Below, piece by piece: positions 1-64,000 of a stretch of 64,000 bases of DNA (position 1 is the stretch's first letter; every line of letters begins with the position of its first letter). The notes beneath the pieces were generated by a model. That model did no database searches, was not told where the DNA came from, and worked only from the letters and a program-made list of their open reading frames with translations. The stretch comes from a phage. Position numbers and translations under genes: made by a program. The stretch lies in sequence record PV419677.1. One strand, written 5' to 3'.

Positions 1-27
1 AAAAAAGGGACCCGAAGGTCCCCTTTA
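1..27 (-). terminator. rho-independent terminator after gene 32
   Basis: minus-strand hairpin GGGACC-UUCG-GGUCCC followed by U-run directly downstream of the gp32 stop. Confidence 0.55.
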
Positions 28-29
28 TA

Positions 30-941
30 TTAAAGGCCAGCCAGAAGGTCGTCAAGACCATCATCGGAAGGCTCTGGAGCGCTTGGAGCAGTCGCAGTGC
101 GTTCAGACTTAGCAGGTTTGCTGGAAGTGAAGTCTTCCATATCTTTATCGAAATCGTCCAGGTCTGCGCCCAGTTTATCAGCTTGTGCGGCGGCTTTAGA
201 AGCAGCACCACCGAGAGCAGCCGTACCCATTACTTTAGAGAATTTCTTCTGATTCTCTTCAAAGGATTTAAACACCAGCAATTCATTCAGGTCAGACATT
301 TCGTCCCAAAGTTTTTTCTGGAATGCTTCATCATTGATACCAGCGATTTCAGACTGGTTCATGAATTTGGAATCATCGTAGTTTTTATAACCGGAAACCA
401 GTTTAGATTTCAGTACGAAGTTCGCACCTTCAAAAGGACAAGTTACATCAATAGCTGTTTCGCCCATGTCAACATCGACTTCAACCATCTGGTTAATTTT
501 ATCCATGATTTTCTTGCCGAAGCGATATTTGAATACTTGACCTTCGTTAGACGGAACAGCAGGGTCTTTAATGACCAGGATGTTAGCCCAGTAAGAAGTA
601 TTACGCTTCAGTTTACGATATTCGGATTCGTTTGTGTTGTACAGGTCATTCTTATTCATGTACGCACACACAGGACAGCTTTCATAGTCGCCGTGGGTAG
701 AAGTACAGTTTTCAATATACCATTGACCGCCATTTTTAAAGCCGTGGTTAACGAGCTTGATGAACGGAGATGGATTTTCTTCATTCTTGGAAGGCAGGAA
801 ACGAATAACCGCAGAGCCGACGCCATCAGTATCTTTCAGTTTCCATTCTTTTTTATCGTCAGAAGAGAAACCAGAACCACCTTTCAGAGCGTTAAGGGAA
901 GCAGCCAGGTCAGCAGGGTTACGACGTTTAAACATAGACAT
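30..941 (-). CDS. 32: single-stranded DNA-binding protein gp32
   Basis: 303 aa; matches recalled T4 gp32 (301 aa) along its length incl. acidic DDLDDLL C-terminus; synteny with 59/33/dsbA/rnh. Confidence 0.95.
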
Positions 942-999
942 ATGATTTTCCTTAGATTATTTGATTTTTAACAGTTGTTTTGATTACGTATTAATTATA

Positions 1000-1671
1000 T
1001 TACTTTTTATTTAAAGCGCATTTATCACGATGACGTTTTAAATGATTTATAGATGTTTCATATCCACATAAATCACAAATAGCTCTTGGTAATTTTTTAC
1101 CTTTAAACCCTTTGGGATGGATATTATCAGGGTTTGAGTAACGACGCTTAGCAGAATCACTAAGAGTTTTTATCACTTCATTACCTCTGATGTTATTTAT
1201 TTTATCATCTTTTTCATAAAAGCGATTTAGGCCTTCAGAAATTGATTTCTTATGCTCCATACTTTTTGGAACATCTTTTTGTGCTTCCGAAATACATTTA
1301 TTTGTATGTGCGGAATTTTTCATTCCATATCTTGGAGCACGTTCACCAGCACCACCGAATGCACCACGAGCCGTTGCTTTATTAAAGAATAGCGGGGATT
1401 TTGGTATATTATAATGGGCGTGGTACCACTCTTCCTCGTCCAAAACATCTTCGCAGACATCAAGTATTTTGATTGTCGGCTTTTCGAGTTGAATAGCTTC
1501 AAGAAAATCAGGTTGCTCACAGGAGGACCAATATTCTCTTCTTGACGTGTATTTCAAATCAATTATAACACCATTTTCAAAAGCACAATTATGCTTTGAC
1601 CCAATGTAAAAATAAGGAGGCGTTTTATTTTTCAGACGAGTTTCAAATGTAAACCAATACACAACATTCAA
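1000..1671 (-). CDS. GIY-YIG homing endonuclease, SegG-like (free-standing)
   Basis: 223 aa; N-terminal VVYWF...YFYIGSK resembles GIY-x10-YIG; located between 32 and 59 where T4 carries segG. Confidence 0.6.
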   Translation of the reverse strand: MNVVYWFTFETRLKNKTPPYFYIGSKHNCAFENGVIIDLKYTSRREYWSSCEQPDFLEAIQLEKPTIKILDVCEDVLDEEEWYHAHYNIPKSPLFFNKATARGAFGGAGERAPRYGMKNSAHTNKCISEAQKDVPKSMEHKKSISEGLNRFYEKDDKINNIRGNEVIKTLSDSAKRRYSNPDNIHPKGFKGKKLPRAICDLCGYETSINHLKRHRDKCALNKK

Positions 1672-2321
1672 AACTTACACCCTTTAACAGTCTCAATGAA
1701 CAATTTACGGGCTTCAAGAGAATCGATATTTAAGATTTTCTTATAAGCATTTAGTTTAGTTGAATACTTTTCCCAAACCAAGTCGTTAGTCTGTTCATCA
1801 TGTTTATTTATAATGCCTAAAAATGAATCAAGCAAACAAAACGTTTCAAATGAGATAACATTCGATTGGAGAAGTTTGAAAATATAACTTGTGTTTACTT
1901 TAGTATTATACTCGAAAATCTCTTGAAGCGATTTGACTTCGACTTTCTTACTGAAGTAATAGATATTCTTTATATCATCTTCGTATACTTGTTTAATTCT
2001 TTTAAGTCTGCCAATGTATTCTCGATAAAATATCAGAGCATCAGCATCGCTTATATCACCTATCCATGCATCCTGGTTCGCGACCAGGTTTGACATGAAT
2101 ATTAACGTTAATTCTTTGAGAGTGTACTTATCACTAAGCTTTTCGAAAAAATACTTATCGCGACGTTTTTGATAAGCACTATCGGAGATTCGCATGGTCC
2201 AGTTATATTTGATAATATCATAACGACCCGAAAAATGCTGTTTGATGGATAAGTACAGTTGATATACTGATTTACCATTTATGTATCGGTTGTTATTTGG
2301 AGGCATGCGAATCGTAATCAT
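1668..2321 (-). CDS. 59: helicase loader gp59
   Basis: 217 aa, same length as T4 gp59 and matches recalled sequence; stop/start overlap with upstream ORF. Confidence 0.9.
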   Translation of the reverse strand: MITIRMPPNNNRYINGKSVYQLYLSIKQHFSGRYDIIKYNWTMRISDSAYQKRRDKYFFEKLSDKYTLKELTLIFMSNLVANQDAWIGDISDADALIFYREYIGRLKRIKQVYEDDIKNIYYFSKKVEVKSLQEIFEYNTKVNTSYIFKLLQSNVISFETFCLLDSFLGIINKHDEQTNDLVWEKYSTKLNAYKKILNIDSLEARKLFIETVKGCKF

Positions 2322-2611
2322 AACAAAAAGTCCAGCGTATTAGTTTTCTGTGTACGAGACATACTCGGACGAAGCAGGTTATCATCATAGGCTTCGTTCA
2401 TAATCTTATCAATGATTCCCGCAGGAATGTATCGCGCAAAATTACCTTCAGGAATTCCACGTTCTTCCAACCAGGCAGTCGCAGCTTCCAGATAAGACAT
2501 TTCAGTTGACTCAACCATGGCTTCAATATCAAGCCCGTTTTGCTGCTTACTAATCGCCCCGGAAGGCGATTCAGTTTTCTGTGTATCGAAATTAACTAAA
2601 GAGGACATCAT
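2318..2611 (-). CDS. 33: late transcription co-activator gp33
   Basis: C-terminal ...LLRPSMSRTQKTNTLDFLL as in T4 gp33; start trimmed from track ORF to ATG at 2611 preceded by GGAG. Confidence 0.75.
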   Translation of the reverse strand: MMSSLVNFDTQKTESPSGAISKQQNGLDIEAMVESTEMSYLEAATAWLEERGIPEGNFARYIPAGIIDKIMNEAYDDNLLRPSMSRTQKTNTLDFLL

Positions 2612-2861
2612 AGAGCTCCACAGCTTCGGTTTTTTCATCTTCAAAACGTTCACGAGTGCCTTTATGATACAGACCGAGCTGTGTATTGAACATCTTACCG
2701 TCAACGCCTAATTCAGTTTTTGCCTTATCTTTAAGGTCTTTAATTTCGTCTGCATATGCTTCCATTTTTAATTTGGTATCGGAAGCAGCTTTAATCAGCT
2801 TGGCTAGTTCAGCGCCATGAGTATCAGGACAAAATTCAACTTTCACTTTTTTCTCTTTCAT
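2592..2861 (-). CDS. dsbA: dsDNA-binding protein DsbA
   Basis: 89 aa, same length as T4 DsbA; matches recalled sequence; position between rnh and 33. Confidence 0.8.
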   Translation of the reverse strand: MKEKKVKVEFCPDTHGAELAKLIKAASDTKLKMEAYADEIKDLKDKAKTELGVDGKMFNTQLGLYHKGTRERFEDEKTEAVELYDVLFS

Positions 2862-2869
2862 AATATACC

Positions 2870-3814
2870 TTAATAAAATTCAGCAATATTTGCAGTTAGT
2901 TTAGACAGACCAGACTTAACAAAGTAAGGATAAACTTTACTTTTGGCTGGGATAACGTAGTTATTATATCGTTCTAAGATTGAAGCGGATATTTCCGCTG
3001 GGATAAAGTCCATATCAATCAACAATTGGTTTTCACAGAATCTATTATATTGCTCTTCTGTTAAAAGCGTTTTCAAAACGTCATGGTCGTAATAATTGAG
3101 TGCAATTTGTTCAAGCTCAGCAGCGCGGGTCGGTGGGGTGCGTTCACCTTCTTCACGAGTGTAATAAAAATCACCACGAACCTTGATGCTTGACACGTTA
3201 TCTTTTTTGTCACCTTTAACAACCTTTGTCACGCAATCCATAAGAGCATCGCCTGATTTAGTTTTGACATATTTTTTCTGCATCGGTGACCATTGTTTTA
3301 CCCCAGGGAATTTATGCAACTGGGTAAAGTCGCCATCCGAAGAAACAACCATAACCGGATGTCCGAGACCAGTGAGCAATTTCGTTAATACTGCAATATG
3401 GTCGTCAGCCTCAATTTTATCCATATTCATCACGATGTAAGGCATATGTTTTTCCATTTCATCAATGATGATATGCATGGCAGCGTGTAGACCTTCCCAA
3501 TCAAATTGTGACTCTTCACGAGCTTTTGCACGGTTTTTCTTATAATAATAAGATTTCGTGCGTCGCCAATAACCATTCTTCGAATTATCAACACAAATAA
3601 TTGGGACTGTATAACCGAGCTTTTTAAACTGTACAATGTTTTTTCTGATAGAGTTCAGAACCAGATGTCTGGTCATTGCGGTTGTCACCTTAGGGAAGCC
3701 CGCGTCTTTACCGAATTCCTGGAAGGCTGCTGCCATGATGAGCTGACTAAAATCGAGTAACTGAAAACCATCTTTTTGACGGTCTTCTTCAGGGAGTAAA
3801 AAATCTAAATTCAT
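2870..3814 (-). CDS. rnh: RNase H / 5'-3' exonuclease
   Basis: 314 aa; motifs YYKKNRAKAREES, SSDGDFTQLH as in T4 RNase H (305 aa). Confidence 0.9.
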   Translation of the reverse strand: MNLDFLLPEEDRQKDGFQLLDFSQLIMAAAFQEFGKDAGFPKVTTAMTRHLVLNSIRKNIVQFKKLGYTVPIICVDNSKNGYWRRTKSYYYKKNRAKAREESQFDWEGLHAAMHIIIDEMEKHMPYIVMNMDKIEADDHIAVLTKLLTGLGHPVMVVSSDGDFTQLHKFPGVKQWSPMQKKYVKTKSGDALMDCVTKVVKGDKKDNVSSIKVRGDFYYTREEGERTPPTRAAELEQIALNYYDHDVLKTLLTEEQYNRFCENQLLIDMDFIPAEISASILERYNNYVIPAKSKVYPYFVKSGLSKLTANIAEFY

Positions 3815-3871
3815 ATGAACCTCTGTTCAATTAGTTGACTCGATTATATTAGCATAAAATTTTTAAAGCAA

Positions 3872-3879
3872 TATAAATA
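3872..3879 (+). promoter_or_regulatory. late promoter (TATAAATA) for gene 34
   Basis: exact TATAAATA about 30 nt upstream of gp34 ATG. Confidence 0.6.
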
Positions 3880-3909
3880 CACGTATACCAATCAATAAGG
3901 ATAAAGCAC

Positions 3910-6900
3910 ATGGCCGATATTTTAAAACCAGCATTCAGAGCAACATCCGGTCTCGATGCGGCTGGTGAGAAAGTCATTAATGTCGCGAAAGCTGATTTCT
4001 CAGTTTTGTCAGACGGCGTTAACGTAGACTTCTTTATAGAAGAAAACACAATTCAACAATATGATGCAACACGCGGATATAAGAAAGATTTTGCAGTTAT
4101 CTATGATAACCGTATTTGGGTTTCCCAACGTGAAATCGCAGAACCAGCTGGCCCATTTGTTCAGCAATATTGGACCGCAACCCGTACTGACCCGAAATGG
4201 GAAACTGTTGCATCACCAACTCGTCAGCTTAGCTCCGGGGAATTTATCGCAGTCGACTCAGCTGCAAGCTTTACCACATTTACATTGCCTCCGAACCCGA
4301 CTGATGGTGATACCATCGTTATTAAAGATATCGGCGGTAATACCGGTTATAATGAAATTAAAATCCAGTCAAGCAACGTGCCTGGCCAAGGTAACCAAAA
4401 GATTGTTCGCTTTGGTAATCAGTATTCAGAAGTTTTAATTACCAAACCATTCTCTTATAACATGCTTATCTTTTCAAACCGCTTATGGCAATTTTGGGAA
4501 GCAGGTAACGAAGAACGTGGTATCAGAGTAGAACCGTCGACCGGACGTTTCCATGCACAAGCTGGCGACTTTATTATGCGTCGTTATACAACTGGTGCAC
4601 CGATTACTTTCATTCTTCCTAAGTATGCAAACCAGGGTGATATTGTCAAATCTGTTGATATCGATGGCATGGGGCCAACGTTCCACCTGATGGTTGAAAC
4701 CTTTGACACCAGTTCCAGTCTTGGTAAAGCTGGCCAGCATCAAATGGAATTCCGTACCACAGGTGATGGTTTCTTCGTTTATGATGCTGCCGAAAAACTC
4801 TGGCATGTTTGGGACGGTGATTTTAAAACTCGTCTTCGTGTTATTCGCGACAGCGTTAAACTTTTACCAAACGAAAGTGTCATTGTATTTGGCGAAGATA
4901 ACTCAACTCCGGCAACGATTAATATCGATTTACCAACGGATGTTTTGCAAGGCGATATTGTTAAGATTGCGCTGAACTATCTCCGTAAATCGCAGACTGT
5001 TAATATAAGAGCTGCTGTCGGCGATAAGATTGCAACTGACATTAAATTGCTGCAATTCCCTAAACGTTCCGAGTATCCACCAGATACAACTTGGGTGATG
5101 GTTGATTCATTGACCTTTAATGGCAACATCAGTTATACTCCGGTTATTGAATTATCATATGCAGAAGATGCAGTGTCTGGAACAAGTTATTGGGTTGTCG
5201 CTCAGAACGTCCCGACTGTCGAACGAGTTGACTCATTAAATGATTCCACGCGTACACGTCTTGGTGTTATTGCTCTGGCAAACCAGACTCAGGCAAACGT
5301 TGACCATGAAAATAACCCAGAGAAAGAACTCGCAATTACACCTCAGACTTTAGCCAACCGTGTTGCTAAAGAGAACCAACGAGGCATTGCCAGAATCGCA
5401 ACGACTGCCCAAGTAAATCAGAACAGTGATTTTGCATTTGTTGATGATGTAATTATTTCTCCGAAAAAACTCAATGAACGTACGGCAACAGAAACGAGAC
5501 GTGGGCTCGCAGAACTCGCCACACAGCAAGAAACCGATGCGGGTGTAGATGATACCACAATTATAACTCCAAAGAAACTGCAAGCTCGCCAGGGCTCAGA
5601 ATCGCTATCCGGTATTGTAACTTACGTTTCAACGACTGGTGCAACTCCTGCTGCTTCGCGTGAATTAAATGGTACAAACGTTTATAATAAAAATACGGTT
5701 AATCTGGTTGTTTCTCCGAAAGCTCTTGACCAGTACAAAGCTACTTACACCCAGCAAGGCGCGGTTATTCTTGCGGTTGAAAGTGAAGTAATCGCTGGTA
5801 CTTCTCAATCTGGCTGGGCAAACGCAGTCGTTACTCCAGAAATGTTGCATCGCAAAACTGCTCTTGATTCCCGTATCGGTTTAATCGAGATTGCTACTCA
5901 AGTTGAAACAGATGCAGGAACCGATTATACCAGAGCTGTGACTCCTAAAACGTTAAATGACCGTAAAGCATCAGAAACGTTAACCGGCATAGCCGAGATT
6001 GCTACGCAATCAGAATTTGATACTGGAACTGATGATACTCGTATCTCAACTCCATTAAAAATTAAAAATAGATTTAATAATACTGCTCGTACTTCTGTTA
6101 ATGCATTAAGTGGTTTAGTAGAAACAGGGACGCTCTGGGACCATTATAGCCTGAATATTCTTGAAGCAAATGAGACTCAGCGTGGCACAGCAAGATTAGC
6201 AACTCAGGGTGAAGTCAATACTGGCACTGACGATAAAACAATCGTTACTCCGCTTAAATTGATGTCGAAAAAAGCCACTGAAAACGCCGAAGGTATTGTT
6301 CGCATCGCGACAAACGCAGAAGCAACAGCAGGCACATCAAAAGTCTTGGCCATTAGTCCGTCTGCGCTGAAATATATTGCCCAAACGGAAACAACTTGGG
6401 AAGCATCTGAAACACTGCGTGGATTTGTTCGTTTATCTTCCGGTGCAGCTACTTCGGCCGCAACTACAACGACGGGCGCGGGATTTACATATGAAAATGG
6501 TGTGTATACCCCGGACCCAAGTAAACTGGTTAGCTATGCGAAATCTGGATATGCAGTTTCGCCTTACGAATTAAACCGCGTATTGCAAAACTTCTTACCG
6601 ATAAATGCGATGGCTGTTAATGCTGAAAAACTGGATAACCTCGATTCGACCCAGTTTATTCGTCGTGATATTGCTCAGACTGTTGAAGGTGTATTAACCC
6701 TTACTAAGCAGACAAATATCTCTGCTCCGGTTGTATCGACGAGCACTGCGGTGTTTACTGATGTAACGGCTGGTACTTCGACGTTCGGAACTGTGAATGT
6801 TGTTAATGGAACTAACAAGTGGAAAATCACTGCTCCTTCCGCCGGAACAACAATGACTATTGGCGATACGACTAACGTATTGACATTAAACACCGCCTCG

Positions 6901-7866
6901 GGTAATGTTGCTGTATTGAACAACCTCAGCGCCGGAAACGATGTTCAAGCCAAAAATAATTATGTTCTAAATGGTCGTACTATCGCAACTACGACGGGTG
7001 AAGTTTCTGGTGCAACTTTGTCTCTGGGTGATAACTCACAGAATTTAGTGCTCAAAACTCTTGATGCGGGTAATATCATAGCAAATGGTGGTGGTGCATT
7101 TAAAGTTCTGACCGAGAAAAACGCAGTAGAAATTGTTGATAGAAACTTTGTTAACCAGGCTGGTGATACAATGTCTGGTGTACTCCGTGTAAATGCTCCG
7201 GTCCGTGTATTTGGTACAAAACCGAGTCTTATTGCACAAGCTCCGACTGCTGATACTGTTGGTTTCTGGTCTGTCGATATCAATGATGAACCGACTTATA
7301 GTCAGTTCCCTGGCTATTGGACAATGAAGTTAAAACGTCAAGTAAACATTGATACGGTTCAAACTAAACCTGCTGGGGTAACTGATGAAGTTTGGAATGC
7401 TTCTGGTTGGTTAACTGAAAACGGAACTTTTGCCTCGCCCGCTATTCGTTATCGTACTGATGATGGTACACTCGGTGATGAAGTATTAGGTAGCTCCGGG
7501 CAGAAACTGCGTGGAACCTGGTTTGACTATTCAGTTCGTGACAAACAAATTAAATATCCTGGTACATTGACTCAGTTTGGTAATACGCTGGATTCGTGCT
7601 ATCAAGATTGGGTTTGTTATCCAACTGAATTGAACGGTGGTACTATTCGTTATACTCGTACGTGGCAGAAAAATAAATCTGCATGGACGACTTTCGCAAT
7701 GGTTTATACCGCGGATAACCCTCCGTCTGCAGAGGATGTTGGTGCATTACCAGCCGATAACACAACGATGGGGAACTTAACCATTCTTGATTGGTTGCGT
7801 ATCGGTAACGTGCGTATCATCCCAGACCCGACCACTAAATCCGTTAAGTTTGAATGGATTGAATAA
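3910..7866 (+). CDS. 34: long tail fibre proximal subunit gp34
   Basis: 1318 aa (T4 1289 aa); long collinear match to recalled gp34 incl. repeated ...RRGIARIATTAQ... motifs. Confidence 0.95.
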   Translation: MADILKPAFRATSGLDAAGEKVINVAKADFSVLSDGVNVDFFIEENTIQQYDATRGYKKDFAVIYDNRIWVSQREIAEPAGPFVQQYWTATRTDPKWETVASPTRQLSSGEFIAVDSAASFTTFTLPPNPTDGDTIVIKDIGGNTGYNEIKIQSSNVPGQGNQKIVRFGNQYSEVLITKPFSYNMLIFSNRLWQFWEAGNEERGIRVEPSTGRFHAQAGDFIMRRYTTGAPITFILPKYANQGDIVKSVDIDGMGPTFHLMVETFDTSSSLGKAGQHQMEFRTTGDGFFVYDAAEKLWHVWDGDFKTRLRVIRDSVKLLPNESVIVFGEDNSTPATINIDLPTDVLQGDIVKIALNYLRKSQTVNIRAAVGDKIATDIKLLQFPKRSEYPPDTTWVMVDSLTFNGNISYTPVIELSYAEDAVSGTSYWVVAQNVPTVERVDSLNDSTRTRLGVIALANQTQANVDHENNPEKELAITPQTLANRVAKENQRGIARIATTAQVNQNSDFAFVDDVIISPKKLNERTATETRRGLAELATQQETDAGVDDTTIITPKKLQARQGSESLSGIVTYVSTTGATPAASRELNGTNVYNKNTVNLVVSPKALDQYKATYTQQGAVILAVESEVIAGTSQSGWANAVVTPEMLHRKTALDSRIGLIEIATQVETDAGTDYTRAVTPKTLNDRKASETLTGIAEIATQSEFDTGTDDTRISTPLKIKNRFNNTARTSVNALSGLVETGTLWDHYSLNILEANETQRGTARLATQGEVNTGTDDKTIVTPLKLMSKKATENAEGIVRIATNAEATAGTSKVLAISPSALKYIAQTETTWEASETLRGFVRLSSGAATSAATTTTGAGFTYENGVYTPDPSKLVSYAKSGYAVSPYELNRVLQNFLPINAMAVNAEKLDNLDSTQFIRRDIAQTVEGVLTLTKQTNISAPVVSTSTAVFTDVTAGTSTFGTVNVVNGTNKWKITAPSAGTTMTIGDTTNVLTLNTASGNVAVLNNLSAGNDVQAKNNYVLNGRTIATTTGEVSGATLSLGDNSQNLVLKTLDAGNIIANGGGAFKVLTEKNAVEIVDRNFVNQAGDTMSGVLRVNAPVRVFGTKPSLIAQAPTADTVGFWSVDINDEPTYSQFPGYWTMKLKRQVNIDTVQTKPAGVTDEVWNASGWLTENGTFASPAIRYRTDDGTLGDEVLGSSGQKLRGTWFDYSVRDKQIKYPGTLTQFGNTLDSCYQDWVCYPTELNGGTIRYTRTWQKNKSAWTTFAMVYTADNPPSAEDVGALPADNTTMGNLTILDWLRIGNVRIIPDPTTKSVKFEWIE

Positions 7867-7874
7867 GAGGTAAT

Positions 7875-9005
7875 ATGGAAAAATTTATGGCAGAGTTTGG
7901 ACAAGGATACGTCCAAACGCCAGTTATATCAGAAAATAATGCCGTTAAATTTAAAATGAGTATAGCAGGGAGCTGTACTCTTTCCACGGTGAAATCGTAT
8001 ATCAAATTTCAGGATGAACGAATTGGACCAACTACTTTTGGTAATGGTCTGACTCTATTGGAAATTGATACAACTACGAATAAAATTGTTAACACGAAAA
8101 ACTATTCATTAACTAGCACGCATGATGCAATCAGTCAGGCATTAATCACCTTTGTGGAATCTGTTCCAGCCGGAAGATTGATTGCTTTTATTTCTTCAGG
8201 GAAACTAAACGCATCACAGACATTAATTGATTGGTTCCGTAAATGTGGTTCAAGAGCATTCCCGGAGAAATGGCTGATTGATAAAGTTGATACATCGTAC
8301 TCGGCTTTTTACATAACCGGCCGGAATGTAATTGTTTCGGAGCATGTTAAGTATAATGACGGGAAGTTAGTTGAGGATGTTTCGACCCCGCTTGAAGTCA
8401 TTTATGATACCTTTAGTGATATAGGAGCAACAGGCTATCCTGTACGCATAACGGAAGACGAGAGCACGTATTCATCAACAGGTGATGGAACATCAACCAC
8501 AATTAAAAGGTTCCCCACAGAGGACCTGGTGACTCCTATGGATACCTATAACCTTTTACCTTTGGATGTGCTTTACTTGAAGTTTCAGATGTCATTTGAC
8601 GCAGCACTGAAAGCCGCCGGAACTGTAAGGACTTCGGTTCGATTCTTTAAAAGCCCCAGCACTTCACCGATATCAAATACAAACATCGATATTGCAGCAA
8701 ACGTTCCAGCCGGGGCTTGGGCGAGTTTCGAAAGATATGTCGAGATTCCACCAGGAGCTGATGGTTTTACAGTAGTAACATCAAGAACTGTAGCTACTGG
8801 AACAGGGTCAATACGTAATATTGTTATTGGTGAGATAACCAGAGGCGACTCGGCATTCAAACCAGCTGAATTTGGTGTCAATGGCATAAGGATGTCATAT
8901 GCAAACGATGCAACAAATACAGGTAATACAATTGTAACATTCCCGGATGCACAAGCTCCGAGAGCCGGCAAGATATATGCAGCCGAACTACGAGAAAAAC
9001 AATAG
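7875..9005 (+). CDS. 35: long tail fibre hinge connector gp35
   Basis: 376 aa (T4 372 aa); position directly after 34. Confidence 0.85.
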   Translation: MEKFMAEFGQGYVQTPVISENNAVKFKMSIAGSCTLSTVKSYIKFQDERIGPTTFGNGLTLLEIDTTTNKIVNTKNYSLTSTHDAISQALITFVESVPAGRLIAFISSGKLNASQTLIDWFRKCGSRAFPEKWLIDKVDTSYSAFYITGRNVIVSEHVKYNDGKLVEDVSTPLEVIYDTFSDIGATGYPVRITEDESTYSSTGDGTSTTIKRFPTEDLVTPMDTYNLLPLDVLYLKFQMSFDAALKAAGTVRTSVRFFKSPSTSPISNTNIDIAANVPAGAWASFERYVEIPPGADGFTVVTSRTVATGTGSIRNIVIGEITRGDSAFKPAEFGVNGIRMSYANDATNTGNTIVTFPDAQAPRAGKIYAAELREKQ

Positions 9006-9027
9006 GACTCTTCGGAGTCCTTTTTTC
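9005..9027 (+). terminator. rho-independent terminator after gene 35
   Basis: GGACTC-TTCG-GAGTCC hairpin followed by TTTTTT. Confidence 0.6.
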
Positions 9028-9029
9028 GT

Positions 9030-9037
9030 TATAAATA
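9030..9037 (+). promoter_or_regulatory. late promoter (TATAAATA) for genes 36-37
   Basis: TATAAATA about 35 nt upstream of gp36 ATG. Confidence 0.6.
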
Positions 9038-9072
9038 CAAAATATCATATGCCGGTTGAAGAGGACTTATAA

Positions 9073-9720
9073 ATGGCAGATTTAAAACTAGGCTCAACAG
9101 CCGGGGGTTCGGTCCTCTGGCACCAGGGTAATTTCCCATTAACACCAGTCAGTAATGACTTATATTTCAAAACTTATAAAATTTATTCCGAATATAACAA
9201 GCCACAAGCAGTCGATAACGATTTTGTTTCTAAAGCTCTAGGTGGTAATTATAAAGCAAATGTGTATTTCGAACAAGGCCTGGCATTTAACGATTCAAAT
9301 GGTTACGGGATTAAGTTAGGAGCGAGAACAGGCGGTACACCATTTACAGCATCTTTCCGTATTAAAGGACCATTCGGATTTGAGACTGAAACAGGAACAC
9401 CGTTCGTTATTTTTGACCCTGACGCTACGACGGGAGCAAAACGTCTTACTGTTATGGGTGATACGTTAGCTCGACAAATTTATGATGAAACAGGTCGTGT
9501 ATTTTCTCCAGGGAACACTCCATCAAAAGCTCAAGTCGGACTTGGTAATGTAACCAACCAACAACAGGTGGAACTAAATAATAGTACATTACAAACAATG
9601 ACAGGTAACTTGTCAGCACCTAATTTCTTCTCTAGGAACCCAGCATCAGACCCGGCCCATGTGCCTCGTTTTGACCAAATCGTTCTTAAAGACTCCGTAC
9701 AAGATTTTGGATATTATTAA
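9073..9720 (+). CDS. 36: long tail fibre distal connector gp36
   Basis: 215 aa (T4 221 aa); synteny 35-36-37. Confidence 0.85.
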   Translation: MADLKLGSTAGGSVLWHQGNFPLTPVSNDLYFKTYKIYSEYNKPQAVDNDFVSKALGGNYKANVYFEQGLAFNDSNGYGIKLGARTGGTPFTASFRIKGPFGFETETGTPFVIFDPDATTGAKRLTVMGDTLARQIYDETGRVFSPGNTPSKAQVGLGNVTNQQQVELNNSTLQTMTGNLSAPNFFSRNPASDPAHVPRFDQIVLKDSVQDFGYY

Positions 9721-9728
9721 GAGGCATT

Positions 9729-12700
9729 ATGGCTACTTTAAAACAAATACAATTTAAAAGAAGTAAGGTTGCCGGCGTTCGTCCGGCGCCAACAGTTCTT
9801 GCTGAAGGTGAACTGGCTATCAACCTGAAAGACCGCTTACTTTTTACTAAAGATGACACCGGCGCCATCATCGACCTTGGTTTTGCCAAAGGTGGTAATA
9901 TCGATGGTAATGTTATTCATAACGGTAATTACAATCAAACTGGTGATTATACCCTGAATGGTACTTTTACCCAAACTGGTGATTTTAATTTAACCGGCAT
10001 TGCTCGTGTAACTCGCGATATTATTGCCGCGGGTCAGATAATGACTGAAGGTGGTGAACTTATTTCTAAGAGTGCATCGACTTCGCATCTTCGTTTTTTT
10101 GATGGTGCATCACGCGAACGCGGTATTATCTTTTCTCCTAACAATGCGGGTTTGACAACTCAGGTAGTTAATATACGAGTGCAAGATTATGCCGCTGGTA
10201 GCGAAAGCACTTACGCGTTTTCAGGCAATGGTCAATTTACTTCACCTGAAGTATCAGCATGGAAATCTATTTCATCCCCACAAATTCTGACTGATAAAGT
10301 TATTACAAACGGGAAGAAGGCCGGCGATTATGATATCTATTCATTAGCAAATAATAATTCTAACACAGATAAAAATAATTTACGTGTTGTGCGTACTGAT
10401 GCAGCCGCCGCAATGCTCCATGAAATTTGTGAAAATAACGGTATCAGTTGGTATTCTGGTTCAACCCCTACTGATTATATGTTATCTTTTGCTTATTCAG
10501 GTGGTTTTCAAGCTGGGCATTCGATTGCAGTGGGTATGGAATCAGGGCCTATGACATATTCGGCCTTAGGTAAGGGTTCTATTGCTCTTGGTGATAATGA
10601 CACCGGGTTAAAATGGCATCAGGATGGATATTTCTTTAGCGTTAATAACGGCACAAAAACTTTCCTTTCTGGGCCGGCAGAAACCACCAGTCTTAGAAAA
10701 ATGGTTATGGGTTATTCTGTAAACGGTACCGATTTAACCACTCCTCCGTCAGAAAACTATGCTTTGGCTACTGTTGTTACTTACCATGATAATAACGCGT
10801 ATGGTGACGGTCAAACTCTTTTAGGTTATTATCAAGGCGGTAAATATCATCACTATTTCCGTGGTAAAGGTACAACAAACATTAACACCGCAGGTGGACT
10901 ATTAGTTACTCCAGGCAATATTGACGTGATTGGCGGTTTAATTAATATCAACGGTCGTAGTAATGCTTCAACCCTATTGTTTAGTAGCTATACGTCAGGT
11001 CAAAGCTCTGTCGATAATATGAATATACGTGTTTGGGGCGATACTTTTACTACTGTAGGTGGTACTCGCAAAAACGTAATGGAAATTTCTGACGCAACTA
11101 GTTGGATGAGCTATATTCAACGAACAACTGCAGGTAAAGTCGAATCTGTTATAAATGGCACCCAGATTGTTAATGAAAACTTGACAGTAGTAAAAAATGC
11201 TACATTTGATGGTACAATCAGCGCAGCCGGCGAAATCGCGACAAATGCTGTAAATGGTCTTCGTATTTGGAACAATGATTACGGTGCCATTTTTAGACGT
11301 TCAGAAGGAAGTCTTCATATTATTCCTACAGCATTTGGTGAAGGACAGAATGGTGATATCGGTCCACTTCGCCCGTTTAGTATGGCTTTAGATACCGGTA
11401 AAGTTACTATTCCAGATTTACAATCAAGTTACAATACGTTCGCAGCAAACGGCTATATTAAATTTACTGGACATGGTGCAGGTGCAGGCGGTTACGATAT
11501 TCAATATGCACAAGCAGCTCCTGTTTTCCAGGAAATCGATGATGATGCTGTAAGTAAATATTATCCTATTGTTAAACAGAAGTTTTTAAACAGTAAAGCT
11601 GTTTGGTCTTTAGGTACTGAAATTAATTCGGGAACATTTGTTTTACACCATATCAAAGAAGATGGTTCACAAGGCCATACATCAAGATTTAACGCTGATG
11701 GTACAGTTAACTTTCCGGATAACGTTCTGGTCGGCGGTGATATTAACACGAAAGGCGTGTTGACTTTTGACGCCGGACGTTTAGGATCACAAGATTATTT
11801 TAAATTTAACCATTTGGGTGATAGTAATAATGCTCGTGATAACATCATCCAGTTAGAAGATAGTCAAGGCGCTCATTTTTCCACTGAACGTACTTTAGCG
11901 ACAGGTGCAATTAAAACTCGTTTCTTTGGCGAAATATCCACTGATGGTACATTATACCTAAATCAGATGAATAATAGCTCTGAACGATTCTCTATTAATA
12001 ATTGGGGAAATTCAGAAGTTGGTCGCGCGGCAGTGATGGAAGTCAAAGATTCCAAAGGTTATCACTTCTATACGGAACGCAGGACAGATAACAGTTTGAA
12101 TTTTGATGTTGCTGGCAATTTTACTGCGCATGGACCTTCCGGAATAACCATCAAAAACTCTGCTGGCGCTCGCCACATCTGGTTTAAAGATAATAGCGAA
12201 TCGGAAAAGGCTGTTATCTGGGCTACAGATGAGGGTATTTTACATATACGAAATAATTATGGGGGTTCATTTAGTCATCACTTCCAGGGTGCAATGATTC
12301 TAGCGGGAGAGAGTGTTCCATATAATGGTGAATACGCTCTTATCCGTGGTAATATTTCCGGTGGTGCATGGTCAGACTGGCGTAACCGTCCGGCTGGATT
12401 GTTGGTAGACTGTCCGGACTCACGAAACCAAGCATATAACATTTGGAAAGCTACTCATTGGGGCGAACAGCACCTTGCGGCGATGGGTATTCATGCTGGC
12501 GGTGGTAATCCTCATGTTATATTGCATGTGGGTGGGAATGATTTTGGATTTGGATATAACGGTGATTTTGCTGCTAGTGCTGCTGTATATTGTAACGACG
12601 TTTATATTCGTTCTGACCGTCGTCTGAAAATTAATGTTGAAGACTACGAAGAGAATGCGGTGGATAAGGTAAATAAACTCAAAGTTAAAACCTATGATAA

Positions 12701-12965
12701 AGTTAAATCTCTTTCTGACCGCGAAGTTATCGGCCATGAGATTGGTATTATCGCACAGGATTTGCAAGAAGTATTACCGGAAGCTGTTAGCACTTCTAGT
12801 GTCGGATCTCAGGATAACCCAGAAGAAATTTTAACAATTTCAAACTCTGCTGTGAACGCGCTTTTAATTAAGGCCATTCAGGAAATGAGCGAAGAAATTA
12901 AAGAATTGAAAACGCCTCTCTTTACTAAAATTGCTCGCAAAATTAGTAAATATTTTAAATTCTAA
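9729..12965 (+). CDS. 37: long tail fibre distal subunit gp37 with C-terminal intramolecular chaperone domain
   Basis: 1078 aa; last ~115 aa carry SDRRLK...[17 protein letters not shown] motif typical of self-cleaving chaperone (peptidase S74-like) domains, as in T2-type gp37. Confidence 0.9.
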
Positions 12966-13000
12966 CAACAAGGGGGAAATGCCCCCTTTGGAGTATAATT

Positions 13001-13801
13001 ATGGCAGTAGTTGGAGTTCCTGGCTGGATTGGAAGTTCAGCCGTAAATGAAACAGGACAACGATGGATGAGTCAAGCGGCTGGTCAATTAAGATTAGGTG
13101 TTCCTTGCTGGATGAGTCAATTTGCAGGTCGCTCAAGAGAAATTATTCACACGCTTGGAGCAGACCACAACTTTAACGGGCAATGGTTCCGCGACCGTTG
13201 CTTTGAAGCCGGTAGTGCGCCTATTGTTTTTAATCTTACAGGTACATTAGTATCTTATACCCGTGATGTTCCATTGTTCTTTATGTATGGGGATACTCCA
13301 AACGAATATGTTCAATTGAATATTGGTGGTGGGGTTCATATATGGGGCCGAGGTGGTCAAGGTGGATGGACCCACTCGGGTGGCGATGGCAACGGGCAAT
13401 GGGGTGGAACTTGTATTGTAAATGATATTGGCGGTCGTTTAAGAATTAATAATGGTGGGGTTATCTGCGGCGGTGGCGGCGGCGGTGGCGGCATCGCTTA
13501 TCGTCCTCACTCTGGTGCAAACTGGCAAGATATTGGTGGCGGTGGAGGAAGACCATTTGGCCTAGGCGGCGGTGGTGGATATTCAGGTGGCGGAGCTTCT
13601 TTGGATGGTCCAGGAGGTGGTTATCAATACGGAAATGCCCACTCTGGTCATGGTGGGGATGCCGGCGGAGCAGGTCAGAATGCATGGTCTGACGGTGGTA
13701 AAGTTCTAAAAGTCGGCGCTGGAGGCGGCGCAGGAGCTGCTGTTGCTGGAAGTTCTCCTACTTGGCATAATACAGGTGTTATCTACGGTTCCTGGCTATA
13801 G
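13001..13801 (+). CDS. 38: T2-type tail fibre adhesin gp38 (Gly-rich motifs flanking variable segments)
   Basis: 266 aa; conserved N-terminus, then multiple poly-Gly blocks (GGGGGGGG, GGGGG) separated by short variable segments. Confidence 0.85.
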
Positions 13802-13812
13802 TGCATAAGCTC

Positions 13813-13820
13813 TATAAATA
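13813..13820 (+). promoter_or_regulatory. late promoter (TATAAATA) for gene t
   Basis: TATAAATA then AAGGAGA Shine-Dalgarno upstream of t. Confidence 0.6.
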
Positions 13821-13838
13821 TCTTTAAAGGAGAAAAGT

Positions 13839-14492
13839 ATGGAACCAAAAGTAGGAATATCAATACCCGACCTACTTTTTGGACTTCTTGATAGAATTTT
13901 TAAAGATAATGCGACCGGGAAAGTTGTTTTTTCCCGGGTACTAGTTATTGTTCTATTATTTTTAATGGCGGTAATCTGGTATAAAGGTGATGCACTTTTA
14001 GATGCGTACAGGGATGCTTCATATGCCTCATACACTGAAATGATAAGGCAAGACCAGGATAACAGATTTAAAATTGCAGCTATCGAGCAAATCCAGATAG
14101 TCCACTCGTCAAGTGGGGCAGACTTTACAGCAATATATTCTTTTAGACCAACTAACCTTAACTACTTTGTGGATATGGTGGGTTACGAGGGGATATTGCC
14201 TGATACAGTCGACGAAAAAAATTTAGGTGGGTTTCCAATAGATAAGACTTCAGCGGAATATTTGGCGGGGGTTAATGGTAATTATTTTGAATCCAGCGTG
14301 GAATCTGTATTCTTACCAACAAAGAAAAAAAGCAGCTTCACATATATGTTCAGCTGCCCATTCTTTAATTTGGAAAACGTTTATGCAGGCACAGTCTCAC
14401 TGTACTGGTATAAGCAAAAACCCGACCTTGGTTTTGATAGGCTTTCTTCTATGTGTGGACAAGCAGGTCGTACGCTCGGGCGTACACGTTAG
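13839..14492 (+). CDS. t: holin T
   Basis: 217 aa (T4 218 aa); LDRIFKDNATGKV..., YMFSCPFFNLENVYAGT match recalled T4 holin. Confidence 0.9.
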   Translation: MEPKVGISIPDLLFGLLDRIFKDNATGKVVFSRVLVIVLLFLMAVIWYKGDALLDAYRDASYASYTEMIRQDQDNRFKIAAIEQIQIVHSSSGADFTAIYSFRPTNLNYFVDMVGYEGILPDTVDEKNLGGFPIDKTSAEYLAGVNGNYFESSVESVFLPTKKKSSFTYMFSCPFFNLENVYAGTVSLYWYKQKPDLGFDRLSSMCGQAGRTLGRTR

Positions 14493-14764
14493 AATCCGGA
14501 GGTATACATCATAAGATAACGGTGTATATCTTCGAATCCTTCGTTAAATTGTTCAATGATTTGTTCAATTTCATCTTCAGATAAACTTTTAAACAATTTG
14601 TTAAACGATACATTGTTTAACTCATTCCCATTCTCATTTCTCAATCCCAACTCATTCAAAAACGCGATAAACACATCGCGCTTCATCGTAATATCTTCCC
14701 GGTCGGTTTTAATCAAAATTGAAGTTATAGTAACAATTTCAGAAACGATTTCAAATTTAGTCAT
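14489..14764 (-). CDS. asiA: anti-sigma70 factor AsiA
   Basis: 91 aa; EIVTITSILIK...FIAFLNE...EFNEGFE..YRYL matches recalled T4 AsiA (90 aa). Confidence 0.9.
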   Translation of the reverse strand: MTKFEIVSEIVTITSILIKTDREDITMKRDVFIAFLNELGLRNENGNELNNVSFNKLFKSLSEDEIEQIIEQFNEGFEDIHRYLMMYTSGF

Positions 14765-14822
14765 TTTAATTTACTCAAGTATTCAATAAGACATTCAATT
14801 ATTCAGTAAGGGTATTATACTA

Positions 14823-14987
14823 TTATTCCTCTGGGTTGTACACATGATTTTCCATCTGTACAACATATTCCTGATACATCTGTTCAACTGGTTCCTGGAA
14901 CTTAAAATCAGCTCCAAGGAATTCCTCAAAGCAAGCCTGTTCGTGCGTACGTTGACCGGTGATGGTGTTCTCTAAGTTATGACTCAT
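14823..14987 (-). CDS. hypothetical small protein (54 aa)
   Basis: ATG with AGGGA Shine-Dalgarno; below the 60-aa ORF-track cutoff; between asiA and arn. Confidence 0.35.
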   Translation of the reverse strand: MSHNLENTITGQRTHEQACFEEFLGADFKFQEPVEQMYQEYVVQMENHVYNPEE

Positions 14988-15076
14988 AATGATTCCCTTT
15001 GTGCTTCTGCTTACGTTTGGACTGCATTTTGGTTTTCTTCTTGTCCTTATGGACAGACGCCTTATTGAAATCGTGC

Positions 15077-15355
15077 TTAGCTACCAGATTGTTCATGCAA
15101 TTTCCTTAATTGATATTCAAGAGAACTGATAATTTCTTTATTAGTTGCAATATACATATCACGTAGGAAGGGTTTCAGACCTTCTCTAACTCTATACGTG
15201 TTATCACTAATATCCTTTATATATTCATGGTCTAAAGCATCCCAAGCCGGCTGGTTAACATAAGTTCCCCAGTTATCTTCCATCATAGTGTTCAGACGTT
15301 TGATATGATTGATATGGGTTTCGATTGCATCAATCTGGAGTTGTTTAAGGTTCAT
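15077..15355 (-). CDS. arn: possible anti-restriction nuclease Arn
   Basis: 92 aa, same length and genomic slot as T4 Arn; assignment by synteny only. Confidence 0.45.
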   Translation of the reverse strand: MNLKQLQIDAIETHINHIKRLNTMMEDNWGTYVNQPAWDALDHEYIKDISDNTYRVREGLKPFLRDMYIATNKEIISSLEYQLRKLHEQSGS

Positions 15356-15966
15356 TAATAAAGGTCCTCTGAATAAAGTTCTTTTTCACTACCGCCACGT
15401 TCAATACGCACCTGATTTGCATAAGTCGCAATAATCATTGCTTCTTCGCGGGTCCAGTAATTGCTGTACTGGTCAATGAATCCTTGATTATCACCACAAA
15501 CATGGTCTGACACAAGTTTATCACTTACTTGGTCAAGCACTTCTGCCATATCCTTGGAATAATGTCTGGCACCAGGAATAACCAGAGTCCCACCATCTTT
15601 TAACTTAAATCGGTTGGCGGCACATACAATCCGTCGCTGATATTTTTCATTGTTATTCCAATGCGCAATCTGCCAACAGATTTCCGGGACTTCTTCCAGA
15701 ATATCTTTTTCATCGCATGTGTATCCATGTGCTTTAAATTTTTCAGCGAGGCTTTTGGGGGTTTCACGCGATTCTGGTGCTGGTAACATTTCTAAACGAG
15801 TGATAAACGGATTCATTTCACAATTACCTTCTTCATTATATTCGGTGTAATCACCGTATGCATGTAATTTAGCAGCGAGACTTTCAGGAGTCTCCCGAGA
15901 AAGAGCTTTATCTAACAAGGCCATACGGTCTTTAAAGGATAATGCTTTACCTTTTAATGGATTCAT
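15355..15966 (-). CDS. hypothetical protein with internal tandem repeat
   Basis: 203 aa; two N-terminal repeats ([18 protein letters not shown] / [18 protein letters not shown]); C-terminal IVCAAN...[12 protein letters not shown] motif of unknown family. Confidence 0.6.
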
Positions 15967-16310
15967 TTGAAAATCACCTTATAACCGTTATCTTTAGCGA
16001 ATTCTTGAATTTTAGCGGCGGTTTCAATTAAATCACCTTTATAATAGGATGATAATTTAATATCAACTGTTTTGCCTTCGCCATACGAAGTTATATTCAC
16101 TTTTTCCGTAAAAATAAGCTCAAGAAATCGCAATAGCTGCATACCAAATTCAAGAGTAACATTATCAATCTGGAGGTTAAGTTGATAAGTTTTCTTAATA
16201 CCATTCACCAGGGCACAGCGCTCATCCCAATCATTACGTTGTTCTTCAATCAATTTAAGGGAATGACCTTCGCCATCCCAATTTAGTTCCATAGGAATCA
16301 TTTGAACCAA
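15963..16310 (-). CDS. hypothetical protein
   Basis: 115 aa; stop/start overlap with neighbours. Confidence 0.5.
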
Positions 16311-16630
16311 CCTTTAACACGTTGCCACAGACTTTTCTGTTGAGCTTTATTAACACCAATTGAGCGAATAACTGGTTGTGATTCCAGGTATTCTTTATAG
16401 TCAGCTTTATAGACTTCATATGCTGCTGGAACAAAGGCACCAATCGCCGCCATGAAGTTCTTGCGAGCACCAAATGGAGCTACTGCATCATCCTGGCGAT
16501 GGATAAGATACTGACCAGCTTTGACCTTGACAATAGTCCCAAGGTAAGCGCCATGATACCAAACATCCCAACCCTCTTGAGTAGGTTCTACGCAAGCACG
16601 CAATTCATTAACAATATTCAGCTTATTCAT
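16298..16630 (-). CDS. hypothetical protein
   Basis: 110 aa; in arn-motA interval. Confidence 0.5.
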   Translation of the reverse strand: MNKLNIVNELRACVEPTQEGWDVWYHGAYLGTIVKVKAGQYLIHRQDDAVAPFGARKNFMAAIGAFVPAAYEVYKADYKEYLESQPVIRSIGVNKAQQKSLWQRVKGWFK

Positions 16631-16637
16631 AATTTCC

Positions 16638-17246
16638 TCACTTTAAGATGTTAATAACATGTTGAATGTTTTCAGTTGACATATGATTGTCAATGTAGGT
16701 ATTCAATCCACCTACTTTAACGCTAAATCCCACGTCTGTAAACTGTTTTACTATCTTTTGTTCAGTATTATACGCATGCACACGAATCTGACCATCACGA
16801 CGTACATCAATCTGTTTTAATGTCTTGATACGCTTGAACTTCACAATCAGATTGCTGCGGTCTTCTGAAATGCTCTTAAAGTCAATACCAATAGACAACA
16901 ATTGCTCTTTGATATATTCTGCAGTCGCTTCCATTTCATCAGTAACGCCGCGTTTTGTTCTTGTCTTCTTCACTTCCAGAAGGTCAGGATTATTTTCATT
17001 TGCCCAAAGTTCAGCTGCGTCCAGAATAAGGTCAACACCTTTTTCCGTAACCATCAAACCATCACCAGAAGCTTCAACATAGTTGTTATTCAACAATGTC
17101 TGTACGCTATCAATTGATGTGTTCTGCTGGTCTAAAACAACCTCAGGACGCACGAAGTTGTTTTTATATACAAACACCAGAGCATTAACATCAGTCTCAT
17201 GTAGAGCGTTCTGGGAGCATTTAACGATATAATTTAGCTTGTTCAT
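16638..17246 (-). CDS. motA: middle transcription activator MotA
   Basis: 202 aa (T4 211 aa); position between arn cluster and gene 52; partial similarity to recalled MotA. Confidence 0.65.
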   Translation of the reverse strand: MNKLNYIVKCSQNALHETDVNALVFVYKNNFVRPEVVLDQQNTSIDSVQTLLNNNYVEASGDGLMVTEKGVDLILDAAELWANENNPDLLEVKKTRTKRGVTDEMEATAEYIKEQLLSIGIDFKSISEDRSNLIVKFKRIKTLKQIDVRRDGQIRVHAYNTEQKIVKQFTDVGFSVKVGGLNTYIDNHMSTENIQHVINILK

Positions 17247-17248
17247 AA

Positions 17249-17476
17249 TTATCCCTTAATAGATTTCATGTAATTTGATGCATATGATTGTACCACAGTA
17301 CGTTTCATATGGGAAGTAGAAACAATAACATCAATCGCTTGTTTACGTTCTTCTTTAGAATTCGCCAGTTTGAACATGTCAAAGTAATAATAGCAAGCTT
17401 CTTTATTAGATTTGAATTTAGCGTTAATGTATTCTTGACCTTCATTCTGTTGTGCAGTAAACATTTTATTCTCCAA
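17249..17476 (-). CDS. hypothetical protein
   Basis: 75 aa ORF directly upstream of motA. Confidence 0.45.
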   Translation of the reverse strand: MENKMFTAQQNEGQEYINAKFKSNKEACYYYFDMFKLANSKEERKQAIDVIVSTSHMKRTVVQSYASNYMKSIKG

Positions 17477-17480
17477 AGTT

Positions 17481-17548
17481 TTTTGTGATTCAGTTTGTAA
17501 CTCAGTATGGAATCATTATGCATCAGGTCAAGGGTCATGTACACTACT
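17481..17548 (-). promoter_or_regulatory. early promoter cassette (type B leader)
   Basis: minus strand GTGTACA -35, about 17 nt spacer, CATAAT -10, then conserved leader ...UUCCAUACUGAGUUAC; repeated at 21721, 35596, 43795. Confidence 0.5.
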
Positions 17549-17562
17549 TTTTTTAAAATATT

Positions 17563-17592
17563 TTAAAATAAAAAAGGACCCCGAAGGGTCCT
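17563..17592 (-). terminator. rho-independent terminator
   Basis: GGACCC-UUCG-GGGUCC hairpin plus U-run after small ORF downstream of gene 52. Confidence 0.6.
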
Positions 17593-17689
17593 AGTCTTTA
17601 TCTATCTTATTACCAATAAACATACCAACAATCACACCTGCGATTGCCGCAAAAATACAAAGCAATGCAAACTCAACTCCAAAACTCAT
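17591..17689 (-). CDS. small hydrophobic protein (32 aa)
   Basis: ATG overlaps gp52 TGA (ATGA); MSFGVEFALLCIFAAIAGVIVGMFIG single TM. Confidence 0.35.
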   Translation of the reverse strand: MSFGVEFALLCIFAAIAGVIVGMFIGNKIDKD

Positions 17690-19065
17690 AGAGCCTCCAA
17701 ATCATTAAGGTATTCAGTTTTAACATCAGTTGTCTTCCAGTACTCATGCTCAGCTTTCTTAGCCTTTGCTTCGTCTGCAAGCTTCTTGGCTTCATCAGAG
17801 GTCATATGGTAGATGTTCATCGCCACTAACTTCTCTGCATAATCGCCATATATTTCACTCGCCTGGAGTTCCTCAATCAACTTCTTACGAGGTTTTCCCT
17901 GGATAACAACCTTACCATCAATCACTTCTTTAATAAAGAAGACTTTTGCCCGGGCCAGTTTAAATGCCGCTTCAGTTTCTTTAATCTTACTGTCAATTCG
18001 CACTTGAACATAAGTCTTACGGACATCAACGAAATCGCGAATCAGGTCAAGCGTGTTGGTATATTCAGCCAATTTGCCTTTGTGATTAAGCACAGTTAAG
18101 TTCTGGGAGAGCTTCTCAATCAGACCAAAGTCTTTCATGATTTTCTCATGATTCTCTTCTTCGGTGCCATCCAACTTGTATTCTTTACGGAATTTAATCT
18201 TAAACCCAAAACCATGTTCACCGCAGTTATCTTTCCAGGTGATAAAACCTTTCTCTTCCAGCGGGTCCAGGATTTTACTTGTATATTTTTCCAGGTTCCA
18301 TTGGACCGGGATTTCAGTAATTTCCATTTGAGTCCGGGAAGTCATTTTGTACGTGCCATGAAGTTCATACTTACCAGGCTCTTCCAGCTCAACAACTTTA
18401 CCACGGAATTCTGGATATTTTACTTTCGGAGCAACCGGCTCACGACCTTCCACGATAGCTTTAACAGCTTCCTTGACGTCCTGGAACGAATGAGGAAGGA
18501 TATCAGTAGCAAAGCCAACAGCAATCCCAGAAGTGGCGTTAAGTAATACAGTAGGAATAACAGGAAGATAAAAAGCAGGAGGCTTATGTTCTTCATCAGG
18601 ATGGACCGGAGCATATTCTGTATCCTTAAACAAGTTGTAAAAGTTCTTTGAAACCCTTGCGAATACATAACGAGCCGATGATGCTTCTGGTACCATTCTG
18701 GAACCAAAGTTACCTTGCCCATCAAACATAGGATATTCATTTTTATATGTTGCAACCAGACCAGAAGTTGCTTCTTCCGCTGATGCTTCACCATGGTGAT
18801 AACCATAATCAGCTACGCCACCTGCGATGGATGCAACTTTATGGAATTTATTCTTATCACCACGCGCCAGGTCTAATGCTCTCGCCATAACAAATCTGTG
18901 AACTGGTTTAAAACCATCAATCATGTTTGGGATGGCACGACCTTCCACAGTGTAGATAGCATATGACAATGCTTCCACATCAATAATGTCTTTTAGACTG
19001 CGTGGGTTAAGGGTCCCCATGGAATCACTGAACTGTTTGGACATCATACTTAAAACGTCAGACAT
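17686..19065 (-). CDS. 52: DNA topoisomerase II medium subunit gp52
   Basis: 459 aa (T4 442 aa); GyrA-like N-terminus ...GFKPVHRFVMARALD... Confidence 0.9.
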   Translation of the reverse strand: MSDVLSMMSKQFSDSMGTLNPRSLKDIIDVEALSYAIYTVEGRAIPNMIDGFKPVHRFVMARALDLARGDKNKFHKVASIAGGVADYGYHHGEASAEEATSGLVATYKNEYPMFDGQGNFGSRMVPEASSARYVFARVSKNFYNLFKDTEYAPVHPDEEHKPPAFYLPVIPTVLLNATSGIAVGFATDILPHSFQDVKEAVKAIVEGREPVAPKVKYPEFRGKVVELEEPGKYELHGTYKMTSRTQMEITEIPVQWNLEKYTSKILDPLEEKGFITWKDNCGEHGFGFKIKFRKEYKLDGTEEENHEKIMKDFGLIEKLSQNLTVLNHKGKLAEYTNTLDLIRDFVDVRKTYVQVRIDSKIKETEAAFKLARAKVFFIKEVIDGKVVIQGKPRKKLIEELQASEIYGDYAEKLVAMNIYHMTSDEAKKLADEAKAKKAEHEYWKTTDVKTEYLNDLEAL

Positions 19066-19073
19066 ATATCACC

Positions 19074-19214
19074 TTACCAGATTAACGAATGTACTGCCAT
19101 TATAGCATCAGAAATAAAAAGCACAACCTGCACTAATGCAAACACAACTCCATAATAAAGCGCCACCAACAAAGTAGCAAGGGCTAACGAGTAGCCCAAG
19201 ATTTTCTTAATCAT
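19074..19214 (-). CDS. small hydrophobic protein (46 aa)
   Basis: ATGA overlap with upstream ORF; hydrophobic; ac/52.1 locus of T4. Confidence 0.35.
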   Translation of the reverse strand: MIKKILGYSLALATLLVALYYGVVFALVQVVLFISDAIMAVHSLIW

Positions 19215-19359
19215 TTTTATCCAATAATTTAAATAGTGTTAAAGTCGCTAATACACCTTGAGCTGTTGACTGCAGAAATACTGAAGTTTCTCCAGTTATT
19301 AATGTTCCAACAAATAAAAATGACCAACAGAAAAAAGCTACGCCATGAACAAATTTCAT
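19207..19359 (-). CDS. small hydrophobic protein (50 aa)
   Basis: ATG with GAGGA Shine-Dalgarno; hydrophobic; ac/stp locus. Confidence 0.4.
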   Translation of the reverse strand: MKFVHGVAFFCWSFLFVGTLITGETSVFLQSTAQGVLATLTLFKLLDKND

Positions 19360-19439
19360 ATTTTCCTCAAGGGCGTCCAAAGACGCCAGTTAATTTCAGA
19401 TTATAACGATGCCATTGCATCACGTGTTCATTATGGAAA

Positions 19440-19613
19440 TTACTCATATATACCACACATTTTGCATAAGCGTTCAAAACAGATATACCCACCACTAAAG
19501 CACATAGTAACAGCAACTTTATCATTAAATGGAGCACCAAATGCTATAAAGGCTCCTGTAATAACAAATAGTGCTAAAACAAATAGGTAACCCATTGTAA
19601 AGAAATGTCTCAT
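19440..19613 (-). CDS. small membrane protein (57 aa)
   Basis: ATG one nt after ndd stop; TM segment [19 protein letters not shown]. Confidence 0.35.
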
Positions 19614-19614
19614 A

Positions 19615-20064
19615 TTAATAGCTCTGCAGAATGAATTTAAAGTTATCAGCAAGCATGCGATTCATTTCTGAAAGGGTCTGGCAATCAGAACTATGTGAGC
19701 GAGTGAACGCCATCGCAATTTGACCTTTACCATAACCAGTTGTCAGAGGTTTCATTTTAGAAACTGGGACAAACAGGACTTCATAGATAACCCCATTGTT
19801 CGCCATTGTGCGAGACAGTTGAGAACGCTGTTTGCGGATGTGACTTAATACAGTGTCAAACCCTTGTTGTGAACGTTGGTTACCAACATAAAAACGTGCA
19901 GCAACAATACGTGATTCGCCTTCACCTTTAACCACGAAATAAAAACCTGGTTGAGTGATAGCTTCTTTAGTTGGGCGACCGGCAACATAATTACCATTAT
20001 GGATATAAGCAACAGTGGTAGCACCAGCATTCAGTACGTCACGACGGGTCATGTAAGTAGTCAT
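19615..20064 (-). CDS. ndd: nucleoid disruption protein Ndd
   Basis: 149 aa; [45 protein letters not shown] match recalled T4 Ndd (151 aa). Confidence 0.9.
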
Positions 20065-20095
20065 ATTAATTTCCTCAGTAAGTTAAAGTTTTGTG

Positions 20096-20138
20096 CTCCA
20101 GTGGGGTCATTATACTCTGACCCCAAGAGTTTGTACAC
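20096..20138 (-). promoter_or_regulatory. early promoter cassette (type A) upstream of ndd
   Basis: minus strand GTGTACA-N17-TATAAT; -10 lies in loop of inverted repeat GGGGTCA/TGACCCC; 44 bp identical to 31163..31202. Confidence 0.55.
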
Positions 20139-20482
20139 TATTTTTGTAGTTGTTCTAAAATAAATCCACTGGTGTAAAGGCTTGCATTATACAGACGGTC
20201 AAGAGACAACGAATCCAACCCATAAGCTTCACGAATTGCATTCACAACACTTTCATAACTTGTATAATAAACATCGCGATAATCGCGGTCCATAGTCATG
20301 CGGAACTTAATAAATTTATAGAAACCAGTTTCAGGGTCCTGATAGAATGCAAATTCAGCAGACATCAAATTTTTAAGGTTAACAGCTTTTGTGCCACCTG
20401 AATAACTTAAATCAAATGCTTCTGATATGCTAATTTGTTTAAAGAACATAATGTTGCGATTACCAAAAAATACTTTAGACAT
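20138..20482 (-). CDS. hypothetical protein
   Basis: 114 aa; ndd-rIIB variable region. Confidence 0.5.
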   Translation of the reverse strand: MSKVFFGNRNIMFFKQISISEAFDLSYSGGTKAVNLKNLMSAEFAFYQDPETGFYKFIKFRMTMDRDYRDVYYTSYESVVNAIREAYGLDSLSLDRLYNASLYTSGFILEQLQK

Positions 20483-20502
20483 AATATTTTCCTCAATTAA
20501 AT

Positions 20503-20540
20503 TTTATTATCCATGGGAACATTATACTCTGCTCCCAAGA
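20503..20540 (-). promoter_or_regulatory. early promoter cassette (type A)
   Basis: near-identical copy of the 20096 cassette (GTGTACAAACTCTTGGG..GAGTATAATG). Confidence 0.5.
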
Positions 20541-20549
20541 GTTTGTACA

Positions 20550-20795
20550 CTATTCTACATCTACCGCGTCATCCCACAAGTCAACTTCTTCTGATGATTC
20601 CATCAGTTCATCAACTGTGAAGCACTCAGTATTATTTTCAATTGCAAAACGCTTCTGATAAAAAGGATAATCCAAACAGTTTTCAGTGCGCACGGGGCGC
20701 TCGCTGTTATCCATTAAAGGCGAAATGCGAATCAGTTGTTGACCATTACCCAGGACAAATTTTTCACCAACTGCAATGTCTTTAAAAAGTTTCAT
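20550..20795 (-). CDS. hypothetical protein
   Basis: 81 aa; acidic C-terminus. Confidence 0.5.
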   Translation of the reverse strand: MKLFKDIAVGEKFVLGNGQQLIRISPLMDNSERPVRTENCLDYPFYQKRFAIENNTECFTVDELMESSEEVDLWDDAVDVE

Positions 20796-20998
20796 TGCTT
20801 AGCTCCATTCCAAATTACATCAACAACAGACTTCAAACCATTATCCTGGATTTGTGTGAACACTTCAGCAGCAATCCAGAGCTGGAAACCAATCATTGCA
20901 ATGGCACCAATGAAAATCAGGATAATCATCGCCACAATAAACTTGAACATAAAGTCAAAGCGACGATTGGATTTCTGAAATTTTGAATTGTAATTCAT
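20792..20998 (-). CDS. hypothetical membrane protein
   Basis: 68 aa from ATG at 20998 (GAGGA Shine-Dalgarno); track start at 21046 is a TTG codon; TM segment FIVAMIILIFIGAIAMIGF. Confidence 0.45.
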   Translation of the reverse strand: MNYNSKFQKSNRRFDFMFKFIVAMIILIFIGAIAMIGFQLWIAAEVFTQIQDNGLKSVVDVIWNGAKQ

Positions 20999-21008
20999 AA
21001 TATTATCC

Positions 21009-21125
21009 TCAAAAGAAATAGTTAAAGTAAACGCGCACATGGTCAATCATAAAAACAATTGGGAAAATGCTCAGAACAACAAACAGTACAAACATGTTCC
21101 AAATGGCTTTAAGTAACTTTTTCAT
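21009..21125 (-). CDS. small hydrophobic protein (38 aa)
   Basis: ATG with GGAG Shine-Dalgarno directly downstream of a promoter cassette; hydrophobic. Confidence 0.35.
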   Translation of the reverse strand: MKKLLKAIWNMFVLFVVLSIFPIVFMIDHVRVYFNYFF

Positions 21126-21132
21126 AATCATC

Positions 21133-21180
21133 TCCAGTAGTTGATAGGTTCATTATACTACAACCACTGGAGATGTACAC
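21133..21180 (-). promoter_or_regulatory. early promoter cassette (type A)
   Basis: GTGTACA-N16-TATAAT followed by leader AUCAACUACUGGAG. Confidence 0.5.
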
Positions 21181-21270
21181 TCTTTTATGCAAGTTTCATT
21201 AATAATAAACTAAAACAAACGCAAATTACTGGGATACACAGCATCCAGATAAGGCACCAGGTTTTGCTGC

Positions 21271-21537
21271 TCAAAATATCACCTCTTTTATTTCAATCAG
21301 ACCTCGGTACAATGCAGTGCGAAGGTCATAAAGAATATCTATGCCATCAACATTATCCAGTTTTCCATCAATAAGCTTTTTTAAATCTTCCTTTGATGCA
21401 ATCAATGGACGAAGAAATTTACAATCAGAAAGAGACAATTCTGTGGTAACATCATCACCATCACCTGACGCATCATACATAGCGGCAACAACCATACCTG
21501 TAACTTTGTGTTTGGCGTAGTATAATTTAATATCCAT
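21271..21537 (-). CDS. hypothetical protein
   Basis: 88 aa from ATG at 21537 with GAGGA Shine-Dalgarno. Confidence 0.45.
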   Translation of the reverse strand: MDIKLYYAKHKVTGMVVAAMYDASGDGDDVTTELSLSDCKFLRPLIASKEDLKKLIDGKLDNVDGIDILYDLRTALYRGLIEIKEVIF

Positions 21538-21547
21538 TTTATTTTCC

Positions 21548-21703
21548 TCATGCATAACGATTGTATGTATTTTTGCGACACGCGTAAAATTGACGCTCAG
21601 TAACTGCAAAACTTTTTCCACGTTGTTGCATTAATTTAAAAAATTCAGTAATATCGCCATTAACTTCAAGGTATAAAGTCATTGCATATTGAGCAGGTTT
21701 CAT
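21548..21703 (-). CDS. hypothetical small protein (51 aa)
   Basis: ATG with GGAGA Shine-Dalgarno just downstream of a type B cassette. Confidence 0.35.
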   Translation of the reverse strand: MKPAQYAMTLYLEVNGDITEFFKLMQQRGKSFAVTERQFYACRKNTYNRYA

Positions 21704-21720
21704 TTTATTCTCCAGTTGTT

Positions 21721-21770
21721 TGGTAACTCAGTATGGAATCATTATACATAGACTCCATACTGATGTACAC
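21721..21770 (-). promoter_or_regulatory. early promoter cassette (type B leader)
   Basis: GTGTACA -35 and TATAAT -10, conserved leader shared with 17481/35596/43795. Confidence 0.5.
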
Positions 21771-21780
21771 TACTTTTTAA

Positions 21781-22056
21781 TTAATTGTGCATTTGTTCTT
21801 TAACTTCTTTATATGCGCCAACTGCATTCACGACCCCAGTAAAATCTGCAGTCCCACGATAGAGATAGAAAGCGATTTCAGTCAGGTGGTAGACTTCAAA
21901 TTCTGAAAGATAAATGATAACGTCATAATAGGCAACTTGTCCCTGGACTTCGTTGAATACTACATCAAAAATTTCATGGGTTGGAAAATTGATGTTGTTG
22001 TTTTTGAGTGCTTGAATAAGAATTTGTTTGATGTTATTAGTAGTAACGTGTTCCAT
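21781..22056 (-). CDS. hypothetical protein
   Basis: 91 aa from ATG at 22056 with GAGGA Shine-Dalgarno. Confidence 0.45.
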   Translation of the reverse strand: MEHVTTNNIKQILIQALKNNNINFPTHEIFDVVFNEVQGQVAYYDVIIYLSEFEVYHLTEIAFYLYRGTADFTGVVNAVGAYKEVKEQMHN

Positions 22057-22059
22057 GAT

Positions 22060-22114
22060 AATGTCCTCATTTGTGTGTGAGGACATTATTACATGGTTGG
22101 TTCAGCTTGTAAAC
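22060..22114 (-). promoter_or_regulatory. early promoter
   Basis: minus strand GTTTACA -35, 16 nt spacer, TAATAAT -10. Confidence 0.45.
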
Positions 22115-22695
22115 CGGTGATAGGGAAATTTTTCTTCTGAACAAGAACGGAGGTACCAGCCATCCCCTTGTGACTTCTGCACAAGACCAGACTCAGGAAC
22201 GAAAGCGCCAGGTCCAGCAAGGAATTTTGGTTTAAATCTATAACCTTTGATAGTCTCTTTTACATCGAACATAATCATAAGGTCAGCAAGCTTGTGCTGC
22301 ATAAAAGGGCCAAGATTAACTCCGTAACCGTGTGGGTAATCGCCATGGCTGCCAGTGTGCACGGATATCCATTTGGAACCAGACTGATGGGTCTTGACTT
22401 CGATTCTTACCCCTTCCTTCGAAACTACATCAAATGCAAAGGAATAAGGATTATCGTAATCTTCATCGCCACCACATAAAAAACCGGAGGTCCATTTAGC
22501 AATAGCTTGTTCAGCCATTGTAGCCACCATACATCTTTGCATGACTTGCTCACGGTCCTGACCAGGGTCTTTACGCAATGAATACCTGGCAGTGTCTACA
22601 ATCTTTTGCAGGGATTCGGGGGTTAAGTCTTCTTTTGTATAAAGAAAGGAGGGCATCTTTTTCAGATGCTCCCATGTTTTACTCTTCTGAATCAT
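22102..22695 (-). CDS. putative PD-(D/E)xK-type nuclease (candidate denB-like)
   Basis: 197 aa; FAFDVV...RIEVKT resembles D...(D/E)xK nuclease core; lies near rIIB where T4 has denB; assignment tentative. Confidence 0.4.
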   Translation of the reverse strand: MIQKSKTWEHLKKMPSFLYTKEDLTPESLQKIVDTARYSLRKDPGQDREQVMQRCMVATMAEQAIAKWTSGFLCGGDEDYDNPYSFAFDVVSKEGVRIEVKTHQSGSKWISVHTGSHGDYPHGYGVNLGPFMQHKLADLMIMFDVKETIKGYRFKPKFLAGPGAFVPESGLVQKSQGDGWYLRSCSEEKFPYHRFTS

Positions 22696-22948
22696 CTTTT
22701 ACCTCATCGATACCGACGATTCCCCGGATATGAAGCTCGCCATAGTACAAACGGTCATTAGCATCAAATGTATCAGAATCCGGGTCAGGGAATTCCCCAA
22801 CAACTACTTCATCACATTCCAACCAGCCATAGTGAACATCACCTTCATGCTTGATGAGCTTACCACAGTAAACTATTCCCGCATAATGATGACCCCGGAG
22901 ATTTGAAACTTTGATGTCACGGTCTGACACATTGAAATGCTTAATCAT
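22679..22948 (-). CDS. hypothetical protein
   Basis: 89 aa. Confidence 0.45.
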   Translation of the reverse strand: MIKHFNVSDRDIKVSNLRGHHYAGIVYCGKLIKHEGDVHYGWLECDEVVVGEFPDPDSDTFDANDRLYYGELHIRGIVGIDEVKDDSEE

Positions 22949-22951
22949 AAT

Positions 22952-23161
22952 TTATTCACCAAAATAAGAGATACGAGTTGCCAGTACATGAGCATAAGCG
23001 CCCATCGCATCCAACTGGGCAATCAAAAGACCTTGTTGACGAGCATCGAGAGTTTCAAAAACTCCACCCTTAATAAACTCTTCAAGAGCATTAATTTTCA
23101 AAACCAGCTGGTCATATTCTTCAACTACACGTGCTTGGAAACCTAACATTTCTTTAGACAT
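22952..23161 (-). CDS. hypothetical protein
   Basis: 69 aa. Confidence 0.4.
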   Translation of the reverse strand: MSKEMLGFQARVVEEYDQLVLKINALEEFIKGGVFETLDARQQGLLIAQLDAMGAYAHVLATRISYFGE

Positions 23162-23645
23162 TGTGTTCTTCCATATATTTTAATCGAGCTTCATTTGCTT
23201 CTTCTGGAGTTGCAAAAGCTCCGACTTGAATTTGTTTTTTATTTCGCATAATAGTGGCTCGCCATGGTTTATTCAAAGCTCGTTTATCAAACGAGACTCC
23301 TTTAAATCCAGACTTGTTGTTATTATACGGGCGCTTATTTAAAGCATTCTCGCCTGGACTAACCCATCTGCAGTTATCGGGAGAGTACCCTTTATCGTTA
23401 TCTGTTCGGTCAAGTTGATGTTTGTCAGTGGGTCGTGGCCCCATATCTGTATAAAATCTTTCAAAATCATGCAGCCATTCATCGCAAACAGTGATACCCC
23501 GACCGCCATATCGAGAATAACTAATATGTGTTGGATTGCAACACCGAGCTTTCATGCCAATCCATACAATGTATTCAGGCGTGTGACCTAGCCCGTGGAC
23601 AATACCACGAGCCGAGCCATCTTTAGCAATTGTTTGTTTAATCAT
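23154..23645 (-). CDS. HNH homing endonuclease with AP2 DNA-binding domain
   Basis: 163 aa; HNH-like ...LDRTDNDKGYSPDNCRWVSPGENALNK; AP2-like SGFKGVSFDKRALNKPWRATI...AFATPEEANEAR. Confidence 0.7.
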   Translation of the reverse strand: MIKQTIAKDGSARGIVHGLGHTPEYIVWIGMKARCCNPTHISYSRYGGRGITVCDEWLHDFERFYTDMGPRPTDKHQLDRTDNDKGYSPDNCRWVSPGENALNKRPYNNNKSGFKGVSFDKRALNKPWRATIMRNKKQIQVGAFATPEEANEARLKYMEEHNV

Positions 23646-24615
23646 TGAAACGTTCGGTCACATCTTCAAGAACCAGGTAACCGCAAACCCTCATCTTACT
23701 ATCGGAATAATCCACCGGGATGCTTACAACATCACGCGGGTGAACTTTACAGGATACGATGCGCCCATCACCATGACCAAAACCGCTTCCGAGATAACCT
23801 TTAGAACAAACATGCAGCCCAGTTGAGCAGGTTTGTTCGTCATTGTCATTCACACGAGAGCGTGGCATTTTAACATATTTACCAGGACTGTTGTCGAATG
23901 TGTTTGAGTGACAATCTTTGTAGGTTGAACGAACCATTTTCCAGGCGATGAAATGACCATCTTCGGTGATTTCGATATCGTTCGCAACCAGGAAGTCAAA
24001 CAAACGTTGCACTGCTTTTTCACTCGGGTTTTCAAGGAGATTCTCGAGGAATGGCAGATAGAATTCAAAGTCTTCGCCATTTTGCATTGAATCAATGATA
24101 CGCGTAACCAGACCAGAGCGCAGTTCAATTCCCTGATAGAACAGGCTACCACCTTCAATACGCACATCGCCTTTCACATATTTTTGCACTGCAGCTTTGA
24201 TTGAGATAAACTCGATAGCATCATCAAAACGCGATTCTTTGAGCGCTTGGACAATATCATCAAAGTGCTTATGGTCTTTTGTTGCGTTCCAGACCGTACG
24301 GCCTTCAGTGATGGAAACGAATTTGCTTGATGCATTCCATACGATTTCCGGGCGGCTTCCGCCGATTGTATCAGTAACCGGGACTTCAACCGTTACTGTC
24401 ACCGGAGCATTAATCGCCACACCAACAGCTGCTTTCAGTGATGCAGAAATGGTTTTAGCTAATTTTGATTCTTTATCATTTTTCAAAACGCGGCGAATGG
24501 TGTCAACGGACACAGCAAAATATTCTGCCAATTCAGGCTGGGTATAATTGCCCGTTGAATACATCTGGACCACATCAGCTTGTTCGGCTTTAGACATACA
24601 TTTGATATTAAACAT
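23638..24615 (-). CDS. rIIB: rIIB protein
   Basis: 325 aa (T4 312 aa); adjacent to rIIA. Confidence 0.85.
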   Translation of the reverse strand: MFNIKCMSKAEQADVVQMYSTGNYTQPELAEYFAVSVDTIRRVLKNDKESKLAKTISASLKAAVGVAINAPVTVTVEVPVTDTIGGSRPEIVWNASSKFVSITEGRTVWNATKDHKHFDDIVQALKESRFDDAIEFISIKAAVQKYVKGDVRIEGGSLFYQGIELRSGLVTRIIDSMQNGEDFEFYLPFLENLLENPSEKAVQRLFDFLVANDIEITEDGHFIAWKMVRSTYKDCHSNTFDNSPGKYVKMPRSRVNDNDEQTCSTGLHVCSKGYLGSGFGHGDGRIVSCKVHPRDVVSIPVDYSDSKMRVCGYLVLEDVTERFND

Positions 24616-24616
24616 A

Positions 24617-26851
24617 TTATTCCTTATTGGCCGCTTCCACGGCCTTCATGATTTGAGCAACGTTCTGTACTTGTTCAGTTGACATGGCGTTACGGTTATA
24701 TAAAAAGTGTGAAACAATCGGGTGATTCTTTTCAAATTCAAAAACCATTTTATCGCTTGTTACCGAAGCGTTTTTGGTCAGGTCGTCATAAATCTTATTA
24801 CAAAGGACCAGAGTTTCCTGCATGGTCTTATCAACTGTTCCACTGTTATATGCGTTATAAGCAAAGAACTTATTGAACTGCATTAATTCGGCATAGTCAG
24901 TATTCACATCTTTCTGAACATCTTTTGCATAAAAATACTTGAACATAAAATTCAGTTCTGCATATTCAGACAGGATAGGAATATAATAACGCGAACGGCT
25001 TGAAGCGGCAATGTACTGGTCCGCATCAACCGCATCAATCAATTCCACATAACGATTGACTGCAGCTTCAATCAGACAATCACACTGCGCCAGCTTGGTA
25101 ATCTTTTTCTGAAGCTGTGGACGAATAACACAGAATTCATTGATTTCCAACAGGTTTGCCAGTTTACACAATGTCTGGGTCCCGAAGGTCGTGGTGCCAT
25201 ATTCTTGATTCAACGGGGAAATGCTACTGCGATTAATGAATACAGCATAACCATCGATTTCCTCTGCATCAGCTGCACATGTAAATTCTTCAACAGACTG
25301 CCATTTGCCATTAGTTTTAGTCCAACGAATCAATGATGGAGTCTTTGACTTAACGCGCGCTTTCGGGTCAGCAACCGGAATCCAGTCTTTTACAAGGGCG
25401 GTCAGTTCAGACGTACGATAGATATTAACTGTATCGCCTTTAAATCGTTCTTGAAGTTGAACCATCAGACGTGTTTGAATTTCGCTGGTTGGGTCAACGA
25501 ACAATAGACTACTACCTTGTACAGTCGGGACTTTACCAGATGCTTTGAGCTTTTTGGCTTTCGCGCTGGTGTCATATAGCATTGAACTGATACCACGAAT
25601 CATCGCAATTCGCCCTTTAGCATCGTCAATAACAATGTTCAAGGTATTATTCTGAATACCAAACATGCTCGTCAGGCTTGCAGTATTCGTGTTCGAGCTT
25701 GAGTTACGCAGACGTTTCAGACGGGTAGTGCTATAGATATCATAGACAACCCCGGCATTAATAAGGTCTTTGTCCAGCTCGAACATTTCATACATCTGGT
25801 TAAAGGTCAATTGCGATTTCGTAAATTTCGTTTCAGCATTACGAGCTTTCAGAAAATTACGAGCTTCATAACTCAGACTCTGTAATTCGCGATACGTGTG
25901 GCGGATACATTCTGATTCCTGCCATTTCTTACAATCATCTTCCATGACTTTCTTATCAAGGGATTCAATACGTTCAACGATATTTGCGACCGTACGTTTA
26001 TCCAGTGATAATGCTTCGCGAGAAGGTGCAATATCCAACGAACCCATCGGGAACTTAATAAAGACAACATCATTTTTGGCGGTCATCCAGGTTTTCTTTG
26101 TATAACCGTCAGCAATTGGATAAACAATTCCACCGTAAATTGCATAAAGACCATAACGTTCTGGGCTGCTATAATCAATACGCTCTGGAGCATAATAATC
26201 ATCAAATTCCGGGAAATAATTAATTTCGCCTACGCCTTGTACTTCAGCCAGTCCAGCAAATGGGCGCATGATATATGCAATCTCGTGGCGGAACTTACCA
26301 AAATCATTACTATCAACCGGGACAACAACTTCAATCCCTGTGCGGTCGCCAGGTTTCATTGGTTCGCTAAAGGTTGGCTTAATCTGTGGACCATCACCAT
26401 CCATATAAGCGACATAACCATTAACTTGACCATCATGATACGAAATCAGGCTAAACGTCTCTGTATAACTGAACGGAGATTTAGAACCCAGACCAAAGCC
26501 ACCAATAAAATCATTGGATTCAGCCTTGGATGATGCAAAGAAACTGTTATACAGACCTGGGGTATTTTCATCACCACGAATCTGGAAATCACTCATACCT
26601 GGGCCAAAGTCACGACACACAAAGCGTGGGTCCAGTTCACCAGGAGCTTGAACAATGAATTTATCCTGACAACCATTGAGCATATGAGCATCAATCATAT
26701 TGGTAATCAGCTCACGAACAACCGCACGCACCTTATTTGTATAAAGGTCACTGGTCAGAATCTTAAACACCTTTGGAGATGCCTGGATTGTGAATGCTGA
26801 TGCCTTGGCACCATTACCAAGGATTGTTTCCTTTTCAGTTTCTAAAATCAT
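24617..26851 (-). CDS. rIIA: rIIA protein (GHKL ATPase-like N-terminus)
   Basis: 744 aa (T4 725 aa); N-terminus MILETEKETILGNG...RELITNMIDAH matches recalled rIIA. Confidence 0.9.
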   Translation of the reverse strand: MILETEKETILGNGAKASAFTIQASPKVFKILTSDLYTNKVRAVVRELITNMIDAHMLNGCQDKFIVQAPGELDPRFVCRDFGPGMSDFQIRGDENTPGLYNSFFASSKAESNDFIGGFGLGSKSPFSYTETFSLISYHDGQVNGYVAYMDGDGPQIKPTFSEPMKPGDRTGIEVVVPVDSNDFGKFRHEIAYIMRPFAGLAEVQGVGEINYFPEFDDYYAPERIDYSSPERYGLYAIYGGIVYPIADGYTKKTWMTAKNDVVFIKFPMGSLDIAPSREALSLDKRTVANIVERIESLDKKVMEDDCKKWQESECIRHTYRELQSLSYEARNFLKARNAETKFTKSQLTFNQMYEMFELDKDLINAGVVYDIYSTTRLKRLRNSSSNTNTASLTSMFGIQNNTLNIVIDDAKGRIAMIRGISSMLYDTSAKAKKLKASGKVPTVQGSSLLFVDPTSEIQTRLMVQLQERFKGDTVNIYRTSELTALVKDWIPVADPKARVKSKTPSLIRWTKTNGKWQSVEEFTCAADAEEIDGYAVFINRSSISPLNQEYGTTTFGTQTLCKLANLLEINEFCVIRPQLQKKITKLAQCDCLIEAAVNRYVELIDAVDADQYIAASSRSRYYIPILSEYAELNFMFKYFYAKDVQKDVNTDYAELMQFNKFFAYNAYNSGTVDKTMQETLVLCNKIYDDLTKNASVTSDKMVFEFEKNHPIVSHFLYNRNAMSTEQVQNVAQIMKAVEAANKE

Positions 26852-26858
26852 GTTTTTC

Positions 26859-27068
26859 TCACTTTATGTTACGTTTGATTAATTCTGCAACTTCAAGAAG
26901 TTCATCCTTTGTTGCGGTGTCTGAAGCTATTTTAATACGGATTTCTTTGAAGCGTTCTTTAAACTCTTCAGCTTCTCTTATATCAAAAAATCGTTGGATA
27001 ACACGGTATTCTTTATGGACAGCTTTATCAAACAGTTCCATATTAACTTTGAAGTTTGTCATTTCCAA
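26859..27068 (-). CDS. hypothetical protein
   Basis: 69 aa. Confidence 0.45.
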   Translation of the reverse strand: MEMTNFKVNMELFDKAVHKEYRVIQRFFDIREAEEFKERFKEIRIKIASDTATKDELLEVAELIKRNIK

Positions 27069-27327
27069 TCTCCTGCAATATTTTTCTCATACTACGCATG
27101 GTAGCTTTATGTTCTTGGCCATGGTATATCAATGCAAGGAGTGCTTCAATTCGCTCCTCAGGAACCTTCTGGCCAGCCTTAATGCTCATGGCTGATGCTC
27201 TTACAGCCAACAAGTAACTTCGCTTCCTGTCGCTATCTGGGAGCTCCTGTACCTTCCTCAGACCTGCTTCCATAATACAACGTGCAACATTCTGCAGATT
27301 AACTAAACTTCCGTCAGACATAATCAT
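27043..27327 (-). CDS. hypothetical protein
   Basis: 94 aa. Confidence 0.45.
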   Translation of the reverse strand: MIMSDGSLVNLQNVARCIMEAGLRKVQELPDSDRKRSYLLAVRASAMSIKAGQKVPEERIEALLALIYHGQEHKATMRSMRKILQEIGNDKLQS

Positions 27328-27373
27328 ATGTTCACCTCAAGGATATCTTAACGCAATTTTTGTGGCTTGTACA

Positions 27374-27398
27374 TAATAAAAAAGGACCCGAAGGTCCT
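27374..27398 (-). terminator. rho-independent terminator
   Basis: GGACC-UUCG-GGUCC hairpin plus U-run after the 50-aa ORF stop. Confidence 0.55.
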
Positions 27399-27403
27399 TT
27401 TGG

Positions 27404-27556
27404 CTACTCAACTTTATAGACTTGCCCATATGCGGTATAGTATTCGCCATCCCAAGTCTCGCACATAATGGTGACAAAGGATGCAAACAGAGGTTTAGTA
27501 TCGGCCCACAGATAACCGTATTCGCCATTTGACAACGTAACCCACCACTTTTTCAT
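27404..27556 (-). CDS. hypothetical small protein (50 aa)
   Basis: ATG with AGGAGA Shine-Dalgarno; protein-like composition; overlapping track ORF 27337..27528 is another frame and runs through the terminator. Confidence 0.4.
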   Translation of the reverse strand: MKKWWVTLSNGEYGYLWADTKPLFASFVTIMCETWDGEYYTAYGQVYKVE

Positions 27557-27574
27557 GGACTTCTCCTATAAGAC

Positions 27575-27590
27575 GGGAGAATATTCTCCC
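27575..27590. promoter_or_regulatory. perfect 16-bp palindrome GGGAGAATATTCTCCC
   Basis: sits between gp39 stop and the next ORF; could be RNA hairpin or protein-binding site. Confidence 0.4.
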
Positions 27591-27598
27591 ACATCTAT

Positions 27599-29431
27599 TT
27601 ATAGTGTTGCATTCATCCAATCTTTACGCTGCTGGGAATCTTTACCGAAGAGCATTTCGAACAGTTCTTTCCAGTTGTCGGGCAATTGAACAACTTCGAA
27701 TACCGGTTCGAGCAATACGCGTTTGTACTCGGCATCTTCCAGAGAACCAAGTCCCTTTATATATCTGATAGTATGCTTCGGAAGTTTATCCTTAGCTTCT
27801 TCATAATCAGGAAGAGAATAGAACCATTCTTGTTTATCTTTGAGCTGCGCAATAATAACAGGAGTTTTCACAAAGCGAATTCGTCCTTCATGGAACAGCT
27901 CTGGCCAGTTACTGAAAAACGCCAATAACGATGGATAGATACTACCAACACCATCCACATCCGCATCTGTCATGATAGCAATGTTTCGGTAATTCATATT
28001 CTCGGCCGGTTGTCCAATCGTTAAACCAGTAATCGCACACACATCAAAGGCTTCGGCGTTCTTCATAACGTCAACAGCTTTCAGACCCCATGTGTTTTTG
28101 AACTTACCACGTAACGGATAAGCACCTTGCAATTCACGGTCGCGAACCTTGATAAATGGCCCGGTTGCAGAATCACCTTCGGTCAGGAATAGAGTCGTTT
28201 CCAGCTTATCATTGCCCCATTCGTTGGCCTTGATATGCTTTTGCACCTTGGCCTTTGAAGCTTTCTTATTCGCCTTGGTCTCTGCTGCTTTCTCTGCAGC
28301 CAATTTACGGGCTAATGCAGCTTCAACAATCGGCATAATCAGCGGTTCATTTTTCAGAATAGCTTGCGCGATTTTCTTGGCATCAATCTTAATGTGATTT
28401 CGAATTTCACCAGCTGGAGAAGTCAGTCGCTCCTTAGTCTGGGAATCAAATCGCATGTTGCTCATATCGCGGATGAACATAAGCATGGTGAGGCATTCTT
28501 TAACTCGTGCCTTGGTCACCTCGATGCCTTTATATTTGCGCTTAATGGCCGGCTGAAGGTGTTCACAGATATCATCCATAACACATTCAACGTGGTGTCC
28601 ACCATTCTTTGTATGAATGTTGTTGACATAAGTCAGCTGTCGAAAACCGTCCGGGCTAGTCGTAAAGGCCATCGATACTGTATCCGTTTCCTGGATAACA
28701 ACTTCGGTTCCGAATTGCTTGGCGAACTTCTTGAAATTGCCATCAACCTTTTTACCATTAAAGGTAAACTGAATATCCGGATAAACAACCGCAAGAGTCT
28801 GCAGACGGTCCAATGTAATATCCAGATAAATCTGGGACAGGCTATTTTCTTCAAAGTGACTGAAGTCCGGAACAAAAATAACAGTTGTACCTTTACCCTT
28901 AGATTTCTTGGTAGACCAACCTTTGTTTTCCATACCATTGGAGCAGTTAACGGTGATTTCATTTGTGCCGTCGGCAGTAATCCCGGTGAACAATACAGAG
29001 AAAATATTAGTCAGAGAAGACCCGACGCCATTCATCCCGCCAGTTTTACGTTCAGCATCATCACCGAAGTTACCACCTGCTTTTGGAATAGTCCATGCTG
29101 CAACAGGGCCAGGGATTTGTTCACCGTTTTGGTCTGTAACCATTGCTTGTGGAATACCACGGCCATTATCAGAAACCGAAATCTGATTATCTTTAATTTG
29201 GACATCAATTTTATTGGCAAATTTAAAACTGGTGCGAATTGCTTCATCAACAGAGTTATCGATAATTTCATCAATCAGTTTTACAATACCAGGAACATAG
29301 CTTACGGACTTATATTCACCAAACAAGAATCGCTCATGCGCTTCATTTGAACTGGAACCAATATACATCCCGGAACGTTTTTTGATATGCTCGACGTCCG
29401 AGAGTACTTTAATTTCATTATTAATCATCAT
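27599..29431 (-). CDS. 39: DNA topoisomerase II large subunit gp39 (unsplit, includes gene-60 equivalent)
   Basis: 610 aa; GyrB-like ATPase N-terminus; single ORF rather than T4's 39 + 60. Confidence 0.9.
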   Translation of the reverse strand: MMINNEIKVLSDVEHIKKRSGMYIGSSSNEAHERFLFGEYKSVSYVPGIVKLIDEIIDNSVDEAIRTSFKFANKIDVQIKDNQISVSDNGRGIPQAMVTDQNGEQIPGPVAAWTIPKAGGNFGDDAERKTGGMNGVGSSLTNIFSVLFTGITADGTNEITVNCSNGMENKGWSTKKSKGKGTTVIFVPDFSHFEENSLSQIYLDITLDRLQTLAVVYPDIQFTFNGKKVDGNFKKFAKQFGTEVVIQETDTVSMAFTTSPDGFRQLTYVNNIHTKNGGHHVECVMDDICEHLQPAIKRKYKGIEVTKARVKECLTMLMFIRDMSNMRFDSQTKERLTSPAGEIRNHIKIDAKKIAQAILKNEPLIMPIVEAALARKLAAEKAAETKANKKASKAKVQKHIKANEWGNDKLETTLFLTEGDSATGPFIKVRDRELQGAYPLRGKFKNTWGLKAVDVMKNAEAFDVCAITGLTIGQPAENMNYRNIAIMTDADVDGVGSIYPSLLAFFSNWPELFHEGRIRFVKTPVIIAQLKDKQEWFYSLPDYEEAKDKLPKHTIRYIKGLGSLEDAEYKRVLLEPVFEVVQLPDNWKELFEMLFGKDSQQRKDWMNATL

Positions 29432-29471
29432 CTTTCCTCTTGTGTATGGAGGTATTATAAGTCACATATTT

Positions 29472-29495
29472 TAAAGCAAAAAGGCCCGAAGGCCT
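29472..29495 (-). terminator. rho-independent terminator
   Basis: GGCC-UUCG-GGCC hairpin plus U-run downstream of lipoprotein gene. Confidence 0.5.
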
Positions 29496-29755
29496 TATTC
29501 AAATCGGATGGTACTGTTCTTGAATAGCAAACCAGAACAAACAGTTCCTTCAACTTTCTTACCAGTTGGGCCCACGGCCGTAAAGCCTGTATGTTGGAAA
29601 TCATCTTTACCGCAAGAGAACCAATTATATCCGGTGATTTGGATTTGCTCATAGCCGTTTGCATCTAATACACGAATGGCGTTATCTGCATCAGTACAAC
29701 CAGCTAATGAAACCGCCAGCACCAGCGCGGCAATAGAACGATTAATGTATTTCAT
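29495..29755 (-). CDS. putative lipoprotein
   Basis: 86 aa; signal peptide with lipobox LAGC. Confidence 0.6.
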   Translation of the reverse strand: MKYINRSIAALVLAVSLAGCTDADNAIRVLDANGYEQIQITGYNWFSCGKDDFQHTGFTAVGPTGKKVEGTVCSGLLFKNSTIRFE

Positions 29756-29761
29756 AATTTC

Positions 29762-29938
29762 TCACTTAGTCAGCAGGTCGTAAAAACCGCCATTAACATG
29801 TTTAGGGGCCGAGACTAACCGAACAGCCAGCCGATGGCAATCAGGACAAACATCATTATCTCTTTCAGAGATTTTCTTGATTTTTTCGTATTCTTTCGCG
29901 CAGTCATCAGATTGGCATTTGTAATCATAAAGTGGCAT
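29762..29938 (-). CDS. FmdB-like zinc-ribbon protein (58 aa)
   Basis: MPLYDYKC...C(17)...CPDC with N-terminus like FmdB family MPIYEYxC; AAGGA Shine-Dalgarno; below ORF-track cutoff. Confidence 0.45.
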   Translation of the reverse strand: MPLYDYKCQSDDCAKEYEKIKKISERDNDVCPDCHRLAVRLVSAPKHVNGGFYDLLTK

Positions 29939-29939
29939 G

Positions 29940-30311
29940 TTATTCCTTAAAGTGTGCTTTCAACATCTGGTAAACGGTCCAGGCTTCGGAGTTATTAGAG
30001 ATGGTGATTTTAGTCAAAGGGAATTCGCTTGGCTCAGATGGAGCCGCGTCTTCGCATTCATCTTCAGTATCGTCATCTTTTTCTTCTTCAAAGAAATGGA
30101 ATTCATCTTCCTTTATGAATAGGCTCACAAATTCACCAGTTGATAATTCCATTTTATACACATCACCATCTTCAATTCTGACTGGTCTAAATCCCTCGCC
30201 ATTGATTATAGCATTGGCTATATTATCATTATCTGTGCATAACAAACGGAATCTGCTTTCAGCAACATTATCTTTAAAATAATACCACTTATCAGTTTCA
30301 AATTTAGACAT
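29940..30311 (-). CDS. hypothetical acidic protein
   Basis: 123 aa from ATG at 30311 (AAGGAG Shine-Dalgarno); acidic stretch EEEKDDDTEDECEDAAPSEPSE. Confidence 0.5.
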   Translation of the reverse strand: MSKFETDKWYYFKDNVAESRFRLLCTDNDNIANAIINGEGFRPVRIEDGDVYKMELSTGEFVSLFIKEDEFHFFEEEKDDDTEDECEDAAPSEPSEFPLTKITISNNSEAWTVYQMLKAHFKE

Positions 30312-30528
30312 TATAAATCTCCTTCCAAAAATCCGTACCATTTTCTGATTCTTCGCGGAACAACGCATAACTAGGTAATTTTGCGTCTTTGTCTGCATAC
30401 ACATAAATGATATCAGTGGTGCAAAGAAATTCATTGATGTTTTTCTTCACAATCACTTTATCACTTTCGGCAGTGTCCCAAAACTCTTCAGCGGTCAGGG
30501 AAGTGGTCACACAATCTGCATTAAACAT
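30304..30528 (-). CDS. hypothetical protein
   Basis: 74 aa; GAGGAGA Shine-Dalgarno. Confidence 0.5.
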   Translation of the reverse strand: MFNADCVTTSLTAEEFWDTAESDKVIVKKNINEFLCTTDIIYVYADKDAKLPSYALFREESENGTDFWKEIYNV

Positions 30529-30576
30529 AATATTCTCCTCATTGATAGGGCAAAATTACCCTATCATTTTTATAAT

Positions 30577-31131
30577 TTAGGCAAAATGGATATCAGCATA
30601 CTCAACGATAAAGCTCTCAGGAACAACCTTAAAGGTTCCAAGGAACACGATATTATACAGTTTGACACCTTCTTCAACCCACTGGTCTGTGATGTAACCA
30701 GACATGCTAGTGGTTTCATAAGTCGGACCATACATGCAATTGTATTCAAACGGTTTAGGTGAAACAAAAAAGACACCTTTGCCCAATTTCCATTTAAAAT
30801 CAACCCCAACATGAGACTGGTCAATGGTTTCAACGTCTTGAGCAATTACGCCACGGATATCATTGCTTTCGCACACATATCCATCATGGGATTCAACTTC
30901 CTCAGACACAGGAGCGATATATCCAGTAAATTCGGTTGATTCCAGGAATTTAGGATGCACATAAGCCAATTGAGTTTCAGTCTGACCATTTTTAGGAATG
31001 ATACGCACTTTAACTTCTTTAATTCCACCTACTAAATTAGTGCGAAGACCCACAACCTCAACAAAACGACCAGCAGCTTTAGAACGAGATTCTTTAGAAA
31101 CACGTACAATATCACCAGCTTCAACTTTCAT
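30577..31131 (-). CDS. hypothetical protein, paralog of 31211..31966 (shared C-terminal domain)
   Basis: 184 aa; C-terminus YITDQWVEEGVKLYNIVFLGTFKVVPESFIVEY aligns with GWVTDQWIEDGVELLNVVHAGEFTVVPRSMVVE. Confidence 0.6.
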   Translation of the reverse strand: MKVEAGDIVRVSKESRSKAAGRFVEVVGLRTNLVGGIKEVKVRIIPKNGQTETQLAYVHPKFLESTEFTGYIAPVSEEVESHDGYVCESNDIRGVIAQDVETIDQSHVGVDFKWKLGKGVFFVSPKPFEYNCMYGPTYETTSMSGYITDQWVEEGVKLYNIVFLGTFKVVPESFIVEYADIHFA

Positions 31132-31162
31132 AATTTTCTCTCTTGGTTAATAAGTTTATTCT

Positions 31163-31202
31163 CCAGTGGGGTCATTATACTCTGACCCCAAGAGTTTGTA
31201 CA
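31163..31202 (-). promoter_or_regulatory. early promoter cassette (type A)
   Basis: 44 bp identical to 20096..20138. Confidence 0.55.
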
Positions 31203-31210
31203 CTTTAAAT

Positions 31211-31966
31211 TTAATTAAAAATTTCAACAACCATAGAACGTGGTACAACAGTAAATTCACCAGCATGGACAACGTTCAGGAGTTCAACACCATCTTCAAT
31301 CCACTGGTCTGTTACCCAACCACAAATGGAACTATTAAATGGGCGTTTGATTTGAACTGGTTTGCATAACAAGTCAATAGGGTCACCCAGTTCGCTAACT
31401 TCTTCCAGCAGTACAGATTCACGCGGATAAAGGATAGCTTCAAGATTGTCACCTGATTCATTGACCGCAGTAAATTCAAAGATGCTTTGGTGATTGTGGT
31501 ACTTAACTGTTTTAACGGTAAATGGAGCAAATCCAAAAATACCTTTCAGTACCCGCCACCCGGCATGCATTGCAACAGTCTTTCCAAACTGACTGGCATC
31601 TTCAATAAGCTGATAGGTTTTACCAACTTTGATAGGAGTTTCTTCAACTTCCTTGAAGAGCTCAATCTCAGCTTCATAAACAATAATTTTTTCTACTTCA
31701 TTAGTATCAAGGCGACGTGCATGCAGAATATATGCGTTATAAAACCAGTTACTTTTTACAAAAGTTTCAACAATAAATTCACCTTCACCTAAAGCATCAG
31801 CCAGAGTATTATACCCAGAAATCATAGCTGCGTTTTGAGTAATAGGTTTAACCAGATGATAAGTTTTGTTAATTTCAATAGTCATATTTTGTTTCTCAAG
31901 TTTTAATGGTTTAATTGGGCGAACATACATACTTACAACATCAAAGTCAATAAATTCTGGTTTCAT
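31211..31966 (-). CDS. hypothetical protein, paralog of 30577..31131
   Basis: 251 aa; shares C-terminal domain with neighbour. Confidence 0.6.
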   Translation of the reverse strand: MKPEFIDFDVVSMYVRPIKPLKLEKQNMTIEINKTYHLVKPITQNAAMISGYNTLADALGEGEFIVETFVKSNWFYNAYILHARRLDTNEVEKIIVYEAEIELFKEVEETPIKVGKTYQLIEDASQFGKTVAMHAGWRVLKGIFGFAPFTVKTVKYHNHQSIFEFTAVNESGDNLEAILYPRESVLLEEVSELGDPIDLLCKPVQIKRPFNSSICGWVTDQWIEDGVELLNVVHAGEFTVVPRSMVVEIFN

Positions 31967-32223
31967 TATGCAACCTTATTGAACATCGCCAGTTGGTTAG
32001 GTTGTACAACCATAATTTCACGACGACCTTTTGCGTTTGACACGTTCAAGTAGATACCTTTGTTCATGTCTGTTTCTTTATCATATACCGCAATTTTATT
32101 GACAGTAAAGATTTTACCACGAATATTTGCAAATGCACATTCAAACGCTTCAGTCAGACCTGCTTCAGCAGCTTGAAGAGCAGACATTTCATATTGTTGG
32201 CCAATTTCAAAAGAAGTAATCAT
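31966..32223 (-). CDS. hypothetical protein
   Basis: 85 aa from ATG at 32223; upstream in-frame residues are translated leader. Confidence 0.45.
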   Translation of the reverse strand: MITSFEIGQQYEMSALQAAEAGLTEAFECAFANIRGKIFTVNKIAVYDKETDMNKGIYLNVSNAKGRREIMVVQPNQLAMFNKVA

Positions 32224-32229
32224 TTTGTT

Positions 32230-32285
32230 ATCCTCATCAGTAGTTGATGAGGTGATTATGTCTCTTTCCATTGGCCTTGTACACT
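32230..32285 (-). promoter_or_regulatory. early promoter cassette (type A) with leader stem-loop
   Basis: GTGTACA -35; leader CCUCAUCA-ACUAC-UGAUGAGG hairpin sequesters Shine-Dalgarno. Confidence 0.5.
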
Positions 32286-32290
32286 ACTTT

Positions 32291-32974
32291 TTATCGTTTT
32301 TTCGGTAAAGATAACGGGTCTGCATCTTCTTCGGAAGGAACTTCATCCAAACCAAGAGCATAGCGCTGGGCATACTTAAGCATCAAAATATCTTTCGCGC
32401 AGTCATGCACCGAATCGTGCGCCACAAATCCGTCTAAAGTCCCCTTCGGTAATGGAGTTTCACACATCTTACGGACGAGTGACAGGGCTTCGATTGCTGT
32501 TCTGATATCTCGCTGGTTCCAGAATACAACCGGCTCCAGGCCATAGGTATTCAATTCACGCTCGGGAATACCCTCATTGCGCTGTAGGTCACGGATAAGG
32601 TCAACAAACAACGGGAAGTCAAAAGACATTCCACGACACCACATAAGGCTTTCGTATTTGTTAATTCCATTACCATTCAGATAATCAATTGCCTGTTGGA
32701 TACCGGTCAGAGTATCAACATCTTGCGCAGAAGGAGCCAAGTTAACACGGGCTTCTGCTGATTGCTTTTTCCACCAACCCATGGTTGTTGTATCGAACAG
32801 ACGCTTACCTTTTTGGTATTCAAGGCTAAACTTGATACGTTTGCCGCGATTAACCAGGGTTTCGAATGATTCCACAATAACAGGGTCAGATTCGAATGTA
32901 ATCAGGGCCAGGTCAATAACGGCTCCCTTCGAGCCGTTTCCCAGAGTTTCAAAGTCAATAATAGCATCAATCAT
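32291..32974 (-). CDS. dexA: exonuclease A (DnaQ-like 3'-5' exonuclease)
   Basis: 227 aa, same length as T4 DexA; MIDAIIDFETLG exo motif I; synteny next to dda. Confidence 0.8.
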   Translation of the reverse strand: MIDAIIDFETLGNGSKGAVIDLALITFESDPVIVESFETLVNRGKRIKFSLEYQKGKRLFDTTTMGWWKKQSAEARVNLAPSAQDVDTLTGIQQAIDYLNGNGINKYESLMWCRGMSFDFPLFVDLIRDLQRNEGIPERELNTYGLEPVVFWNQRDIRTAIEALSLVRKMCETPLPKGTLDGFVAHDSVHDCAKDILMLKYAQRYALGLDEVPSEEDADPLSLPKKR

Positions 32975-33206
32975 CGCACATCTCTTTTAATTTTTGAATT
33001 TCACCAGCAACATAGTCGGAGATAAAAATCCCTGGCTCTTCATTGTTAAAATATTCAATCGCGGCCATACGTTTCCGAATAAGATTCAGTTCCAGCAAAA
33101 CGTAATTACCCTGCACGACGATAGTCGGATTATCTTCGAAAAATTCAACCGCGTCCTGAATACCATAGATAAGATTATCTAAATCTTCTTTATGTACTTT
33201 ATACAT
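32967..33206 (-). CDS. hypothetical protein
   Basis: about 80 aa; start uncertain (track ORF begins at 33242). Confidence 0.35.
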   Translation of the reverse strand: MYKVHKEDLDNLIYGIQDAVEFFEDNPTIVVQGNYVLLELNLIRKRMAAIEYFNNEEPGIFISDYVAGEIQKLKEMCDD

Positions 33207-34527
33207 AATATGCGTCGTACCTCGCTCGTGTGATTCCAACATAAGCCAACTGGCTCGCTAATGAAGCTTCGGCCATATGGATGCATGGAGTATAGATGAA
33301 TGCTTTGTCCACTGAAACGCCTTGGGCCTTGTGGATTGTACTGACCGGAAGAGCACGGACTTTCAAGAAGGTCCTGCGCGCTTTCCAGAAGTCTTTCCAC
33401 TCTGGACGTTTACCAGCGGCTTTCATCTGTTTGTATGTGTCAGCAACTTTCGCCAGATATGCCTGGAATTTTGGTTGCTGGTCTTCTGGTAAAACTTTAA
33501 TGCGGTCAACCTGATATTCTTCATCTTCATCAATTGACTCAACTTCCAGGTCCCAGTAATTAATCACTAACTGGTGCGATTCGCCTTTACAACGGAGAAT
33601 GGTGGAAGTGTATTTGCAATCCTTGATGCGAACCAACTGACCATTATTAAAAATGGTTTCGCTGAATTTCTTACCTTCAAATTCCAGCTCTTTCATGTGC
33701 GGCTCTTGCATAACCAGGACTTCATACGGTAAAAATGCTTTATCCGTTTCATAGAGCTTGCGACGAATAATATTGTTCAGTTTTTCAACTGATTTATTCG
33801 TGTATGCATACATCCTGTTTTCCATCAACATATCAGCATCTTTTACAATACTGAAATAGTTTACCAGGAAATCCTTTAAAGCGGTTTGTGAGGTGAAACC
33901 TTGCACGCCATGACCTTCATACATACAGTCACGGAACCAGCCGCCATTGCGAATTTCTGTCGCCACTTCAATGATAGGAGCATTGCTTCGCATGACCTCA
34001 GTCAGATGAATCTGTTTGAACTTAGGATGCGTAAAGAACGGGCTTATCTTTTGCTGTGTGCTTCCCGGGTCAACTGGCTGCAGCTGGTGCATATCACCAA
34101 TTCCAAGAATAGTGCACCATTTAGGAACAGAGTTAAGAATAATCTTAAACAGAGACCCGTCATACATACTTGCTTCATCACAAACCAGAACATTGCATTT
34201 TGACATGTCAGGCATTTCGCGCTGTTCAAAAACGTTTTGGTCTTCATATGTCGTTGGGTTAATCTTCAAGATACTATGGATTGTATTCGCTGTTTGACCA
34301 GACAATTTAGATAAAACTTTTTTCGCCTGGTGAGTTGGTGCAGCAAGCACAATTCCCATAACTCCATTACGCACTAAGTGGTCAATGACAAATTTTGTCA
34401 GAGTGGTCTTACCTGTGCCAGCTGGACCATTCAGAGTGATACATTCCCCTGAACGTCGCTGAATAGCTTCAGTAATATAATCAAAAGCTTCTTTTTGTCC
34501 TGTGTTCAAGTCTTCAAATTTAATCAT
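33199..34527 (-). CDS. dda: Dda DNA helicase
   Basis: 442 aa (T4 439 aa); Walker A GPAGTGKTTL; long match to recalled Dda. Confidence 0.9.
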   Translation of the reverse strand: MIKFEDLNTGQKEAFDYITEAIQRRSGECITLNGPAGTGKTTLTKFVIDHLVRNGVMGIVLAAPTHQAKKVLSKLSGQTANTIHSILKINPTTYEDQNVFEQREMPDMSKCNVLVCDEASMYDGSLFKIILNSVPKWCTILGIGDMHQLQPVDPGSTQQKISPFFTHPKFKQIHLTEVMRSNAPIIEVATEIRNGGWFRDCMYEGHGVQGFTSQTALKDFLVNYFSIVKDADMLMENRMYAYTNKSVEKLNNIIRRKLYETDKAFLPYEVLVMQEPHMKELEFEGKKFSETIFNNGQLVRIKDCKYTSTILRCKGESHQLVINYWDLEVESIDEDEEYQVDRIKVLPEDQQPKFQAYLAKVADTYKQMKAAGKRPEWKDFWKARRTFLKVRALPVSTIHKAQGVSVDKAFIYTPCIHMAEASLASQLAYVGITRARYDAYYV

Positions 34528-34823
34528 GCCAATTTTACTCGCTTAACATATAAAGTATCTAAAATTAATTTCAATTCTCGTGCGTGTTCTTCAGTAGGAA
34601 AAACAGTTTTTGTTTCCCACTTATCAAACCACCATTTTCTAGGTGTGCATACTGTTTCAATACGTCCCATGCGTAAATAGCGCCTTGTAGTATATGAATA
34701 GTTGGCAAGTTCATATTCTGCGCCCACTTTTGTGGTGTATAAGGTAACCTTTCCATCATACTCCAATGGGTGTTCAAAACCATCTTTATCTTTGTGGACC
34801 AGCACATATGCGTAGTACATCAC
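34524..34823 (-). CDS. hypothetical protein
   Basis: 99 aa; stop/start overlap with dda. Confidence 0.5.
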   Translation of the reverse strand: MMYYAYVLVHKDKDGFEHPLEYDGKVTLYTTKVGAEYELANYSYTTRRYLRMGRIETVCTPRKWWFDKWETKTVFPTEEHARELKLILDTLYVKRVKLA

Positions 34824-34824
34824 A

Positions 34825-35571
34825 TTAACCTCTAATCAGTTTAAAAATTGACGCGTTCAAAGGCAGACCACGTTTCAGTTTTAATTTACCAATAAAACCA
34901 ATCTTCTCAAAACGCTCAAGACCTTGAATGATTTTATCATAGCAATCAAAAAGCGTTTCAGCATTAGTTAATTTCTTGGTAACTTTCCAGTCATTACCTT
35001 TGAGCAAGACGTTCAATTTAGTAAGCTCATGACCTTCCGCAATACGGGAACCATCAATGCGAGCCTTCAGAGCAACCATTTTTAATTGGTTTTCTTTGGA
35101 CTGCTCTGATTTACTCATTTGAGCATAATGCTTAACGCGATTCTCACGTTTGTGTTGGATGTTCTTGATATGGGTATATGACTTTTTAATCTGTTCCCAT
35201 TTCTCTGCAGACAGATTTAACTTTTCAATCTTCTTGACAGATGGACGAGCAATTTTTACAGCAACATCATCACGACGTTGTTTAAGCTCATCCAGGGACC
35301 AATCAGAACGCATAGTGTTGTATTTCTTTTTAACAGGAATAACATTACCTTTGATATAACCAATGTCATTGTTAAAACGCTCTAATGATAGCTTCTCACC
35401 TTCAATAGAGTTATTAAATGTTTCACCAGAATAAGCACAAACTTTTTGGTCAAGAATGTTAACCAGGTAATTGAAATCCAGGTTAAAGTCCTTGCCACGA
35501 CGTTTAGCAGAAGCTTGAGTGTGTTCCAGGCGACGTTTAACTTTCAGCGTTTTGGTTTTTGATAAAGTCAT
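34825..35571 (-). CDS. hypothetical basic protein (possible Srd by position)
   Basis: 248 aa; lysine-rich; position equals T4 srd; no sequence-level confirmation. Confidence 0.5.
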   Translation of the reverse strand: MTLSKTKTLKVKRRLEHTQASAKRRGKDFNLDFNYLVNILDQKVCAYSGETFNNSIEGEKLSLERFNNDIGYIKGNVIPVKKKYNTMRSDWSLDELKQRRDDVAVKIARPSVKKIEKLNLSAEKWEQIKKSYTHIKNIQHKRENRVKHYAQMSKSEQSKENQLKMVALKARIDGSRIAEGHELTKLNVLLKGNDWKVTKKLTNAETLFDCYDKIIQGLERFEKIGFIGKLKLKRGLPLNASIFKLIRG

Positions 35572-35595
35572 GATATTTTTCTCATCTTACGGACG

Positions 35596-35648
35596 ATTTG
35601 GTAACTCAGTATGGATTCATTATACACCATCCATTAGGTGTGTACACT
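35596..35648 (-). promoter_or_regulatory. early promoter cassette (type B leader)
   Basis: GTGTACA -35, TATAAT -10, conserved type B leader. Confidence 0.5.
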
Positions 35649-35706
35649 ACTTTTTCGCCTTTAACGCTTTTATTTTTACTGTGTATAATGGTTCTAAGGT
35701 CTTTGG

Positions 35707-36321
35707 TTAGTTCAAAACAGTCAAATGCCAAACAGTATACAGGTTATTCAATGGGTGTGTTTCAATCAAGTCTACGCGGAGCGTAGTCCCAGCGGGAAAC
35801 ATAAACTCATCTTCATCATTAACCAGGTGCAAGTTTGACTTCCTGGTTGCTTCTGGATATGCACCATTGAACTCTTCAGGAGGAGCACCACAAATCATTT
35901 TGAAGATTGCTTCCTGATAGTTATACGCATATGGTGCATTGTTTATGCAGAAAATATTCCTTGTTCCATAGAAACTGTATGATGCGAAATTTCTTGCAAC
36001 CTGCCAGTCCCTGGAAAAACTCATTACACGATTGAATTCAATTGTTGCCCCAACATATCTTAAATCTTCCAGGTATTCCATAGTTTTCTTTGATATACCA
36101 CGGAACAACGCCGCTGGCGGGGCAGTATTCAGATTGTTGCGGATAATCCTGGACAAGTCTTCTTGAATCAGGTCAGGTTTATTTTCCATACACTGCCAGA
36201 GTACTGATTGCTCATTATCTGTATAAAGAGCATCAATCTCCGCTTGACATTGGTTACGAAAAGACTCACTAGAAGCGGCGGTGTCAATAATTCCATTCAA
36301 AACGTCATCAGTGTATAGCAT
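35707..36321 (-). CDS. ADP-ribosyltransferase, ModA/ModB family
   Basis: 204 aa from ATG at 36321; R-S-E triad candidates (LFRG, SFSRD, DEDEF). Confidence 0.6.
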   Translation of the reverse strand: MLYTDDVLNGIIDTAASSESFRNQCQAEIDALYTDNEQSVLWQCMENKPDLIQEDLSRIIRNNLNTAPPAALFRGISKKTMEYLEDLRYVGATIEFNRVMSFSRDWQVARNFASYSFYGTRNIFCINNAPYAYNYQEAIFKMICGAPPEEFNGAYPEATRKSNLHLVNDEDEFMFPAGTTLRVDLIETHPLNNLYTVWHLTVLN

Positions 36322-36329
36322 TTTATTAT

Positions 36330-36382
36330 CCTCATCAGTAGTTGATAGGAACATCTTAACGTGTCTTATTGTTCTTGTACAC
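36330..36382 (-). promoter_or_regulatory. early promoter cassette (type A)
   Basis: GTGTACA-N17-TAAGAT and AUCAACUACUGAUGAGGA leader. Confidence 0.5.
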
Positions 36383-36926
36383 AGTCAAGAACATAATAAT
36401 CATCAATAAATCCAGCATCAACTACCACGAATTTCTGGTCAACTGGAACAAACCATTCAAGCTCGGAATCAATCATGTCCATGTATTCTTCACGCCTTAA
36501 TGTAGCTGCCCGGTCGGAACCAGAAGCTGTATTGAAGAATTCAAGTGGAACATCAAGTGCGATTTTGCGCATCGCATCATGGTAACAAAAAGCTTTGGTC
36601 TGATTCAATCTGACGATAGTCCTAGTCACATATTCCATTGCAGCAAAATCCCTGGCAATACCATAGTCTTCTGTAAAGGAGGTTATCCGTCCAAATTCAA
36701 AAGGTTGCATTGATTCTTTTGCTTCATCTAACAAATCAATCTCTTGCTGGGTTACTCCGCGCCACAAGACTGTATCGGGTATAGACAACCTTGACTTGAT
36801 GATTGAGTTGACATTTGAATGCAAGGTCTTATCAACCTTTGATGTGCGGCATTCAAATAATGAAGCTATCTCCATTTCACTAAATTTTAACTGGTTGGGT
36901 TCGGTATCAGATTTGATGATGTTCAT
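36366..36926 (-). CDS. ADP-ribosyltransferase, ModA/ModB family
   Basis: 186 aa; LWRG, SFTED, ELEWF triad candidates; tandem with second ADP-ribosyltransferase as in T4 modB-modA. Confidence 0.6.
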   Translation of the reverse strand: MNIIKSDTEPNQLKFSEMEIASLFECRTSKVDKTLHSNVNSIIKSRLSIPDTVLWRGVTQQEIDLLDEAKESMQPFEFGRITSFTEDYGIARDFAAMEYVTRTIVRLNQTKAFCYHDAMRKIALDVPLEFFNTASGSDRAATLRREEYMDMIDSELEWFVPVDQKFVVVDAGFIDDYYVLDCVQEQ

Positions 36927-36982
36927 AATGGTCTCTCTGTTGTAAGAAAGACCATTATGACATTAGGAGGGGAGTAAGTAAA

Positions 36983-37231
36983 CTACTTAAATACTCCAAG
37001 TGGAACGCCAAAGACTGCAATGTCTACGGCCATACCAATCGGAGATTGATATGATGGAGATTGATATGATGAGTAAGAACTTTTCGATTTTATCGGGGTT
37101 TCGACTTTAATTGTCTCGGATTCAGTCTTAAGCCTTTGTAAACGATTAATTTTTTGTTGCTCGATTTCCTTATGAGCATGTTTACGGTCGATATCCAGCG
37201 CCGATGTGGGAATATTTGTTAACCAGTTCAT
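36983..37231 (-). CDS. hypothetical protein with Ser/Tyr-rich repeat
   Basis: 82 aa from ATG at 37231 (ATGA overlap with upstream ORF); SSYSSYQSPSYQSP repeat. Confidence 0.4.
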   Translation of the reverse strand: MNWLTNIPTSALDIDRKHAHKEIEQQKINRLQRLKTESETIKVETPIKSKSSYSSYQSPSYQSPIGMAVDIAVFGVPLGVFK

Positions 37232-37407
37232 TGTTTCACCCATGGTGCCCATGGAGGTGGGTCGTCGTAATATGAGGCCAGGTCGCGTAGAACTTCCAAG
37301 GGGAGGCTAAAACCGTGCTTCTGTATAATCGCATCAAGTTCGTCAACTAGGTCCACACGGGCTTCCGTAGGAGCTTTAGGCTCTTCAAAAAGTTCAAATA
37401 AATCCAT
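37228..37407 (-). CDS. hypothetical small acidic protein (59 aa)
   Basis: ATG overlaps stop of upstream ORF (TAATG); stop overlaps next ATG. Confidence 0.35.
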   Translation of the reverse strand: MDLFELFEEPKAPTEARVDLVDELDAIIQKHGFSLPLEVLRDLASYYDDPPPWAPWVKQ

Positions 37408-37889
37408 TAGTATCCACCGATAGGGCCGTAACCATACATACGAGCGCGCATCTTAGTATCGTGCAGAGCTTCTTCTGTTAAAGTAAAGCGCAGACCAATA
37501 TCAAAGTGTTTCCAAATCTGACGTTCAACTTCAGCAAGGTCTTCAGGTGCAGAAATCAGATATGTGCGACCTTTAAGTCGTTCAGTGGCCATTTTATCTC
37601 TATCTTTATAGAAAATGGTATCTTCGCCATAAAGGTCCGGGTGGCGATAGCCTTTGATGTGTAGAGCTTCGGAAACAGTAAACGGACACCCTTCGGCAAC
37701 ATCAACGTTTTTTCTATGAAATACCTTCAGCATAACGTTTTCTGGCATCGTCAGGTTCATTAATTTTGTTTCCAACTCAGTAACTGAATCCATGCCATTA
37801 TATGGCAAGATAAGACAGGCTGTTGCATCGTAAGGACGTGTCTGTCCAGCGGAATCACGGACATAGAATTCTAATTCATATACTTTCAT
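37407..37889 (-). CDS. hypothetical protein (possible Mrh by position)
   Basis: 160 aa vs T4 Mrh 161 aa, same slot between modB and soc; synteny only. Confidence 0.5.
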
Positions 37890-38035
37890 AATGATTTCCT
37901 CTTACCGACTAATGGACCATCAGGAACTTTATTTTCCTTGATGTACTTTTCGTTTTCTTCCATCATTTTACTGCCAATTTTCAAAAGCAAATCCAGTGCT
38001 TCTTTTGCTCGGCGTTCAGCATCTTCTTGTGTCAT
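37886..38035 (-). CDS. hypothetical small protein (49 aa)
   Basis: ATGA overlaps on both sides with track ORFs at 38032 and 37889. Confidence 0.35.
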
Positions 38036-38226
38036 GATTTATCTCCGTAGATATCACGCATCAGTTTAAGCGCTGCTCGTTCAGTCTTCTTTTCCTGCAT
38101 GGCTTTAAGCCCGTTAACGGCCCATTCTTCGGCTTCGCGCTGCATTTCTTCCTCGGCTCTGGCCACCCAGGAATCATCAATCCCTGGAGTAACCAACCAA
38201 TCTTTAAGCCAACTTGTAATTCTCAT
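38032..38226 (-). CDS. hypothetical protein
   Basis: 64 aa. Confidence 0.4.
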
Positions 38227-38568
38227 TTAATCACACGAGCTGGAAGACGAATCACAGCTTCCCGAATCATAGGAGGAATAAGACGAATCACCGGTCCACG
38301 AACTAACTGCGGCGGCGGTGACCACAATCGAAGTAGTATCGATACTACTTTGCGCTTGGGCTCTTTGTTCTTGCAGTCGAGTTAAACGTTTTTGTAAGTC
38401 TTCTTCTGACATTGTAGAATATAGGTCTTTTGATTTCGATTTGACCACTTCTTCCATCATGCCATCACCCATGTAAGCATATTCTCTTAGCTTAACATCC
38501 GGCAGGCTAACCGGAACCACACCCTCGTTTGGTTTGGTCTTGAACAAATTTTTGAGCCAACTAATCAT
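38227..38568 (-). CDS. hypothetical protein with Ser-rich C-terminus
   Basis: 113 aa; C-terminal SSYSSYDSGSCDSSSSSCD. Confidence 0.45.
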   Translation of the reverse strand: MISWLKNLFKTKPNEGVVPVSLPDVKLREYAYMGDGMMEEVVKSKSKDLYSTMSEEDLQKRLTRLQEQRAQAQSSIDTTSIVVTAAAVSSWTGDSSYSSYDSGSCDSSSSSCD

Positions 38569-38762
38569 AGGAAACCTCGTTTAAATTCAACTTGACCATC
38601 ATCATAACGGATTTCAATATTGAATTCTAAAGAGTCATCGTCATGCATCATGAATGAATGTACGATAACTTCATCAAACACACCCAATCCGTACTTAAAA
38701 TGGACATCATGGGCAATAATTTCATCTAAAGTTTTGTTTGGTTTAATCCAACGGTTTAACAT
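38565..38762 (-). CDS. hypothetical protein
   Basis: 65 aa. Confidence 0.4.
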   Translation of the reverse strand: MLNRWIKPNKTLDEIIAHDVHFKYGLGVFDEVIVHSFMMHDDDSLEFNIEIRYDDGQVEFKRGFL

Positions 38763-38804
38763 AGTATTCTCCTCTGTAATTGAAATAATTATACCGCTTC
38801 TATT

Positions 38805-38835
38805 AAAAGCAAAAAGGGAACCCGAAGGTTCCCTA
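38805..38835 (-). terminator. rho-independent terminator after soc
   Basis: GGGAACC-UUCG-GGUUCCC hairpin plus U-run. Confidence 0.6.
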
Positions 38836-38838
38836 TAA

Positions 38839-39072
38839 TTAAACTACTGGGGTAGGCGTAAACATCGCCGCGTTCTTAGTTCGCCAATCAGCTGCACTAG
38901 ACGCTACGGTGACATAAGCGGCCTTTTCGGAAGGAAAAGTCTGATAGTGTGCATTCGCAATACGATGCTCATTTGAATAGATTTCAAACGGAACAGATAC
39001 TTCAACACCTTTAACTTCTTTACCTTCACCAGCTGGATGCGTAAAGGTTTTGATATTAACGAAACCACCCAT
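38839..39072 (-). CDS. soc: small outer capsid protein Soc
   Basis: 77 aa; VNIKTF...HYQTFPSEKAAY matches recalled T4 Soc (80 aa). Confidence 0.85.
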   Translation of the reverse strand: MGGFVNIKTFTHPAGEGKEVKGVEVSVPFEIYSNEHRIANAHYQTFPSEKAAYVTVASSAADWRTKNAAMFTPTPVV

Positions 39073-39103
39073 AATTAACTCCTTTGTTGTTTAATTACGG
39101 GTG

Positions 39104-39111
39104 TATTTATA
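39104..39111 (-). promoter_or_regulatory. late promoter (TATAAATA) for soc
   Basis: minus strand TATAAATA about 30 nt upstream of soc ATG. Confidence 0.55.
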
Positions 39112-39113
39112 AC

Positions 39114-39650
39114 TTAATAACCCCGGTCCTGACGAGCGAAGTTTTCAGCATTTTTCAGGTAATACAGTTTAAAGATTTCTTCTGCTGACAGACCAAGACC
39201 ATGGAACATGTTCAGAACAAAGTGCAGGATGTCAATCATCTCAAATTTAATTTCGAGCTGGTCTTCAGGAGACAACTCATCAATACGACGATTACGGAAT
39301 TCAGCATGTTGGGCTTTCCACGGTTTCCAACAACTTGAGGCTGCTTTCTCGCCATTAGACATACCCCCGAGAGAAGTCAGAAGTTCACGGAATTCATCAT
39401 CGACATAATCTTTCTGGTTGCGAAGCCATGCAACAACATCACCTGCAGTAGCCAATTCATCTGGATGTGAGTTATATTCAGGTTTTTCGGTAGCCAGACG
39501 AACTTGCAATGATTTCTGCATATCAAGCATAATCTGCAGCGGGTCAATACCTTTTGTAATTGCATTGTCATAAGCCAGAGCAGCTTTATCAACGCCAGCA
39601 ATCAGTTGTGAACATTCATTAAAATGAGCCATTATATTTTTCCTTATCAA
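39114..39650 (-). CDS. 56: dCTP pyrophosphatase gp56 (MazG-like)
   Basis: 178 aa; position between soc and 61; C-terminal ...FHFVLNMF..GL..EEIFKLYYLKN..NFARQDRGY as recalled for T4 gp56. Confidence 0.7.
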   Translation of the reverse strand: MIRKNIMAHFNECSQLIAGVDKAALAYDNAITKGIDPLQIMLDMQKSLQVRLATEKPEYNSHPDELATAGDVVAWLRNQKDYVDDEFRELLTSLGGMSNGEKAASSCWKPWKAQHAEFRNRRIDELSPEDQLEIKFEMIDILHFVLNMFHGLGLSAEEIFKLYYLKNAENFARQDRGY

Positions 39651-39717
39651 TTCATGTTATTTTGTATGTTAATTATATCATATTGGTTTGAAGCATAAAT
39701 ACACGGAAGGGGGATAT

Positions 39718-39915
39718 ATGCTCAAACTATCTAGTCTAATTCAAGCCATCAAAGGCAGTCGTAAGCGAACGATTCTGGTCCTTTCGATACTCTGTTTAGT
39801 TCTACTCTGGAACTTCGTTGTTGCCCCTGTTGCATTGACACATGGTGTTATATTACCAGTCATTGCACTCGAATCAGTTGTAGATATTTTACTGGCATTA
39901 ATCGGCCTTATATAG
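39718..39915 (+). CDS. hypothetical membrane protein (65 aa)
   Basis: plus-strand ORF from ATG at 39718 with GGAAGGGGG Shine-Dalgarno; two hydrophobic segments; opposite to flanking genes. Confidence 0.4.
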   Translation: MLKLSSLIQAIKGSRKRTILVLSILCLVLLWNFVVAPVALTHGVILPVIALESVVDILLALIGLI

Positions 39916-40033
39916 ATGGAATAATGTGAATATTATTCCATCGGATTTGGAAATTAACCAGTAAGAAAGACAAGAAACATCATGGGCTTTTTAGCTCTTG
40001 ATGTTTTTCTGCGGAACTTACCGGAATTCCTTC

Positions 40034-41062
40034 CTAAACTTTTGCGTACTTCGAAAGTCGCATTCTCGCCATCAACCCTTGAGCAACGTTATCGGCCATA
40101 TATGATTCGATTTGTTCAGGGGTTGCGCCCTCCGATTTAACCATCTCATTTATGTCTTTCGTATGCCATGGTGCATTGTCCCAGAACATAACGGCTTCAC
40201 CCGCTTCAACGAGCTTCTTCATACGTTTAATCGTATCCGGATGTCTTGGCTCGTTGTCCATTACCCATACTCGGGTTTCAGCATAAGGAACGGCTTCCAA
40301 TGCTAATGTTCCACCAGTTATCGCAATGCTGTTAGGGATAAACAAACTATCAATCGGACCTTCCATTACCCACACGCGCTTGCGCTCATCAATCTTGTCT
40401 ACGCCATAGACTTTGGAAGCTTCTGGGTGAGCTTTGATTGTGATATATTTTTGTGGTGCATCTTTGCGAAGAGCTCGTCCTTGGAAAGATTCGATTTCTT
40501 TTTTGCCGTTGAAGATAGGAATAACCAAGCGTGGTTCATTCGTTTCATTCTTATACGTCCCAGGATTAACGGAGTTAACTAATGCAGGCCATTTGTTTGT
40601 AAACCATAACCGGTTCCAAACATTGCTCGGAATACACCGACTTTTTACATACTTAACTATCGGATGCTCTTCTGGTAAAGTATCAATTCTTTCACAAAAA
40701 GCAAGCTCTTCAATAACCGGAGTTTTTTCTGGTTCTTTCGGAGCTTCTGCAACTTCATTACGTTGTCGACCGAAGGCATTCTCCTTATACTTCTCAACCA
40801 TATATTCCCGGTGCAAATCCGGCTCAAACTCTTTTATGTATTTGCTTATATGCGTGGAGTAGTCACAGTTAAAACATTTCACGTAAACCGCACCATCAGA
40901 CGGATTGGTATACGCCCAGAATCGAGCCTTGTGCGAATCTTTCTGGGAGTCACCACAAACCTTGCAACGACAGTTTGCCTTAAATGTGCTCCCGGTGACT
41001 TCTCTATAACGTGGTTGATACGATAAAGCTCTGACTGCAAATTCTCTATCAATATATGACAT
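40034..41062 (-). CDS. 61: DNA primase gp61
   Basis: 342 aa, same length as T4 gp61; zinc ribbon CRCKVCGD...CFNCDY; long collinear match. Confidence 0.9.
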   Translation of the reverse strand: MSYIDREFAVRALSYQPRYREVTGSTFKANCRCKVCGDSQKDSHKARFWAYTNPSDGAVYVKCFNCDYSTHISKYIKEFEPDLHREYMVEKYKENAFGRQRNEVAEAPKEPEKTPVIEELAFCERIDTLPEEHPIVKYVKSRCIPSNVWNRLWFTNKWPALVNSVNPGTYKNETNEPRLVIPIFNGKKEIESFQGRALRKDAPQKYITIKAHPEASKVYGVDKIDERKRVWVMEGPIDSLFIPNSIAITGGTLALEAVPYAETRVWVMDNEPRHPDTIKRMKKLVEAGEAVMFWDNAPWHTKDINEMVKSEGATPEQIESYMADNVAQGLMARMRLSKYAKV

Positions 41063-41281
41063 AGTTTCCTCATTTCAATGCCCCCGAAGGACCATTATAC
41101 TGTAGGTTTATCGTCTTTATTCTTACGCTTTTTTGATGGGATTTGTTCAGGGCCTTTATTGACAACTGCCCCGGAAGTGGTACCTGTTGCGATATTAGTT
41201 GGGTTTCCACCTGCATCACCGGCAACCATATCTTCGTTGATAAAATCTTTGAATGTTTTCATAACACCCCCTTTCCGCTAT

Positions 41282-41473
41282 TTATACAACGAAGATAGCT
41301 TTATCACCATTTGCATCAGTCACTTCATAAGTGTCTTCATGATACAACGGAATAATCCAGGTAACACCATCATCAGCGATAACATGGATTGCTTCTTGGT
41401 CTTGCGACACGATTTCATATTCTTCAAAAATCTGGAAGACCGAAATCTTAGAGCCCGTACACATTGCAGTCAT
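41282..41473 (-). CDS. hypothetical protein
   Basis: 63 aa. Confidence 0.4.
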   Translation of the reverse strand: MTAMCTGSKISVFQIFEEYEIVSQDQEAIHVIADDGVTWIIPLYHEDTYEVTDANGDKAIFVV

Positions 41474-41474
41474 A

Positions 41475-41843
41475 TTAACCTCGCTTCATGAAAGCATTAA
41501 AAATCTGGTCATCAATATCAGTAGGCGGTTCTTGAGATTTAACCCAGCCAGCATCCAGAATGTCATTTGCTTCAGTAGATAGCATGACCCCAATTTCAGG
41601 ATTTCCGGTTATCCACGCTGCACAATCGCGTACATTCTTTTTATCAAATGGATAGCCACGAGTATCTTCATAAGGCCCATTCATTACCATAAATGAGCGA
41701 GCCTTTATGATAACGCCATCTTTAACAATAATATAACCAATCGCCTGATTATAACGAGGCTCGCGGAATTCATAATGAGCATTACCATCATTATTTTTAA
41801 CTAATTCAAAATTCAGATAAGACAAATCGCTTTGAATATACAT
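41475..41843 (-). CDS. hypothetical protein (shares C-terminal DDQIFNAFMKR with next ORF)
   Basis: 122 aa. Confidence 0.5.
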   Translation of the reverse strand: MYIQSDLSYLNFELVKNNDGNAHYEFREPRYNQAIGYIIVKDGVIIKARSFMVMNGPYEDTRGYPFDKKNVRDCAAWITGNPEIGVMLSTEANDILDAGWVKSQEPPTDIDDQIFNAFMKRG

Positions 41844-41844
41844 A

Positions 41845-42282
41845 TTAATCTCGCTTCATAAAGGCATTAAAAATTTGGTCGTCAACTGAATATACAGGGG
41901 TTTCCAGAAGTTTCAAAAGACTGTTTTTAATGTACTTACCCGGGATACCCATATTAACAATACTGTCATTCAATTCATTGTTAGGATTGATGTCTTTAAA
42001 TTCAAACCCATCAAATTCAACCTTGTCAGGAATACCATCAGCGAAAAAATAAACCAATTGGTGCATTGTATTGCATGAAAATAATTTAGACTTGACTGCA
42101 ATAAGTTCTTGCCAATGGTTTAATTCTTTGTTAAGAAGCTTATGAGCAAACGTAATTCTATCATCACTATCAACAAGAAAATAACCCAGGTATTGAATTT
42201 CGTCGCTCCAAAACACCCGGTATGCCTGTGCATTTGGATTTTTACAGCGAAGTTTTTTGATAACTAAATTTCTGTTAATCAT
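41845..42282 (-). CDS. hypothetical protein (shares C-terminal DDQIFNAFMKR with previous ORF)
   Basis: 145 aa from ATG at 42282 (AGGTG Shine-Dalgarno) just after sp stop. Confidence 0.5.
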   Translation of the reverse strand: MINRNLVIKKLRCKNPNAQAYRVFWSDEIQYLGYFLVDSDDRITFAHKLLNKELNHWQELIAVKSKLFSCNTMHQLVYFFADGIPDKVEFDGFEFKDINPNNELNDSIVNMGIPGKYIKNSLLKLLETPVYSVDDQIFNAFMKRD

Positions 42283-42283
42283 T

Positions 42284-42577
42284 TTATTCACCTGTAACCC
42301 ATTGAACAATTTTGCTATTGTCAAATGAAGCATCGCAATACAGAACATAGTTATACTGCATAACGTCACCAGAAGTCAATTGGTCAGATACTTCTTTAAC
42401 CATATCAGGGTGGTCACGTTTAGTTATGTTCATGATATCAGCATAAATCTGATGTTCAACATCAGTCTGGTCGGCAGTCATAGACCACTCACAAAGGTCT
42501 TTATCAAGTCCAGCAGTAACTGGAGCTGTACCACATGATGCTACGGTAAGAATTGCCGCGATTAATAACTTTTTCAT
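42284..42577 (-). CDS. sp: Spackle periplasmic protein (superinfection exclusion)
   Basis: 97 aa, same length as T4 Sp; signal peptide; DKDLCEWSMTADQT...VMQYNYVLYCD matches recalled Sp. Confidence 0.85.
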   Translation of the reverse strand: MKKLLIAAILTVASCGTAPVTAGLDKDLCEWSMTADQTDVEHQIYADIMNITKRDHPDMVKEVSDQLTSGDVMQYNYVLYCDASFDNSKIVQWVTGE

Positions 42578-42580
42578 TTC

Positions 42581-42635
42581 AATCTCCTCAGTAGTTGATA
42601 GGGATAATATACAGCATTACCCCTTTGTTGTACAC
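42581..42635 (-). promoter_or_regulatory. early promoter cassette (type A) upstream of sp
   Basis: GTGTACA-N17-TATATT; leader AUCAACUACUGAGGAG. Confidence 0.5.
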
Positions 42636-42874
42636 TATTTTAATGCATCTTCCAGATAAATTTTGCGGAATTTGCGTTTTGTCTGACGAATCTGACGCTT
42701 GGTAGGTTTCACAGGAAATTCGAAGAACTCTACGTATTCTTGTTCATAATCATTGTGGCCGACTGAAAGAACTAGTTCCCAGCTGCTTACGGTGCGTTGG
42801 ATAAACATATTATGCTTACCAAAAGATTTATTCCAAAAAGAACTAGGGGTAGGTTTCATTAATGTGATATTCAT
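42635..42874 (-). CDS. hypothetical protein
   Basis: 79 aa. Confidence 0.45.
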   Translation of the reverse strand: MNITLMKPTPSSFWNKSFGKHNMFIQRTVSSWELVLSVGHNDYEQEYVEFFEFPVKPTKRQIRQTKRKFRKIYLEDALK

Positions 42875-43081
42875 TTAAATTTCCTCAATGCGGCGGGCAT
42901 CATATTCAAAAACTTTATTGTCATTAACAAAGGCTTTAACCAGCGCATTATTCACTTCTGCATACTGCACTGTAACCCATTCAATCATATTTTGGTCACT
43001 AACATCCAGCGCGGTTTCTTTGGTAAACATATTACCATTTTCAAACCAACCAATAAATACTACGTTTTCTAATTTATACAT
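42875..43081 (-). CDS. dmd: Dmd antitoxin (discriminator of mRNA degradation)
   Basis: 68 aa; VVFIGWFENGNMFTKE...QYAEVNNALVKAF matches recalled T4 Dmd (60 aa). Confidence 0.8.
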   Translation of the reverse strand: MYKLENVVFIGWFENGNMFTKETALDVSDQNMIEWVTVQYAEVNNALVKAFVNDNKVFEYDARRIEEI

Positions 43082-43399
43082 TTAGATTTCCTCGCAGAAG
43101 GCCCAGGCAGCGTGATAAACTGTTGCGCCTTTAGTATCATTTAAACAAACCACGTCAACCGGTGCAATCACACGATAAAGACGGGGTTCTCCTCCATATG
43201 AGCGGGCTGCTCTTCCTGCATAGATACGGGCCAAACCAATATCTTCAGTAAAAAACACACGCCCTAAATTTTTCTTGCGCCCAACTTCTGACAGAACACC
43301 AGTTGCATCAGGAGGGCAAAGCATATTTTGGATTCCAGCATTAGAGCTTGAGCCATGATAATAAACTTTGTATTCCGCCTTGCAATCAATAGTTTTCAT
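43082..43399 (-). CDS. hypothetical protein
   Basis: 105 aa; Gly/Arg-rich; no T4 counterpart recalled between dmd and 41. Confidence 0.5.
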   Translation of the reverse strand: MKTIDCKAEYKVYYHGSSSNAGIQNMLCPPDATGVLSEVGRKKNLGRVFFTEDIGLARIYAGRAARSYGGEPRLYRVIAPVDVVCLNDTKGATVYHAAWAFCEEI

Positions 43400-43415
43400 T
43401 TTATTCTCCAGTAGT

Positions 43416-43462
43416 TGATAGAGTCATTATAACATAAGAAAAAGGGGCTGTAAGCCCCTTTG
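43416..43462 (-). promoter_or_regulatory. hairpin plus early promoter
   Basis: AGGGGC-UUACA-GCCCCU hairpin with U-run then TATAAT and AUCAACUACUGGAG leader. Confidence 0.45.
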
Positions 43463-43467
43463 TTCAC

Positions 43468-43770
43468 TTACGCCAACTCATAGTTGTGCATAGTCAGACA
43501 ACGAATTTTCCCAGTAGTTGGGTGCATAACAGTCACACTAATTGTGTAATCATCACACACGTTAACAAAAGGTTCAGCGATAACATATACTGCCCCACCC
43601 GCCAACAGGTATTCACGAAGAGAGCTGCGAACAGATGAAGGTTGAACATCGCTTTTGAGCTTTATTAATTTACCAGTTTGAATGCCTGATGCGATAAGAG
43701 CAGCACAGTTTTCATCACGGCGAGCGAATTGTCCAAAATAGTAACGATTCATGTCGGTTTGATTAAACAT
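43468..43770 (-). CDS. hypothetical protein
   Basis: 100 aa; no T4 counterpart recalled between dmd and 41. Confidence 0.5.
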   Translation of the reverse strand: MFNQTDMNRYYFGQFARRDENCAALIASGIQTGKLIKLKSDVQPSSVRSSLREYLLAGGAVYVIAEPFVNVCDDYTISVTVMHPTTGKIRCLTMHNYELA

Positions 43771-43794
43771 ATGGTTTTCCTTTTAACAGTTGGT

Positions 43795-43852
43795 TTATTG
43801 TGTAACTCAGTATGGAATCATTATGTCCTAAGACAAGGGGCTTGTACACCCC
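43795..43852 (-). promoter_or_regulatory. early promoter cassette (type B leader)
   Basis: -35 GTGTACA sits in loop of AAGGGG/CCCCUU hairpin. Confidence 0.5.
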
Positions 43853-43866
43853 TTTTTAAAAATATT

Positions 43867-45306
43867 TTAAAATTTCATTTGAGCAGCAAGGTCATCCAGG
43901 TCGCTCCTGTTGACCCTGGTTTGTCGATTCATTTCGGCCTGGCGATTCATCTCACCGGTGGCTTCTTTAACCGTAGGGCCTTGTTTAGGAGCCGAATCAT
44001 CATCAACCTCATACCAGCGCTGATTACCTTTCTTAACACCCATCTTGAATTTATTATAGTAGTTCTTATCACCATAACGAGACTTAAGCTGTTTGATTAA
44101 CTGCAGCCCCATTTGAGCGAATTCTTCGGTCTCAACAACACCCAACATAAAGTCAGCCGTGTGAGCAATACCAAAGGATTCTGCAATGTCAGCCATATCA
44201 ATCTCGGCTGCAACGTTAGCGCCCCTGGTTGTCTGCGCTGCAGTCCACAAGACCACATTTTTCTCAACTGCCAACCCACGAAGTTCTTCTGCAACCATCT
44301 TAATCAGACCGTAACTGTTTTCGGTAAACGTTTTCAGTCTTGAGCTTGCACAGATTGCCAGGTAGTCAACAATAATCACATCCGGTACAAACCCTTGCTT
44401 CAGTTTGTATTCGTTCAGTAATGCACGGAAAGTATCCGCATGAGCACCACCAGTTGGATATTGTTTTATCTTCAGAGTCCCAAGAGTCCCGGAAGCACGC
44501 CATTTTTCCATCTTAGCTTTATATTCTGCCCATGATATATGACCTTCATCAATATCATCCAGAGACACATCCAGCAAGTTGGCATCAATACGTTTGGCAC
44601 ATACTTCTTCGGCCATTTCCATGCTTATATAAAGAACGTTATGACCAGTCTGAAGATAGTCAGCCGCTAACGAACAAAGTCCTAGAGATTTCCCGACGTT
44701 TGTCCCGGCCAGTAAAACGTTCTCTGTACCATACTCAACTCCACCCTTCGTGATTTTATTCAGGATGTTAATGCGGAACGGAACCTTTTTCGATTTGTTC
44801 AGATAAGTCTGGAATCGAGCTTCGTAATCGTTTAACCAGTCATGGCCCAGGGCAGAGTCAAAACAGATAGATAATGCATCACGCATGATATCAGGGATAG
44901 CACCAATATCCGGGATTCGTTTATCACGTTTATCTTTCGGAAGTTCGGCATTGCTCTGGATTTCGATAATCCTGGATGTAGCATTGAACATCGCAGACTT
45001 CTGTACATACTTCTCGGTTTCTCTAACCAACCATTCCTGGTCTTCTGGAGTATCGGCCAAGACTCCTAAGAGTTTCTTGGTGCCTTCATATTCAACTTCA
45101 GAAAGGTCAGAACTGTCGAGCGCGATATCAAGTGCAGTCTTAGTTGGCACCGCCTGATATTCTTTTACGTGTTCGTTAATCGTATTAAAAAGGGTCTTCG
45201 CTGGACCCTTTTCAAAATATGTGCTATTCAGATATGGCCAGACTTTAACAAAATATTCCTTGTTAAAGAGCAGCTGGGATAAAATAGTTTCTACCACTTC
45301 CACCAC
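43867..45306 (-). CDS. 41: replicative DNA helicase gp41
   Basis: 479 aa (T4 475 aa); DnaB-like; Walker A GTNVGKS. Confidence 0.9.
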   Translation of the reverse strand: MVEVVETILSQLLFNKEYFVKVWPYLNSTYFEKGPAKTLFNTINEHVKEYQAVPTKTALDIALDSSDLSEVEYEGTKKLLGVLADTPEDQEWLVRETEKYVQKSAMFNATSRIIEIQSNAELPKDKRDKRIPDIGAIPDIMRDALSICFDSALGHDWLNDYEARFQTYLNKSKKVPFRINILNKITKGGVEYGTENVLLAGTNVGKSLGLCSLAADYLQTGHNVLYISMEMAEEVCAKRIDANLLDVSLDDIDEGHISWAEYKAKMEKWRASGTLGTLKIKQYPTGGAHADTFRALLNEYKLKQGFVPDVIIVDYLAICASSRLKTFTENSYGLIKMVAEELRGLAVEKNVVLWTAAQTTRGANVAAEIDMADIAESFGIAHTADFMLGVVETEEFAQMGLQLIKQLKSRYGDKNYYNKFKMGVKKGNQRWYEVDDDSAPKQGPTVKEATGEMNRQAEMNRQTRVNRSDLDDLAAQMKF

Positions 45307-45635
45307 CTCTTTTTCATTTTAATCTTATCAATTTCATCTTGTATTTGCATTGTAACACACTTTTCTACATGCACTGCAAGCTCCGCTTTGCGGTCTTCAG
45401 AAGGGGTGCCGAAATCAACTGAAACTTTTCCCGATGGTTCAATTTTAATTCCGGTTACGTACACAATGTGATTGGACCCATCAGGGAGTGATAACAGAAT
45501 TTCCTGCCGTACAGTTCCCATGGATTGCCGGATAATCTCCAAACTTTTTTCGTAGTAAGGTACAGAAGGAGCCTTAGCTCCCTCCGCATCTTTCTCGAAA
45601 TTATCTAAATCAGATAAATCGATATCATTCATCAA
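45291..45635 (-). CDS. 40: probable head vertex assembly protein gp40
   Basis: 114 aa; position between 41 and uvsX; C-terminal KKRWWKW membrane-association-like tail. Confidence 0.55.
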   Translation of the reverse strand: MMNDIDLSDLDNFEKDAEGAKAPSVPYYEKSLEIIRQSMGTVRQEILLSLPDGSNHIVYVTGIKIEPSGKVSVDFGTPSEDRKAELAVHVEKCVTMQIQDEIDKIKMKKRWWKW

Positions 45636-46803
45636 GGTCTTCCATCATATCTAAATCGTTTTCGATATCTGCCGCAGATGGTTTTGCCTTACCTTCGGGA
45701 GCAGAGTATTTTTCAACCTTGGAGGCAATAAGCGCATCAACCTCGGCGTCAACAACAGCATTGCTATCGATTGCACCCAGCTGGTAATGTCGTTTGATTG
45801 CATCACGGAAAGGTTCGTGCTTGAACAACGGACCCCAGAATTCGGTACAGTTAGTATCTTTTGCACGCCATGATTTTTCTTCGCGGACCATTTCACCGGT
45901 CTCAACATCAAGATATTCACGGTTATACCAACCAACTTTCGGTTTCACCACAAATCCGATTTCCATTGCCATATCAAGCAGGCCAGAATACGGGTCAATA
46001 CCCCCATCGAATTTTACATCAATGAAGAATTTACTTTTCTCTTTGACCATACGAGATTTTTCGGCGTTCAGAACAAATTGGAAACCTTCAAGTTCTTTAC
46101 CGGTTTCTTTAATCTGGCGTTTGCCGATAATGAATACGGTGTCCGCAGAATACATAACACCTGTACCACCGGTCATAACGGTTTTGCTGTACATCTCAAT
46201 CGTCTCGATTGTATGGTTAACCGCGACACAAGGAATATCCTTGATACTAAAATATGGGGTAACAATACGGAACAGAGATTTCAGGGATTTAGCACGAGTC
46301 ATATCACCAACGACTTTTTCGTTCATCGCATCTTCTGTTTCTTTTTTCGACGCCATGTTACCGATTGAGTCAATAAAGATAATGACTTTTTCACCGCGCT
46401 CAATTGCTTCAAGCTGGTTAACCATATCAACTTTCAATTGTTCAACCGACTGGATTGGTGTGTGGATAACACGCTCCGGGTCTACTTTCATTGCACGCAG
46501 ATAGGCCTCTGTGATACCAAATTCTGAATCGTAGAACAAACAGATTGCGTCGGGGTATTTGTTCATATATGCAGAGACCATCGTTAAACCCATATTGGAT
46601 TTAAAGTGTTTTGACGGACCAGCAAAAATAGTCAAACCTGACTGCATACCACCATCTAGTGCACCGCTGATTGCAATGTTCAGCATCGGGATTTTTGTAC
46701 GAACTACATCTTTATCATTAAAGAACTTGGACTTGGTAAGAGTCGCGGTCATTTTGGATGTAGAAGCTTTAATCAAACGGGATTTCAAATCTGCAATAGA
46801 CAT
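45625..46803 (-). CDS. uvsX: UvsX recombinase (RecA-like)
   Basis: 392 aa (T4 391 aa); Walker A GPSKHFKS; long collinear match. Confidence 0.9.
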   Translation of the reverse strand: MSIADLKSRLIKASTSKMTATLTKSKFFNDKDVVRTKIPMLNIAISGALDGGMQSGLTIFAGPSKHFKSNMGLTMVSAYMNKYPDAICLFYDSEFGITEAYLRAMKVDPERVIHTPIQSVEQLKVDMVNQLEAIERGEKVIIFIDSIGNMASKKETEDAMNEKVVGDMTRAKSLKSLFRIVTPYFSIKDIPCVAVNHTIETIEMYSKTVMTGGTGVMYSADTVFIIGKRQIKETGKELEGFQFVLNAEKSRMVKEKSKFFIDVKFDGGIDPYSGLLDMAMEIGFVVKPKVGWYNREYLDVETGEMVREEKSWRAKDTNCTEFWGPLFKHEPFRDAIKRHYQLGAIDSNAVVDAEVDALIASKVEKYSAPEGKAKPSAADIENDLDMMEDLDE

Positions 46804-46888
46804 TCATTTTTTCCATAGGCACCATTATATTTTTCTCACAGGTTTAAGATAGGATAATTATATCACTGTATTTTTAGAGCAATTAATG

Positions 46889-47392
46889 TTAGTTAATACC
46901 TTGGCGTGCTTTCTCTTTAGCTACACATTTATTAATATAGCTCAGACGGTTTTGAGCAGAACGCTGATACATATCACGATACTCATTAGCTTTTGGAGAA
47001 CCAGCCTCTGCTGCCTGATAAGCTTCCGCGCGCATGATGTTTATCTGCATATTGATGTATGACATGCAGACCTGTGAAATCTGGTTAACAGTATCCAGGT
47101 CATTTTGGCGCTTGGTTTCTGCTTCCAGTTTAGCAATGATTTCGTCATGCTTCGCAGCTTGTTCGCGTTTGTACTCAATTTCACGTTGAGCATATTTCGC
47201 GCAGTTATTTCCACATTGATTGTTGTCGCGTTTGTAGATAAGTCCAGTACCACCTTTGAAATCAAAGGAACCATTATGCACCTGACGGTCTGCAGCAATT
47301 CGCGCTTTACCAATCTCATTGGCATTAACAACATCGCCCTGGTAAGCACAACCAGATAGCAGCATAACAGCTGCGATAGCTAACTTTTTCAT
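46889..47392 (-). CDS. putative lipoprotein
   Basis: 167 aa from ATG at 47392 (GAGGA Shine-Dalgarno); signal peptide with lipobox LSGC; occupies T4 beta-gt/42 slot. Confidence 0.6.
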   Translation of the reverse strand: MKKLAIAAVMLLSGCAYQGDVVNANEIGKARIAADRQVHNGSFDFKGGTGLIYKRDNNQCGNNCAKYAQREIEYKREQAAKHDEIIAKLEAETKRQNDLDTVNQISQVCMSYINMQINIMRAEAYQAAEAGSPKANEYRDMYQRSAQNRLSYINKCVAKEKARQGIN

Positions 47393-47402
47393 TGTATTTT
47401 CC

Positions 47403-47546
47403 TCAATTAAAACATTCATAGCGGGCTTGGAGTCCCAAAAATATCCAACCCAAAATTAAAGTTGGAGTCATATGTGGAGTCATTATTGCCCAATAGATTG
47501 ACATACTAAAAAATGCAATCAGTACAATAATTGTAATTATCTTCAT
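47403..47546 (-). CDS. small membrane protein (47 aa)
   Basis: ATG overlaps imm stop (ATGA); hydrophobic. Confidence 0.35.
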   Translation of the reverse strand: MKIITIIVLIAFFSMSIYWAIMTPHMTPTLILGWIFLGLQARYECFN

Positions 47547-47785
47547 TTGGTTTCCTTGATGATAATTACATGTGCATTTGATTTACGCTCAGCAACGAGT
47601 GCCCAGATAAATGCAATAAACCATCCGACCATTGTCCAACCTAACAGGAGGTTAACAAAGAAGATTCCGCAATTACTTTTGGTTCCTCGCAGTAGCGCGA
47701 TAATCCACGGCAGAAAATATGCCAGTGCAGCCAGGAAGAAAGAACCAGCACCAAGAACAACAGTACCTGCAATTAATGTTTCCAT
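47543..47785 (-). CDS. imm: superinfection immunity protein Imm
   Basis: 80 aa; two TM segments with YFLPWIIA...LLLGWTMVGWFIAFIWAL signature of Imm family. Confidence 0.8.
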   Translation of the reverse strand: METLIAGTVVLGAGSFFLAALAYFLPWIIALLRGTKSNCGIFFVNLLLGWTMVGWFIAFIWALVAERKSNAHVIIIKETK

Positions 47786-47805
47786 TTTAATATCCTTAAT
47801 TTAAT

Positions 47806-47856
47806 CATCAGTAGTTGATGGAGTAATCATACGGCAATCCTTTGCTGTTGTAAACA
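47806..47856 (-). promoter_or_regulatory. early promoter upstream of imm
   Basis: GTTTACA-N17-TATGAT and AUCAACUACUGAUGA leader. Confidence 0.5.
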
Positions 47857-47857
47857 C

Positions 47858-48864
47858 TTAAAAATCAAACATATCAAAAAGAGATGCTTTTTTCTCGTAA
47901 TCAACCTTAGCTGCTTCAGAGAACCCTGTTAACGGTTTGACAAAAGTCTTCTGGAACAGTGTGTTGTAGTCCATCCACTGCAAGACTTGGTCACGGATTT
48001 CAATCGGGAGTTCAATCCCAGATGGCCATGCAATCACGGTTTCACCAAACGGGTTGCCGACTTTAAGAGGAAGTACATACACCTTTTCCCCTTCCATGAT
48101 TTGTGGAACAGTCTTCAGACCTTTAGTTGCACGCATATATGCAAGCACACCTTTGATATGAGCCGGGCACTTAAATCCAGGGAAACCACCCTCATTATAT
48201 TTCTGAATGTTGTTAACCGATGATACACCTGCGATGGTCATGTAGTTAAGCTCATTAAATTCCTTATTGAATTCCTTGAAGTATGTCTGCAGAGATTCTT
48301 CACCTTCTTGCAGCATGCGACGGATACATTCTTTCAGAGCTTTCTGACATGCTTTTGGTGTGCTCGACTTTTGAGTTTCCAGACCCATGATTTTCAGTTT
48401 CGGAACAGCATATCGTGTGCCTTCCATATCGTACACATTCAGAGCATAACGCTTCTTCGCTGTCCAGAATCCACCAACACCTTTAGAACCAAGCGGAGGA
48501 CATGCAATCGCTTCACGGTCCATAAACATAAGGTGCTGTTTGTTGTTCATGTATTCAGCCAGTTCACGGAAAGCTTTATCGATTGCCGGTTCCAGACGGT
48601 CTTTCGCAAACTTGTCCATGAAGTCAACCAGGTGGTTTGTATCGCGGAATTTCGATTCGCCACCAACCTTTTTAATCAGGTTATCGCACTGGATATAAAT
48701 GGAGTCAGTATCGCCATAGAATACATATGTTTCACCACTTGTACCACAAACACTATCAAAATATTCGTTAACTTTACGCTCAATCCACTGCAATGCAAGT
48801 TGTCCGAAAGATGTAATCGCGGTTGCATTTCGCAGGTCAAAGTAACGGAACCAGATATTTCCCA
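47858..48864 (-). CDS. 43: DNA polymerase gp43, subunit 43B exon 2 (motif C YGDTDS to C-terminus)
   Basis: frame begins GNIWFRYFDLRNATAI..., contains YGDTDS; collinear with T4 gp43 residues about 560-898. Confidence 0.8.
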
Positions 48865-49095
48865 CAATTTTGTTCAGTTGAAGTCGTTAATTTCAACCCG
48901 GAATTATATCCAGCTGCATGTTGCCATGCAGAGCAGACTATATCATCATCTTTCGATGCCATGCGCTTCCAGCCACTTGGCTGTACTCCTTTCGGATAGT
49001 CGTTGCACGTTCCTATAATAGGCTTCGCTCAGGATTGTCTCATAGAGATGTCCCCTGAATTCACATGGTTTAAAGTGCGCCGGAATACTTGGTTA
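48865..49095 (-). mobile_element. candidate ORF-less group I self-splicing intron in gene 43
   Basis: 231 nt between ...CYGA/L and GNIW...; P1 (exon GUGCGU : intron GCGCAC, U.G at splice site), P7 (GACUA / UAGUC within GAUAUAGUC), GNRA hairpin, terminal G; splicing restores frame. Confidence 0.55.
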
Positions 49096-49267
49096 ACGCA
49101 CCATAACAACTGTTGATAAGCAATTTGCGGTTAATCTGTGCAGTATTTGCCGCAATTTCTGCCATTTGCGAATTATGCAAATGACTTTCCAAATCCGCCC
49201 TTGATAATGTTTTTAAATATGCAATTTGCGAATCATCAAAATCTATATTATAATCAATATTCATCAT
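49096..49267 (-). CDS. 43: DNA polymerase gp43, subunit 43B exon 1 (motif B region)
   Basis: MMNIDYN...NRKLLINSCYGA matches T4 gp43 around KILINSLYGALG; ATG overlaps stop of the homing endonuclease gene. Confidence 0.7.
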
Positions 49268-50082
49268 TTATTCCTACAGTTATCAAAATGCCAACGTTTC
49301 ATGCCTGCTAATATACCTTCTTTTCCACAATGTGGACAAACTGCTTTAACCTCTTTTGCTTGTTTCCAATATTCCTTTCTGGCATCAGAAATAGCTTGAT
49401 TGTGTTCATCTGAATTTTTGTGTCCCAATCTGGTTTTAACGATATCTGGATTTTTAGCAACACGTTCTTTCATAAACTCAGATTTCGCTGCACGCATTTC
49501 TGGTGTCCAGGCATCGGAGCATTTTTGTTTGTGGTCGTCGGATATAGTTCCATTTTTCAGCACAGACTCATTGTTCTTATAATGTTCAATTAAACTTTGT
49601 GAACGTTTTTGACAAGTTTCTACCGAGTGTTTTGTTCCAGTATTTTTAATTGAGGCGATTTTAAAATTATCAATTGAAATTTTATTGTAATAATCTGGAT
49701 TTTGGGCCCGGGTATATTTGATACTATCGGAAACCTTTTTGGCAACTACTGGATTATGCATCGCATTTGGTAAATTTAAAGAATTGACATAATCCCACCC
49801 ACCTTTACCACCTGGGGTTAAATTATATGTGTCAGTACGTGTGATAAATTCATTATCAACTAATTTGGCTTCAAGTGCATATGCATCATCTTCGTTATCA
49901 AATTCAGCAATGATTGATTTGACCAGGTTATGCTTGCCATATTTTTCTTTCGCAGCTTTCACAATGGGACCCGAACCCAGATAATCATCCAACAAATTAT
50001 AAGATTCACATTTATGAACTCCAATGTAAATCTTATCGTTCACTAAATTTTTAATTTGATAAACAGTGTATACATTTTTCAT
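49264..50082 (-). CDS. GIY-YIG homing endonuclease inserted in gene 43
   Basis: 272 aa; VYTVYQIKNLVNDKIYIGV GIY-YIG motif, NLTPGGKGG, C-terminal zinc finger CPHCGKEGILAGMKRWHFDNC. Confidence 0.8.
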   Translation of the reverse strand: MKNVYTVYQIKNLVNDKIYIGVHKCESYNLLDDYLGSGPIVKAAKEKYGKHNLVKSIIAEFDNEDDAYALEAKLVDNEFITRTDTYNLTPGGKGGWDYVNSLNLPNAMHNPVVAKKVSDSIKYTRAQNPDYYNKISIDNFKIASIKNTGTKHSVETCQKRSQSLIEHYKNNESVLKNGTISDDHKQKCSDAWTPEMRAAKSEFMKERVAKNPDIVKTRLGHKNSDEHNQAISDARKEYWKQAKEVKAVCPHCGKEGILAGMKRWHFDNCRNK

Positions 50083-50094
50083 AATGTCTCCTTA

Positions 50095-50135
50095 ATTTAA
50101 AAATATTTTAGCGCGCTTCCTTGCGCTTGTACAAC
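50095..50135 (-). promoter_or_regulatory. promoter-like element for homing endonuclease gene
   Basis: minus strand GTTGTACA...TAAAAT then GGAGA Shine-Dalgarno inside 53-nt spacer between 43A stop and endonuclease ATG. Confidence 0.35.
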
Positions 50136-51659
50136 TTAAAGATGGTTTAAAAGGTCTTTAATCAATTCACTATTACGTTGTGCCGCCAACATCTTTTTCT
50201 TTTCGGTTTTTCGTTGATTAAAAACTTTCTCAACTTCTGTCGGAATAATACCTGCAACATCTTTAAAATACATCATGCCATTTGGAGCACAACTAAATGT
50301 ATCAGATGGACGGTCAGCAGTTCCTGCGATGTATTCATACATCGGCGCAGGAGCAAATGAACCGGCAATCGTTTCTGGACTGATGTTAATCTGTCGGATG
50401 ATGCTCGGATACAGAGATGTCAAGTCACAGCTCATAACGTATTTGTATGCGTTCGGAATCGGTTCCTTAACAAATGCACCAGGGAATGATTGACGAACAT
50501 GCGATTTGGTTTCCGGAATGACTTTGTTTTGAGTCTTCAGGCTGTTAAAGATAATCGCATCCCAAGTTTTGATTGGGCTGAATACAGACTGAATCTGCAT
50601 TTTTGCGTAATAACCCATTGACTGGCTAAGGTTAATAAACTGGCGCTTACGGTCAATCTGTACAACACGATAAACATCGATGATGTTATAAGAAATATAC
50701 CGTTGGTGATTTGATTCACGCAGTTTAGAAATCGGACCATCATACGGGAGTTTACCAACACCCAGCTCAGATTCCGCAACATAATCCAACGAATAAGACG
50801 GTTGGTTTGTGAAGCTGAACTTTTTATACAGGTCCAGATAATCCAGAACAGAGATACCCAGAATCTGAATGATTTCTTGTTCTTCACCAAAGCCGTTGTT
50901 AATTACTTTAACTTTTGTACGACGATGTGGGCTCAGACGTTTTGCTGTGGCTTCACCAAATACATTTTTAAGGCGGTTGTAGATATACGGAATATCAAAC
51001 TTCTCGATGTTCCAACCAGTTAACATAACCGGAGTTTTCTCGTTCCAGAATACCAAATACTGCTGGAGCATTTCTTCTTCTGAATCGAAAGCCATATAAA
51101 CAATTTTTTCCAGGATTTCTTCAGGGACTTCATCGCCGCCATCTTCTTGCAGCTTGGCAGCAATATCAATAGACCATTGCTCCACAGTGGCGTATGGTGA
51201 GCTCAAAAGGTCAAAGACATAGAATTTATCGTCTACCGAATCATAGTGCGTCAGGGCATCAATAGGGTGACGTGCTTCAGACGGCTCAGGGAACCCATCC
51301 GGAGATGTCACCTCGATATCGAAGTTAGCCACACGGATTTTACTTGAATCGTATTTGATTTCGTGTGGATAACGGTCGGACAAGTATGCGAGTTTAAAGT
51401 CATCCATACCCATAGCTTCGAGACCCATGTCATTCATTCGCTTCATCCACTGGGATGCATCACGCATGGAATCGAATTCTTTTTTCACACAACCTTTATT
51501 ATAGATGTCTGTATACTTTGCAGCCTGGTCTTCGCGAGCATGCATAAACAAGCATGGAGCATAAGGGATTTCACGAACACGTTCATGACCATTCTTGTCA
51601 ATGTATCGTTCAAGCAGATTGTCACCGATTTGTTCGATAGTTAAATAAAATTCTTGCAT
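50136..51659 (-). CDS. 43: DNA polymerase gp43, subunit 43A (exonuclease and palm motif A)
   Basis: 507 aa; collinear with T4 gp43 N-terminal about 510 residues incl. FDIEVT, SLYPSIIRQ; ends with stop before the motif B region. Confidence 0.9.
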   Translation of the reverse strand: MQEFYLTIEQIGDNLLERYIDKNGHERVREIPYAPCLFMHAREDQAAKYTDIYNKGCVKKEFDSMRDASQWMKRMNDMGLEAMGMDDFKLAYLSDRYPHEIKYDSSKIRVANFDIEVTSPDGFPEPSEARHPIDALTHYDSVDDKFYVFDLLSSPYATVEQWSIDIAAKLQEDGGDEVPEEILEKIVYMAFDSEEEMLQQYLVFWNEKTPVMLTGWNIEKFDIPYIYNRLKNVFGEATAKRLSPHRRTKVKVINNGFGEEQEIIQILGISVLDYLDLYKKFSFTNQPSYSLDYVAESELGVGKLPYDGPISKLRESNHQRYISYNIIDVYRVVQIDRKRQFINLSQSMGYYAKMQIQSVFSPIKTWDAIIFNSLKTQNKVIPETKSHVRQSFPGAFVKEPIPNAYKYVMSCDLTSLYPSIIRQINISPETIAGSFAPAPMYEYIAGTADRPSDTFSCAPNGMMYFKDVAGIIPTEVEKVFNQRKTEKKKMLAAQRNSELIKDLLNHL

Positions 51660-51720
51660 TTGGTTTCCTTTATAGTCGAGTGATTGACTTTTGTTTTATG
51701 ACTTGATGTTATTATACTAC

Positions 51721-51742
51721 AAAAGGGACCGAAGTCCCTTTG
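51721..51742 (-). terminator. putative terminator hairpin
   Basis: GGGAC-UUCG-GUCCC hairpin with short U-run upstream of gene 43. Confidence 0.4.
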
Positions 51743-51744
51743 CT

Positions 51745-51972
51745 TTAAATTTCTATTGTACGTCGTTCGATGGTTGGATTACCCTTTTCATCTTTAGTTC
51801 TAACCATAGCCTGGAAGACTCTCTGTCCAGGATGCAATAATTTCTTGAGTTCCTTTTGAAATTCTATTTGAAGTTCTTCGGAAAGGTCAAAAATAGTTTG
51901 ATTTGGGGAAAGTCCATATATTTCTTTAAGGCGTTCGCATGTTTCAATTTCATGCTTCATATCAATTACCAA
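51745..51972 (-). CDS. hypothetical protein
   Basis: 75 aa between regA and 43. Confidence 0.45.
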   Translation of the reverse strand: MVIDMKHEIETCERLKEIYGLSPNQTIFDLSEELQIEFQKELKKLLHPGQRVFQAMVRTKDEKGNPTIERRTIEI

Positions 51973-52330
51973 TTGTGTATTTGGCTACAAGCTTCCAGTC
52001 GTCTTTTTGTTTAAAGGAGATAACACGGAAGTTGTTTGTTACTGCGAACAATTCATTATGCTCTTCTTCTTTGATAGTGATTAAGCCCCAGTCTTCGAGC
52101 AGTTGAGCAATGGAATCACGGCGCTGATAGTCTTCACCATCAATATCCACCTGGCGACCATCCATGCGCAGCATTTCTTTGAAGTGAACAATATAATAAC
52201 GGCCTTGCTTCTGGAGGATGTGGCAGCTCTGGTACAGCACACGGTCTTTATTATTTGCGATGCCCATACGGGTCAGAGTTTCTTTAACTTTCAGGAAGTC
52301 TTCAGGTTGCTTTAATGTAATTTCAATCAT
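51962..52330 (-). CDS. regA: translational repressor RegA
   Basis: 122 aa, same length as T4 RegA; near-identical to recalled sequence. Confidence 0.9.
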   Translation of the reverse strand: MIEITLKQPEDFLKVKETLTRMGIANNKDRVLYQSCHILQKQGRYYIVHFKEMLRMDGRQVDIDGEDYQRRDSIAQLLEDWGLITIKEEEHNELFAVTNNFRVISFKQKDDWKLVAKYTIGN

Positions 52331-52331
52331 T

Positions 52332-52910
52332 TTACCATTCCAATATTTGTTTTTTAATTTCTTTTTGTTCTTTCACATTACTGGTAACGGTCTTTAAGAA
52401 TTCATCCGTCACCAGACCTTTTGTCTTTTTCAAAACATCTTTAAGACTACCTTTGGCTTTCAATGTTTCCATATACATCAAAGCATCATCTGCATTAATT
52501 GTATAATATTTCATTAAAAGCTTTAACACAAGCTGGACGCTGACTACATCCGGCTCAGCCTTCGCCCATTTACCATAACGCTTGCCTTGCGGAACTGCAT
52601 GCAGCAAATAATTATAATGCTGTTGGTCTGTTAACCCGGAACCGATTAAGTTCATCACGTTTACCTGCATGATGCAATCGACATGTTGGCTCAACGCGTT
52701 TTCCAACCAGAATTTATTGTAGTTTTCCGATTGAATCAGGTTCCGTGGTTTTTTGCTAACGGTTATGTCATTAAGAATCGCAAACAATTCATTTTCTGCT
52801 TTCTCTTTGTATGAATCGGACAATTCCTGAATTTTGTTAAAGTCGCGTGATTTCCACGCAACCTCATGTTCGTTTAATTGAACGTCATCACCAAAGAGAC
52901 TTACAGCCAT
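52332..52910 (-). CDS. 62: clamp loader small subunit gp62
   Basis: 192 aa (T4 187 aa); synteny regA-62-44. Confidence 0.85.
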   Translation of the reverse strand: MAVSLFGDDVQLNEHEVAWKSRDFNKIQELSDSYKEKAENELFAILNDITVSKKPRNLIQSENYNKFWLENALSQHVDCIMQVNVMNLIGSGLTDQQHYNYLLHAVPQGKRYGKWAKAEPDVVSVQLVLKLLMKYYTINADDALMYMETLKAKGSLKDVLKKTKGLVTDEFLKTVTSNVKEQKEIKKQILEW

Positions 52911-53893
52911 TTCATTTCCCCAGCCAGTTGAGCAAACAGATAAGTCAAGTGAACTTCGGTATTGGCCGCAATGCCATGGTACTGATTATTCTCACCTACA
53001 ATCTCATACATGCGGATGATACTTGCACCAGTCAGTTTGCCATACATTTCATCAGCCAGCTTTGCAATGAAGCTTGAATAATCATTTGCATGCTTAGGAG
53101 CCAGACCACGGAGAACTTTAAAGTTACGGTCCTTAAGGGCATCAATCACATCATCAATTGGCGTGCGATTGTTTGTCACGATACTCAGAATACCAGAATC
53201 GATAACACCCTTTGCAGAGTAACGGTCAAGCTCGTTAATTGTCTTACGCAGGTCCGGGAAGTTATGCTTAACCAGAGCAGCAACAACTTTCAGGTCTTCG
53301 ATTTCAACGCCTTCGTTTTTACATATCGCAACCGCACGATGAATCATCTCTTTCATCATAGTAGTCTGGTCAGCTGGAGTTGCTTCACCAAACTTAATTA
53401 CGCGACAACGAGACTGCAACGGAGTAATGATGCCATCGATATTGTTCGCGGTCATAATGATTGAACAGTTGCTCGAATAAGCTTCCATAAAGCTACGGAG
53501 GTGTCGTTGTGATTCTGCCAGACCTGCACGGTCGAACTCATCGATAACAATTACCTTACGGCGACCTTCGATTGATTTGGATGATGCAAAGCGAGTCAAT
53601 TCATTACGCACAAAGTCAATTCGGCAATCGGAGCCGTTAACAAACAGCATATCAGAATTCGTATCTGCGCACATAGCTTTTGCAACTGTTGTCTTACCAG
53701 TACCAGGGGAACTACTGACCAGAATCAAGTTAGGAATCAAACCTTTTTTAACAATCGCCTCTAATGTTTCTTTATCGTGAGCCGGGAGAATACACTCTGA
53801 TAATGTACCTGGGCGGTATTTTTGTTCCCACATGAAGTCGGATTCGTTGACTGTCAAACCGTTAATTACTGTTGCCATTATTATTTTCCTCAT
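52901..53893 (-). CDS. 44: clamp loader large subunit gp44 (AAA+)
   Basis: 330 aa (T4 319 aa); Walker A SPGTGKTT. Confidence 0.9.
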   Translation of the reverse strand: MRKIIMATVINGLTVNESDFMWEQKYRPGTLSECILPAHDKETLEAIVKKGLIPNLILVSSSPGTGKTTVAKAMCADTNSDMLFVNGSDCRIDFVRNELTRFASSKSIEGRRKVIVIDEFDRAGLAESQRHLRSFMEAYSSNCSIIMTANNIDGIITPLQSRCRVIKFGEATPADQTTMMKEMIHRAVAICKNEGVEIEDLKVVAALVKHNFPDLRKTINELDRYSAKGVIDSGILSIVTNNRTPIDDVIDALKDRNFKVLRGLAPKHANDYSSFIAKLADEMYGKLTGASIIRMYEIVGENNQYHGIAANTEVHLTYLFAQLAGEMKWL

Positions 53894-54440
53894 TAAATTT
53901 TTTAACTATTTTATTCAATTCATTGGCTGAATAATTATACCCATAGTTCCGCAAAAGCGTACTGAACTTACCGCGCTTTGGTTTATCCAGCTCTATCCAA
54001 ATTTTTAACAGTTCATCATAGTGATTCCAAACTTCAGAACGCTGCCATAACGAACAATTCAATTTATGTGTTTTACTAAATGTTCGAGATACACCAGTAC
54101 GTGATTCAGACATTTGTCTACGAGTTTCTTCTGTATGAAAATCAACTCCACCATTACCGCCTGGATGAACATTAACACATTTATTTCCATATTCAATAAG
54201 ACCTTTGGCAACAATCAAAGATTCATAGTGTTTAGCTTCTTTGAAAGTTTTTACTTCTTTAATAATTTTTGTATCGAATAACCAAAGCCCAGGAATTAAA
54301 TCATTTTCTTTTCGACAAGCTTTAATAAACGTTCCACTGCCGTGATATTCTTCACCGGTCAAACGATGTCTACCAAAATAATGATAAACATCGTTTGATG
54401 CAGTATTTGTTATTTTTGTATGATAACAAATGTATGACAT
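53862..54440 (-). CDS. putative GIY-YIG (Seg-like) homing endonuclease between 45 and 44
   Basis: 192 aa from ATG at 54440 (GGAGA Shine-Dalgarno); SYICYH...VYHYFG and VHPGGNGG resemble Seg-family motifs; overlaps gp44 start by 32 nt. Confidence 0.5.
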   Translation of the reverse strand: MSYICYHTKITNTASNDVYHYFGRHRLTGEEYHGSGTFIKACRKENDLIPGLWLFDTKIIKEVKTFKEAKHYESLIVAKGLIEYGNKCVNVHPGGNGGVDFHTEETRRQMSESRTGVSRTFSKTHKLNCSLWQRSEVWNHYDELLKIWIELDKPKRGKFSTLLRNYGYNYSANELNKIVKKFNEENNNGNSN

Positions 54441-54471
54441 TTTATTCTCCATGGGGCCGAAGCCCCATTTA

Positions 54472-55167
54472 TTAATCTTGGAATTCGTGGCTAGAGCCTT
54501 GTTCCATCGCAATCACATAGCTTGCTTGTGTGCCTTCAAACTTCGTAGCAAATTTATCATCTTTCGCCCAAAGCATAACACGGTAATCAGCCGGAATCAT
54601 TTTCATGTTCAGTTTGTTAATGATAAATTTAAACGCTGCATCGCCTTCGTAGTCGCCACATACCAGGGAATACAATGGACGTGCTAATTCTTTATCTTCG
54701 AGCTGGTTATAACCATGGATAACAATCTTACCGTCTTTGTTGGTGATTGCAAAGGTGTCCAGAGACAAACCACCAGCCACACGCAGAAGCTGCTGCAGGT
54801 CACTACCTTTCAGGTCGAAAATAACCTTAGCTACCGGGAAAGGAATCTTTTTAGCAGGGAACACGATAGTGCTCGGGTCTGCAGCTGGCCAGTGAATCGT
54901 TGAACGTTGGTCTTTGATAATGATGTTTGATGCGTCTTCAGCCAGAGATACTTCAGCTTGGTCAGTTACCAGGCCCAGGATACTTAAGAAGCCGTTCAGG
55001 TCATAAATCGCAGCTTCAAAGTCAATTGTATCATTGATTTCGGCTTCGCCATATGACGCTCCAGTTACGGAACGAGTCAGGATGGTATTACCTGGCTTAA
55101 GCATAATGCCAGAGTAAATGGAAGTAAAGTTTTTCAATACCGCGATTGTGTCCTTTGAGAATTTCAT
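54472..55167 (-). CDS. 45: sliding clamp gp45
   Basis: 231 aa (T4 228 aa); N-terminus MKFSKDTIAVLKNF...IYDLNGFL matches recalled gp45. Confidence 0.9.
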   Translation of the reverse strand: MKFSKDTIAVLKNFTSIYSGIMLKPGNTILTRSVTGASYGEAEINDTIDFEAAIYDLNGFLSILGLVTDQAEVSLAEDASNIIIKDQRSTIHWPAADPSTIVFPAKKIPFPVAKVIFDLKGSDLQQLLRVAGGLSLDTFAITNKDGKIVIHGYNQLEDKELARPLYSLVCGDYEGDAAFKFIINKLNMKMIPADYRVMLWAKDDKFATKFEGTQASYVIAMEQGSSHEFQD

Positions 55168-55232
55168 GTAATTACCTTTTATTCAATATTCAGTTAATGA
55201 GAATTAATTATACAACGTTTATTAACGTGCAG

Positions 55233-55658
55233 TTAAGCAATAACTGTCATTTGTTTGCGGATAGCTTCCGGAAGAGATTCAATATACTCTGGAAGTTGCG
55301 CAGCAATAATAGAACCAGCTTGCACCAGATGGTCGTCAGAGTTAACGCAATAATCATCTTCAAGACGTTCGGAACCGTCACGGTCGATAACCAGTTTAGC
55401 ACCAGCAGCCAGTGAATCGTTGTAGTGATTGCGCATCAGTTCAATCCACTTATCAGATACATCAGCATCGATAACACCATACAACATGAATTTAACTTCT
55501 TGAGGAAGTGATTTCAAACGGGTGGCAGATACTTCATCACACGCCAGGACCCAGGATTTACGGATGCGGTTTTGGTTATGTGGGTTAGCGTCAGTGCGGA
55601 TGGTTTTAACTTGGATATCTTTAGCAGTTACGTTGTTCATAATATTCTCTCTATTCAA
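55233..55658 (-). CDS. rpbA: probable RNA polymerase-binding protein RpbA
   Basis: 141 aa; position directly downstream of 45 as in T4; synteny-based. Confidence 0.5.
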   Translation of the reverse strand: MNRENIMNNVTAKDIQVKTIRTDANPHNQNRIRKSWVLACDEVSATRLKSLPQEVKFMLYGVIDADVSDKWIELMRNHYNDSLAAGAKLVIDRDGSERLEDDYCVNSDDHLVQAGSIIAAQLPEYIESLPEAIRKQMTVIA

Positions 55659-55663
55659 TTCAA

Positions 55664-55882
55664 TTAATCAAAGTATTCATATGCGAACCAGGCATTGTGT
55701 CTGTTCGCGATTATTTTAACATATTCTTCACCGAAAGCGTTTTGCAAGTCACGTTCAGTGACAAGGTGTTCATCTTTCGAAAAGGTATTAACTAACACAT
55801 ACCGTTTAATTTCAGGGACAGCCAGTAAATGCTGCCCGGTTAAAAAATTGCTCATAAATAATATTATCCGTTGCAGTATCAA
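55664..55882 (-). CDS. hypothetical protein
   Basis: 72 aa. Confidence 0.4.
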   Translation of the reverse strand: MILQRIILFMSNFLTGQHLLAVPEIKRYVLVNTFSKDEHLVTERDLQNAFGEEYVKIIANRHNAWFAYEYFD

Positions 55883-55895
55883 ACAAGGGTCTGAT

Positions 55896-56612
55896 ATGAA
55901 TTATAACATCATTTACCAAAAGCTTATTAGCAGAGCATTGAATCGCAAATTAACCACATACTCTGAAAGCCATCACATTATACCCCGTTGTATGGGTGGG
56001 GCTGACGACGCTTCAAATCTTGTTGATTTAACTCCCGAGGAACATTTCGTTTGCCATCAACTGTTGGTCAAAATGCATCCAAATAACGCTTCTTTGGTCT
56101 ATGCCGCGCGCATGATGACAGTTTCTGCACCAAATGCCGACAGAAGCAAAAATAAATTATTTGGATGGCTTCGTCGTAAAAACTTGGAAGCTCAACAAAA
56201 TAAAATTTTCTCCGATGAAACCAGAAAGAAAATGTCAGAATCCGCCAAATTAAAACCGAGAGTCGAATGTCCACACTGTGGAAAAACCGGTCTCGCTGGC
56301 AATATGAATCGTTGGCATTTTGATAACTGTTCCAAAGGTCCAAACAAGGTTGTTCATACTATTCCGGAAAAGCAAAAGCAAAAAATTTCAGTAGGTTTAA
56401 AACAAGCTAAACATGAAATTTTAAATTGTGAATTTTGCGGGCTTGAAGGTAAAAAGTGTGTTATATCCACTCACCGACAATTCTGCAAATCCAATCCAAA
56501 CCGGAAGAAAAAGGTGGACCCCAAAATTCAGTGTCCACACTGTAATGTAGTCAGTACGCCAGCTAATATGAAACGTTGGCATTTTGATAACTGCAAAATG
56601 AAGCCTCAATAA
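55896..56612 (+). CDS. HNH homing endonuclease with two C-terminal zinc fingers (mob-like)
   Basis: 238 aa from ATG at 55896; HNH core SHHIIPRCMGG...NLVDLTPEEHFVCH; two CPHCG...RWHFDNC fingers; plus strand amid minus-strand genes. Confidence 0.75.
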   Translation: MNYNIIYQKLISRALNRKLTTYSESHHIIPRCMGGADDASNLVDLTPEEHFVCHQLLVKMHPNNASLVYAARMMTVSAPNADRSKNKLFGWLRRKNLEAQQNKIFSDETRKKMSESAKLKPRVECPHCGKTGLAGNMNRWHFDNCSKGPNKVVHTIPEKQKQKISVGLKQAKHEILNCEFCGLEGKKCVISTHRQFCKSNPNRKKKVDPKIQCPHCNVVSTPANMKRWHFDNCKMKPQ

Positions 56613-56617
56613 GAGGC

Positions 56618-58312
56618 TCATTCCAGAACAGTAAATCGACCGACTTTTTTCATTTGAAGATGCTGTCCATATGCTTCTGGGTCATGGTCTCGGTGACTGA
56701 TGATAAACACGTTTTGACCTTCCAATTTATTGATAATTGCCTGGATAGCTTTGATGCCTTCGGCGTCAGTGGCTGAATCCATGACCTCATCCAGAATCAA
56801 CGTACTAATTTGCACACCAGATACTTTCGCAGCAATATCGCGCCATGTAAACAGCAATGCAATATCTATACGAGCTTTTTCACCCTGGCTAAATGATGCA
56901 TAGCTAAAGTCTTCACGTCCACGAGATTTAATCGTTTCGTTGAACTCTTCATCTAACGTAAAGCTATAATCAGCTTCCATAACTTTAAGATAAGCGTTTA
57001 TCTGCTTATTAAAGATAGGAATATATTTCTTAATAATCGCGCCCTTAATACCAGAATCTTTCAACATATCCGTTAGGATACCACGTTGATATTTTTCCAT
57101 CACAAGGTCGGATTTCTGTTTGACTATTTTATCAAGCTGGTCTTGGAGCATTTTAATGTCTGCTGCATGGTCAATGAATTCCGACTTGGCTTGCTCGATT
57201 AATGCTTTAACCTTTTTAGCTTTTTCGACAGTCTGGACTAAGGTTTGTTTCTTAGTTTGAATGTCTTGAGCTATTGTACGCTGGTTTTGTCTTGCCTTGG
57301 TATACGCATCAAATTGCTCCTGAACAACATTCTGGCGAGCTTTATGCTTATCAGCCGAAGCATTACATTCTTCAATCTTTGACTCAATCCTGGCGACAAT
57401 AGGGTCTCCTGGATGCAACTGACTGGCACAGGTCTGACAACAACCACCTTTCTCGTACAGACCAACAACCTTTCGATAATCGTCAATCTTCGACTTAATC
57501 AGGAATGATTCTTGCTTTAACTTCGTGAGTTCATGCTCAGGGTCTTCTCCCAAGATTATCTCGGTCAGTCTTGTCGTTGCTTCTTCGATAGTTGTCTTGA
57601 TTCCACGTGCTTCTGTGGCAAGTTCATCATACATCGTTTGCAGTCGCAACAGATTATCGCCTGACAATTTTCTTTGACGGTCTTCGTTGTCCTGATAGAT
57701 TTTAATCTGTTGAACAATACCATCATGCTGCACATCCATCACCTGGATTTGGCTATTGACTTCGCGGATAAGAGATTTGTTCAACTTATCCATATCGGCC
57801 AGTACAGAAACCTCTAAAAGGTCTTCGACAAGCTTTCTTCTGGCAGGAGTGGATAGGCCCATAAAAGGGGTATATCCAGCTGTGCCGAGTACGACAATTT
57901 GTTTGAAACTGGCGTATGACATTCCGATAAGCTGTTCAAATTCCGCTTGGAAGTCTTTACTGCTGGCAGATTCATCAAGACGTTTACCGCCACAAGAGAT
58001 TTCAAAAACATTGGGTTTTTGCCCGCGTTTGATATAGTATTCTTTTCCATCATATTCCATCCACAATTCAACGAGCATATCTTTTTTGTTGCTCGAGTTA
58101 ATCAGCTGACCTTTCTTTACATCACGGAAAGGCTTACCGAACATAGCAAAGGTAACCGCTTCAAGGAACGTAGATTTACCTGCGCCATTCTTGCCGGTGA
58201 CCAGAGTTTTCTGAACTTTATCCAGTTCAACAGTAATCGGTTGAGCACCAACCGACATAATATTTTTATAGATAACTTTCTTAAGCTTAAAAGTCTTCAT
58301 CGTAATAAGCAT
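56618..58312 (-). CDS. 46: recombination endonuclease subunit gp46 (Rad50-like)
   Basis: 564 aa (T4 560 aa); Walker A GKNGAGKST. Confidence 0.9.
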   Translation of the reverse strand: MLITMKTFKLKKVIYKNIMSVGAQPITVELDKVQKTLVTGKNGAGKSTFLEAVTFAMFGKPFRDVKKGQLINSSNKKDMLVELWMEYDGKEYYIKRGQKPNVFEISCGGKRLDESASSKDFQAEFEQLIGMSYASFKQIVVLGTAGYTPFMGLSTPARRKLVEDLLEVSVLADMDKLNKSLIREVNSQIQVMDVQHDGIVQQIKIYQDNEDRQRKLSGDNLLRLQTMYDELATEARGIKTTIEEATTRLTEIILGEDPEHELTKLKQESFLIKSKIDDYRKVVGLYEKGGCCQTCASQLHPGDPIVARIESKIEECNASADKHKARQNVVQEQFDAYTKARQNQRTIAQDIQTKKQTLVQTVEKAKKVKALIEQAKSEFIDHAADIKMLQDQLDKIVKQKSDLVMEKYQRGILTDMLKDSGIKGAIIKKYIPIFNKQINAYLKVMEADYSFTLDEEFNETIKSRGREDFSYASFSQGEKARIDIALLFTWRDIAAKVSGVQISTLILDEVMDSATDAEGIKAIQAIINKLEGQNVFIISHRDHDPEAYGQHLQMKKVGRFTVLE

Positions 58313-58550
58313 CCTTGATGCATGATTCAGCCATATGAATTAATGTCTCTGGAGTATCATCTTCCATTACATTAAAACTAAATTCTACGGCCCAATCGGT
58401 GACTACATAGACTTTGATAAGTTGACCGGTTTCCCGGTCAGTGATAGCTTCAAACCAATACTTAATAGTATTTGGTTGATTATCGTCGTCAACCACATCA
58501 CATTCGCGGATATGTTCAAGCCCCGCTTCATTAAAATCATAAAGTCTCAC
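58287..58550 (-). CDS. hypothetical protein
   Basis: 87 aa between 47 and 46. Confidence 0.45.
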   Translation of the reverse strand: MRLYDFNEAGLEHIRECDVVDDDNQPNTIKYWFEAITDRETGQLIKVYVVTDWAVEFSFNVMEDDTPETLIHMAESCIKDAYYDEDF

Positions 58551-59566
58551 GGTTGCACCTCAAGATATAATTTGTTGGCCAATGCTTTAAGAGCTTTTGA
58601 TTCTTTCTCATTGGTGTCAGGTAATGCATCAATATATTCTGCCATCATATCAGTTAAGCGTTTTATGTCTAACTCTTCTTCGGAGTCAGTCGTATCAACA
58701 CTGTTATCAACCTTATTGACAACACGCAATTCATGTACACGCTTTTCTAATTCAGATTCGAACTTGGTCAGGTCTTTATCGACTTTTTCTACAATAACAC
58801 GGACTGATAAGTCTTTGAAGTCGTCGTAGTTAATAGTTTCGTTTGGATAGAAAATCTTCCGATGCCAGGTGGTTTCATTCGGAATAAATTTCATCTCTTC
58901 GGTTTCTGTATCAAATTCCCAGAATCCGCGCGGGTCATTCTCATCACCTGCTGTTAATGTCCATGGTGTCCCGATGTACTTAACGTTTGCAGCTTCTGAA
59001 ATGGTATGAAAGTGACCAGACCAAACTTGCTTGTACTTCTTAAGGAAATCAGGCTCAAGCCCGTGGGATTTCAATCCTTTATAGAAATAAAACCCGGTTA
59101 ATTCCCAGTGACCGATGCAATATTCAGCCCCAGAAGTTTTGATGTGTTGATGAATGTCAGTTGCGTTCTCGTCGCACATCCATGGAATCATATCAATCTG
59201 GCAACCGTCAAAATCAACAGTCGTTGGCTTATCATAGATTTTAACATGGTCATACTTATTCAGGAGTTCAGTGATAGCATTAGGATGAATCTTATTCTTC
59301 AGATTCATGTCATGGTTCCCGACTATCGTGTGCATAGTAATTCCTGCTTCACGAAGGAGTTCCATAATCTCACGGCTGAATTCCATTGTCTTATGCGTTA
59401 CGGCCTTACGGACGTCAAAAATATCACCATATTGAATCCAGACTTTAATCCCATTCGCTTTGGAATATGCAATCGCCTGTAAAATACCATCGCGTTGAAT
59501 GTTTTGAGCCCATGGGTCGTCAGCTTTGACACCCAAGTGCCAATCACCTAAATTTAAAATTTTCAT
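58547..59566 (-). CDS. 47: recombination endonuclease subunit gp47 (Mre11-like)
   Basis: 339 aa from ATG at 59566, same length as T4 gp47; phosphoesterase motifs LGDWHLG, GNHD. Confidence 0.9.
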   Translation of the reverse strand: MKILNLGDWHLGVKADDPWAQNIQRDGILQAIAYSKANGIKVWIQYGDIFDVRKAVTHKTMEFSREIMELLREAGITMHTIVGNHDMNLKNKIHPNAITELLNKYDHVKIYDKPTTVDFDGCQIDMIPWMCDENATDIHQHIKTSGAEYCIGHWELTGFYFYKGLKSHGLEPDFLKKYKQVWSGHFHTISEAANVKYIGTPWTLTAGDENDPRGFWEFDTETEEMKFIPNETTWHRKIFYPNETINYDDFKDLSVRVIVEKVDKDLTKFESELEKRVHELRVVNKVDNSVDTTDSEEELDIKRLTDMMAEYIDALPDTNEKESKALKALANKLYLEVQP

Positions 59567-59706
59567 AAGCCAAGCGCCGTTATCGCAGTGCAAAATAAAA
59601 TTATTGAAATGAACCCGTCAGGAGTAGAAAAGAATCCTATCCAACAAGCTCGTGTGAATGTGTAGAATGCCATGAATAACACGACATATCCTAAAAATAA
59701 TTCCAT
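59563..59706 (-). CDS. small membrane protein (47 aa)
   Basis: GAGGAGA Shine-Dalgarno; stop overlaps gp47 ATG (ATGA); hydrophobic. Confidence 0.4.
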   Translation of the reverse strand: MELFLGYVVLFMAFYTFTRACWIGFFSTPDGFISIILFCTAITALGL

Positions 59707-59751
59707 ATGTTCTCCTCAGTTGGTTCATTTTATCATCCCGAATATAAAGCA

Positions 59752-59783
59752 AAAAGGAAGCACTAGGCTTCCTTTCCAATTAA
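59752..59783 (-). terminator. putative rho-independent terminator
   Basis: AAGGAAGC-CUAGU-GCUUCCUU hairpin plus U-rich tail overlapping end of 57-aa ORF. Confidence 0.45.
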
Positions 59784-59936
59784 TACACCGTACAGAGGTT
59801 CGTGAGAAGACCTGAACTTGATAGGCTTATAGGTAATAGTACCTTCATTTTCTGCTTTAATGCGAGCGGCTTCAAATTGAAGTATCATCTCATTTTTGTC
59901 AGATTTAATCTTATCAAAATCCGTCGAATTCGTCAT
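59763..59936 (-). CDS. hypothetical small protein (57 aa)
   Basis: ATG with AAGAGG Shine-Dalgarno; in T4 alpha-gt slot. Confidence 0.35.
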   Translation of the reverse strand: MTNSTDFDKIKSDKNEMILQFEAARIKAENEGTITYKPIKFRSSHEPLYGVLIGKEA

Positions 59937-60017
59937 TCATAAAACCTCTTAAACTTTTTCGTATTCGTCATGCATAAGCTTAAAAATCCGGGTGTTCGTC
60001 TTCAAAGCAACCGATAT

Positions 60018-60218
60018 TCATCGCTGCCACCATTTCTTAAGTTGATGTGAATCCACCCAAACCTTGGCCACGGGCTCAATCTGAAAAATACCATCAGAAT
60101 ACTGCCCAACCATTTTATATTCGGTTTCAGTCTGCTTGATACAGATATTACCATATGAGCGAAGTCTGAAAGCGGCTCCAACAAGAAGCCGTTTAAAAGG
60201 TTTATTTACTAATGCCAT
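60018..60218 (-). CDS. hypothetical protein
   Basis: 66 aa; alternative frame ORF 60002..60184 also possible. Confidence 0.3.
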   Translation of the reverse strand: MALVNKPFKRLLVGAAFRLRSYGNICIKQTETEYKMVGQYSDGIFQIEPVAKVWVDSHQLKKWWQR

Positions 60219-60513
60219 TTACGATTTCCCAAATTTGTTTGCGAGTAGTTTCCCACATCAACTTAATCAGGTCTTCCGTAACTGGTTGGCGGTAAATTCC
60301 ACGCAGTTTAACTAAAGCATATTTGTATGCTTCAAAATTGTTTTCCAGCACTGCCCCTTGAGCATGCTTATTCAGTCGTGCAATTTCACGAGCATTCTTT
60401 TTCAGAATCTTTGCTGCTTGACTCTGTGCTTCGAGTGCGTTCGCTTCTTCGAGACGTTCCTGTGCTTCTTCAATCTGCTTATCGGTCAGTTGAGAAATAT
60501 CTGGAGCTTGCAT
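60202..60513 (-). CDS. hypothetical protein
   Basis: 103 aa, helical composition. Confidence 0.45.
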   Translation of the reverse strand: MQAPDISQLTDKQIEEAQERLEEANALEAQSQAAKILKKNAREIARLNKHAQGAVLENNFEAYKYALVKLRGIYRQPVTEDLIKLMWETTRKQIWEIVNGISK

Positions 60514-60514
60514 A

Positions 60515-60766
60515 TTAATCCTTGGGAGTTAACTCAATTGTAAAATATAGATTAGCATTATCCACATGATAACGGTAATCAACGTTATTATCCGGTGAAG
60601 TAAATTCCAGATTCCGGACGTTTAAAGGGTCGATATCAATTGGAAGACCTTTTATGTCTCGCAGATAAAGTTTAATGAAATATGGGAGCGCAGTAAAGTC
60701 TTCCTCGATTTTATCTAAAAAATCGGTAATATCAAATTGATGTTCCATATAAAAAATCCAAATCAC
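60515..60766 (-). CDS. hypothetical protein
   Basis: 83 aa. Confidence 0.4.
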
Positions 60767-61289
60767 CTTCTTTATCTTTGGCGCTCTTATCAGACCCTGG
60801 CGCTTTAACTAAAGAGGATTCGTACTGTGTCATTTTGTCATAGATGTCCTGGATAAATGTTTCATCAGCCAGAGCCACCATATCGTCGTCACGTGAATCA
60901 TACACGTTGTGAACGAAGTAGCTATATTTCTTTGCCATTTCTTTACGTTCTTTTTTGATACGCTGAACGAAAGCATTGAAGCAAGCCATTGTTATGTAAG
61001 CATGTGGATTATCGTATTTTGTTTCGTCGAAGTTATGAAGACCTTTTATTGCGGCCTCAATTCCGTCTGCAATCATTTCTTGCTTCCAGGATTGGGTATA
61101 TCCGGAGAAGTTGAAACGTTTGCTAAGACCTTCGGCTATAAGCATAATTGCCAGACCAATAACATCGTTCTGGCGAATAATTTTATTCGGGTCGGTGTTC
61201 GCATTCAGCTTCTGTTTCCACTCCGAAATAGCTTTCAGAAGCTCTTTATTATTTACATAGTTATTCTTGGTTAATTTAATTTCGTTCAT
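60732..61289 (-). CDS. 55: late sigma factor gp55
   Basis: 185 aa, same length as T4 gp55; near-identical central region ...[29 protein letters not shown]... Confidence 0.95.
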
Positions 61290-61337
61290 ATCGCCTCACT
61301 TAGTATATTAATATTATATCGTCCTTGATATAAAGCG

Positions 61338-61604
61338 TTAGCGAAGTAAACAGTAAGCCTGGAAGACCTTCTCCATAATTGCCTTAAATTCGTGGATGTC
61401 AATATAAGGGATAACCTCCGCATCACTAATGAATTCCATCAAACGGTCATGCTCGTTGCGGTATTGTCCTTCATTCAGCATACCGATATGGGACTCCCAA
61501 GAGCCATACCCTTCTGCATGCGGGAAGAATGTTATTTTCATGAATTCATCCACCCAAAATGTTCCCAGGTCCTGGATGGATATCATTGTATGATTGATGT
61601 GCAT
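61338..61604 (-). CDS. hypothetical protein
   Basis: 88 aa. Confidence 0.45.
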   Translation of the reverse strand: MHINHTMISIQDLGTFWVDEFMKITFFPHAEGYGSWESHIGMLNEGQYRNEHDRLMEFISDAEVIPYIDIHEFKAIMEKVFQAYCLLR

Positions 61605-61870
61605 CAGTATACCATCTGGGCAGCTTCTAAAACATCATCAAGCTTATCAAACTGGTCAACATAATCAATCCCACCAACTTCATCTTTAGCATACAACCAA
61701 TACTGATGGAATTCATATTCAATAATAAAGTGGTCGCCTTCAATCTGGAGGACACCAACATCATTAAATTGAACTGCATAACCCGTCAAGCGGACATCAT
61801 TCAGGAGTTCTTCTTTCATAGTAATCATTTCCAGGTTTTTCTCATAATGAGAGAGTTTAATTTTAATCAT
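61604..61870 (-). CDS. hypothetical protein
   Basis: 88 aa. Confidence 0.45.
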   Translation of the reverse strand: MIKIKLSHYEKNLEMITMKEELLNDVRLTGYAVQFNDVGVLQIEGDHFIIEYEFHQYWLYAKDEVGGIDYVDQFDKLDDVLEAAQMVY

Positions 61871-62126
61871 TTAAGTAGTCCAGGAATTCGTCTAATGTCA
61901 TGCCTTCCGCCCAAGCTTCCCAAGCATCGATTTTGGTGTACTTGGTTTTAGTACACATAGGATAGATTCTGAATTCATATCCCATTGAAATGAAATAATT
62001 TAAAGTCCTTTGTAAATAGTAACCTTGACTAATTTTATGAGCTCGGCGAATTCCATTAGCATACGTATGTTTGTATGATACTATTACCGCAACACCTTCA
62101 GGTAATTCAATAGCAGGACACATCAT
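61863..62126 (-). CDS. hypothetical protein
   Basis: 87 aa. Confidence 0.45.
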   Translation of the reverse strand: MMCPAIELPEGVAVIVSYKHTYANGIRRAHKISQGYYLQRTLNYFISMGYEFRIYPMCTKTKYTKIDAWEAWAEGMTLDEFLDYLND

Positions 62127-62449
62127 TTCGCACCCTTAATAATTTTCAGGTCAACAAAACCTTTCTTGCGCTGGGACTTCATACGCTTGATAGCTTTATC
62201 AGAAACTTCTTTGTTTTCACGCAGAAGCGGCAGACCAAACGCTACTACATCAAATTCATTCAGGATATACTGGACAAGGCTTTCACGAATACGCGCTTTA
62301 CCCATTGTCTGACCTTCTGCAATAATCAGTTTCTGTACATCGCCTTCCCACTGGTCCAGAATCTCAGGGGTAACAAAACCAGATTTCATCAGAGTGTTAA
62401 CTTTAGCAAATGCGAAATTAGCGATGATGTTAGTGATAGATGCAGTCAT
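62123..62449 (-). CDS. hypothetical protein
   Basis: 108 aa. Confidence 0.45.
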   Translation of the reverse strand: MTASITNIIANFAFAKVNTLMKSGFVTPEILDQWEGDVQKLIIAEGQTMGKARIRESLVQYILNEFDVVAFGLPLLRENKEVSDKAIKRMKSQRKKGFVDLKIIKGAK

Positions 62450-62521
62450 GATATATTCCTCAGTCTCATTAAATTAAAATTTTATTATCCTGGGGTCATT
62501 ATACCATGACCCCGTTGGTTT

Positions 62522-62719
62522 TTACTGCGCTTTAGCGCCTTTCCAGCCTTCATACATCATTGCAACGGACAAAAGCAGTGCGCCTTCGCATGCTGCGTAC
62601 TTATTATTCCAAAACCAGTTCAGAAAAACTTCATCCTCAATGCCAGAGTGTTTCATGTTCTGAAAAAATTTGGCACGTTCTTCTGCAATACGTTGTGACA
62701 ATTTAGATTGTGGATTCAT
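62522..62719 (-). CDS. hypothetical protein
   Basis: 65 aa from internal ATG; longer track ORF overlaps upstream gene. Confidence 0.35.
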   Translation of the reverse strand: MNPQSKLSQRIAEERAKFFQNMKHSGIEDEVFLNWFWNNKYAACEGALLLSVAMMYEGWKGAKAQ

Positions 62720-62726
62720 ATTTTCC

Positions 62727-63020
62727 TCAGCTATAGTAATAACAGATATTAGCTTTACGTTTGGCTGTTCGATGTGAAGTATTGTAATCCGGTTCGTCAT
62801 CCATGTAAACATCCTTTTTCAGCTTTCTCACTTCCCCGCGAGCAATTCGGTTCTGTTCGTTTTTAACTTCAGAAGAAATACCACCCATACGCTTCCATTT
62901 GTCTGAACGGAAGATATTTTCTTCAACTAAATCCTGACTTACGCCGTCTGGTGCTTTACGACGTCCGGAATAATAAAAATCTTTTACAGACAATTCTTTG
63001 CGACGAATAGTTTTACCCAT
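62727..63020 (-). CDS. hypothetical basic protein
   Basis: 97 aa; GAGGT Shine-Dalgarno; Lys/Arg-rich. Confidence 0.45.
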   Translation of the reverse strand: MGKTIRRKELSVKDFYYSGRRKAPDGVSQDLVEENIFRSDKWKRMGGISSEVKNEQNRIARGEVRKLKKDVYMDDEPDYNTSHRTAKRKANICYYYS

Positions 63021-63022
63021 AG

Positions 63023-63277
63023 TTACCTCAACAGTTTGTATCCAATAAGATTTTTAATGTACTGGATATCTTTGACATCCAAATCCAACTTAAGGTCTTT
63101 CAGACGGTCACCCAGGGTCAAAAAGGTTACATGCTTCCAATTCTTCACTGGGCAGCAATAAGTCTTAGGACCATTTGCAATTTCAATATTCTTATCAGTG
63201 ACGGTGAGAAAAATTAGGCGCTCATCATCCAGATTAAGGGTAATGATATTTTTCATTGAGTGTAATTTCAGGTTCAT
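63023..63277 (-). CDS. hypothetical protein
   Basis: 84 aa. Confidence 0.4.
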   Translation of the reverse strand: MNLKLHSMKNIITLNLDDERLIFLTVTDKNIEIANGPKTYCCPVKNWKHVTFLTLGDRLKDLKLDLDVKDIQYIKNLIGYKLLR

Positions 63278-63450
63278 AATTTAATTTCCTTAGCTATCGA
63301 ACAAAACACTCCACGGTCACAAATCATTTTAATACCAAGGTCAATTATGGTATACCACACATCCAGGCTAGATATTTCAGTTACTAAAACAGCTTTGCCG
63401 TTGATTGAATAATACTGGTTGACTTTAATTTCTTTATCATTGATAGTCAT
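63274..63450 (-). CDS. hypothetical protein
   Basis: 58 aa from ATG after conserved leader; upstream in-frame residues are translated leader. Confidence 0.35.
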   Translation of the reverse strand: MTINDKEIKVNQYYSINGKAVLVTEISSLDVWYTIIDLGIKMICDRGVFCSIAKEIKL

Positions 63451-63461
63451 TTTGTTTTCCT

Positions 63462-63512
63462 CATCAGTAGTTGATGGGATAATGATACACCGTTCAAAGG
63501 GGCTTGTACACC
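63462..63512 (-). promoter_or_regulatory. early promoter cassette (type A) with hairpins
   Basis: -35 GTGTACA in loop of AAAGGGG/CCCCUUU hairpin; leader CCUCAUCA-ACUAC-UGAUGGG. Confidence 0.5.
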
Positions 63513-63517
63513 CCTTT

Positions 63518-63835
63518 TTAATCTTCAATTAAGTCCTGGTCATACCCCAGGGATATCAGTTTTGTTTTAAAGGCAGGAATATTTGTCATTTTTTCATCAT
63601 TGACAAAAATCACTGGGTAACGAATGTTAAGGGTAGGATATCCAGCACGCTTAGCCAAAGACACGATTAAAGGTCTGTCATAAGCGATTTCAGAGCCTTG
63701 TTTGTTAAGGACTGAATAGAATGTATAAGGAAGGTTTAAGGAGCCCAGAAGGCTCCTGACGTGCATACAACCAGGGCATCGACCGACTTCTTCGGGGATA
63801 CCATAGATTTCAATCTTAGTCGAGTTTTGGCCCAC
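63518..63835 (-). CDS. glutaredoxin/thioredoxin-like protein (NrdC/NrdH family)
   Basis: 105 aa; CPGC active-site motif near N-terminus; apparent GTG start. Confidence 0.5.
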   Translation of the reverse strand: MGQNSTKIEIYGIPEEVGRCPGCMHVRSLLGSLNLPYTFYSVLNKQGSEIAYDRPLIVSLAKRAGYPTLNIRYPVIFVNDEKMTNIPAFKTKLISLGYDQDLIED

Positions 63836-64000
63836 AGGAAATCACTCCTTGGTAGTTCCAGGTTTTAATAACTTCTTCATCGTTGGCGGTTGCATACGGG
63901 ACATAAATCTGAATAAGGAAACCTGTGTCATCGAAAGAGAAATAAACCGTCGGTTTGATTCCATGAATCTCAGATAGAGCATAGATATCTTTAAGGTCTT
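63815..64000 (-). CDS. hypothetical protein, 5'-truncated at window edge
   Basis: open frame from window end to TAA at 63815..63817; protein-like composition. Confidence 0.3.

Follow-up and report, generated by a model that had tools for sequence, protein, structure and literature searches.

How did homing endonucleases built on unrelated nuclease domains come to carry the same short peptide? The question is raised by a 64,000-nucleotide stretch of DNA from a T4-like phage (record PV419677.1, hereafter the window), in which the initial annotation had placed a cysteine- and histidine-containing finger peptide twice in an HNH enzyme and once at the C-terminus of a GIY-YIG enzyme. All three were located (F1, F3 and aa 249-269, respectively), and although the two HNH fingers it had counted are real, a diverged third, F2, had been overlooked, the tail of the HNH enzyme being made up of three fingers; a fifth finger ends a SegG-like enzyme elsewhere in the window. 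The features concerned are these:

55896-56612, plus strand: HNH homing endonuclease gene, Mob type, free-standing, 238 aa (from PHROG 655 and MobB homology)
56193-56330, plus strand: HNH module 1, a NUMOD3-like helix (aa 107-119) plus F1 (from the motif and alignment to the GIY-YIG module)
56268-56330, plus strand: HNH finger F1, CPHCGKTGLAGNMNRWHFDNC, aa 125-145, C-x2-C-x12-H-x3-C
56427-56486, plus strand: HNH finger F2, CEFCGLEGKKCVISTHRQFC, aa 178-197, a diverged x11 variant followed by an NPNR linker
56532-56594, plus strand: HNH finger F3, CPHCNVVSTPANMKRWHFDNC, aa 213-233, x12, followed by KMKPQ (5 residues) and the stop codon
49264-50082, minus strand: GIY-YIG homing endonuclease gene, free-standing, 272 aa (from Pfam GIY-YIG and PHROG 314)
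49276-49407, minus strand: GIY-YIG module, a NUMOD3-like segment (aa 226-245) plus the C-terminal finger (from alignment to HNH module 1)
49276-49338, minus strand: GIY-YIG finger CPHCGKEGILAGMKRWHFDNC, aa 249-269, x12, with the stop codon 3 residues on
1000-1671, minus strand: SegG-position homing endonuclease gene, 223 aa, flanked by genes 32 and 59 (from PHROG 7504 and SegG homology)
1018-1077, minus strand: fifth finger, CDLCGYETSINHLKRHRDKC, of x11 type, ending the SegG-like ORF

The HNH gene is flanked by genes 45.2 and 46, both of which lie on the other strand. Its product matched PHROG 655 ('homing endonuclease') at E 7.8e-67 and resembles T4 Mob proteins in its N-terminal 118 aa, with 44% identity to MobB (E 1e-29) and 35% to MobC; the Pfam HNH score of 16.8 bits lies under the 21.4 cut-off, and the motif HHIIPRCMGG...NLV...EEH is present. 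Orthologues of 238 aa occupy the same locus in phages FB, Bp7, KIT01, fFiEco06 and G2285, and many close relatives lack the gene: of 51 phage records that matched, only 7 carry most of the query, and among the records listed, those of low coverage that are at least 98% identical (e.g., H24-H30) match over no more than the initial ~247 nt of flank. In T4 the 45.2/46 locus is a 55-nt gap between the genes. This is thus a free-standing gene between conserved genes, polymorphic for presence or absence among close relatives. The SegG-like protein matched PHROG 7504 at E 1.4e-48, is 53% identical to T4 SegG over its N-terminal 113 aa (E 2e-41), and its finger aligned to F2 of the HNH enzyme (E 0.004).

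The GIY-YIG gene interrupts gene 43, for DNA polymerase, which is thereby split into 43A and 43B. The GIY-YIG product scored 23.0 bits against Pfam GIY-YIG (PF01541, cut-off 22.6) and matched PHROG 314 at E 2.7e-47; it is 63% identical to the ORF at the same position in G2285, its nuclease domain is 44% identical to that of the gene 43 endonuclease of TH15, and over aa 4-272 it is 39.5-45.8% identical to helc25, phiAS4 and Aes508 proteins (these three matches are annotated 'split DNA polymerase'). The window shares a split gene 43 with G2285, TH15 and Aeromonas phage 25, and in MN01 the gene is uninterrupted, as was checked by translation; in other listed relatives two matched pieces cover ~513 nt of the record versus 1,601 nt of query, which fits the absence of an insertion. 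The endonuclease-less allele of MN01 was recorded as the region around KLLINSCYGALGN. By full-length alignment (39.5% identity) the window enzyme is a homologue of helc25 of Aeromonas phage 25, whose split gene 43, homing endonuclease and intron 25.g43B are described by Petrov et al. (2006/2010, cited in PMC2993671). The two systems have in common 43A, a GIY-YIG endonuclease ending CPHC...KRWHFDxC, and a 43B with an ORF-less group I intron; they differ in that the one belongs to an Aeromonas Tulanevirus and the other to an E. coli Gaprivervirus-like phage. Among E. coli phages this form of gene 43, with finger-type endonuclease and intron, was otherwise seen only in G2285, and TH15 has a gene 43 endonuclease without the finger and a gene 43 without the intron. 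The link between finger-type endonuclease and intron rests on three genomes, since no close orthologue of the enzyme was found in IMG/VR (best 35%).

What is the shared peptide? By its sequence it is an I-TevIII-type C2HC zinc finger, CX2CX12-13HX3C, and is small, ~21-25 aa; the initial annotation did not name it as that known finger. F1, F3 and the GIY-YIG finger have x12 ligand spacing, whereas F2 and the SegG-like finger have x11, one residue under the published I-TevIII range; among 661 homologue fingers 538 have x12, 80 x13 and 35 x11. F2 and F3 together are 39.7% identical to I-TevIII of RB3 and T4 (tblastn, E 4e-5 to 1e-4), and the F2+F3 block is 35% identical to I-TevIII over 93 columns (BLASTP, E 4e-11), F2 aligning with I-TevIII ZF1, CDFCGHIGKGPGFYLKHNDRCKLNPNR, and F3 with ZF2, CPYCDKKDLSPSTYKRWHGDNC. 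The same region (HNH aa 163-236) was matched by PHROGs 12324 (E 2.5e-10) and 27406 (E 6.8e-13), which from their lengths (269 and 97 aa) and the label 'intron-like DNA endonuclease' we take to be I-TevIII families. Common to F2+F3 and ZF1+ZF2 are the CX2CX11-13HX3C ligands, the NPNR linker and the KRWHxDNCK tail, and in both cases the fingers are C-terminal in an HNH homing endonuclease. The differences are that I-TevIII has an HNH_3-type nuclease domain whereas the window HNH enzyme is of Mob type, that it is encoded in an intron of RB3 nrdB and has two fingers whereas the window genes are free-standing with three or one, and that one window carrier is a GIY-YIG enzyme. Searches of Pfam, NCBIfam and PDB sequences assigned the finger to no particular family or structure, returning only sub-threshold, generic zinc-ribbon matches, and the strings RWHFDNC and CPHCGK were not found in the literature searched.

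For I-TevIII there are experiments to lean on. A PAR/MMTS assay gave about one zinc per finger (Robbins et al. 2007, PMC1865063), the fingers lie within the DNA-binding domain, and Cys-to-Ala finger mutants lost both DNA binding and cleavage (PMC1865063). Through homology these experiments support DNA binding by the window fingers, each of which is predicted to hold one zinc by Cys, Cys, His and Cys. The AF2 model of HNH module 1 has a helix at 107-119, strands at 122-124 and 131-133 and a helix at 134-144 (pLDDT ~88-92), and F2 was likewise predicted to be beta-beta-alpha. Each finger would therefore be a beta-hairpin with a CPHC zinc knuckle, then a short helix bearing (M)xRW-H-FDN-C, and a short basic NUMOD3-like helix is predicted usually to precede it, the two together forming one 'bead'. 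The window helices are NUMOD3-like yet below threshold, as no window protein reached the NUMOD3 (PF07460) gathering score of 20.4 bits (HNH enzyme, 11.9; gene 43 GIY-YIG enzyme, 14.5 at aa 220-236; a Seg-like ORF at 53862-54512, 16.3), whereas many homologues passed it (NUMOD3 in 38-50 of those scanned).

The spacing C-x2-C-x12-H-x3- and the predicted fold are those of classical C2H2 fingers, and a UBZ domain (the C2HC UBZ4 type, of RAD18) superposes at 1.1 A; UBZ domains bind ubiquitin. The finger profile also matched a 38-repeat C2H2-like protein, and Pfam zf-C2H2 was found in 4 of the 133 homologues scanned. The last ligand of the window finger is, however, Cys, and its core is M13, W16 and F18 versus the Phe and Leu of C2H2, homology being unproven; Pfam gave no match to classical C2H2 (PF00096) in the window proteins, and the likeness is limited to fold and spacing. 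Helix positions +3 and +6, which contact bases in classical C2H2 fingers, are here M and W and nearly invariant, and the affinity of the finger for DNA may therefore be generic rather than sequence-specific. I-TevIII footprints suggest minor-groove contacts and low affinity, unlike those of classical fingers.

The initial annotation had also proposed a search for the module in other Seg/Mob endonucleases. One search returned 726 finger homologues, and at E<=1e-3 there were at least 7,385 cluster representatives (clusters at 50% identity), with 1 to 8 fingers per homologue; the thousands of homologues form a continuous family with a common 12-residue consensus. Among the best 133 of the 7,385, Pfam identified GIY-YIG in 21, SegE_GIY-YIG in 19, HNH in 9, HNH_3 in 6, HNH_5 in 5 and NUMOD3 in 38, with comparable counts in a further scan of homologues. 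When the N-termini of 213 finger proteins were clustered, 127 were of GIY-YIG type and 68 of HNH type (clustering used 70 aa, as single linkage on 120 aa merged everything via NUMOD3-like repeats). The finger is thus joined to at least four nuclease-domain families: GIY-YIG, SegE-type, Mob-type HNH and HNH_3. For 51 of 144 GIY-linked modules the nearest neighbour was HNH-linked, at identities reaching 74% over 35 aa, and in the window itself the GIY-YIG module and HNH module 1 are 48% identical over 46 aa (E 4e-11).

The converse was also seen, each of the three window finger enzymes having relatives with a related nuclease domain and an unrelated C-terminus: T4 MobB and MobC for the HNH enzyme, T4 SegG for the SegG-like enzyme and the gene 43 endonuclease of TH15 for the GIY-YIG enzyme. 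The T4 enzymes are homologous to the window enzymes in their nuclease domains (44%, 35% and 53% for MobB, MobC and SegG), the locus of SegG matches that of the SegG-like gene, and the T4 Mob and SegG genes are all free-standing and intergenic; their C-terminal halves, in contrast, are unrelated and lack the finger. The finger was absent from the T4 set searched (MobA, MobB, MobC, SegA, SegF, SegG and I-TevII, with SegB-E, MobD/E and I-TevI outside it). Such shared nuclease domains with unrelated C-termini in T4 MobB, SegG and the TH15 enzyme make module shuffling among these endonucleases, family-wide, a well-supported reading of the sequences.

There are precedents for such tails. Sitbon and Pietrokovski reportedly described, in 2003, small DNA-binding modules common to homing endonuclease families, LAGLIDADG included. 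As in NUMOD tails, the window modules are common to GIY-YIG and HNH enzymes in varying numbers, and the fingers are interleaved with NUMOD3-like helices; what sets the window finger apart is that neither Pfam nor NCBIfam has a model for it. To our knowledge, this C2HC finger is not among NUMOD1-4. Tails of NUMOD modules arranged as 'beads on a string' are a known principle (PMC2988022; the study of Sitbon and Pietrokovski is ref. 31 of PMC1564403).

We therefore consider it very probable that the repeated peptide represents I-TevIII-type finger beads in DNA-binding tails, shared by repeated recombination of beads and nuclease domains; the comparative evidence shows that, in these selfish genes, the two kinds of part have recombined many times, and that the module is shared for this reason. 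One bead would terminate the GIY-YIG endonuclease of the split gene 43, three would make up the tail of the Mob-type HNH endonuclease next to gene 46 and one would terminate the SegG-like enzyme, the beads building an extended 'beads-on-a-string' DNA-binding tail. From the homology to I-TevIII, this tail would hold the enzyme on target DNA near its own insertion locus while the nuclease domain, at the N-terminus, cuts some way off. In homing generally, the cut genome is then repaired from the one that carries the endonuclease and so receives the gene.

A wider reading, rather unlikely in our estimation, joins these observations into a phage family of beta-beta-alpha fingers, very large and uncurated, that would be the counterpart, in viruses of prokaryotes, of C2H2 arrays, reading DNA modularly and being retargeted. 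Each helix-plus-finger bead would read a few base pairs via its hypervariable positions (-2 to +2 and +4 of the helix), where the variable positions do gather, and the invariant coding blocks and linkers would be built-in recombination joints permitting quick retargeting by gain, loss or swap of beads. The finger-type tail of the gene 43 endonuclease would, in addition, have been acquired along with the ORF-less, target-protecting intron (collaborative homing).

It is quite improbable that the fingers are instead mainly structural, i.e., dimerisation elements or a nuclease-positioning 'ruler' like the I-TevI Cys4 finger, rather than readers of DNA. The dimer interface of I-TevIII does lie in the C-terminal ~75 aa that hold its fingers, and the I-TevI finger, which likewise belongs to the tail of a GIY-YIG homing endonuclease from a T-even phage, is a linker organiser and distance determinant dispensable for DNA binding (PMC1865063). 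The near-invariance among homologue fingers of the helix-face residues M, R, W, F, D and N would also suit a structural role. The I-TevI finger, however, has four Cys ligands, and no sequence similarity between it and the window finger was detected. Moreover, the I-TevIII finger mutants that no longer bound DNA were still dimers (~70-73 kDa), the variable helix positions fit a reading surface, and the number of fingers, 1 to 8, is as in DNA-binding arrays.

If the preferred reading, old and repeated recombination of beads and nuclease domains, is right, there is still an exact DNA repeat to explain. The initial annotation's 20-nt core in all three fingers was borne out, as CGTTGGCATTTTGATAACTG occurs exactly three times in the window, and still only three times with up to 3 mismatches allowed:

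56310-56329, plus strand: 20-nt identical core, copy 1, exact match, encoding RWHFDN and the TG of Cys
56574-56593, plus strand: copy 2, repeating copy 1 directly and in frame, 264 nt (88 codons) downstream
49277-49296, minus strand: copy 3, inverted relative to both HNH copies, ~7 kb off

Three matches were obtained in 0 of 100 shuffles (chance expectation 0.01). All copies code for RWHFDNC, the end of a C-x2-C-x12-H-x3-C finger, and alignment of the three finger-coding segments, which the initial annotation had likewise suggested, gave 20-26 nt of identity, the longer being the 26 nt shared by F3 and the GIY-YIG finger, ATGAAACGTTGGCATTTTGATAACTG; DNA likeness was limited to the 63-nt finger, with unrelated flanks. 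With the conserved peptide taken as given and codons drawn at the window's usage, the probability that independent encodings agree across all 20 nt is ~8e-4 for three and ~0.02 for two, and in IMG/VR the exact 20-mer was used at only 3 of 121 RWHFDNC-coding sites; the identity is therefore somewhat above what peptide conservation and codon bias would give. A conserved DNA signal, e.g., a target site, was also considered and rejected, because other genomes encode the same peptide by at least 50 different 20-mers.

The initial annotation had taken the repeat to indicate exchange of the module between unrelated nucleases. That the module is homologous and shared stands; that it passed recently or directly between these two genes, or that they converted one another with the 20-26 nt as the conversion tract, we regard as very doubtful, even with the P-value of the three-way identity, the rarity of the 20-mer elsewhere and the 26 nt common to F3 and the GIY-YIG finger in its favour. 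The identity ends at the conserved block, finger interiors and flanks differ, and the codons used are mostly the commonest. The nearest relatives of each window finger are in other genomes, the GIY-YIG finger being closer to some of these (60%) than to F1 (~54%, by hand count), and the finger was already present in helc25. In G2285 the HNH fingers have the window 20-mer and the GIY-YIG finger is off by one synonymous base (CAC). The unrelated flanks, the relatives elsewhere and the helc25 finger argue that, as far as sequences tell, the sharing is old and family-wide, not a recent swap.

Within HNH genes the picture is somewhat different. F1 and F3 share their H/F/D/N codons inside each of the window, G2285, FB and Bp7, with choices that vary between phages, which would also suit recent conversion; no such co-variation was seen in Klebsiella-type orthologues, which counts against it. 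Codon identity was 0.74 within genes versus 0.52 between, a hint only, being confounded by common genome composition. From nt 1 to 435 the HNH genes of FB and Bp7 are ~97% identical, but past nt 461 only ~55%, which places a mosaic breakpoint interval (within 26 nt) just 3' of F1. We tentatively infer that the conserved coding blocks (TGTCCNCAYTG... and ...CGTTGGCAYTTYGAYAAYTG) and adjoining linkers are probably occasional joints for recombination or gene conversion, a role that would explain the exact 20-nt identity; the 20-mer may itself act as recombination homology, as the initial annotation proposed. At 20-26 nt the shared stretch is very short, and no rearranged genome was seen; the gene-conversion idea draws on few lineages.

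Chance or convergence, i.e., independent inventions of the motif or a coincidental 20-mer, is effectively refuted, for although short Cys/His motifs easily arise and the Pfam matches were weak, generic zinc ribbons, the shuffles, a pairwise alignment that covers non-ligand residues and the upstream helix, and the continuity of a family with a 12-residue consensus all speak against it.

Repeated recombination of beads and nuclease domains leaves the current understanding of homing endonucleases unchanged; this is a clear yet ordinary case of the swapping of a DNA-binding part. Its value is that a single genome joins the same finger to three nuclease domains (Mob-type HNH, helc25-type GIY-YIG and SegG-type), each of which has a relative with another tail, an internally controlled example of such assembly, and that a finger whose experimental characterisation is confined to I-TevIII ranks among the DNA-binding beads most often carried by phage homing endonucleases. 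If the beads do read DNA modularly, they may interest nuclease engineers. A curated model would improve annotation; several such genes are currently labelled 'hypothetical protein', 'RPC12/RpoP' or 'topoisomerase Zn-finger'.

Three exact copies of the 20-mer CGTTGGCATTTTGATAACTG lie in the window, at 49277-49296 (-), 56310-56329 (+) and 56574-56593 (+), and the re-inspection, which gave exactly these three, confirmed the 20-nt core that the initial annotation had described as common to an HNH and a GIY-YIG homing endonuclease. No further site was found in the 64-kb window with up to three mismatches permitted, and shuffled sequence had a mean of 0.01 matches, with three copies reached in 0 of 100 shuffles. 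Translation of both ORFs likewise bore out the finger peptide, twice in the HNH enzyme and once in the GIY-YIG enzyme, although that count had missed a diverged HNH finger, F2, and the finger of a third endonuclease gene. The finger-bearing segments are:

F1: aa 125-145 of the HNH ORF 55896-56612 (+), 238 aa; translation CPHCGKTGLAGNMNRWHFDNC
F2: aa 178-197 of the HNH ORF, diverged, between F1 and F3; CEFCGLEGKKCVISTHRQFC
F3: aa 213-233 of the HNH ORF; translation CPHCNVVSTPANMKRWHFDNC
GIY-YIG finger: C-terminal end of ORF 49264-50082 (-), 272 aa; translation CPHCGKEGILAGMKRWHFDNC-RNK
SegG-like endonuclease gene, 1000-1671 (-): similar C-terminal finger, CCHC, at 1018-1077; CDLCGYETSINHLKRHRDKC

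At the DNA level the likeness is confined to 63 nt, mainly two blocks, TGTCCACAYTGTGG and (ATGAAA)CGTTGGCATTTTGATAACTG, and the flanks of the finger-coding segments do not align.

Judged by its sequence, the shared module is the C2HC zinc finger of I-TevIII, the HNH endonuclease of the RB3 nrdB intron. Its ligand spacing, C-x2-C-x12-H-x3-C, is that of the CX2CX12-13HX3C motif defined by Robbins et al. 2007 (PMC1865063) in I-TevIII, where each finger holds about one zinc and double Cys-to-Ala mutants lost half or all of the zinc, together with DNA binding and cleavage. In tblastn, F2+F3 matched RB3 and T4 I-TevIII (39.7% identity, E 4e-5 and 1e-4); against aa 180-266 of the RB3 protein the E-value was 4e-11, with the NPNR linker and the KRWHxDNCK tail included. 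The same region matched PHROGs 12324 and 27406 (E 2.5e-10 and 6.8e-13), taken to be the I-TevIII families on the grounds of profile length and description. Pfam and NCBIfam had no model for the finger, giving generic zinc-ribbon matches that were all sub-threshold, and the sequence search found no solved structure for it. A logo of 516 fingers read (V/I)xCPHCGKxGxxxNMKRWHFDNCK, with variable positions 7, 9-12 and 14; in C2H2 numbering, 9-12 and 14 are helix positions -2 to +2 and +4, position 7 precedes the helix, and M(+3), W(+6) and F hardly vary. The finger profile also matched a 3179-aa protein (P0132) in which CPLCGTxFYxASNMRRHFNQVH, a finger of the C2H2 type, is repeated 38 times, and this match underlines the likeness of the C2HC finger to classical fingers.

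The module is widespread, and its helix+finger units do not group according to the nuclease family that carries them. Identity is 48% (E 4e-11) between the GIY-YIG tail (aa 226-269) and the helix+F1 of the HNH enzyme (aa 100-145). A search for homologues of the HNH tail gave 726 proteins. A profile built from the window's three modules matched 7,385 cluster representatives at E<=1e-3, of which 672 also passed E<=1e-10; single proteins have as many as eight fingers. Pfam domains among the best 133 of these matches were GIY-YIG (21), SegE_GIY-YIG (19), HNH (9), HNH_3 (6), HNH_5 (5) and NUMOD3 (38); a second scan of finger homologues gave a similar picture. Clustering by N-terminus placed 127 carriers as GIY-YIG-type and 68 as HNH-type, and for 51 of 144 GIY-linked units, in a sample biased by the query, the nearest neighbour was HNH-linked (<=74% identity over 35 aa). 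The window supplies clean controls of its own, since each of its finger-bearing nucleases has a relative in which the same nuclease domain is joined to another tail:

HNH, 55896-56612: T4 MobB, 44% identity (E 1e-29), and T4 MobC, 35%
SegG orthologue, 1000-1671 (-), between genes 32 and 59: T4 SegG, same locus, without finger and with a differing C-terminal half; 53% over the N-terminal 113 aa (E 2e-41)
Gene-43 GIY-YIG: homing endonuclease gene (HEG) of phage TH15, same site, unrelated tail; 44%

Together with the I-TevIII fingers, which sit on an HNH_3 domain, this is the pattern that module shuffling predicts.

The third pair belongs to DNA polymerase gene 43 (47858-51659, -), which the GIY-YIG gene splits:

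50136-51659 (-): 43A
49267 (start) down to 47858 (-): 43B, with an ATGA overlap with the GIY-YIG stop
48914-49127: ORF-less group I intron in 43B (Rfam RF00028, 81.4 bits), by eye about 48865-49095

The intron interrupts the conserved polymerase motif KLLINSxYGAL|GN. Coliphage G2285 has the same architecture, as does Aeromonas phage 25, for which PMC2993671, citing Petrov et al., gives 43A / helc25 / 43B with intron 25.g43B; gene 43 is uninterrupted in most relatives. In 3 of 3 genomes the finger-type HEG is accompanied by the intron, a co-occurrence that suggests collaborative homing. In TH15, gene 43 is split at the same place by another GIY-YIG gene (524-1222, -), whose product has an unrelated, finger-less C-terminal half; the TH15 43B is intron-free. 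The DNA-binding domain appears to have been swapped in nature at this one locus.

The initial annotation had proposed module exchange between unrelated nuclease families, and this holds for a shared, shuffled module in general but not for a recent direct swap between these two genes, of which comparison of flanks, nearest relatives and full-length homology gave no sign. The closest relatives of each window finger are in other genomes, and the gene-43 enzyme, finger included, is homologous end to end with helc25 and its counterparts in phiAS4 and Aes508 (39.5-45.8% identity). IMG/VR contigs code for RWHFDNC at no fewer than 121 sites and use over 50 different 20-mers to do so, the window 20-mer being used at 3 of the 121 among the matches listed. 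Under window codon usage its probability is 0.05 for one copy, and that of independent copies agreeing over the 20-mer is 0.023 for two and 8e-4 for three; there is therefore, in part, a modest excess of DNA identity beyond conserved protein and codon bias. In orthologous HNH genes the His/Phe/Asp/Asn codons are alike in F1 and F3 inside each phage and differ among phages (CAT TTT GAT AAC in the window and G2285, CAT TTT GAT AAT in FB, CAT TTC GAT AAC in Bp7/KIT01), a hint that F1 and F3 evolve in concert; this sharing was not found in the two Klebsiella-type orthologues. Intragenic codon identity was in overall excess (0.74 vs 0.52), a comparison confounded by genome composition.

The best evidence on recombination is a naturally occurring mosaic: between FB (839-1555) and Bp7 (1239-1955) the HNH gene is ~97% identical over nt 1-435 and ~55% from nt 461, and in its 3' part the FB gene instead resembles those of the window and G2285. 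The junction falls within nt 435-461, an interval that starts directly after the F1 block (nt 415-434), and bead boundaries (a bead being one helix+finger unit) thus probably serve as recombination joints. The 20-mer itself may have the recombination role that the initial annotation put forward; efficient homologous recombination in T4 requires roughly 50 bp, so that 20-26 nt would allow only rare events. The products predicted for such events are an in-frame 264-nt deletion (F1 x F3) and a 7-kb inversion (GIY-YIG finger x HNH finger); related genomes showed neither.

That homing endonucleases share DNA-binding modules is a long-established principle (NUMOD modules, beads-on-a-string; PMC1564403, PMC2988022). 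The finger itself is already characterised in I-TevIII, and the carrier enzymes have database relatives; mildly new are the scale of the uncurated finger family and the three-way illustration of shuffling inside one genome.

That genome belongs to a phage of the Tevenvirinae with Gaprivervirus MN01, P8 and P479 as near relatives. Its HNH gene, inserted between 45.2 and 46, is optional: few relatives have it, and it occupies the same locus in Dhakavirus, Tequatrovirus and Mosigvirus phages. In Bp7, gene 46 beside the HNH gene is annotated as two pieces (2138-2320 and 2400 onward, within 2138-2693), which suggests damage or a frameshift next to the endonuclease gene. A further Seg-like ORF, 53862-54512 (-), lies between genes 44 and 45 and overlaps both (PHROG 314, E 5e-17); its NUMOD3 match is sub-threshold (16.3 bits), it has no finger, and its start is likely at MENKMSY, about 54452. 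With this ORF added, the window therefore has at least four homing-endonuclease genes. Elsewhere, one IMG/VR contig (L229) has four successive Rfam group I intron matches (73, 53, 60 and 51 bits) within 1.4 kb at 68-1428 (+), immediately upstream of a GIY-YIG gene, and in four other compared sequences (L212, L218, L220, L227) finger-bearing GIY-YIG genes lie within dense tRNA gene clusters, a location like that of T4 segB.
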